DNA of 34,270 nucleotides, from IMG/VR virus record IMGVR_UViG_3300045988_110945, positions 1 through 34,270 of that record, one strand, 5' to 3'. Positions 1 through 34,270 of the stretch are shown piece by piece (within the stretch, counting starts at the first letter, position 1; each line of letters opens with the position of its first letter). Origin of the DNA: a virus. The position numbers were made by a program, and so were the translations under genes. The notes below the pieces were generated by a model. That model searched no databases and was not told the DNA's origin. It was given only the letters and a program-made list of their open reading frames with translations.

Positions 1-102
1 ATGAGGTCTATCGGCAAATTAAGTCAAGATATCGCTAAGAATAAAAGTTTATTAGAGAAGATTATCGATTTTTTGATGAGTATTTTCAAATTTAAGAAAT
101 AA
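1..102 (+). CDS. 3' end of the endolysin gene that starts at 33319, continuing across the circular junction. Bases 1-55 duplicate 34216-34270. The tail reads MRSIGKLSQDIAKNKSLLEKIIDFLMSIFKFKK and ends at TAA 100-102.
   Basis: The in-frame continuation of the 33319 reading frame through the window end was checked codon by codon. ATG 34216 is in frame and the stop is at 100-102. An SD (aaggagg, 101-107) for the next gene follows immediately. Confidence 0.6.
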   Translation: MRSIGKLSQDIAKNKSLLEKIIDFLMSIFKFKK

Positions 103-111
103 GGAGGTAAT

Positions 112-366
112 ATGAAACTAAAAGCACTAAAGAATATTGACTATAAAGACGTGGCTATTCGTGCTGGATGGACATTCATACAGACGTTTATCGCAACATT
201 TTTACTAGCTGGCGTAAACTTAGTAAACTTGTTATTCGCAGCGAGCTGGCACGAGCTATATGCTTTAACAATGGCTACTGCATTGTCTGCAATCGCGGCT
301 GGATTATCTGCGGCTAAGACTATTATTCTAGACTTAGTACGTCAGATGAAAGAAGCTGTTGAGTAA
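112..366 (+). CDS. Small two-TM membrane protein; putative holin (84 aa).
   Basis: An SD (AAGGAGG) lies 5 nt upstream. There are two hydrophobic helices (WTFIQTFIATFLLAGV and LYALTMATALSAIAAGLSAA) and a charged C-terminus. It sits directly after the endolysin. Confidence 0.5.
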   Translation: MKLKALKNIDYKDVAIRAGWTFIQTFIATFLLAGVNLVNLLFAASWHELYALTMATALSAIAAGLSAAKTIILDLVRQMKEAVE

Positions 367-410
367 TTCGGAAATCCCGAACAACTGAAAATAACATTGT
401 ACGACATAAG

Positions 411-450
411 AAAAAAGAGGCAAAGACGATATATCTTGCCTCTTTTTTTG
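411..450. terminator. Bidirectional rho-independent terminator separating the convergent late (plus) and early (minus) operons.
   Basis: AAAAAAGAGGCAAAGA...TCTTGCCTCTTTTTTT: a GC stem flanked by an A-tract on one side and a T-tract on the other. Confidence 0.6.
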
Positions 451-502
451 AGTTTTCTGACACCTCGTCATCGAACTCAACCTCACACAATATTATTATA
501 CA

Positions 503-712
503 CTATTTTCTTACACTCTTAGGGACTTTTCTTGTCGGATTGAATGTCCGCTGTGTTTGAATTGTCCTAGCGTCTAACGGTCTTTTGCAGTTGCGACACT
601 CGGCACGTTCTGTCTTAGCATTGAACTTTACCCACTCGCCGCATTCACGACAAAAACCAATTAAAGACGCTCTTTCTTCTGGAGTTATTTGGTCAATCTC
701 ATCGGTTGTCAT
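503..712 (-). CDS. Small zinc-ribbon protein (69 aa).
   Basis: CRECGEW...CRNCKRP gives two CxxC pairs. It is the last gene of the leftward operon. Confidence 0.45.
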   Translation of the reverse strand: MTTDEIDQITPEERASLIGFCRECGEWVKFNAKTERAECRNCKRPLDARTIQTQRTFNPTRKVPKSVRK

Positions 713-800
713 AGTCGATAAATTGTTTCCACTCTGGCGGAATAACTTCCACTGGAACTTGTTTCTTATATGTCGGTATTAAGTCTATCTGTATTCGCAT
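699..800 (-). CDS. Small upstream ORF (33 aa, MRIQIDLIPTYKKQVPVEVIPPEWKQFIDYDNR) translationally coupled to the zinc-ribbon gene through an ATGA overlap.
   Basis: A strong SD (GAAGGAGGG) lies 6 nt before the ATG at 800. Its stop TGA overlaps the ATG of the 503..712 gene, which has no SD of its own. Confidence 0.3.
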   Translation of the reverse strand: MRIQIDLIPTYKKQVPVEVIPPEWKQFIDYDNR

Positions 801-902
801 ATATACCCTCCTTCATAGACTAATTTCCATATAGTAGGGGTTCGCGTCATATTTGTTCCCCCTCAATTTGTCCTGTCTTACACAATTATTGCCGCAAGCA
901 CG

Positions 903-1610
903 CTACTTCACTACTTTCTCATTTTTCCCACAGCCGCTACAATATAGCCAACCGCTATTGAATATTATAGCACTTGCTCGGTTGTCTTCGTGAAACGGAC
1001 ATCGAATACTCCAGCCTCGTGGATTATGCCTCGCTCGTGGGTCGTAAGACCTAGCGACCGCTTCTACGTCGTTGCTATCTATAGTCTTGTCTGTATATAC
1101 AGGAGGGTGCCACTCCTTTTTGTATTTACAGAGCCTGTAAGCTTCTCCAGAAAGCAATCTGGCTATAGGCACATCTCTCACTATTTTGTAGCTAGCACCA
1201 CACTTAAAGACGCTTCCTGGAGCTGTTATATTGCTGTTGTCGCCTTTCAATTCAAAGTTCTTGCAGTGCCTGTCGTCATTGATGTTTTGGACGGGGATAT
1301 CCTTCAATACCCAATAAAACAAGTGATAGCCACCACTCGGAGTTGCCACTGTAAGAGTTTGTGGTAGCTCCAAAGCCTTGAAGGTAGCTATGACCTCGTC
1401 CCAGTTGTCTTTGTGGTCTAGGTCAACTGCTATAAGCTTCCAGCGACCTGTCTTATCAAGCTGTCGGTATCCAGTAAGCAAGGCATTCGCCGTAGCTTTA
1501 CTAGATTTTAATGGACGACAATTCTTGTCATCTGACCATTTGTCTAGTGTATATCGGTTCTTCTTTGTCCCTTGCCAAGCAAATGACAATAAATCCTGTA
1601 GCTCGTCCAC
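903..1610 (-). CDS. Bifunctional primase-polymerase (Prim-Pol, archaeo-eukaryotic primase fold) with a C-terminal CHC2-type zinc finger.
   Basis: Prim-Pol motifs LIAVDLDHKD (DxD) and TPSGGYHLFY (sGGYH) are present. The C-terminal CPFHEDNRASAIIFNSGWLYCSGCG resembles the DnaG CHC2 zinc finger. Confidence 0.65.
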   Translation of the reverse strand: MDELQDLLSFAWQGTKKNRYTLDKWSDDKNCRPLKSSKATANALLTGYRQLDKTGRWKLIAVDLDHKDNWDEVIATFKALELPQTLTVATPSGGYHLFYWVLKDIPVQNINDDRHCKNFELKGDNSNITAPGSVFKCGASYKIVRDVPIARLLSGEAYRLCKYKKEWHPPVYTDKTIDSNDVEAVARSYDPRARHNPRGWSIRCPFHEDNRASAIIFNSGWLYCSGCGKNEKVVK

Positions 1611-1621
1611 GCTTATCTCCC

Positions 1622-1921
1622 TTACTGTTTTTTGCGGCGTTCAAGATATTCGTTCATACAATGTATATGCACAACACCGTCTTTTTCTATATAATAACCG
1701 CTTCCAATTGGCGATATCACCAGCTCTTTTCCGCAATGTAAACATTCCTGTTTAGAGAATCGCCCAAAAACACCACTCCAAAATTGTATATCCCTTTTAA
1801 TCTCGTCATGTTTCTTTTCGATTTCTCTCTTAGCTTTATCGATATCTCTCCTCATATCTGCTAGATTGTCCGTCTTGACTATAGTGATGAACGGTAATCT
1901 AATGTCAATCTTCATCTTCAA
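1622..1921 (-). CDS. Hypothetical protein with a Cys/His cluster (CLHCG...HIHC), 99 aa.
   Basis: The ORF lies in the operon and overlaps the next gene by 17 nt. A putative Zn-binding motif is present. Confidence 0.4.
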   Translation of the reverse strand: MKMKIDIRLPFITIVKTDNLADMRRDIDKAKREIEKKHDEIKRDIQFWSGVFGRFSKQECLHCGKELVISPIGSGYYIEKDGVVHIHCMNEYLERRKKQ

Positions 1922-2234
1922 TCTCCTTTACGTCTTTGAAAAGACCGTTATATTGGCTTTTAATAAGCTCAAGAATCTTAGCCTGGTTGTCTGTCATTTT
2001 GTCCCTTATCTGCTTAACCATATGAGTGTATGGAAGCTCGCTTGGGTTTTCATACTCTGATTTAACAATTTCTGCCGCCTCTAATAGTGCGTCATTTTTT
2101 CCCAATAAAACTAGTTCCTCAACACTATCTAAAGTTAAGAGTATCTGCCCGTGTATCTGCAACGGACTTTTGTGTCTAGAATCTTGTATAACTGTTTTTA
2201 TTATACGATATAGTTGTCTCTCGTGTTTGTCCAT
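1905..2234 (-). CDS. Hypothetical protein (109 aa).
   Basis: The ORF is tightly packed in the operon. Confidence 0.4.
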   Translation of the reverse strand: MDKHERQLYRIIKTVIQDSRHKSPLQIHGQILLTLDSVEELVLLGKNDALLEAAEIVKSEYENPSELPYTHMVKQIRDKMTDNQAKILELIKSQYNGLFKDVKEIEDED

Positions 2235-2240
2235 TATTAT

Positions 2241-2507
2241 TTACTCCCCCCATGATTTAGGGTATTTTGGTATTCCTGAATCACCTACGCAAAAGTCTGC
2301 ACTTCTATACCCGTTTTCCCAGACATAATCTTTACCAAAATGCTTTTGACAAATTTCGTCCCTAGATAGTCCCTTTTCAGCCCCTATTGAACTGAAGATG
2401 AGGAATATAAGGATTCCTATAAACAACGCCATCCAGATAGACGAAAAAATACCTGCTTCCTTGATTTCCTCCCATGACTTAGTTATCCGATTTATTAGAC
2501 CTTTCAT
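2241..2507 (-). CDS. Single-pass membrane protein (88 aa) with a Cys-containing extracytoplasmic C-terminal part.
   Basis: TM segment IFSSIWMALFIGILIFLIFSSI, followed by a hydrophilic region with two Cys. Confidence 0.45.
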   Translation of the reverse strand: MKGLINRITKSWEEIKEAGIFSSIWMALFIGILIFLIFSSIGAEKGLSRDEICQKHFGKDYVWENGYRSADFCVGDSGIPKYPKSWGE

Positions 2508-2538
2508 TTAATTTCCTCCTTACCCCCGTAGGGTACAT

Positions 2539-3135
2539 TTAGCTTTCATTTGTATCTGACGGGTCAATTCCAAAATAAATCTTCCAATCTTGCTCGTTTT
2601 CTCTGATAGATTTTTCAGCTTCTGCTTTGGTTTTGTAACGTACGATTTCTCCATCATCATAGTAATCAAGTTCACACACGGCGAGCGTTTCACATCCATG
2701 GTCATAATAGACCATCCAGCCGCCTTTTCCATTCTTAAAATCTGGCTTAAACATTGATGTTCGGCATAGTCTGACTTCGGCTAGTTCACGCTCGCGTGCT
2801 TTTTCGCACTCTTCTTCAGTGCGATAAACCCTACCAACCCTATACATCGAAGCGTGCCAGGGGTCTTTGCTCCAAGTAAAACACCCAATTTCTCCGTCCG
2901 AGTAGTGCGACCAGTATTCCTCGCCTATTTTAGGCTTCCAGTGAATACTGTCTGTCGGTTCGACTTCCTCGAACCACTCTGTGAGAATATTTGGAAACTT
3001 TTCAAGCGTCGATTGGGCGTAAGCCATAACACCATAGCCACCATCGTCATAGACCAAAGCACCATATTCAGATATATAGAATAAATCTCCAGCTTTGAAT
3101 GTCGGTAAATCTTTAAGTAGTTTGTAATACTTCAT
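2539..3135 (-). CDS. Hypothetical protein (198 aa) with an apparent internal duplication.
   Basis: AGDLFYISEYGALVYDDGGYGVMAY and GGWMVYYDHGCETLAVCELDYYDDGEIVRY look like two copies of one module, and each is followed by a short Glu/Lys/Ala/Arg-rich stretch. Confidence 0.45.
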   Translation of the reverse strand: MKYYKLLKDLPTFKAGDLFYISEYGALVYDDGGYGVMAYAQSTLEKFPNILTEWFEEVEPTDSIHWKPKIGEEYWSHYSDGEIGCFTWSKDPWHASMYRVGRVYRTEEECEKARERELAEVRLCRTSMFKPDFKNGKGGWMVYYDHGCETLAVCELDYYDDGEIVRYKTKAEAEKSIRENEQDWKIYFGIDPSDTNES

Positions 3136-3269
3136 TGTCTATCCTTTCCTTGTCTACACAATTTCGTGCAGTTTAATCCAATTTATTAAGCACAATTTCA
3201 TATCTGCCATCGTCAAGGGTAACCTCTGCACGCCCGCCATCTGATATTTTAAGTATCTCTACTATAAGA

Positions 3270-3617
3270 CTAAGAGCTAACCTCACTTTGATGTCCTCTG
3301 GTGCTTGTGCCCACATCACCTCTATTGGATGTATTGAAAACATATACCGCCTCCTTATCGCCTTTACTCAAATTACAATTTCTATGTGCCAACTGGCAGT
3401 TCTCGATTGTCGTTAAGCCACCCTTGCTGATTGGCACGATGTGGTCAATTGTGCAATCTTTCATTGTTTCGATTGATTTACCACAAAGCGCGCAGGTCGC
3501 TCCGTTCTTATTTATCAGTTGTCTACGTATGAATTGCGTGGTGCGAGTTTCTTTCATGCTGTAAACTCTAGGTGTTGGCATTTTGTAATTACGTCCTTTA
3601 ATATTCCTTTTCATCAT
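3270..3617 (-). CDS. HNH endonuclease.
   Basis: CALCGK...DHIVPISKGG...NCQLAH..CN is the HNH signature. The start is coupled (TAATG) to the upstream gene's stop. The C-terminal ~25 aa may be low-quality read-through. Confidence 0.65.
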   Translation of the reverse strand: MMKRNIKGRNYKMPTPRVYSMKETRTTQFIRRQLINKNGATCALCGKSIETMKDCTIDHIVPISKGGLTTIENCQLAHRNCNLSKGDKEAVYVFNTSNRGDVGTSTRGHQSEVSS

Positions 3618-4564
3618 TAAACCCCCAGCATACAGCCTATGAAGTTCTCCTCGTTTCGGTCTTCGAATATTGTCTTTTTGAGGACTTCCTCGAGTTCATC
3701 CATATTCCTTTCTATTTGGTCTACATACATCAATTTACCGCCAATCACAACATTAAACTCGTTGTTGTATTCTTGCTTGATTATATCCTCCAACCTTGTA
3801 TTGTGCCAGAAACAAATGGATGTCCCATAACCATCGGTAAGAACAGGTGAGCTCTCTCCGAATTTGAACTGACAGCGTCTGAAAAACTCAGAGTGTGTAG
3901 CAATCGCTATATCGTTTATATTAAAGACCTCGTCAAACTTCTTGACTACTATCTCGCAATGCCAGTTGTCGTTAGTGAACATAACAGTTACCGCACACCG
4001 CACCTGGTTAGTTTCCAGCCAATCTACCAGCCGTTTTACTCGCTCAGAGCGTTTATTTATTAGCTCGTGGTCGACCCCCCAGCTTACCATAGCAGGTATT
4101 AAGATGTTTACTCGCTTAGAGCGTGGATTTCCGTTGTACATGCTTCCGAAAGTCTCTGGTATTCCCTCAACGTATCTGCCCATGTCGATGAAGTCGCCAG
4201 TAACGTCATACTCGACACCCATTCCAGCACTATCACCGCCCAAAATCTTGTCGTCTTTCTCGATGAAGTTTGCAACTTTAGACGGATTATTTTTGAAAGT
4301 GTCCATCGCCTCGACGTAAGTTTCGAAGAGATTGAAGCTGTTTTTACCCATCTTGCGAGAACTGTTGCCGTAATTCCCCTTCGCCAAGCTCGTATCTGTC
4401 AAAGCGTTTAAGAATATGTCGACACCCTCGAACTTCCCGCAAAGCTCTTTATTCTCAAGATATTTTAGACTTGTCTTGGTTTTATTACAGAACTTTCCGA
4501 AGATGTAGCCATCTCCTCGCTCGATGTCTTTCAATGTATTATAGTCTATCAATTCCATAAACAC
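3617..4564 (-). CDS. Hypothetical protein (315 aa), encoded immediately downstream of and coupled to the AAA+ ATPase.
   Basis: The ORF starts 4 nt after the ATPase stop. It is not acidic or low-complexity. No vWA MIDAS (DxSxS) motif could be seen. Confidence 0.5.
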   Translation of the reverse strand: MFMELIDYNTLKDIERGDGYIFGKFCNKTKTSLKYLENKELCGKFEGVDIFLNALTDTSLAKGNYGNSSRKMGKNSFNLFETYVEAMDTFKNNPSKVANFIEKDDKILGGDSAGMGVEYDVTGDFIDMGRYVEGIPETFGSMYNGNPRSKRVNILIPAMVSWGVDHELINKRSERVKRLVDWLETNQVRCAVTVMFTNDNWHCEIVVKKFDEVFNINDIAIATHSEFFRRCQFKFGESSPVLTDGYGTSICFWHNTRLEDIIKQEYNNEFNVVIGGKLMYVDQIERNMDELEEVLKKTIFEDRNEENFIGCMLGV

Positions 4565-4567
4565 CTA

Positions 4568-5557
4568 CTAAAATATTTCAAAACTGCTTTCGTCGAAGAC
4601 TAGTCCACGTTTTTTTTCTTTCTTTGATTTTCCGTCCCATTTCTCCTTAGCTATATCTCGAAAACGCGACTTCTTATCATTTGGTAAGTTTTCTACAATC
4701 ACAGCATTTAAGACAGTGTCAAAATCAAGCCCAGCATTCAATAAAGAACAGCCTTTCATAGTGGCTCGTGGCGTTACCAAGGCTCGAATACCGTCTTCCT
4801 CGATAGTTTTTCTCAGTTCTCGCACGACCTTGAGCCATTTCTTGCCAGTCTTGCCGTACGCTTCTGCCATTTTGTCTTCCAGCTTTTCATCAACGTCCCA
4901 GACCAACACAGCGAAGCGGTCAAGCGTGGCAGCGTCAAGTTGGTTACGACCTACATACATACGGTTAGAGCCGTTTCCGAACGTGTTAGCAGAGGCAATA
5001 AAGACAAAGTCCTTGTGTCGTTCCACCATTTTGTCTGGAAAGGCACAGAACCCGTTAGACAGTGCCGCATTCACCTGGATAAGAACGTTAGCGTTACCAG
5101 CGTCGATTTCGTCCATCAAAAACACTCCGCCCTCCTCATACGCTTTACGGAAGAGTGTCGGCACGTAGCCTCCTGAAGCGTGCATATAGCCGATTATGTC
5201 TGATTTTGAGGTTTGAGCACCTACCGACATTGTGTAGTGTTTCAATCCCAATGCCTCAGCGACCTGAGTGGCGGCGTGCGTCTTTCCAGTTCCTGCCATT
5301 CCGACTAGCATTACAGGGATTTTCTGAGAAGCCATAACAATCAGATTGTCCAAAGCCTTGTGGCGTAAGCCTTTAACCTTGTGAATCTTGCCATCATACT
5401 CAATTTTGAATGGTGCGTTTTCTTTGATAGATTTCTCAGCGTCTTTTATAAGTTTCTTAAACTCTGATATTTCGCTTGATATTTTATCGTCAATTTTGTC
5501 TGAGACTGTTTTGTCAATCTCGTCTAGTAAGGTGTTTAGCCCTAAGAAGTTTGCCAT
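4568..5557 (-). CDS. AAA+ ATPase of the AAA_5 (MoxR/CbbQ/CobS-like) family with an N-terminal coiled-coil extension.
   Basis: Walker A is MLVGMAGTGKTHAA and Walker B is VFLMDEIDAGN. Sensor-like FIASANT and an Arg finger-like LDRF are present. The SD is GGAGA. Confidence 0.65.
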   Translation of the reverse strand: MANFLGLNTLLDEIDKTVSDKIDDKISSEISEFKKLIKDAEKSIKENAPFKIEYDGKIHKVKGLRHKALDNLIVMASQKIPVMLVGMAGTGKTHAATQVAEALGLKHYTMSVGAQTSKSDIIGYMHASGGYVPTLFRKAYEEGGVFLMDEIDAGNANVLIQVNAALSNGFCAFPDKMVERHKDFVFIASANTFGNGSNRMYVGRNQLDAATLDRFAVLVWDVDEKLEDKMAEAYGKTGKKWLKVVRELRKTIEEDGIRALVTPRATMKGCSLLNAGLDFDTVLNAVIVENLPNDKKSRFRDIAKEKWDGKSKKEKKRGLVFDESSFEIF

Positions 5558-5634
5558 GATTACTATATATCTCCAATTTTAATTTAATAAAAGAAAGGTG
5601 CGACCGTTTGCAAGACGGCAGTTTTGCAGTTTTT

Positions 5635-6114
5635 TTAGCTCTCTTTTGGATGTTTTTCTAAAGTGTCAAAACACGCAGCTAACATATATAGAGTTTTGTC
5701 GACGGCTCCATTTTTCTTGCCGTCTTGAGGAAGTCCTTGGTATGACTTAAAAACGGTTTCGCCGATGCCGTCCGCAAGTGCGACAGCTTCCATTGTTGAC
5801 AATCCGAACACAGTCTCGGCAGTCATAACAAGTGCAGTCTTCACGTCGGATGTGTCCTCAAACTTAGTTCCTACACTATTGATAACATCAACTACCATCA
5901 AAACTCGTACAGCGAATTTTATATTCTTTGCAAGGTCGGAGTTTTCATCATAATTTTCAATTATTGTTGACGACAGCTCGTCAGCGTGTTGACGCAACTT
6001 AGGTTCTGCATCTAATGCCTCTAGTAATTCTTTTGTGAGTTTTTCGATAATCTCAAGTGCTTCGTTTTCTAAAGCCTTACGTTTGTCAGATTTTTTAGAA
6101 GTATTTGTAAACAT
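5635..6114 (-). CDS. Hypothetical protein (159 aa).
   Basis: An ORF in the operon with no recognisable motif. Confidence 0.45.
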   Translation of the reverse strand: MFTNTSKKSDKRKALENEALEIIEKLTKELLEALDAEPKLRQHADELSSTIIENYDENSDLAKNIKFAVRVLMVVDVINSVGTKFEDTSDVKTALVMTAETVFGLSTMEAVALADGIGETVFKSYQGLPQDGKKNGAVDKTLYMLAACFDTLEKHPKES

Positions 6115-6144
6115 AAATTGTTCCCTTTCTGGTAATTATTTTCT

Positions 6145-6357
6145 TTAGAATAATTCTAGTTGCGTGGCATAAATTGCACGGCTAGCTAGTATCTGATTTA
6201 TGCGGTGAATAGTTCGCTCGCTCTCGTTCAGGTCGTTTAATGCACCCTCTTTCATCTCCAGCAAGTCTACTGTGTCGACCTCATCTAATGACTGATAATC
6301 GTCCTCGTAGTAAGGCTTTACTTCTTTTTCCATTTCTTTTCCTCCTCTTTCATCCAT
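6145..6357 (-). CDS. Hypothetical acidic protein. The likely true start is the internal ATG at 6333 (MEKEVKP), which is preceded by GAGGAGG.
   Basis: The ORF is on the track, and an internal start with a strong SD is available. Confidence 0.4.
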   Translation of the reverse strand: MDERGGKEMEKEVKPYYEDDYQSLDEVDTVDLLEMKEGALNDLNESERTIHRINQILASRAIYATQLELF

Positions 6358-6446
6358 TCTTCATCTTGCTTTGCTATGTTGTACTCTGAAATAGCTGCAA
6401 AAATTAGCAGAGCCATAACAATTATTATCCAGATTAAAATAAACAT
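6318..6446 (-). CDS. Small single-TM peptide (42 aa, MFILIWIIIVMALLIFAAISEYNIAKQDEEWMKEEEKKWKKK).
   Basis: It has a hydrophobic N-terminal helix and a charged tail. The SD (AGGAGGGG) overlaps the SNF2 stop codon. A minimal ATG-TAA start-stop precedes its ATG. It overlaps the start of the next gene in another frame. Confidence 0.3.
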   Translation of the reverse strand: MFILIWIIIVMALLIFAAISEYNIAKQDEEWMKEEEKKWKKK

Positions 6447-6463
6447 TTACATTTACTCCCCTC

Positions 6464-7666
6464 CTAGGCGTTGCCATTTAATAATTCTATTATAGTCTTG
6501 TCGTCCAAATTAGTTAAGTTATTATCGAAGTCTTTTTTCGCATTCAATGCTTTATAGATTGCCGTGTCAATTGTATGTTGCGACTTCAGTTGATAAAACA
6601 CACATCGTTTCGACTGACCGTTCCTGTAAGTTCTACCTTCTGCTTGTGAGTAGTCAATAAAACTGTAGCAAGGGCTTAAGAAAATGGTAGTGTTAAACTT
6701 CTGCAAGTTTAAGCCAGTTCCGCCAGATTGGTATTGCATAATCATCACGTTTTGGTCTGCAAACTTGTCTTTCTTAGCTCCGTACCAAACGCCGTGCTTA
6801 ATACCTTTCTTCTTTAATGCCTCGCTCAACTTCTCAATCGCATTCACGGTGTTGACGAATACCAAACAGTTGTCTAATCCTTCAATCTTCTCAACCGTCC
6901 AATTTATCTTCTCTGGTGCCACCTCAGCAAATTGGCGTAATGCCCAAGTCAATTTCGAAGCGTTATCCAACATATCGCCATCTGAAGTTGTTCTAGTCTT
7001 AAGCATTGAGATGTATTCTTTCCTCTTGACTGGGATGTCTACCTCGATAACTTGACGCTCTGGTAATTCTACAAAGTCTTCTGAACGTCCTCTCAATGCA
7101 ATACCGTTCCACCAATTGGCTAACTCGTCTGTACGGTTATAGCCGACAATCTCTGGATAGCCTTTGTAGCGTTGCTCGACTACATATCGACGATAGAACT
7201 CGGTCTTATTCCTTACCAAGCCTGTGATTTTGGCGTAATTCACTGCGTCTGCCCATTTACTCATTGGTGTGCCACTTAGTAGTGAATACCCCTGAGAAGT
7301 GCGTGAGCAAAGATAAAAAGCTCCTAAGCCTTGCTTGCTTTGGCTGTTCTTAATCCTGTGTGCTTCATCGATAATGATGTAGTAGTCGTCATAATCTGCT
7401 AGGTTGCCCGTCTGATATTTCTGCAAGAAGCTGTAACCCTTGACCTGGAAATCATCGAACTCTAATCCAGACTTCTCCAAATCCAATTCCCAGACCTTAG
7501 TATCTCGAACCGAAGCTGGACAAATAACTAAGACTTTACGTGAACCACTCCTGTAGGCTCTGAATATCGCCATTAAGGTCTTACCAGAACCAACACCTGC
7601 GAAGATATACGGTCTATCGCCTAGTTGCTCTAAATATCGCTCCTGCGATGGATATAAAGATATCAC
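6464..7666 (-). CDS. SNF2-family (DEAH-box) helicase.
   Basis: The P-loop is GVGSGKT and the DEAH box is IIIDEAHRIKN. Motif III is LSGTPMSKW and motif VI is QAEGRTYRNGQ. Confidence 0.8.
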   Translation of the reverse strand: MISLYPSQERYLEQLGDRPYIFAGVGSGKTLMAIFRAYRSGSRKVLVICPASVRDTKVWELDLEKSGLEFDDFQVKGYSFLQKYQTGNLADYDDYYIIIDEAHRIKNSQSKQGLGAFYLCSRTSQGYSLLSGTPMSKWADAVNYAKITGLVRNKTEFYRRYVVEQRYKGYPEIVGYNRTDELANWWNGIALRGRSEDFVELPERQVIEVDIPVKRKEYISMLKTRTTSDGDMLDNASKLTWALRQFAEVAPEKINWTVEKIEGLDNCLVFVNTVNAIEKLSEALKKKGIKHGVWYGAKKDKFADQNVMIMQYQSGGTGLNLQKFNTTIFLSPCYSFIDYSQAEGRTYRNGQSKRCVFYQLKSQHTIDTAIYKALNAKKDFDNNLTNLDDKTIIELLNGNA

Positions 7667-7965
7667 TTAGTTGTTTCTCCTTTCTTACGAATTAGCTTTA
7701 ATACTTCTTCTGCGTTTTCTGGGTATATAAAAAAACTGTCTTGCGACATATTGTTCAATTTTTGGTTCCAGAGGTCTTGTAGCGGTTGATGCTCAGCGTC
7801 TTCTGATTTCTTCCACTCGACAAAACAATGGTAACCATTTGGTGCTAAAAATAGCGTGTCTGGGAAACCACTAGGTACTCCTGGACCCGCTACTAATTGG
7901 ATTATAGTCCATCCACGTTTCTTGAAACGCTCTTGCTCTTTCCTCTTAAAATCCCGCTCTAGCAT
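7663..7965 (-). CDS. VRR-NUC domain nuclease (PD-(D/E)xK fold).
   Basis: GFPDTLFLAPNGYHCFVEWKK gives the PD...E.K signature. There is a 4-nt overlap with the SNF2 gene, which is a common SNF2/VRR-NUC pairing. Confidence 0.65.
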   Translation of the reverse strand: MLERDFKRKEQERFKKRGWTIIQLVAGPGVPSGFPDTLFLAPNGYHCFVEWKKSEDAEHQPLQDLWNQKLNNMSQDSFFIYPENAEEVLKLIRKKGETTK

Positions 7966-7975
7966 ATTATTCCTT

Positions 7976-8071
7976 ATATAGCCCGCATAATGGACAACCT
8001 GGGTGCAAAGGTCTAAAAGAACGAATAGATTATCCCAAGTTGCCCGTTATGCGGGCTATATGCCCGCATAT
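7976..8071. promoter_or_regulatory. Cluster of GCCCGCATA motifs in an intergenic region. There are direct copies at 7981-7989 and 8062-8070, an inverted copy at 8048-8056, and a degenerate copy at 8042. Two of them form a perfect palindrome, ATGCGGGCTATATGCCCGCAT.
   Basis: The repeats were read directly from the sequence. The site lies between the SSB-like gene and the VRR-NUC gene. Confidence 0.45.
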
Positions 8072-8077
8072 TTAGTC

Positions 8078-8686
8078 TTAGAATGGAACTTCCGAGAGGT
8101 CTACGTCTTCACTGTTGTCAATCATTTTTTCAACAGCAGTCTTAGCTTTTTCTTTCGGCTTAAAGCTTAACAAAGAACGCTCGATTGATGGGACTTCTTC
8201 TCCATTTTTGTTAGTATAAGTACGAGTTTCACTTTCTTTTACAGATAGCCAACAAGCAAACTCTTTCCCTGCTTTCTTGCGTTGCTCTAACATCTTAACC
8301 ATTGTGTCAAATAGTTCTTTAGCACTAAGAATGTTGCTCATAAAGTTGCGGGCGTTATCTTTTTTATCCTGCTCGGCGTTATGAACCACCAAGCGGCTAC
8401 AGTTCTCGATAGTGTATGGCAATGCTGCCTCACTTAGCCACATAGTAGCTGTAGCTTTACCATCAGCGTTGCTGACAGTAAACTCCATACCTAGTGTGCC
8501 TGATTTTGCACGAGTTAGCTCAATTTTGTCCACTGAAACTTCGTGAACGCCAAGTCCAAGCCAATTACCATTATTGTCGTTCAAGATGTTTTCCTTCATT
8601 TTAGCAGCTGCATCTTTTGCGACCTTGACGTCGTTATTCCCTAGTTCTTTTAACAACTCTTTCTGCAACTTTTCTTCTTCTGACAT
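8078..8686 (-). CDS. Putative single-strand DNA-binding protein partnering Sak4. It ends in an SSB-like acidic tail, DVDLSEVPF.
   Basis: The C-terminal acidic-PF tail resembles the SSB C-terminal protein-interaction motif. The position is immediately downstream of Sak4. Confidence 0.4.
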   Translation of the reverse strand: MSEEEKLQKELLKELGNNDVKVAKDAAAKMKENILNDNNGNWLGLGVHEVSVDKIELTRAKSGTLGMEFTVSNADGKATATMWLSEAALPYTIENCSRLVVHNAEQDKKDNARNFMSNILSAKELFDTMVKMLEQRKKAGKEFACWLSVKESETRTYTNKNGEEVPSIERSLLSFKPKEKAKTAVEKMIDNSEDVDLSEVPF

Positions 8687-8697
8687 ATTGTCCTCCT

Positions 8698-9300
8698 TTA
8701 TTTATAAAAGTTTACTATTGCCTTGTCCAATTCTTTAAGGTCATTCGGGATGGTGTCGGCTTCAAACATTCCTAGTGGTGTTTTAATGCCTGTACCATCA
8801 GTCCTCACCTTAAAGACGAACTCACCGTCGATAACTGCTGTTTCGATTACCTGATTTGTCAACCCTTCAGGAACGAACTTATCACTTACCATTTTACCAG
8901 TTGTTTTCAACTTCAGTAAGCCTTCGTCGTTTTGCTCGCTGTGAGCCAGGATATAAAATCGCTGGTCTGTGTCTTTCTTCGTAATCAACTCGATGATGTT
9001 GACCACGTTGACTGCCATCTCAGTGAACTTGTCATACCCCTTGATATTAGCTTTCGAAAACTCTTCAAAACTCATAAAGTAGTTGAAGTCGTCAATCACT
9101 ACGATAGGTGCTTTACTGGTTTTAATAGCTGCCGCCAATTCACCATAATTCTTAGCGTGAAATTGCGGAATGTCATTTTTGAACGGTAGTGGTTTACCTG
9201 TTGCTGTGATGTAACCAACGCCGTCAGCTTTCTTAAGATGTCTCAGAGATGAACTTTTACCTGTTCCGCTCCGACCAAGTACAAATGTTAATTGTGCCAT
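8698..9300 (-). CDS. Sak4-like (AAA_24/RecA-fold) recombination ATPase.
   Basis: The Walker A GRSGTGKSS lies near the N-terminus. The protein is about 200 aa and sits between the exonuclease and the SSB-like gene. Confidence 0.6.
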   Translation of the reverse strand: MAQLTFVLGRSGTGKSSSLRHLKKADGVGYITATGKPLPFKNDIPQFHAKNYGELAAAIKTSKAPIVVIDDFNYFMSFEEFSKANIKGYDKFTEMAVNVVNIIELITKKDTDQRFYILAHSEQNDEGLLKLKTTGKMVSDKFVPEGLTNQVIETAVIDGEFVFKVRTDGTGIKTPLGMFEADTIPNDLKELDKAIVNFYK

Positions 9301-9315
9301 AACATAATCCTTTCT

Positions 9316-9675
9316 TTATTGATATTGTTGATACCTTGAGCTTACGTCAGCGGCGCATTGCTCTCCAATTTTTACAAACTCTTGCGTGTGCGACACAAGC
9401 TCTCGCTTGGTCATACCATTATATTTTTGCCCCATCGTGTTACCATAGCAACCGCAATACTCAACAACAATCGGGCTATTTTCTTCAAGACCTAAAGTAG
9501 ACGCCGATTGTTTATAGCAATCTTTCGTTGCCATTAAGAAGAGGTCTTTCTCGGATAGCTTCTCCTCTACAGGGTAATTATGTCCAACGCTAATGAAAAA
9601 ACCTCTGATTGTTACGATAAGCAAAAACGCAAGAAAACTCCACCAGATTTTGGTTAAGGTGTTCTTCATCTTCAT
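9316..9675 (-). CDS. Membrane-anchored/secreted Cys-containing protein (119 aa).
   Basis: An N-terminal signal-anchor (IWWSFLAFLLIVTIRGFFI) is followed by a hydrophilic domain with 5 Cys. The SD is GAGGAG. Confidence 0.5.
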   Translation of the reverse strand: MKMKNTLTKIWWSFLAFLLIVTIRGFFISVGHNYPVEEKLSEKDLFLMATKDCYKQSASTLGLEENSPIVVEYCGCYGNTMGQKYNGMTKRELVSHTQEFVKIGEQCAADVSSRYQQYQ

Positions 9676-9703
9676 CTCCTCGGAACAATTGTGTATGTCG
9701 TCC

Positions 9704-9733
9704 CGTCAGTCGTCCCGAGAGGGTAAACTGACG
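9704..9733 (-). promoter_or_regulatory. Hairpin in the 5' UTR just upstream of the SD of the secreted-protein gene.
   Basis: CGTCAGT...ACTGACG forms a 7-bp stem with an inner TCCC/GGGA stem. Confidence 0.3.
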
Positions 9734-9763
9734 AGATGTGTGTTACGTCAATTTTCATATCTT

Positions 9764-10495
9764 CTAAAATCCTATATCATCTGGTATCACTACTTCTTCA
9801 TTTTCAGTGATACCTTGGTTATTATTCATATATTGTGTAAGCAATTCTGGGTCAAAACTCTTTACTCCTAAGTCGGATAACTCTGGCAAATCTAGTGGCT
9901 CGTGCAATCGCTCGTAAATCTGCTTGATGAGCTCGTCATTCCGCTCGATACGTATGATGATGTAGTGCTGGGTTTTAAGGTTGACTACTATGTAATCTAC
10001 CCAATCAGCTCCAGAAGCCATCATTTGACCCTGAACCTGCAATTCGTGCTTGTGAGGTATTCCATTCTCCATAATATCCATAAAGGTATTATCGCCAACC
10101 ACCTTGCATTCAAGTAGCCCTTTCTTTAAGGTTTTCGCCTCGACTACATTTGCGTCTGGTGTTGCGACGAACCAATCTGATATATAAGAAAATGCCTCAG
10201 ACAATTTGTTGCCAGTGTCTTTCTGGTACACCAGCTTAGCGAAATCTTCAAAATACACACCGTCTGCCATAGCTTTGGTCTGAAAACTATTATAAGTAAC
10301 GCCAAAACGTCGCTCAAACGCTAGTTTTTTCAGATATTCCTTAGCCTTAGCGGTAGGTGTGCCATCTCGCTTAGTTTCGAATAACTCGGCAAGCATACTT
10401 GCGGACGGCTTGCCCGCACGCTCTTTGTACCACTCAGCCGACCGTTGTGGTGCAGTTGATAATGTAAACTCTTTACTATAATCTACCATTCTCAA
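9764..10495 (-). CDS. YqaJ-type (lambda Exo-like) 5'-3' alkaline exonuclease, PD-(D/E)xK family.
   Basis: SAEWYKERAGKPSASMLAELFE is the YqaJ N-terminal motif, and the E.K motif is LLECKVVGDN. Confidence 0.7.
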   Translation of the reverse strand: MRMVDYSKEFTLSTAPQRSAEWYKERAGKPSASMLAELFETKRDGTPTAKAKEYLKKLAFERRFGVTYNSFQTKAMADGVYFEDFAKLVYQKDTGNKLSEAFSYISDWFVATPDANVVEAKTLKKGLLECKVVGDNTFMDIMENGIPHKHELQVQGQMMASGADWVDYIVVNLKTQHYIIIRIERNDELIKQIYERLHEPLDLPELSDLGVKSFDPELLTQYMNNNQGITENEEVVIPDDIGF

Positions 10496-10719
10496 TACTC
10501 CTCTAGCCTTGACCGCTCGGCGTATTCTTCCGCTAACTCGGCTCTTAAGTCGTTCTCGTCTTCTATCTGTTGCTCAGCTAAGTCTTCTAGCAAGCTCTCA
10601 GCCCCTTCTAGCAACTCCTCGAACTCTTTACGCCTTGATAGCAACCAAGTCGCGTCTTGCTGATTGTTTAATGGCTTATAGCCGCTAAACTCCAGCACTT
10701 CTCGTAAAGTTACACTCAT
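10492..10719 (-). CDS. Small acidic hypothetical protein (75 aa).
   Basis: The SD is AAGGAGG. There is a 4-nt overlap with the exonuclease gene. Confidence 0.45.
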   Translation of the reverse strand: MSVTLREVLEFSGYKPLNNQQDATWLLSRRKEFEELLEGAESLLEDLAEQQIEDENDLRAELAEEYAERSRLEEY

Positions 10720-10759
10720 ACATACCTCCTTTGCTTAGATATGCTTATTTAATATTATA

Positions 10760-10836
10760 TGGCTCCACCAGTTGGGCTCGAACCAACAAACCCCTTCGTT
10801 AACAGCGAAGTGCTCTACCTATTGAGCTATGGTGGA
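10760..10836 (-). tRNA. tRNA-Asn (anticodon GUU).
   Basis: A cloverleaf was folded by hand. The acceptor is TCCACCA/TGGTGGA. The D-arm is GCTC-AATAGGTA-GAGC. The anticodon arm is CTTCG-CTGTTAA-CGAAG. The T-arm is GTTGG-TTCGAGC-CCAAC. Discriminator G and CCA are encoded. The variable loop appears to be 6 nt, which is slightly unusual. Confidence 0.75.
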
Positions 10837-10839
10837 ATA

Positions 10840-11420
10840 TATCCCAGAGGTTGTAGACGCTCGCAGTCGCCTACAACACCCTGATTGCCAAGCACGATGC
10901 ACGGGTGGGCAAAAAAACATCGCACTCAGCAATCAAGGCAAAACGATATTCAAGACGATTGAAGTCAACCGCATAACTGGGGCAAGGCGACACCAAGTGT
11001 ATATCATTAAGTGAGTTAATTACTTTAAGGTTTTGATGTCGCCAGCTAGACTAACAACCCATAGATGAAACGAGACCTGATTGTTAGTCCAGTTATGCGG
11101 TTGAGAATAAAACCGCGTCGTTTTGCTCTGATTATCCTAGTTGTTAAAGTTCGTCAACCGTCCCTTGTCGCACAAGTCGCTAGGTTTTCCATTCGGTAAC
11201 CTGTCTCGCTATTGCTTGACGTTGTTGTTATGTGGGATTGATAGCTCCAGTTTAGGTTGTGTGAGGTCGCGATTAGGGTAGACTCTCGGCGGTTATTTTA
11301 TTAGTGGTTGCCGCTCCACTGCTTTTGCCGTCTAATCGCTGAAATGTCCTTTATAGCCTTTGCTTTTGCTATGTTTTTATTGTATCAAGCTCGTTCTAAT
11401 TTGTCAACACTTTTTTTGCT
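10840..11420. other. Roughly 560-580 bp gene-free region with extensive nested inverted repeats; candidate structured ncRNA or replication origin.
   Basis: No ORF longer than 60 aa is present. A 14-bp perfect inverted repeat (AACCGCATAACTGG at 10965-10978 and CCAGTTATGCGGTT at 11088-11101) encloses two inner hairpins (GGCGACA/TGTCGCC and GACTAACAA/TTGTTAGTC). There is also a hairpin GTTGTAGACG..CGCCTACAAC at 10850-10877. Confidence 0.35.
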
Positions 11421-11561
11421 TTATTTTTCCTCCGTTTCTTCTATCTCGCCTAACAATCTCAGCAAATCTTGTCCGTTCAGATAAACTGTACGTTCAATGA
11501 TGTTGTAACCGTCTTTCAATATGTCAATTCGGTCATCGTGAACTATTATAGTTTTACTCAT
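11421..11561 (-). CDS. Small protein (46 aa, MSKTIIVHDDRIDILKDGYNIIERTVYLNGQDLLRLLGEIEETEEK).
   Basis: Its start overlaps the stop of the upstream small gene (ATGAGTAA), which suggests translational coupling. It is below the ORF-track size cutoff. Confidence 0.35.
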   Translation of the reverse strand: MSKTIIVHDDRIDILKDGYNIIERTVYLNGQDLLRLLGEIEETEEK

Positions 11562-11718
11562 CAGTCTTCTCCTGCTCAATTGCCTTAAGTTGTTGCCTCA
11601 ATAAGTAGCCTGCCGTCCACGTTGTAGACGCGTGCATCTTTTCCGCAACCTCTTTAATCTGGTTCAGAAGTTCTTCTTCAATCCGTATAAACTTCATCGG
11701 CTTTTTAGTTTTTTGCAT
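11554..11718 (-). CDS. Small ribbon-helix-helix-like putative DNA-binding protein (54 aa, MQKTKKPMKFIRIEEELLNQIKEVAEKMHASTTWTAGYLLRQQLKAIEQEKTDE).
   Basis: The SD is GAAGGAG. KFIRI could be a beta-strand followed by two helices, as in CopG/Arc. A perfect 8-bp hairpin (11731-11754) lies just upstream. Confidence 0.35.
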   Translation of the reverse strand: MQKTKKPMKFIRIEEELLNQIKEVAEKMHASTTWTAGYLLRQQLKAIEQEKTDE

Positions 11719-11777
11719 ATAGTTCTCCTTCTGCCCGTTTTATGCCACGGGCAGGCAATTTTATTTAATCATCTGTG

Positions 11778-12017
11778 CTAGTTAGTTCTGTGCTTATAAA
11801 TTACTTCATGCCCCTGCGCCTCTCGCTCAGCCATCGCCTTTAACACCTCACATACTTCTGGCGACATATAAGGTCGCGCAACCTTAGCCCACTCATAGGC
11901 TTGTCGGTATGAAGTCTTTCCCTCAAAAATCAGGTACAATTCATCTGCGTCAGCTTGCGTCAATCCATATGTCTTACGCCCAACCTTAAACTGATGTGCT
12001 GGTAACATTCTTTTCAT
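11778..12017 (-). CDS. Hypothetical protein (79 aa).
   Basis: An ORF in the operon. Confidence 0.45.
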   Translation of the reverse strand: MKRMLPAHQFKVGRKTYGLTQADADELYLIFEGKTSYRQAYEWAKVARPYMSPEVCEVLKAMAEREAQGHEVIYKHRTN

Positions 12018-12028
12018 TTTACAAACTC

Positions 12029-12559
12029 CTACCTTACTACCTCTTTAATGTCCCAATAATCCGCCTCTGTCCAGTTGCTGTCGTATTTTTCTAGCTTGTT
12101 CCGGATTGCCCAGAGGTCATACGCCTCAACCACGCTATAATCATCATTACTCATCACGTACAATGTCCCCAGATTTTGAGATAGCTCCAGATAATACCTG
12201 TCATCTGGGTCTTCTGCCGCTTCCCTGACCTTGTCGTGAGTGTTCTCTAGCGCACTTAATATCTCTATCCACGCCGCAATCTCTTTATCCCGCAATCCGT
12301 CTAGGATATCCTTAGCTATCGGCTCGCCTGGTGTATTTAGCATATCGTCCAGCCAATCCGCCACCGTGCATTTTTTCAAAGTTTCCTCCACGTCCTCGCT
12401 GTTGTATTGCGCCTCAAGCATAGACGTTATCCACTCTTTATAGTCCTCCAGTCCCGCTTGCGTCTGTAGGTATTCTTTTAGTGCTCTATTATTCGCTCCG
12501 TCGTCTTTTAGGTTATAGCCATCTCGTGCCATATCTTTGGCAATCTCTTCAATATTCAT
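12029..12559 (-). CDS. Hypothetical protein. The probable start is the MNIEE ATG at 12559, preceded by the SD GAGAGGA. The ORF is open up to 12634.
   Basis: The internal ATG has a good SD. The upstream extension runs into a repeat/palindrome region. Confidence 0.45.
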   Translation of the reverse strand: MNIEEIAKDMARDGYNLKDDGANNRALKEYLQTQAGLEDYKEWITSMLEAQYNSEDVEETLKKCTVADWLDDMLNTPGEPIAKDILDGLRDKEIAAWIEILSALENTHDKVREAAEDPDDRYYLELSQNLGTLYVMSNDDYSVVEAYDLWAIRNKLEKYDSNWTEADYWDIKEVVR

Positions 12560-12646
12560 TTTAATAATCCTCTCTTCTCTTCTTATCCTTTTATACCGTA
12601 ACAAACTAATTCCGCCCCGCCACGTCTCAAACATTCCTGGGTGTTC

Positions 12647-12695
12647 TGGTGGTCGATATAGACCACCACCGCCGCCACTACCAGCACCACCGCTA
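12647..12695. promoter_or_regulatory. Perfect palindrome TGGTGGTC-GATATA-GACCACCA followed by an (ACC/GCC)-rich repeat tract, in an intergenic position.
   Basis: Seen directly in the sequence. No U-tract follows, so it is not a canonical terminator. Confidence 0.3.
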
Positions 12696-12712
12696 GAGCT
12701 ATCTTCTCGCGT

Positions 12713-13063
12713 TTAGTCATTCTTCTCGCCCTCTCTCTTAATTTTCTCTAGTGCTGTTGCCACTTTGTCAACGTAGACCGTCCACAGATACGGCTTATTC
12801 CCCCGCATTTTCAGATAATAATCTTTATCGTCGATATCATCCCAGTACGGTCCAGTTGCTCGCGTTGAGATGTAGCGGCTAGCGTCAAACTTGTCGCCAT
12901 ACCATTCCGCCATCGCGTCCCACGCGTCGCTATAAGTACAAGCAAAACAGCCGCCCTTTACTAATTCTCTGCCCGTCGCATCGTCCAGCATCTCGCGTAA
13001 TTCATCGTCTGAGTACCATTCATTAAGATGTTTTTTGATTGCTTGATATTCCTGTATAGTCAT
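12713..13063 (-). CDS. Hypothetical protein (116 aa).
   Basis: An ORF in the operon. Confidence 0.45.
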   Translation of the reverse strand: MTIQEYQAIKKHLNEWYSDDELREMLDDATGRELVKGGCFACTYSDAWDAMAEWYGDKFDASRYISTRATGPYWDDIDDKDYYLKMRGNKPYLWTVYVDKVATALEKIKREGEKND

Positions 13064-13067
13064 CGCT

Positions 13068-13328
13068 CTACCTCTCTACTTCCTTTTTCACCTTGTCATA
13101 TTGTGCGCGTGCATCCGTTAGCGCGTCAAAAGTCGCCCAGCCGTTGCCCTCACGCGTCCAGTAGCGGTACATCTCGCCGTCGTCCAGCTTCCACTGCACG
13201 TGGTACACGCCGTGCTCCATCAAAATCGTCGCGCGCTTGCTACCGCTCTCTACCGCCTCGATATACCCGCACGCAAACCCGTACGCTGATATCCGCCCGT
13301 CTTTAGTTCTGATATTGCTTCTAGTCAT
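13068..13328 (-). CDS. Hypothetical protein (86 aa); first gene of the leftward operon.
   Basis: The SD is GGAAGGG. The gene is about 100 nt downstream of the leftward promoter. Confidence 0.45.
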   Translation of the reverse strand: MTRSNIRTKDGRISAYGFACGYIEAVESGSKRATILMEHGVYHVQWKLDDGEMYRYWTREGNGWATFDALTDARAQYDKVKKEVER

Positions 13329-13430
13329 AGCATTTTGCCCTTCCGTTTGACTTAATTTTGATAGTTATTCGTTAAGTGTTGACTATCGCACCTTGATTGA
13401 TGTTGTGCTGTTTCCTTCTTAACTGTCTTT

Positions 13431-13459
13431 ATTATAGCAAAGTGTGTACATAAATGCAA
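13431..13459 (-). promoter_or_regulatory. Leftward sigma70-like early promoter: -35 TTGCAT, a 17-nt spacer, -10 TATAAT.
   Basis: Near-consensus hexamers with optimal spacing on the minus strand. It lies about 100 nt upstream of the first leftward gene. Confidence 0.45.
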
Positions 13460-13559
13460 TACTTTTTGTATACTTTTTTTGACTTTTTTGTATATTTTTT
13501 GTGTATGGGTGAGTGTTGTAAATAAAACATAATATAATGGGTAAAATGTCAAGGGTGAG

Positions 13560-13680
13560 TAACTTTATTTTATGCCTTGTTTTATGAAATTACAGAGAAG
13601 ATTTTTTTTTAAATTTTTTTATTTTTTTTTCTTTGTTTTTTTAAGAAAAAAAAAAAATAAATATATAAGTAAAATATATA
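13560..13680. repeat. Homopolymer-rich AT tract (T10, T7, T10, T7, then A13) in the divergent control region; candidate DNA-unwinding or bent element.
   Basis: Seen directly in the sequence. Direct repeats of TTTTTGTATA lie nearby at 13462-13500. Confidence 0.5.
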
Positions 13681-13867
13681 TACTTTTTATAGACTTTACA
13701 GGATGTCAAGTATAGTAGATAGTATAATATAGCATATGTATAGAATATAATAGATTTGACATATAATAAACTATATGGGGGGGTATGCATAAAAAGGGAG
13801 GAGGGAGGAGGCATATATATATTCCTTTCCTCTCTCCAGGAAAATAATTTGAAACTTTGTCAATATA

Positions 13868-13897
13868 TTGACTTACATCTCCTCACTATGCTATTAT
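13868..13897 (+). promoter_or_regulatory. Rightward promoter candidate: TTGACT, an 18-nt spacer, TATTAT. It ends only about 7 nt before the ATG at 13904, which implies a leaderless transcript.
   Basis: The hexamers were read on the plus strand. There is no SD before the ATG at 13904. Confidence 0.3.
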
Positions 13898-13903
13898 TGA
13901 AAT

Positions 13904-14290
13904 ATGGAAGAACAATTTTTACCGAAACATCTTGTTGAGCAACACCAATCATTGATTGAATTTGCCGACAAACACAATATCGATAAGGCAGTGATAGATA
14001 ACGGGGAGTATATTCTCAGATACAGCCGAAAGAAATCAGAGCCGAGTATTCAGTTGGTGCGAGTGAGTGTTAGGCTATATTTGCACGGACGGATACGAGT
14101 GGTGCAACTGAGAGAGGGGCAATCAGACGTTGAGGAGGTGCGGAGCAAGCTAGTGAAGCAGGCGAGAGATTACCAGCGAGCGTGGCGTGAGGCGCATCGG
14201 GAGAAGGCGACGGCTTACCAGCGACGGTACCAGCGGCAGTATCGGGAGAAGCAGGCGGCGATGCGTGAGGAGTTGGCGAGCCGAGGCTAA
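13904..14290 (+). CDS. Hypothetical protein with an Arg/Gln-rich basic C-terminus (128 aa).
   Basis: This is the first rightward ORF. The C-terminal RRYQRQYREKQ stretch suggests nucleic-acid binding. Confidence 0.4.
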   Translation: MEEQFLPKHLVEQHQSLIEFADKHNIDKAVIDNGEYILRYSRKKSEPSIQLVRVSVRLYLHGRIRVVQLREGQSDVEEVRSKLVKQARDYQRAWREAHREKATAYQRRYQRQYREKQAAMREELASRG

Positions 14291-14344
14291 GACGGATTAC
14301 AGCTAGGGTTTAATCAATTAAGCAAATATCAGGAGGGGATTAAA

Positions 14345-14536
14345 GTGAGTAGGGTGCTTGTGGTGATGCGGAATAAGGACGTGTATCACTTAACGACAGA
14401 GGAGTTTAAGAGGCTGAGGCGGGCGATTGACGACCATAAGGAGTGGGTCAGTTTGCGGGATTACAAGCTGGGGGACACGGTGCTTGTGAGTCTGAGGCAG
14501 GTCAGTTCAGTGGTGGTGCGAGGAGGCAGTGAGTGA
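14345..14536 (+). CDS. Hypothetical protein (63 aa, GTG start).
   Basis: The SD is AGGAGGGG. Its stop overlaps the next gene's start (TGATG). Confidence 0.4.
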   Translation: MSRVLVVMRNKDVYHLTTEEFKRLRRAIDDHKEWVSLRDYKLGDTVLVSLRQVSSVVVRGGSE

Positions 14537-15867
14537 TGGACGAGGCGACTACAGCGGACGAGTTCCCAACACTTGCCGAAACGGCACGCAACCAGGACGT
14601 GTTGCAATGGTTTTACAAGAGGGTGGTGGAGCATTTTTCCGAGGCACCACTATATCTCAGACGGTCGGAGCATGGGCTGGCTATCCGAGTGGGCGGTCAG
14701 TGGCGGCAATACCGTCGTGGCGAGCAGGTAGCGTTTTGGCGGGATGCGATGCGGGAGTGCCAGCAACTGAGGGATAGCAACTGGTCGACTAAGCGACAAC
14801 AAGCCCTCTGGGATTACTTTATGGTGTATGCTTCAGAGATTACGTTTGACAACAGGCGGTATTTTGAGATGAGGAATGCGGTACTTGACGGGTATACAGG
14901 GGAGTTGGACGAGTCGGAAACCCGCTTTTTGCTACATCCGACTACTCGGTCTTCACAGCTGTCATACAACCCAGAGTACACGCCGACACCAGCTTGGCAG
15001 AAGTGGTATGCGACGATGGACGAGCATCAGCAGGCGGTCAGGGATTGGTCGGTAGGGTCTGCTTTGATTGGTGAGCACGGGCTACTTTTCACGTTTGGTC
15101 AGTCCCGTACAGGGAAAAGTACGCTGGCTGAGGGGCTGGCTGAGGTGCTAGGCGACGGGGCGGGCGTGTTTTCACTGAGTAGGAATTGGGGGCGGTTCTA
15201 CACTCAGCATATGGACAACACGACTTATCTGTATGACGCGGACGCTAAGGGAGCGAAAAATCAGAACAACGACAACTACGGTACGCTGCATTTGATGGCG
15301 AGTGGCGACCCTATCCAGGTGGAGGTTAAGGGTGGTGAGGTGTATCAGACGACCAATTATGGCTTTATTGAGGTGGTTTCTAACGCTCCAGCCACAATGA
15401 GTTTCGAGCAATCGCTGGTTGACCGCGTGCGGTTTTGTCTGTATACGTATATCAGCCCACGCTCTGACGGTGGTCATATGAAACGGCTTATCTTGGCGGA
15501 CAAGCAGGCGTGGCTTAACTACGCGGTCAGTTGTGCCATCAAGCTAGCTAAGGGTGAGGTGGAGCGACCAGCAATCGACAAATACCAGATGTATGGTTGG
15601 GTATTGTGGTTACGCGAGGCTAACACTTATGGTAAAATGTGTATTGAGGAAGGTCGCGTGTTGACCTATCAGGAATACAAATATGCTTATGAGGGGGCTA
15701 ACAGATATATGCTCACGAGGGAAACAGTAGATGCAATGCAAGAGGGTTTCAGGGAGTTGTCGAGGCAATTCGGTGAGGACTTTTTGCGGGTCGACTGGGA
15801 CGAGTACGGGGAGCAGTTGAGGAAAGAATATTATGGCGCAGAAGAAGAAGCTCCAGAACTTTTTTAA
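14536..15867 (+). CDS. Putative SF3-type (D5/P4 primase-associated) helicase/NTPase.
   Basis: The Walker A is FGQSRTGKST. YLYDAD is Walker B-like and IEVVSNAP is a motif C-like SN. An AGGAGG SD lies 9 nt upstream of ATG 14536. Confidence 0.45.
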   Translation: MDEATTADEFPTLAETARNQDVLQWFYKRVVEHFSEAPLYLRRSEHGLAIRVGGQWRQYRRGEQVAFWRDAMRECQQLRDSNWSTKRQQALWDYFMVYASEITFDNRRYFEMRNAVLDGYTGELDESETRFLLHPTTRSSQLSYNPEYTPTPAWQKWYATMDEHQQAVRDWSVGSALIGEHGLLFTFGQSRTGKSTLAEGLAEVLGDGAGVFSLSRNWGRFYTQHMDNTTYLYDADAKGAKNQNNDNYGTLHLMASGDPIQVEVKGGEVYQTTNYGFIEVVSNAPATMSFEQSLVDRVRFCLYTYISPRSDGGHMKRLILADKQAWLNYAVSCAIKLAKGEVERPAIDKYQMYGWVLWLREANTYGKMCIEEGRVLTYQEYKYAYEGANRYMLTRETVDAMQEGFRELSRQFGEDFLRVDWDEYGEQLRKEYYGAEEEAPELF

Positions 15868-16495
15868 CGACTTTCTCCCGATGAATTATCGGGAGTTTCG
15901 TCAAGCAGTCCCCGAGATGAGTGCGAATCAGGCTGTGGTGGCAGAACTTTTACGTGTCTGCTGTGAGGAGAATGACGTGAAGGCGATGAAAATGGCGTTT
16001 GAGCGTATCCTTGGTAAGCCTGAGCGGGTTTTGGTCATAAAACGCACCGTCGTTCGTACGATATTTCCTGACGCTACAAAGAAACTCGACAAGCCCGTGG
16101 AGCCAACACGGGTACAGGACGAAACTGTGGCGGTAAAGCAGGGCGACGAGCCAGTTATCATTGAGGAGACTAACTCACCAGGACATATCTTGCGTAAAGA
16201 ACTAGACGAAGTGGGTGAGAGCGGGCAGGCATATGCGTATGAGGTGGGCGATACCCGCGATAAGCATACCGTGGCTCGAGTTCTTGCCTCTAATGTCTAT
16301 GCCGTGGCTATGCGTGGTGGCAACCTTGGAGCTATAGACCTGCTATTTAACTATTTAGACGGTGCTGTAGCCGACGTAGTGAGGTTAGATGGGTTAGATA
16401 CCCTTTTGTTAGAAAACTACGCTGAGATAGCCCCATATGAAGCCATACAGGGCGATGACGGCGTGTGGTATATAGAAAGTGAGATTATGGGATGA
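15833..16495 (+). CDS. Hypothetical protein (220 aa); possible small terminase subunit, by position only.
   Basis: It lies immediately upstream of the large terminase. There is no motif evidence. Confidence 0.35.
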   Translation: MAQKKKLQNFFNDFLPMNYREFRQAVPEMSANQAVVAELLRVCCEENDVKAMKMAFERILGKPERVLVIKRTVVRTIFPDATKKLDKPVEPTRVQDETVAVKQGDEPVIIEETNSPGHILRKELDEVGESGQAYAYEVGDTRDKHTVARVLASNVYAVAMRGGNLGAIDLLFNYLDGAVADVVRLDGLDTLLLENYAEIAPYEAIQGDDGVWYIESEIMG

Positions 16496-16644
16496 AAAAG
16501 AAGGTGAATGGGAATGCTCATATAGCACACCCTTGTCCGTATTGCTGGCTGGTACTTTATTCCAAGGGAGCTTTAACTCGTCATCTCAATGATGAGCATT
16601 GGAGAGAGCTGGAAGAAGAGAAAAAGAAGGCTGATGAACAATAA
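16492..16644 (+). CDS. Small zinc-finger protein (50 aa, MKKKVNGNAHIAHPCPYCWLVLYSKGALTRHLNDEHWRELEEEKKKADEQ).
   Basis: There are ATGA overlaps with both neighbours. The CPYC...H...H pattern is C2H2-like. Confidence 0.3.
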   Translation: MKKKVNGNAHIAHPCPYCWLVLYSKGALTRHLNDEHWRELEEEKKKADEQ

Positions 16645-18076
16645 TTTTGTACGTATTGGCGGAGGTATAGTCTTAAGAGCCTATCAGAAGGCTATATTAA
16701 AGGCGTTTGATAACGGTATCCGCTATATCGTGTTATGTTGGTCGCGTCGTGCGGGTAAATCCCTGTTTTCGTGGAACTTACTTATCCGTGAGGCGACTAC
16801 TAAGCCAGGAACATACTGGTATTGTTTTAACAACTACTCGACAGCATATAACGACATTTGGATTGCTCAGACATCAAAAGGTGTCCGCTTCCTCGATATG
16901 ATACCGAAAAATATGATAGTGCGTATGAACTCGGCTAAGCTTGAGATTGAATTGACGAATGGCTCCGTTATTAAGCTTATCGGTATCAACAACGTCGACA
17001 AGTTGGTGGGTGCTGGTCTTATGGGCGTGGTGTTCGACGAGTACGCCGTCCTTAATCCTAATTCAATCGAATTGGTTACAGCTATGCTCGCGGAAACTGG
17101 TGGTTGGCGTGTGATGATTTCAACGCCACGTGGCAAAAACCACTTTTACGAGGAGTATCAGTTTGCCTTGGCTCACCCTGAGTTCGCATTGGCGAACAAT
17201 ATGCACTGCGGTATGGAAGAGGTCGCTCAGTTTATGGCACCTGGTTTTTTGGAACAGGAGCGTCTTAAGATTATCAGCAAGTACGGCAATGACGCCTTAT
17301 ACCAACAGGAGTATATGACGAGTTGGGTTAGTCCTAACTCTGGTTCGGTGTTTGGTGCGTTGACAAAGATTATGAAGGACGAGGGGCGTGTAGCTGTCTT
17401 GCAGGGCGATAGCTCACGACAGTACTATACAGCGTGGGACTTAGGTTCTGCTGACTATACGAGTATCGTGCTTTTCCAGGTTGACGATAAAGGCTTCCCG
17501 ACTGTCCTTGACCATATCGAGAACCGTAACGAGGACGTTACTTGGTACCTCGGAGAGATTAAAGAAAGAGGTTGGCAGGTCCATACACATTTCCTTCCTC
17601 ACGACGCCGCCCACCGTCGAGGTGCTAGAAATGAGAGTTATAAACGGGCGTTGGAGCTTGAGGGGGTTACTAACACGGTGGTGCTAAGCAAGCCAAACCG
17701 AGTGGAGGATAAATTGAACTTCTTGCGTAGGGTGTTTGTCGGGTTGCAGATAGACGAGAGGCTGACGCGCGTTATTGAGTGCTTGGAGAAAATGGAATAC
17801 GAATGGAACGAAAAGCAACATGTCTGGTCATCGAAGCCTACCCACAAGGGCGGGTATAGCGACACCGTGGACAGCTTATGTTATATGGGGCAAGCAATTC
17901 AGAAATATAATATCACTGGTAAAACAGGGTTCTCTCGGGTGTCGATAAAGAACTCTGCGGCAGGGGGCGTCCAAGGACTAAGCAAGAAAGAACAGCTCGA
18001 AAAGTTCCTTGAGGCAGAACTTTCGCTTGGCGGTAAAAAGAAAAAAAGAAAAGACTTTTCACTTTTCAGACGATAG
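16634..18076 (+). CDS. Terminase large subunit (Terminase_6/PBSX type). The start is probably ATG 16634 (MNNNFVRIGG); the ORF is open from 16589.
   Basis: The ATPase motifs are CWSRRAGKS (Walker A) and VVFDEYAV (Walker B). A C-terminal nuclease region is present. The gene is about 480 aa. Confidence 0.8.
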   Translation: MNNNFVRIGGGIVLRAYQKAILKAFDNGIRYIVLCWSRRAGKSLFSWNLLIREATTKPGTYWYCFNNYSTAYNDIWIAQTSKGVRFLDMIPKNMIVRMNSAKLEIELTNGSVIKLIGINNVDKLVGAGLMGVVFDEYAVLNPNSIELVTAMLAETGGWRVMISTPRGKNHFYEEYQFALAHPEFALANNMHCGMEEVAQFMAPGFLEQERLKIISKYGNDALYQQEYMTSWVSPNSGSVFGALTKIMKDEGRVAVLQGDSSRQYYTAWDLGSADYTSIVLFQVDDKGFPTVLDHIENRNEDVTWYLGEIKERGWQVHTHFLPHDAAHRRGARNESYKRALELEGVTNTVVLSKPNRVEDKLNFLRRVFVGLQIDERLTRVIECLEKMEYEWNEKQHVWSSKPTHKGGYSDTVDSLCYMGQAIQKYNITGKTGFSRVSIKNSAAGGVQGLSKKEQLEKFLEAELSLGGKKKKRKDFSLFRR

Positions 18077-18128
18077 TGTGATACAATTTAGATAATAAAA
18101 AACACAATTCTTCAACAGGGGGAGATAG

Positions 18129-19313
18129 ATGAATGAACAAACAGAGGTCAAAGAAACTCAAGGTGGAGAACAAGGCTTCACAGAAAAACAAGACTCTATT
18201 GAAAAGCAGGCTAAGCAGCTTTACGAAGAGTTTGGGGTCAAAGCTGATGTCCCTAAGACCCGTGGTCGCCCTAAGAAGTCTGACAGCGGAGATGAAGGAA
18301 AATCTGAAGTCGACAAAAGAACTTCGAACGAAAAGCGGAAAAATGGTTCCAATCAAAGTAAACCGAAAGATGAAGCTTCTTCAGACGATAATGACGATTC
18401 AGGGAATGAGAGCCAAAAGGTCGTCAAGAAAGACGCAAAGGATAATAGCAAGGTTTCAAAGGACGCAGAAAAAACTGGTGATGGAACTGACGAAGACAAA
18501 TCCGAACAAGATGGAAGTTCTGAACGAGGAAGCTCGGGCGATAGCGAACGAGATGATGAAGGCAATGAAAGTGGAGAAGAAGTCAAAAGACCAGGCAAAT
18601 CCAGCCCAGCGGCAGAAAGGCGTATCCGCCAGCTCAACTCGGAAAAAAACGAAGCAGTAGCACGTGCTGAACAAGCTGAACGCAAATACGCACAGCTACA
18701 GCAACAGTTGGAGCAGGAACGCGTTCAGTTGGAAGACCCTGAGTATACGCTAGAAGACTTCCGTCACGTGCAAGATGAAAATGGCAATATCTTAGAATTG
18801 GACGACATTCAGCAGGAACTTGCTTATCGCCGTTGGAAGGACGGGTACAACGAAAGACAGGCAGAACGTGAAAACCAGGCTCTTCAATCCCAAATCCAGG
18901 ATTACCGGGAATATCAGCAATCTGAAGAGATTATGAGAAAGTCGGTCGAAGCATACGACTTGCTGAATAATATCTTGGAAAACACCGCAGAACTAGACGT
19001 CCGAAGTGATAAGTTTGATAAGGAGTTTTCTGACACTATTATGCCGCTTATCGAAGGTAGTCTGGAATATGCTCCAGGCACAGAGCCAGGTAACCCTTAC
19101 GGTAACAATCCTGTTATTACAGGTTTCTCACTAGACCCTAGGTTGATACTCCAGGCGGCGTCAACATTGAGGAACACAAAGAGAAATATCCCATTGAATG
19201 CTCTTGACGCTACAGTGGAGAGTGAGGACGCCGCATATTATCATTCGCCATCGTCTGACCCGTTAGAGCAAGCGGCTGATAAATTGTATAAAATGTACGG
19301 TATAAAAAAATAA
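18129..19313 (+). CDS. Acidic protein with a disordered Asp/Glu/Lys/Ser-rich N-terminal half, a coiled coil and a structured C-terminal half; scaffold-like (394 aa).
   Basis: Composition and position after the terminase support this. There is an RGRPKK AT-hook-like motif. Confidence 0.4.
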   Translation: MNEQTEVKETQGGEQGFTEKQDSIEKQAKQLYEEFGVKADVPKTRGRPKKSDSGDEGKSEVDKRTSNEKRKNGSNQSKPKDEASSDDNDDSGNESQKVVKKDAKDNSKVSKDAEKTGDGTDEDKSEQDGSSERGSSGDSERDDEGNESGEEVKRPGKSSPAAERRIRQLNSEKNEAVARAEQAERKYAQLQQQLEQERVQLEDPEYTLEDFRHVQDENGNILELDDIQQELAYRRWKDGYNERQAERENQALQSQIQDYREYQQSEEIMRKSVEAYDLLNNILENTAELDVRSDKFDKEFSDTIMPLIEGSLEYAPGTEPGNPYGNNPVITGFSLDPRLILQAASTLRNTKRNIPLNALDATVESEDAAYYHSPSSDPLEQAADKLYKMYGIKK

Positions 19314-19337
19314 ATATAAAAGGTAGAGGAGAAAGAA

Positions 19338-19661
19338 ATGCCAAAAGTAGAAGAAACACCAAAAGTAGAAACTAAGGTAGAGGAGAAAGAAATGCCAGCA
19401 CCAGCACCAGCACCAGCAACACCAGCAACAGGCGAAGCGTCTGAATTAGCCAGTGTTTTACGTGAAGCTATCTCTGGCTCGAAAAACTTCCAGATTGCTG
19501 TTGATGAGAACGTAAAATCTCGTTTTTCTCTGGTCAAAGACAATGAAACGGGCGAGATTATGTTGCGAGATAACGATGAAGGAACTTTATCTGAAATCCA
19601 GATGAAGAGCCTGGAAGAGAAAAAAGCTGACCTTCTTGCTCGCGAATACGAAGAATTGTAG
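19338..19661 (+). CDS. Small acidic Pro/Ala-rich head-module protein (107 aa).
   Basis: The gene lies between the scaffold-like and capsid genes. A 24-bp direct repeat containing SD+ATG gives two in-frame starts (19338 and 19392). Confidence 0.4.
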   Translation: MPKVEETPKVETKVEEKEMPAPAPAPATPATGEASELASVLREAISGSKNFQIAVDENVKSRFSLVKDNETGEIMLRDNDEGTLSEIQMKSLEEKKADLLAREYEEL

Positions 19662-19709
19662 TATAATTAAAGGGAAGTGTACTCACTTCTAGAACTTCCA
19701 ATCTTTTCG

Positions 19710-19738
19710 AAAAACCGTCCAGCCATGAGGCGGTTTTT
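19710..19738 (+). terminator. Rho-independent terminator.
   Basis: AAAAACCGTC-loop-GGCGGTTTTT. Confidence 0.5.
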
Positions 19739-19743
19739 CATTG

Positions 19744-19770
19744 TTGACAAATATGTATTTATGATATAAT
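19744..19770 (+). promoter_or_regulatory. Strong promoter for the capsid gene: TTGACA, about 15 nt, TGaTATAAT (extended -10). It gives a 5' UTR of about 145 nt.
   Basis: Consensus hexamers. It sits immediately after a terminator and precedes the most abundant structural gene. Confidence 0.5.
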
Positions 19771-19919
19771 GAAAGTAAGCTACAAGCTTGTGTTTTACAC
19801 AAAAGTATGATTTGGGTATTCATCTCCCCTGTAAAATATGAAGCAAAAGCACTTGATGCAAAAGGTGTCTCATCAAACACAAACAATAATAAAACACAAT
19901 CCAAAAAGGAGAAGATAAA

Positions 19920-20753
19920 ATGGCAATTACACCAACAGAAATCTATAGCAATCTTATCGACCAACCTTTCGATGATGAGAGCTACACAAAAGAACTTGAA
20001 GGAAACAACAAAGAAATCGAGTTCAAAAAAGGTTCAAAAGTAGTCAAGGTTCGTACAGTAACCACAACTGGTGCGGTTACAGACCACAATGCGACTCAGA
20101 CTATTTCTCAGCAAATGGCGGGTATCACAAACGTAGACAGTACTATCGCTACTTATACGCTTGACCAGCAAAAAGATATCAAGAAGTTCTTGGACAAGAC
20201 CATCGCCGTAACGAACAACTCTATTGTTGAAGGTGGTAAGATTTTGCACGCTATCGTAGCAGAACAGCTTGTTCCAATGATTGACGCTTACCGATTGGGT
20301 GTCTTGGCGGGTGTCGCTACAACGACTACTCAGAAAGTTACTGCCACTGCGAACGGTGTTGCAGACTTCTTGAAGGCTCGTGCCTACCTGGTTAACGCTC
20401 GTCTTTTCCGTAACAACTGTGTTGCGTATGTTAATACTACGACTGCGGATAACATTCGCTCAGCTAATATCATGTCGCCATTTACTGGTGGTCTTGAGAA
20501 GAGCATGCGAACTGGTGATATCGGTATGTTCTACGGTGCTAAGGTTAAGGAAGTCCCAGCTGACTTGATGCCAACTAAGGTCGGACTTATCCTTGTCAAC
20601 CCAGATGTCGTATCCGCTCCACGTTTCTTGGACGACTCAAAGGTTAGCGAAAGCAACGTAGCCTTTGGTACTTTGGTGCTTGGTTTGTATATGTACACTT
20701 GTGTAGTGTCAACTCCAAAAAACAAGGGTGTCGCTATCGTCGCTACAGCTTAG
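19920..20753 (+). CDS. Putative major capsid protein (277 aa).
   Basis: It has its own strong promoter and SD. Its size, position and composition fit a small HK97-fold coat protein. No motif-level proof is available. Confidence 0.45.
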   Translation: MAITPTEIYSNLIDQPFDDESYTKELEGNNKEIEFKKGSKVVKVRTVTTTGAVTDHNATQTISQQMAGITNVDSTIATYTLDQQKDIKKFLDKTIAVTNNSIVEGGKILHAIVAEQLVPMIDAYRLGVLAGVATTTTQKVTATANGVADFLKARAYLVNARLFRNNCVAYVNTTTADNIRSANIMSPFTGGLEKSMRTGDIGMFYGAKVKEVPADLMPTKVGLILVNPDVVSAPRFLDDSKVSESNVAFGTLVLGLYMYTCVVSTPKNKGVAIVATA

Positions 20754-20774
20754 TACCATCCATACCCCAATTGA

Positions 20775-20798
20775 CCCTGTATTTATACAGGGTTTTTT
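20775..20798 (+). terminator. Rho-independent terminator after the capsid gene (CCCTGTA-TTTA-TACAGGG-TTTTTT).
   Basis: A perfect 7-bp stem followed by a T6 run. Confidence 0.55.
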
Positions 20799-20840
20799 GG
20801 TATTATAGAGTTATAAATTAAAACAAAAGGAAAAATAAAA

Positions 20841-23800
20841 ATGGCAACATATAATTGGTATGACGATGACGAAGAAAGAAAAAAGAAGGAAGACGAGCTT
20901 AATTCGTCTATCCATTCTGTTCAAGACGGCTGGAACTCGGCGAATAAGGGCTGGCAACCTGCACAGAACGACGCGGCTGGTACAGGGCGTAGTCTAGGTA
21001 TTTTCGCTGGCGACGCAGGACAGCAAGGGCAAGACGGCAATTACTTGATGTCTGACGAGAAAGCTCAAGCAGACGAGAATAAGCGTAGGCAAGACGAGGC
21101 AGAAGCGGCGGCACGAGCTCAGGCTGCAGCAGCAGCGGCGGCAGCGGCACAGGCTCAAGCAGCTGCGGCTGCTCAGGCAGCTCAGGCTCAGGCGGCTCAA
21201 TCACAGCCTCAACTTTCAGACTTTGACAAGGCTCAAATGCAGGCGGCGGCTCAAGCTCAAGCGTCCGCTTCACAATTGAAGCAACGCAAGTACGCCGCCC
21301 CACAGAAAGATGAAGGACTTTTGGGCTTTATAAAAATGCTGGGGGCTGGTTTCCAACAAAGTGTTGGTAGTGTGGCAGACGCCGCGGTTCAAGGTGGACA
21401 CGTCCTTAATTACTTGAGAGACCGTGCAATGGGTGTCGACGAGAATACGGCGGCTAAAAACTTGTGGCAGAGTGGTGAGAGTATGCGAAAGAAAATCCAC
21501 GACACCAAAGATATCGCTGGTAATAATTTGGTCGGTGTTTCAGGTGCTGATGAGGCGGCGGGTCGTATTGCGGCAGGTCAAGGAACGGTTCGTGATTTCT
21601 CTACGGTTGGTGGTCAAGGTTTGCAAGTCGGTTTGGACGCTACTCAGTTTATCAACCCAGCTGGGAATATAGCTAAAGGAGCTTCTGTAGTAAAAAACGC
21701 TGGTAGGTTCGCAGAGCTTCGACCTGTCTTAATCCAGGCAGGGAAAGAAGCAGGTATGAACGGTGTGTTGACTGGCGTAGCTACTACTGGTCGTACTTAC
21801 GGAAATACTGGCGACCTTGGAACAGCTATTCAATCTGGCGTAGGGGACGCTACATTAGCTGGTACATCTCAGTTTGGTCTGGGGCTCGGTTCTAACCTCG
21901 TGGGTCGGGGCGTATCTCGCGTCAGGAACGGGTTCACTAAAGAATTGGCGGACGATATCTCAGCAGGTGCGAAATCTGAACTCCCTGGTTCACTTGCGAA
22001 AAAGGCGGACGATATATCGACAAGGGTTGATAGCGACCCTAACGTCAGTTCGTTTGATAAAATCTTGAAAGAAAAAACAGAGGGGCTACCAACTAACTCA
22101 GTTGAAGGTAAGGTGGACGTTGAGGGACGTATCTCAGAGCGTGTTCCAGAGCGTATTTCAGAGCCACAGACACAACAGATACCCTCTGTACAGGACCGAG
22201 GCTCTAATACACCTCAGGGCTTGCGAGAAGACCTTCCACAGCTAACCTCGGCAGAGAGGGTTAATTTGCCTGACAATTCTCAGGTTGGTTCCGTAAAAGC
22301 TAAAGAGGACTTGGATAAACTTTTGGAAGGTACTCCAAGTTTGAAAGAAGAGAGACCACTGCAGATTCCAGGACAAAATGAAAGTCCTGTTAAGTTACAA
22401 ATCCCAGGGCAGAATGAGAGTCCAATCAAACTGCAGATTCCAGGGCAGAATAAAGAGGTGATTAAGGACATATTAGGTAAAGACCTTAAGCCTCTAACAT
22501 CTATTCAAAAGCGTGCTCTTAGGGAGGCAAAAGCGGGCTCAACTCAAGCCGAAGAAGCATTGATAAATGCTAAATTAAATCAGGCTGAAAAAGCAGTCCC
22601 TACAAAATCTCTTCCAGACGGAATGGTTCCTGAGCAGAGTAGTGGTAGCGGTATCGGTATGAAAGAGCTTGCAAAACGTGCCGTAACTGGTTCGGCGGCT
22701 CCAACGGACTTTAAGAAGGCACTAGCTCAAGCGTCAGGCTTATCACGCGACGCTGAGTTGCCAATCGGGGACATCTTAGGAGAAGCTAAATTAAGCGACA
22801 AGATGAAAAAGCGGTACTCGGAAAAGTATGCTGAAATGGAGAAAATCATCGACCGCCAAAACCAAATCCAAAAGGAACACCGAAAACTGGTTAGGAACGA
22901 CAATTTGACAGACGCGTCAGGGCTAACCAAGGAATGGTCATCGCTTGAGCGTCAGAAGGGGGCGATAGCTACAGAGTTAAACGCAATGAATCGTTTGGCT
23001 GACAGTCGTCAATCGCTTGGTCATAAAGCCGCATATGTTACAGAGAACTTAGTTAGTATGAAGAACGCTAACCAGCTTGTAAGTGCTCCAGGCATAGAAC
23101 GTAACTTGCTCCAAGACATTATGGGTACTGCGGAAACATTCGCTAAGAACCCTATCCGCTCAGCTCGAGCTTTGAAGAATGGTGGTAATGTCTATGGGTC
23201 GGCATTGCACTCAGCGTTTGACAACTGGAAGAACTTCAGACCTGTATCTGTAACTGACGGTGCTAAAAGGTTCGTAGGCAACACGCTTGAAACGGCTATG
23301 GTGCCAGTTACTGGTACTTCTAATCTGGGTAAAGCTCCAATACGTGAGGCGTTGGCAGAAGCGTCCCTGAAAATGGCAGGCAAAAATCCTACTCGTCAAG
23401 AAATCGTGAACTTCTCTCGAATGATGGACGCAGACACTGAGGCATTAGTCAATGTCTTAAACGGTGTTCATAACGCTATGACTAACCGCCGTCAAGCAGA
23501 CAAGGCTATCCGAGCCTGGCACGAATTGATGGCGACAGGTAGCGACGCCGCACGTAACAGGTTGCACGCACTGGCTGAGCGTCAGCAAACGTTGGCTCAG
23601 AAGTTGGTTCAAGGCTTTGAGGCTGGTGGTACTCCTAAGCAACGTATTGCCGCAGCTTTGACTGAGGCGGCTCTGCCGTACGCTCGAGTGGCGACTAACA
23701 CTGCTATAAACGCCGCATACAGGTTGGTTCCAAATAGAACTATTATTGATGAGGTGTTATCTGTTACTAGGACGCGACCTCAGAACCTTGCCGCATTGAT

Positions 23801-25403
23801 TAAAAACACTGCAGTCGACTATGGGGTTGTGGGTGTGGTTGCTGGATTGGTCGGCTCAGGAAATATTATATACAACAATGGCGACAAGACGAATCAGCCT
23901 CGCGGTATCTTAATCCGTGTTGGCAAAGATGAGTATGTCCCAATTCGTGCAACTAATATTGAATCAGAAATCGCAGGTGCATATACAGCGGTAAAGATTG
24001 CTCAGGGCAAAATGACAGCTAAAGAGGCTATGGCGGCTATCTCAGATAGCTTGCCTTACGTAAGTAGCACTGACAACCTCGTAACTGCAGGAAAGTCATG
24101 GTTAAATGGCGAAGGCGAAGAGGGCGACAATATGTACCAAGCGAAGAATTACGCCGTCAGCAACATAAAATCTCTCGTTCCGTTTAGTAACAACGGTATA
24201 CAGCCGTGGCTTGCGGGGAAGAAAGGTATCTTGGAAGGTAACATCTTGAAGGGCGATAGTTTGAACGCCAAGTCGTCTTATGATAAAGACTTTGGTAAGT
24301 GGGTAACGAACAGCATTCGTCAGGCTTACGACCCTTGGTTCAGAGAAACGTTGCCAGACAGCCGAGATGCCGCAGGTCGTGTACGTACAGTGGATAACCA
24401 AGGGGCAATTATCCATAAACAGATAAATGACCCTGCCAGTGCCGAGTTTAATTCGAGAATTGACGACTTAGTTAAGTACGGTAAGGAAAACGGTCTTGGC
24501 AAAGACGTCCGTGAAATGTTTGGTACATACAATACAGGCAAGGATAATAACTTCAGGTCTGTACATAATGCCATTACGTTCTTGGACGCAGACAACGGCA
24601 AACCTGATAACGCTAAGAAATTAGAGAAGAATGGTAAACTGGCTGATTTATCTCGCCAAATTAAGGACGGGTTCTTCGGTGATAGCGGCTCAGAACTGTT
24701 GAAACTAGATGGTAAGGAATTAAGGTCTGACGCGTCCATTCCGAATAAGTCAGGAAGTAAGAATACACAACTACCTATCTCAATGCAATCAGTCCGAAAT
24801 GCTATTGCTCAGACTGATTTACCAGCTGACCAGAGGGGGATTTTATATGACATCTCTACGCATAAGAATAACTTGTACGGTATGCTTAAATCTAAGCAGA
24901 TTAGTTACGAGGAGTACAACACAGCTAAGACTAACTTGACAACAGAAGAGAACAACATCCTAACACAGTCCCCTAGTTACCAGAAGTTGAACAACTTTAT
25001 GCACACCTTGAATAACAGCGGTTTCTTCGATGAAGGTGGGCTTGGCTCTACTAAATCTGGTCAGACACACCTGTGGAATGCCTTGAACGCTATGCTGGGA
25101 AGTAAAGGAACCACACCAGCGGCTGAGTACAAGGACGAGAATGGTATCAACGGCAAGGGATACTTTATGCCATACGGACGACGCGGGTTCTTCGGATTTG
25201 GCGGTGGCAGACGAGGAAATGGCTTTGGTGCTTCGGACAAAACAGGCAATCGTGGCGACGCAGGTCTTCAATGGGGTTCAGTAAAGGGTCGCTCGATGGA
25301 GAATGTCGGTATGGGCAAATATACACCAGTATCAATCAAGACCACTATTAACGGAAGAATTAAACGTAATAAAACTCAGAATTACGATGGCGGGAGTATA
25401 TAA
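20841..25403 (+). CDS. Giant virion protein (1520 aa) with low-complexity regions; an internal ejection, tape-measure-like or tail protein.
   Basis: Features include an N-terminal Ala/Gln-rich tract (21100-21290), three 36-bp tandem repeats encoding LQIPGQNESPVK (22359-22466), and a Gly/Arg-rich C-terminus (RRGFFGFGGGRRGNGFG). Confidence 0.6.
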   Translation: MATYNWYDDDEERKKKEDELNSSIHSVQDGWNSANKGWQPAQNDAAGTGRSLGIFAGDAGQQGQDGNYLMSDEKAQADENKRRQDEAEAAARAQAAAAAAAAAQAQAAAAAQAAQAQAAQSQPQLSDFDKAQMQAAAQAQASASQLKQRKYAAPQKDEGLLGFIKMLGAGFQQSVGSVADAAVQGGHVLNYLRDRAMGVDENTAAKNLWQSGESMRKKIHDTKDIAGNNLVGVSGADEAAGRIAAGQGTVRDFSTVGGQGLQVGLDATQFINPAGNIAKGASVVKNAGRFAELRPVLIQAGKEAGMNGVLTGVATTGRTYGNTGDLGTAIQSGVGDATLAGTSQFGLGLGSNLVGRGVSRVRNGFTKELADDISAGAKSELPGSLAKKADDISTRVDSDPNVSSFDKILKEKTEGLPTNSVEGKVDVEGRISERVPERISEPQTQQIPSVQDRGSNTPQGLREDLPQLTSAERVNLPDNSQVGSVKAKEDLDKLLEGTPSLKEERPLQIPGQNESPVKLQIPGQNESPIKLQIPGQNKEVIKDILGKDLKPLTSIQKRALREAKAGSTQAEEALINAKLNQAEKAVPTKSLPDGMVPEQSSGSGIGMKELAKRAVTGSAAPTDFKKALAQASGLSRDAELPIGDILGEAKLSDKMKKRYSEKYAEMEKIIDRQNQIQKEHRKLVRNDNLTDASGLTKEWSSLERQKGAIATELNAMNRLADSRQSLGHKAAYVTENLVSMKNANQLVSAPGIERNLLQDIMGTAETFAKNPIRSARALKNGGNVYGSALHSAFDNWKNFRPVSVTDGAKRFVGNTLETAMVPVTGTSNLGKAPIREALAEASLKMAGKNPTRQEIVNFSRMMDADTEALVNVLNGVHNAMTNRRQADKAIRAWHELMATGSDAARNRLHALAERQQTLAQKLVQGFEAGGTPKQRIAAALTEAALPYARVATNTAINAAYRLVPNRTIIDEVLSVTRTRPQNLAALIKNTAVDYGVVGVVAGLVGSGNIIYNNGDKTNQPRGILIRVGKDEYVPIRATNIESEIAGAYTAVKIAQGKMTAKEAMAAISDSLPYVSSTDNLVTAGKSWLNGEGEEGDNMYQAKNYAVSNIKSLVPFSNNGIQPWLAGKKGILEGNILKGDSLNAKSSYDKDFGKWVTNSIRQAYDPWFRETLPDSRDAAGRVRTVDNQGAIIHKQINDPASAEFNSRIDDLVKYGKENGLGKDVREMFGTYNTGKDNNFRSVHNAITFLDADNGKPDNAKKLEKNGKLADLSRQIKDGFFGDSGSELLKLDGKELRSDASIPNKSGSKNTQLPISMQSVRNAIAQTDLPADQRGILYDISTHKNNLYGMLKSKQISYEEYNTAKTNLTTEENNILTQSPSYQKLNNFMHTLNNSGFFDEGGLGSTKSGQTHLWNALNAMLGSKGTTPAAEYKDENGINGKGYFMPYGRRGFFGFGGGRRGNGFGASDKTGNRGDAGLQWGSVKGRSMENVGMGKYTPVSIKTTINGRIKRNKTQNYDGGSI
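22359..22466 (+). repeat. Three tandem 36-bp (12-aa) repeats encoding LQIPGQNESP(V/I)K.
   Basis: Read from the sequence. The DNA copies are diverged, so the repeats are old. Confidence 0.6.
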
Positions 25404-25439
25404 TCTTGTGTTACAATAAAGACTAAGAGGAATAAAAAA

Positions 25440-27338
25440 ATGAACATAAAAATTGAAGATTTAATTGAGAAACTAGAACAGAGCTACGACTTTATGCAAA
25501 AGGCGACGAAAGGGTTCGCTGAAAGGAACGAGCAAATCTTTTATCGTAAACCCCCAGCAGGGGAAGTCGATAGCAAAATGGACTATTCCGAGTTGGTGGA
25601 CAACACCCTGTCGTCTTACATAGAGAAAACGCCGAAGAATGTTATTCAAAGGCTACCGACATTCACCGTCGACGCCCACGCACAAAGTAAAGTAGAAGAC
25701 TTGAAATATGAATACATTGCGAACAAGATTATCCTAAGGAACAATACTCCTGAGGGGTATTCGTTGCTACAAAAGCACTGGATAGCATTACGCAACGCTA
25801 TGGCTTTTGGTGCTTGTGCTGTGTATTTCCCATTCACCAGGAATAAGACCGAGTTCACTGTTGGTTTTGAGATTATCTTCTGGGGGGATTTGTTCCCTGA
25901 AGCTTACGCGTCAAGCATTAACAGTGCCAACTATATTCAATTCCGCACAATGAAAACTAAGACTTCTATCGAGAAGCTGATTAACGGCACGGACAAGGGC
26001 GACGCTGAAGACGGCAAATGGAATATAGAAGGATTGAAGAAAGTCCTTGAGTATGGCAAGGGTGCGTCTTTGGGGCGCGAGGAAACAAATCATACTTATG
26101 CATCTTTACTCAACATTCCAGAAGGATTGTATGAGTTGTTTGTTTATGTAGATGACGATTGGATTATCACTTACCATTACCAATCGGCGACTATTCTACG
26201 CGTAGTCAAGAACACCAGCGGTTACAGGCGTGTTTTGGGATTGTATTCAGACTTTGACGGTATAAACATTATGGGTCGTTCTTTGGTCGAGATGGGCTAT
26301 GGTGCACAGCAAGCTTTGACATCACTACTACGCAACTTCATTTACACAGTGGATTACAATACGGAACCTGCTAAGTTTGTGAAGGGTATAGGGCTGGATG
26401 AAGACAACTTCGAACTTGAAAAGGGGAATACGATGTTCCTAAACGACGAAGACGGTTCAATGCAATTGTTGCCGATTGACACGACAGTTATTCAAAACTT
26501 CCCAAGTTTGTTCAGTCTGGTGAAGTCAGTGTTGCTATCGTCATTGCCAAGCTCAAACGACAGCTCTATCTCTGCAGAGGTTGGCGACCCAACTTATTCA
26601 AAGACGCAAGCAGGTGTGAATAGCCAAGACCGTAAGGCAGATATTGAGAACAACTATTATCGAAAGAATTATGAGCAGTTCTTTGAGGCAGCTCTTGAGG
26701 CTCAGATTAACATATACATCTCTGAGATAAGGAAGATAGCTGAGGCGAATGAACAATCCCAGTTGGTTATTAAACTTGATAGTGAATACATAAACCTCAT
26801 AGAGCAGGAAGACCCTTCTCAGATTATAAACGGCGACAGCGTGATTATAGACACCAGTAAAGTTCAGCAGGTGAACATCTCTGTCGATTTCGAAAGTACA
26901 CGTCAAATGGCTAAGGAAGAAGACTTGAAACGATTGAACACATTTATGACAGGGTTCTTTGAAGTCGCTAAGGCAGACCCAAGCGTAGCTAAGGGAGTAC
27001 GAGAAGCACTACCATACTTGATTGAGGAATTAACGAAGAGTTCCAACCTAGAAAGCAGTTCTAAGATTGCTGAAGCAGTCAAGGCGGGATTGGAAACCGC
27101 CAAGCAAGAAGAAGCCGAACAGGCACAACTCGAGCAACAAGCACAACAAGCACAACAAACACAACAGCAGTCTGCTCAGATGGCGGAGATAAAAGCCCCG
27201 TCAGTTTCTATAGCATTTAAGGACTTGCCACCAGCAGGTAAGATACAAGCGGCGGCGAAATATGGCATTCAGTTGACTGAGGCTGACGTAACACCACAAC
27301 CAGCATATCCACAGCCAGAGGAGGTAGAGTATGTATAA
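25440..27338 (+). CDS. Large virion protein (632 aa) with a Gln/Glu-rich helical C-terminus; possible portal, by analogy to the P22 portal barrel.
   Basis: The C-terminal AKQEEAEQAQLEQQAQQAQQTQQQ is glutamine-rich and predicted helical, like the P22 portal barrel. The size is compatible, but the position is atypical. Confidence 0.3.
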   Translation: MNIKIEDLIEKLEQSYDFMQKATKGFAERNEQIFYRKPPAGEVDSKMDYSELVDNTLSSYIEKTPKNVIQRLPTFTVDAHAQSKVEDLKYEYIANKIILRNNTPEGYSLLQKHWIALRNAMAFGACAVYFPFTRNKTEFTVGFEIIFWGDLFPEAYASSINSANYIQFRTMKTKTSIEKLINGTDKGDAEDGKWNIEGLKKVLEYGKGASLGREETNHTYASLLNIPEGLYELFVYVDDDWIITYHYQSATILRVVKNTSGYRRVLGLYSDFDGINIMGRSLVEMGYGAQQALTSLLRNFIYTVDYNTEPAKFVKGIGLDEDNFELEKGNTMFLNDEDGSMQLLPIDTTVIQNFPSLFSLVKSVLLSSLPSSNDSSISAEVGDPTYSKTQAGVNSQDRKADIENNYYRKNYEQFFEAALEAQINIYISEIRKIAEANEQSQLVIKLDSEYINLIEQEDPSQIINGDSVIIDTSKVQQVNISVDFESTRQMAKEEDLKRLNTFMTGFFEVAKADPSVAKGVREALPYLIEELTKSSNLESSSKIAEAVKAGLETAKQEEAEQAQLEQQAQQAQQTQQQSAQMAEIKAPSVSIAFKDLPPAGKIQAAAKYGIQLTEADVTPQPAYPQPEEVEYV

Positions 27339-27588
27339 CTCCAGCGAGGTTTTACAGAGGGGGGCGTATAGAGATACGTTCAAGACTGGTCGAGAGAAAG
27401 AAGCCCCAAAGAACATTACTGAGGTAGACAAGATAAATAGGGTGCTTGATAAATACATATCAAAATATTCATCGACAGTAGGCGTCAGGGAGGAAGCTAG
27501 GAAGAATAAAAGAACTAATGACTACCAGCTAGACTTGAGTGCTGATATCGTGGAAATCCTAACAGAAGTAAAAAACAAATTGAGGTAA
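27331..27588 (+). CDS. Small structural-module protein (85 aa).
   Basis: A good SD (GAGGAGG) is present, with an 8-nt overlap with the upstream gene. Confidence 0.45.
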   Translation: MYNSSEVLQRGAYRDTFKTGREKEAPKNITEVDKINRVLDKYISKYSSTVGVREEARKNKRTNDYQLDLSADIVEILTEVKNKLR

Positions 27589-27594
27589 ACAAAA

Positions 27595-28287
27595 ATGGCA
27601 ACGGTAAAACAAATAATTGAAAAAGCATACACAAAAGTCAACGGTGAATACGAGCAGGTCATAGAGGGGAGCGACGACTTCAACACTTACTTGAATGTGC
27701 TAAACCAATCTATGGAAGCACTTGCTCATATGCCATACATAAAGTGGCAAAGGTACTTTGATATAGATTATAGACTGCCAGAAAAGATAGAGCAGGGTAA
27801 ACTGGCATATACCATACCAGATATAAACAAACTGACCGTTTCAGACACTCCGTATGACTGTGTGAGGTTCATCGACGACCAAGGCAAGACGGTTGCAGAG
27901 TACAAGTTGATTGACAACGCGAAGTTCAATGCGTCAGAAGGAAACGGTGTTTGTACGTTGGCTGGAGATAAAATACGGTTTAAGAATATTCCTGAAAAGT
28001 TGATAGGTTGCGAGATATCTTTACCTGTTTATCACGACCCGAAAGTTTACACTTCAGGCTCTGAAGAGGTGGATATCGACAGTGTGCCGTGGCTAGTAGC
28101 AACAATGTCTGCCACTTTGTGCGATGCAAGCCCAGTACCGTTTATTGCCCGTAACGCAGACAGATACTACAAGCAAGCAGATATCTTTATGAAAGAAATG
28201 CGTAGAAGTAACAAACGAACACAAACACTAATAATTAAAAGTGCTATCCCGAGGGAACCTAAAAGAATAGCATTCAAGGATATGTGA
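27595..28287 (+). CDS. Virion structural protein (230 aa).
   Basis: The ORF has an SD and tight spacing. Confidence 0.45.
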   Translation: MATVKQIIEKAYTKVNGEYEQVIEGSDDFNTYLNVLNQSMEALAHMPYIKWQRYFDIDYRLPEKIEQGKLAYTIPDINKLTVSDTPYDCVRFIDDQGKTVAEYKLIDNAKFNASEGNGVCTLAGDKIRFKNIPEKLIGCEISLPVYHDPKVYTSGSEEVDIDSVPWLVATMSATLCDASPVPFIARNADRYYKQADIFMKEMRRSNKRTQTLIIKSAIPREPKRIAFKDM

Positions 28288-28288
28288 T

Positions 28289-30376
<2,088 letters not shown>

Positions 30377-30430
30377 CAATATGATAAAATTAGTGTGTAA
30401 AACGATAAAAAACAAATAAAGGAGAAAAAA

Positions 30431-31585
30431 ATGATACCTATTATAGGATGGAAACAAGATAAGCACGTTGGCGGCGGCGGAGGCGGCGGAGGCGGCGGCG
30501 GCTGGGGAGGCGACGCACCTCAATCCAGCGGCGGTGTGTTCTGGCTCGGCGAAGACGGAAACGTTTGGGTGAAGGGTGCAGGCGGCACACACTCAGCAGG
30601 TCGTTGGGACGGAAATACAACTAACTATTGGCAATCACGAGGCTTTTCATTTATCCCAAATCCAAACCCTAGCCGACGAGGTGGCGGCGGTTATGTCAGT
30701 GGTGACGGTGGCTTCAGAGGCGGTTTTGGTGGCGGCGGTGGTTATTCAGCACCTGCGAAGAAACTTGACCAAGACCAGATAAACAGCTTGAATGGCTTAC
30801 TCGGCGTATACGACGCGAAACGAAATACTCAGCGAGAAAAAGCTCGATTGACACACGACGCACACGTCAATGAAAAGCAAGAAGAGCGTACCAAAGAGAA
30901 GAAAAAGTACGACGGCAAGAAACTGTCGACGATGCAAGATTTCGGTATGGCTAAGAATGACACCGATATCAACACCCGAAACACGCTAGAGGGTCTTATC
31001 AGCTCTCTATCGACAATGGGTGTTGGCGGCTCACGTGCATTGGCTCGTCGCATTCTAAGCTCTGCTAACCGCTCGAACCGACAGGCGAACGCAACATACG
31101 CTAAGAACTCACAAGCTCTAGACACAGCTTGGAACGAGTTCGACGCCGCAAACAGGAATGACTTAGCAAAGATTGAAGACCAATACAAGTACGACCTTGC
31201 AGAGGCAGACAAAGAGTGGGGACAGAACCGTCAAAACACTTTGTACAAGATGGCAGACGTTTACAATGCCGCAGACAACCACGGCGAACGAACCCGCTTG
31301 ATGAATGAGGGTAACGGCTTGAATGGCTATATCTCAAACGCTCGTTTCGTCAATCCACAATACACAGGTAAATTGAACGTTATGGCGGCTCCAGAATTGT
31401 CGAGCTACTCACAAGACATCGCTAAATACGATACGTCAGCTATCGGCAACGACGGTACGGAGTTGATTAACCCAGACGGAACGACAACCCCAGGAAATCT
31501 AGCTATCAAAGCCGTTGCGATGAGTGATAAAGACTTAGGTGTCAAGAAGCGAATTGAAGGTGAAGACCCTGTTTACGGAGTTTAA
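30431..31585 (+). CDS. Gly-rich virion protein (384 aa) with a (GGC/GGA)n-encoded poly-Gly N-terminus; tail-fibre or baseplate-like.
   Basis: GGGGGGGGGGGWGG is encoded by a GGC repeat at 30470-30505. A second Gly-rich tract lies at residues 90-115. Confidence 0.5.
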   Translation: MIPIIGWKQDKHVGGGGGGGGGGGWGGDAPQSSGGVFWLGEDGNVWVKGAGGTHSAGRWDGNTTNYWQSRGFSFIPNPNPSRRGGGGYVSGDGGFRGGFGGGGGYSAPAKKLDQDQINSLNGLLGVYDAKRNTQREKARLTHDAHVNEKQEERTKEKKKYDGKKLSTMQDFGMAKNDTDINTRNTLEGLISSLSTMGVGGSRALARRILSSANRSNRQANATYAKNSQALDTAWNEFDAANRNDLAKIEDQYKYDLAEADKEWGQNRQNTLYKMADVYNAADNHGERTRLMNEGNGLNGYISNARFVNPQYTGKLNVMAAPELSSYSQDIAKYDTSAIGNDGTELINPDGTTTPGNLAIKAVAMSDKDLGVKKRIEGEDPVYGV

Positions 31586-31587
31586 TT

Positions 31588-32481
31588 ATGTCAGAAACGT
31601 TAGAAAAGTTCGGAAAAGCTAGTGCTAATAACAAAAAGTCTGAAGCAACTACAGTGAAGACTGCTCGCCAACCTGGCGAGTCAGTCCTCTCCTGTTTTGA
31701 CTTGAGTAGCTTCTCGACAACTCACCCAGTGTTCTTTGTAACCTACAAAAAAATACCAGACCCTGACAATGCAAAAGAAGTAAAAATCATCAATGAAACA
31801 AGCTGGCAAGCCAAGGTCAATCCAGACAATAACACCTTGACGAACCTGACTTTGGCACCAGGGTATACAGATATTGGGAATGAAGTTGGCGATTGCGTTG
31901 AGTGTATTCCAACTGCATTTTGGGCAAATAGTCTTATTGACGGTCTAAATAACTCCTTGGACAACAATGGTAAGATAAAACCAGAGGCTGTACCAAGTGT
32001 CACAGCAGCAATCAAAGAAAAGTCTATCACGGCTGACAAGATAGACTTTACGACTATACCAATGTTTTCAGCTACTTCATCTAAGTGGGAAGTTTTGCCA
32101 CAAAATCAGTTTACTATCGTAAAATACGACAATGTCGCCTATGACACTGCAAAAATGTACGACACGAAGACATTCACGGCTAAAGTACCTAAAGACGGTG
32201 TTTACCATATCGACGCAAGAACAGGTATAGCACAAACTGGCTTCTTCTCTGGATATACCGAATATATAAGCATATTTAAGAACGGCACAATGATTAAAGA
32301 ATCCAATCGCACCCGAGGTACAGATAACGACCGACATTTGCCACGACCAAGTTTATCTGTAGATTTACTCTTAAAAAAGAATGATGAAATCAATATACGA
32401 GCATTCTGTAGCGACCAGCGTAATTACGGTGGCGATAGTACTATCAGCGAATTCAGTATGCGGCTGGTAGGAATAATCTAG
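31588..32481 (+). CDS. Putative receptor-binding (tail fibre/spike tip) protein, 297 aa. The constant N-terminal half ends at the KIDFTT motif (IR-L) and is followed by variable C-terminal domain A.
   Basis: It is the last structural gene before the lysis cassette. IR-L (32036-32054) lies in-frame at its mid-point. Confidence 0.5.
   Translation: MSETLEKFGKASANNKKSEATTVKTARQPGESVLSCFDLSSFSTTHPVFFVTYKKIPDPDNAKEVKIINETSWQAKVNPDNNTLTNLTLAPGYTDIGNEVGDCVECIPTAFWANSLIDGLNNSLDNNGKIKPEAVPSVTAAIKEKSITADKIDFTTIPMFSATSSKWEVLPQNQFTIVKYDNVAYDTAKMYDTKTFTAKVPKDGVYHIDARTGIAQTGFFSGYTEYISIFKNGTMIKESNRTRGTDNDRHLPRPSLSVDLLLKKNDEINIRAFCSDQRNYGGDSTISEFSMRLVGII
32036..32054. repeat. IR-L: ACAAGATAGACTTTACGAC, a perfect 19-bp inverted repeat whose partner is at 32846-32864.
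   Basis: An exact reverse-complement match was verified base by base. Confidence 0.85.
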
Positions 32482-32482
32482 T

Positions 32483-32883
32483 CTATTGTCCAATTGCTAT
32501 CCAGTTAAAGTAGTAAGCACCCTCTAGCCAAGACCCGTCAAAACGACGAATAGTTGCCTTAAATGATGAGTTAGTAATCGCTAATGCACTCATTGACGCG
32601 CCACCCCAGTTATCTTTCGGAGCGTCTGTCCAGTCGTCGCCTGAATTGGGGGTATATCCGATGAATGTACAGACCACCACAGGGAACGTACCGCTCTTAA
32701 ACTGTTTTGGAAATTGTATATTGGCGGTAGCTTCAGACGGGCGGTTATTACCTACTAATATTCTGGCAGTACCGCACTGTATATTCACAGACTTATCGGT
32801 AGTCGTGTCATTGCGCTTTACTTTTACTTTTTCTGCAAGTGGCATTGTCGTAAAGTCTATCTTGTGCGAATTAGTAGACCGCA
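32483..32883 (-). CDS. Inverted alternative C-terminal cassette for the receptor-binding protein (133 aa from ATG 32883; ORF open to 33031). It begins MRSTNSHKIDFTTMPL.
   Basis: It is convergent with the 297-aa gene, with stop codons 1 nt apart. It shares KIDFTT, encoded by IR-R, in the same frame. It has no SD of its own, consistent with a silent cassette. Confidence 0.45.
32846..32864. repeat. IR-R: GTCGTAAAGTCTATCTTGT, the reverse complement of IR-L.
   Basis: Verified base by base. Confidence 0.85.
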
Positions 32884-32939
32884 TATACTGTATTATGCTA
32901 GAATAAGAAAAAGAGATATAAAATAAAAAAAGAGGGTGT

Positions 32940-33317
32940 ATGGACAACACAGACAAAGAAGTATCAGCAAAAGAGTTTGGAGCGTTGGGGGCGGACGTTA
33001 TACATATTAAAGAGAGTGTCGACAGGCACACTGTTACGCTAGAGCGAATTGAAAATATCGCTCGTGCTAACGTTACTCAAGCACAGCTTAAAGCGTACAT
33101 TGCAGAACACGAAAAAGAATCAGAAGAGAAATACGTCAAACGTACTGAAGTCGAGGGCGTTATGAACTTCTGGAGCCTTGTAACAAGCAATTTAGCGAAA
33201 TTATTCGCAATCGCACTTGTAGGATTGGCTATTTACGCAACTAACAACTTAATTCAGCAAAATAAAACCGTTACGGAATTACAAGAAGAAGTTCAACAAA
33301 CAGTAAGGAGGAAATAA
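32940..33317 (+). CDS. XhlA-like lysis-associated membrane protein (125 aa): an N-terminal coiled coil and a C-terminal TM segment.
   Basis: LAKLFAIALVGLAIYATNNL is a single C-terminal TM after a charged helical region. It lies immediately upstream of the endolysin. Confidence 0.4.
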   Translation: MDNTDKEVSAKEFGALGADVIHIKESVDRHTVTLERIENIARANVTQAQLKAYIAEHEKESEEKYVKRTEVEGVMNFWSLVTSNLAKLFAIALVGLAIYATNNLIQQNKTVTELQEEVQQTVRRK

Positions 33318-33318
33318 T

Positions 33319-34270
33319 ATGATAGAAAAAGCACTAGCTTGGTTTTACGCACGTAAAGGTCGAGTTTTTTATTCAATGGAAAGTCGAAATGGTCCAAATT
33401 CGTATGACTGCTCAAGCTCTGTATACCACGCATTAAAAGAAGCAGGTCTTTTACCTGCTAGTTACTGGATTGGCAATACAGACACACTATTTGACGCTCT
33501 GGAAAAGAACGGCTGGGTACGACTGTCTGAGGACGCTAACGGCGAAGCAGACACACAACGTGGAGATGTCTTCATCTGGGGTATTCGTGGCAATTCAGGT
33601 GGTGCATTAGGCCATACAGGAATGTTTGTGGACGCAGATAATGTCATTAACTGTCGCTATCAAGCAGGTATTGTAATAGACAATCACGACTGGCTCTGGA
33701 GTGCCTCAGGCTGTCCTCCATACGCATTCTATCGATACGTAGGCAAACCAAAAGAAGCTAAGCGTGTAGCACTTCCTGAGGTGTATTACGCAGATGAAGT
33801 AGCGACTGTATTCGACTTACGACAGATTAGATGCAACCGACTAATTGATAATTTCGATTGGGAGGACAACGGCATACCTGCGTCTGTAGCAGTGAGAACA
33901 GATAAAGACGGCTATCTACTAGATGGTGAGATAAATACAGGAGATTACTTCCGAGTTGTCGGCTCAACGGAGATATTAGACGAAACTACCGAGAACAACA
34001 AACGCTATCTACAACTGAAAATGGCAGATGACGGTATTTGGGTATTGGCGGAGCGAGTACGTGAATTAGCGAATGGAGATGCAGGTACACCACGACCGCA
34101 ACCACGCCCTCAGCCACAACCAGCACCAAAGACACCAGAATTGCAACAAGCACCTCAAGTCAAAGAAAAGCCACAGGAGCAACCGCTAGCACCACAACCA
34201 ACCAACGAAGACGTGATGAGGTCTATCGGCAAATTAAGTCAAGATATCGCTAAGAATAAAAGTTTATTAG
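33319..34270 (+). CDS. Endolysin, Amidase_5 family (Pal/LambdaSa2-like N-terminal catalytic domain). It continues across the junction to 102, giving a total of about 350 aa.
   Basis: GPNSYDCSSSVYHALKEAG and GHTGMFVD match the Amidase_5 catalytic region. The SD is AGGAGG. The frame is open to the window end. Confidence 0.65.
   Translation, partial: MIEKALAWFYARKGRVFYSMESRNGPNSYDCSSSVYHALKEAGLLPASYWIGNTDTLFDALEKNGWVRLSEDANGEADTQRGDVFIWGIRGNSGGALGHTGMFVDADNVINCRYQAGIVIDNHDWLWSASGCPPYAFYRYVGKPKEAKRVALPEVYYADEVATVFDLRQIRCNRLIDNFDWEDNGIPASVAVRTDKDGYLLDGEINTGDYFRVVGSTEILDETTENNKRYLQLKMADDGIWVLAERVRELANGDAGTPRPQPRPQPQPAPKTPELQQAPQVKEKPQEQPLAPQPTNEDVMRSIGKLSQDIAKNKSLL
34216..34270. repeat. A 55-bp terminal duplication identical to bases 1-55, marking the circularisation overlap of a complete genome.
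   Basis: Exact identity between the window start and end. Confidence 0.9.

Follow-up and report, generated by a model that had tools for sequence, protein, structure and literature searches.

A segment of the tail-fibre gene in a phage of Saccharibacteria is very probably a working two-state DNA inverton. In the window, that is, the whole stretch of 34,270 nucleotides that was analysed, the fibre gene contains a segment with alternative C-termini, bounded by inverted repeats that lie within the coding sequence. Both states of this segment are found in near-identical genomes, in four phage lineages and in single samples, and the inactive copy is devoid of expression signals. No recognisable site-specific recombinase is encoded in the genome. 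The constant N-terminal part of the fibre stays in place and gives its start codon and ribosome-binding site to whichever head faces it. Reciprocal crossing-over inside a 19-bp core would flip a 792-bp segment; the N-terminal 156 residues, ending in KIDFTT, would be fused in frame with one of two heads, C1q-like (297 aa, the present state) or H-type-lectin-like (276 aa), and the unused head would be left without a start codon. The likely purpose of the switch is alternation of receptor specificity.

Anatomy of the invertible segment

The fibre gene is located on the plus strand at 31588–32481 (297 aa). Its constant N-terminal part (aa 1–149) covers 31588–32035 and is followed by the left core, IR-L, a 19-bp sequence ACAAGATAGACTTTACGAC at 32036–32054, which begins at codon position 2 and codes for (A)DKIDFTT, residues 150–156. 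The expressed head cassette, aa 157–297 with the stop codon, extends from 32055 to 32481 on the same strand and appears to encode a C1q/TNF-like jelly roll. On the minus strand, convergent with the active head, the silent head cassette at 32483–32846 has 120 aa after KIDFTT and appears to encode an H-type-lectin / Gp53-like fibre tip. The right core, IR-R, is the exact reverse complement of IR-L and lies at 32847–32865 on the minus strand, where it codes for HKIDFTT in the same codon phase as in the plus-strand gene. Both arms reach 26 nt at 92% complementarity (32036–32061 and 32840–32865). The stop codon of the plus-strand gene, TAG at 32479–32481, and that of the minus-strand ORF at 32485–32483 are 1 nt apart. 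Outside the right core, a non-coding spacer at 32866–32939 forms the outer flank of the silent side, shared with the upstream region of a holin-like gene (32940–33317).

The original prediction, made from the letters of the DNA, had described a perfect 19-bp inverted repeat placed in frame in two convergent ORFs, with stop codons 1 nt apart and little room for a chance origin. The exactness of the repeat, the position of its left arm, the identical codon phase and the spacing of the stop codons all stand, while the right arm is at 32847–32865 instead of 32846–32864, and the DNA between the cores (32055–32846) measures 792 bp, not 791 bp. In 100 dinucleotide-preserving shuffles, two matches to the 19-mer never arose. 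The in-frame fusion to another C-terminal domain that had been foreseen for the inverted state, a predicted fibre of 276 aa, has counterparts in public data, where proteins of exactly such make-up are present (for example, P0118 and P0093).

The absence of expression signals in the silent cassette, which had also been proposed, is borne out by the relatives: there is neither a conserved start codon nor a promoter-like site for this strand. An in-frame ATG at 32882–32884 is missing in most relatives of lineage 1, the lineage of the window, and in the other lineages; among about 19 copies of the window's flank type only 6 have an in-frame start, and copies of flank type 3 never do. A search upstream of the silent cassette found no minus-strand promoter-like site.

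Inversion among relatives

Comparison with relatives indicates that the segment inverts in nature, as had been predicted, both in the window's lineage and in three others. Two loci of lineage 1, L003 and L010 (~96% protein identity to the window), have flanks that are identical for 4448 bp to the left and for 3289 bp to the right, and their 827-bp segment matches at 826 of 827 positions only after reverse complementing; apart from the inversion, they differ at only one base in 8.5 kb. Separate acquisition of the two orientations is ruled out for this pair, because it cannot yield identical flanks together with an identical, inverted segment. The combinations of active and silent heads in lineage 1 are C1q with H-lectin in three cases and H-lectin with C1q in three, in addition to (0,3) and (3,0), and a reciprocal pair with head family 3 is formed by L011 and L021. 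Reciprocal head combinations are also present in lineages 2, 3 and 4, the last comprising loci with a short 57-aa upstream ORF (listed as “odd”), so that both orientations occur in four phage lineages.

Furthermore, both orientations coexist in single samples, in lineages other than 1. In the metagenome assemblies OEAO01 and ODUJ01, active-flank and silent-flank contigs end in an identical 55-mer, composed of the core and 36 nt of one cassette. In Nanosynbacter sp. TM7-076, contigs from both sides of the switch, of 366 kb and 98 kb, likewise break off at the core, both at core+AAT. In a long-read saliva assembly, BNJT01, two related contigs of 250 kb and 34.8 kb carry opposite orientations: their flanks align in reverse at 99.7–99.9% identity, with an indel further upstream, and the 829-bp segment aligns forward at 100%. 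No within-sample mixture was found in lineage 1, where broken arms number 0 of 13, compared with 14 of 97 in lineages 2–4; this difference is not significant, and a lower flipping rate in lineage 1 is not claimed. Flipping in lineage 1 could nevertheless be rare.

Two unrelated heads on one fibre

Both C-terminal cassettes are fibre-tip-like in Pfam, family profiles and Foldseek, in keeping with the proposed tail-fibre switch: the active head looks C1q-like, and the silent head looks H-type-lectin-like or Gp53-like. The active head matches Pfam C1q below the cut-off (E 1.4e-3) and the profile of cerebellin C1q, one of its homologues is labelled “C1q domain” by one source, and Foldseek retrieves gC1q trimers at E 3e-4 with a low-confidence model. 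For the silent head, the copy in the window gives matches to Pfam H_lectin and Gp53-like_C, both below the cut-off, while 9 of 11 members of its family match H_lectin (best E 2.4e-8). A profile search of PDB with the H-lectin head gave no match; Foldseek relates this head to the foot of the R1/R2 pyocin fibre, to gp53/gp54 of AP22 and to Helix agglutinin. The structure models were built with database homologues and have low confidence (pLDDT 56 and 42; 60–80 for the heads alone), and these fold matches are taken as supporting evidence only.

Five head families are found across the relatives, and the junction is always directly after KIDFTT. In public proteins, an N-terminus that is 95–99% identical carries five different head families, and the H-lectin cassette is joined in frame to the N-terminus in L008, L009 and L010. 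Across lineages, heads that are 91–98% identical sit on N-termini only 31% identical, from which it follows that heads are exchanged between lineages at or near the core. Heads and lysis genes exceed 90% identity even between lineages that share no more than 30% identity in their structural genes; beyond these and one family of 198-aa early proteins (see below), the lineages have almost nothing in common.

Conservation and properties of the core

The core is exact at both arms in most of 48 relatives retrieved by protein similarity, and in the window and the other two-arm loci of lineage 1 both arms are exact. The metagenome and genome loci were fetched via the exact 19-mer, and core conservation is for this reason not measurable from them. 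Among 26 distinct contexts of the H-lectin-type arm, the 19 bases of the core are invariant and third positions vary in 8 of the 15 next codons. This invariance next to variable synonymous sites suggests that the core is constrained at the DNA level. A divergent lineage, L015/L019, has a variant core with five changes, which are identical in both arms. The identical part of the arms measures 16–27 bp among relatives, and both head families are polymorphic at positions +1 and +4 beyond the core. Decayed or locked versions are also known: L001 lacks a second cassette and has one core, the C1q cassette of L022/L034 is truncated and only one core is present there, and 1–3 mismatches occur in several arms.

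The outer side of the repeat is sharply delimited. The three silent-flank types of different lineages are unrelated to one another right up to the core, and the outer identity boundary falls at the same nucleotide against all three. The sil1 flank resembles the coding flank in a decayed state, and this decay, together with the fixed outer boundary, suggests a defined minimal site. A dyad scan of the core found none of the internal dyad symmetry that Xer or Cre-type sites usually have. The sole dyad found, AAGTCTATC/GATAGACTT, spans the outer coding flank on the active side; as it is missing in lineage 4 and from the silent arms and flanks, it was rejected as a general site.

Occurrence of the 19-mer at unrelated places in relatives had been named as evidence that would speak against a switch, and the search for it was negative: in relatives, the 19-mer is always at the fibre-head junction. 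No locus has a third core-like site, and more than two cores were never found even with 3 mismatches allowed. Within host chromosomes, exact copies were found only in phage fibre genes; the site is thus not shared with any host inverton.

Host and distribution

The host is a Nanosynbacter-like member of Candidatus Saccharibacteria (TM7). Eight of the nine genome matches to the 19-mer are in Saccharibacteria, and one relative is a prophage within a 349-kb TM7 scaffold. A Streptococcus host, first guessed from an endolysin with Amidase_5 and ZoocinA_TRD, was dropped when the genome scan led to Saccharibacteria. The switch is common in human oral metagenomes, where 84 contig stretches contain the core. 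Isolated phages gave neither a near-identity match to the locus nor a protein match to the fibre, the terminase is ≤30% identical to that of any isolate, and there is no relative in culture for comparison. Prophages are reported to be widespread in oral TM7 (PMC7739484), and hsdS invertons with an associated invertase occur in a few Saccharibacteria genomes (PMC7672463). Among the papers searched, none describes this switch and none links Saccharibacteria, phages and fibre inversion.

Search for the recombinase

The original prediction had found no recombinase anywhere in the genome. This holds for the lineage of the window and not for the whole family, because temperate relatives carry an Xer-like gene a few kb downstream. 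In the complete 34.2-kb circular genome, Pfam and PHROGs searches of all main ORFs detected no serine, tyrosine or DDE recombinase; in particular, no serine recombinase of the Resolvase family adjoins the segment, and no tyrosine recombinase lies next to it in the window. A tblastn search with Hin against the window and 142 loci gave nothing below E 8, and 97 lineage-2 loci likewise gave no match.

In the temperate relatives, one Xer-like tyrosine recombinase is encoded 1.4–3 kb downstream of the switch, a gene that the window's lineage is without. Between lineages 2 and 3 these Xer-like enzymes share only ~25% identity, although both lineages use the same core. In L142, the recombinase is at the prophage edge beside host genes, like an ordinary integrase. 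The att site of this integrase was considered as a second copy of the core and rejected, since the best core-like sequence around the gene matches at 12 of 19 positions, which is the chance level. A second recombinase was not found in ~20 kb further upstream in a temperate lineage-2 genome, searched with Hin and two Xer-like seeds.

How the inversion may be catalysed

The inversion could well be a conservative site-specific reaction, carried out in trans by a tyrosine recombinase that the phage does not encode, and this reading is tentatively preferred here. Candidates for this enzyme are one of the host or the Xer-like recombinase of temperate TM7 prophages, in which both the switch and the lysis module recur; no enzyme of either kind is linked to the core. 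In favour of a reaction in trans are the lack of a recombinase in the window, the Xer-like gene near the switch in relatives, the prophages and hsdS invertons reported from Saccharibacteria, and the signs of a defined minimal site. Against it count the divergence of the Xer-like enzymes despite a common core, the integrase-like position of the gene in L142 with no core-like sequence beyond chance around it, the missing dyad symmetry, and the absence of the exact 19-mer from host chromosomes other than in phage fibre genes.

The main alternative to a tyrosine recombinase in trans is short-homology recombination. The segment would then be flipped by homologous recombination on the short identical arms (19–27 bp), with no site-specific enzyme, via a phage module or host RecA, and the core would be universal since it also lets co-infecting phages swap head cassettes. 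Such a module is present, with strong matches, in a genome that has no recombinase gene: it comprises a Sak4-like annealing protein (8698–9300, phrog_2872 at E 2e-52), an SSB (8078–8686), a YqaJ exonuclease (9764–10495, E 8e-15), a VRR-NUC/resolvase-like gene (7663–7965) and an SNF2 helicase (6464–7666). The exchange of heads between lineages is in line with this explanation, as are the variable arm identity and polymorphic positions +1 and +4, which would fit variable crossover points, the functioning of L015/L019 with a different core that is again the same in both arms, and the fixed differences between samples without within-sample mixture in lineage 1. However, the mixtures that break assemblies, including that of a named TM7 culture, imply rates like those of site-specific invertases, and annealing proteins alone do not invert DNA between inverted repeats. 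For RecA and Red-type systems, the minimal length for efficient pairing is no shorter than 19 bp. Longer arms would be expected, but in all lineages the outer boundary falls at one and the same base, and the sil1 flank is decayed up to there. Sak4 is also not supported as a factor common to all lineages, close homologues being confined to lineage-1 contigs in a search that detects close relatives only. Short-homology recombination is, on this evidence, an unlikely explanation.

A phage-encoded invertase from a family not recognised as recombinases is quite improbable. The only lead is the 198-aa protein encoded on the minus strand at 2539–3135, whose homologues (47–65% identity) are encoded in the early region in 24 loci of lineage 2 and also occur in L077 (lineage 3/4); this family is the only early gene common to the window's lineage and the temperate lineages that bear the switch. 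Searches of Pfam, PHROGs, PADLOC and PDB gave no match to the protein, in keeping with such a family, but it shows no nuclease or recombinase motifs and no recognisable conserved Ser, Tyr or Asp-Glu pattern, its gene does not adjoin the switch, and sharing among TM7 phages is equally expected for an anti-defence or host-takeover gene.

Finally, it is most improbable that the switch in lineage 1 is an inherited relic, which came with the lysis module from temperate relatives, no longer flips and owes its two orientations to separate acquisitions: the near-identical heads and lysis genes across otherwise divergent lineages, the decayed or locked versions and the lack of within-sample mixture in lineage 1 would be compatible with it, whereas the L003/L010 pair, the exact arms of the two-arm lineage-1 loci and the reciprocal pair L011/L021 stand against it.

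Comparison with known invertible systems

In the Mu G, P1 C and e14 P segments, which are inverted by the serine invertases Gin, Cin and Pin, a fibre gene with a constant N-terminus has two alternative C-termini on an invertible segment. Short inverted repeats lie within the coding sequence; at any time one version is expressed while the other stays silent, and host range is set by the switch. The switch described here has the same constant N-terminus, two switchable C-termini and repeats inside the coding sequence, whereas no serine invertase is found beside it or anywhere in the genome. Its segment is 0.8 kb against 3 kb, with two heads only and no alternative assembly or chaperone genes; its core has no gix/hix-like dyad, unlike the 26-bp crossover site with its two dyad-symmetric half-sites; and its host belongs to the CPR bacteria, not to the enterobacteria. 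The R64-type shufflon (Rci tyrosine recombinase, 19-bp sfx) is similar in that asymmetric in-frame repeats of ~19 bp swap C-terminal adhesin tips on a constant N-terminus, and in that a tyrosine recombinase gene is nearby, although only in the temperate relatives. It differs in having several segments, separated by three or more repeats and giving many arrangements, while here there are never more than two cores and one segment; in acting on a conjugative pilus instead of a phage fibre; and in its enzyme, that near the switch in relatives being Xer-like, at a prophage edge and integrase-looking, and missing in the window's lineage. The originally suggested architecture of a Mu G segment, P1 C segment or shufflon is accordingly retained as a functional likeness to Mu G and P1 C, without serine invertase or chaperone gene in the segment, and not as a multi-segment shufflon.

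Gene-altering inversions, including invertons of Type I R-M hsdS and of prophage tail fibres, have been catalogued (Huang et al., 2020, PMC7672463; Milman et al., 2023, PMC9881135). They resemble the present case in their inverted repeats within convergent, partly homologous coding sequences, in an orientation that varies within species and in the enrichment of tail-fibre genes. They are typically defined with a neighbouring recombinase gene, whereas the present switch persists and has flipped without one. Neither of the two studies reports a case from a CPR phage, and Saccharibacteria are not mentioned in PMC9881135. Diversity-generating retroelements (BPP-1 Mtd) are a functional analogue, as they also provide programmed diversification of a receptor-binding tip; in the present case, neither a reverse transcriptase nor a template repeat is involved, the mechanism is entirely different, and two discrete, unrelated folds are alternated instead of one being mutagenised.

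Implications for phages of Saccharibacteria

Phages of CPR/Patescibacteria are almost unstudied experimentally, their host choice included. The present system provides a defined 19-bp junction at which five receptor-binding heads are interchangeable, and a clean, PCR-testable programmed inversion in a genome without a recombinase gene. Possibly, though the chances are against it, the window represents an “orphan inverton”: a phage without integrase, probably virulent, which keeps a functional host-range switch but not its recombinase, the enzyme being either borrowed from the TM7 host or resident prophages or a member of a family not known as recombinases (the lead at 2539–3135). The two unrelated heads might serve different cell surfaces in the epibiont–basibiont pair. 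With a borrowed catalyst, the range of hosts open to a lytic phage would hinge on the prophages or host enzymes present in the cell; with a new one, the 19-bp core and its enzyme would be a compact recombination tool. In either case, the two junctions can be used now to read the state of the phage in oral metagenomes.

Organization of the invertible segment

The tail-fibre gene at 31588-32481 (plus strand, 297 aa) contains the 19-mer ACAAGATAGACTTTACGAC, here called the core, at 32036-32054 (+), and its exact reverse complement lies at 32847-32865 (-). The perfect 19-bp inverted repeat of the original prediction is therefore exact in sequence, with its right arm having been placed 1 nt too far left. 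The inverted arms reach 26 nt at 92%, and two core copies were found in none of 100 dinucleotide-preserving shuffles. The core is read in one codon phase in both ORFs, as ADKIDFTT (residues 149-156) in the fibre gene and as HKIDFTT in the convergent minus-strand ORF, and a single base separates their stop codons, both as originally described. A 9-bp dyad, AAGTCTATC ... GATAGACTT (32013-32041), present only on the coding side, bridges the outer flank and the core. Its level of 9/10 was reached in 0 of 300 shuffles. Since the dyad is missing from silent flanks (those opposite the fibre N-terminus) and from lineage 4, one of the relatives carrying the same switch, it is probably no part of the recombination site.

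Both orientations among relatives and within samples

Relatives retrieved from IMG/VR via protein similarity show two arrangements: that of the window, with the N-terminus joined to a C1q head (+) and an H-lectin head on the minus strand, and the reverse, with the H-lectin head joined (+) and the C1q head silent (-). Two loci of the window's lineage from different samples, L003 and L010, show no differences in the 4448 bp to the left and the 3289 bp to the right of the core-to-core segment, and the 827-bp segment itself matches at 826/827 positions only once reverse complemented; L011 and L021 stand in the same inverted relation with a different head pair. The inversion that had been predicted is supported by these comparisons. 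When 207 core sites in 142 loci were sorted by upstream ORF length and silent-flank type, four lineages were distinguished, whose N-termini are only ~30% identical between lineages, and reciprocal (active, silent) head combinations are present in each. The number of cores per locus never exceeds two.

Both switch states also coexist in single samples. There are 21 contigs that end 0-36 nt into the core, and in the metagenome assemblies OEAO01 and ODUJ01 a contig from the coding flank and one from the silent flank share an identical terminal 55-mer, consisting of the core and 36 nt of one cassette, which a k=55 assembly graph yields when a sample contains one cassette end joined to each of the two outer flanks. 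In Nanosynbacter sp. TM7-076, contigs of 366 kb and 98 kb both terminate at core+AAT. In BNJT01, a PromethION saliva assembly (PMC7782811), a 250-kb and a 34.8-kb contig have flanks reverse-aligned at 99.7-99.9%, with an indel further upstream, and an 829-bp segment forward-aligned at 100%. Since the assembly k exceeds the arm length (19-27 bp), assembly artefacts cannot account for the orientations. That the locus is a real switch is well supported.

Head cassettes

The cassettes translated from each core sort into five head families. In the H-lectin family, Pfam H_lectin is matched by 9 of 11 members (best E 2.4e-8) and Gp53-like_C by 8 of 11; the C1q family has weak matches to C1q and cerebellin. 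AlphaFold models of the fibres are poor overall, with moderate confidence in the heads only; with these, Foldseek relates the lectin head to the R-pyocin fibre foot, AP22 gp53/gp54 and Helix agglutinin, and the C1q-type head to gC1q trimers. The lineage-1 N-terminus (the window's own lineage) is nearly invariant in the protein database, where it is joined to four head families beyond the window's C1q-type head, and in every database fusion the break falls right after KIDFTT. The silent cassette is no independent gene: the in-frame ATG present in the window is lacking in most lineage-1 relatives, silent flank type 3 has no start codon at all, and no promoter-like site facing the cassette was found, in line with the original prediction.

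In a Saccharibacteria MAG, CALFPG01, the core sits at the end of contig 3 (L050), whose tail module is of another, siphovirus-like kind and whose endolysin has 570 aa, and contig 1 (L055) ends at the core with a lineage-2 fibre N-terminus. Unrelated phage types may have the switch, or its heads, in common. The two genes upstream of the fibre (30431-31585 and 28289-30376) have homopolymeric runs, G11 and further Gly-rich stretches in a 384-aa protein and an S10 run in a 695-aa protein; neither protein has a family match.

Constraint and decay of the core

In a locus set retrieved by similarity, less biased than sets fetched by 19-mer search, the core is invariant in 26 distinct H-lectin arm contexts, where third-position variation affects 8 of the 15 codons that follow. 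The KEKSITA codons just upstream vary synonymously, even inside lineage 1. At the DNA level the core is under constraint. Against three unrelated silent flanks the identity boundary falls at the same base. The window's own silent flank resembles a degenerate version of the coding flank.

A divergent lineage (L015-L020, contigs of IMG/VR 3300045988) carries a variant core, AACATCGATTTTACGTC (NIDFTS), and has been seen in a single orientation; L015 and L019 have five core changes, the same in both arms, and in L016 and L017 the arms agree over 15 bp only. Elsewhere, there are natural locked or decaying forms of the switch: L001 lacks a second cassette, L022/L034 retain a single core and a C1q cassette cut to its last 39 residues, and L014, L042 and L046-L048 have 1-3 mismatches in the arms.

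Genome and host of the phage

The window ends share a 55-bp exact direct overlap (1-55 and 34216-34270), and therefore the assembly is circular and represents a complete genome of ~34,215 bp, with a G+C content of 44%. It is a podovirus-like phage, encoding a terminase (16589-18076), major head protein (19920-20753), P22-like portal or adaptor (25440-27338), a large protein of 1520 aa, two holin-like genes, and an Amidase_5 and ZoocinA_TRD endolysin that starts at 33319, crosses the contig ends and finishes near position 100. The leftward arm holds replication/recombination genes (Prim-Pol, HNH endonuclease, AAA ATPase and the recombination module at 6464-10495 described below).

No close isolated phage was found for the window. 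The exact 19-mer occurs in nine stretches of 185,579 species genomes, a collection in which ~4 chance matches are expected; eight of the nine are Candidatus Saccharibacteria or Nanosynbacter, and the lone Nitrosotalea match is probably chance. TM7 contigs with the 19-mer share the window's endolysin (92-96% identity), and a prophage relative lies inside a 349-kb TM7 scaffold beside ordinary host genes. From these three lines, the host is Saccharibacteria (TM7). Temperate relatives have an Acb2/Tad1-hairpin-like gene, possibly an anti-CBASS/Thoeris sponge, between endolysin and holin (L054:4017-4346, L142:12781-13110), a position at which the window leaves no space for such a gene.

Candidate catalysts

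No serine, tyrosine or DDE recombinase turned up in the window when all main ORFs were scanned against Pfam and PHROGs, when its unannotated ORFs were inspected, or when Hin and two tyrosine recombinases served as tblastn queries; the originally noted lack of a serine invertase or tyrosine recombinase holds by all of these approaches. None of the 24 lineage-1 loci has a tyrosine recombinase. Lineage 2 has an Xer-like one (264-315 aa) ~3 kb downstream, at the prophage edge adjoining host yetF, and lineages 3 and 4 a different one, only ~25% identical to it. Walking a lineage-2 genome revealed no second recombinase, and the DNA around the prophage integrase contains no core-like sequence. Between integrase and yetF, a G+C-rich, structured-looking stretch (L142:15241-15500, GGGGAGGCGCACCTCACC...) could be an attachment site inside a small RNA gene.

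An unannotated early gene of the window (2539-3135, minus strand) encodes a 198-aa protein with no match in Pfam, PHROGs, PADLOC or PDB. Homologues of 47-65% identity are widespread in early regions of temperate switch-bearing TM7 phages, and it is the only gene so shared, fibre heads and lysis genes aside. The family has the conserved motifs WFEE..EPTDSIHWKPK and YRTEEECEKARERELAEVRL, and no recombinase hallmarks.

Given an active switch, the leading candidate, still tentative, is inversion by a site-specific tyrosine recombinase that would act in trans. It is favoured because the mixtures are large enough to break assemblies, because the conserved core boundary is sharp, and because prophages are widespread in oral TM7 (PMC7739484). 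Short-homology recombination through the Sak4 module or RecA is a less probable route. The window has a complete recombination module (6464-10495, minus strand) of SNF2 helicase, VRR-NUC/Holliday-resolvase-like protein, SSB, Sak4-like annealing protein (E 2e-52) and YqaJ exonuclease. Close homologues of its Sak4 were found in lineage 1 only; those at 74-83% identity also come from contigs of many other metagenome samples. A phage enzyme of unrecognised type is improbable, and a relic switch marginally more so.

The switch resembles Mu G and P1 C in how it works and the shufflon in the form of its site. Unlike the former, it is without serine invertase, dyad site and chaperone genes; unlike the latter, it never has more than two repeats and has no dedicated adjacent recombinase. 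By the defining tests of the two families, it falls outside both. In the literature, no paper was found that describes this switch or connects fibre inversion with phages of Saccharibacteria. In broader terms it belongs with the gene-altering programmed inversions (PMC9881135).
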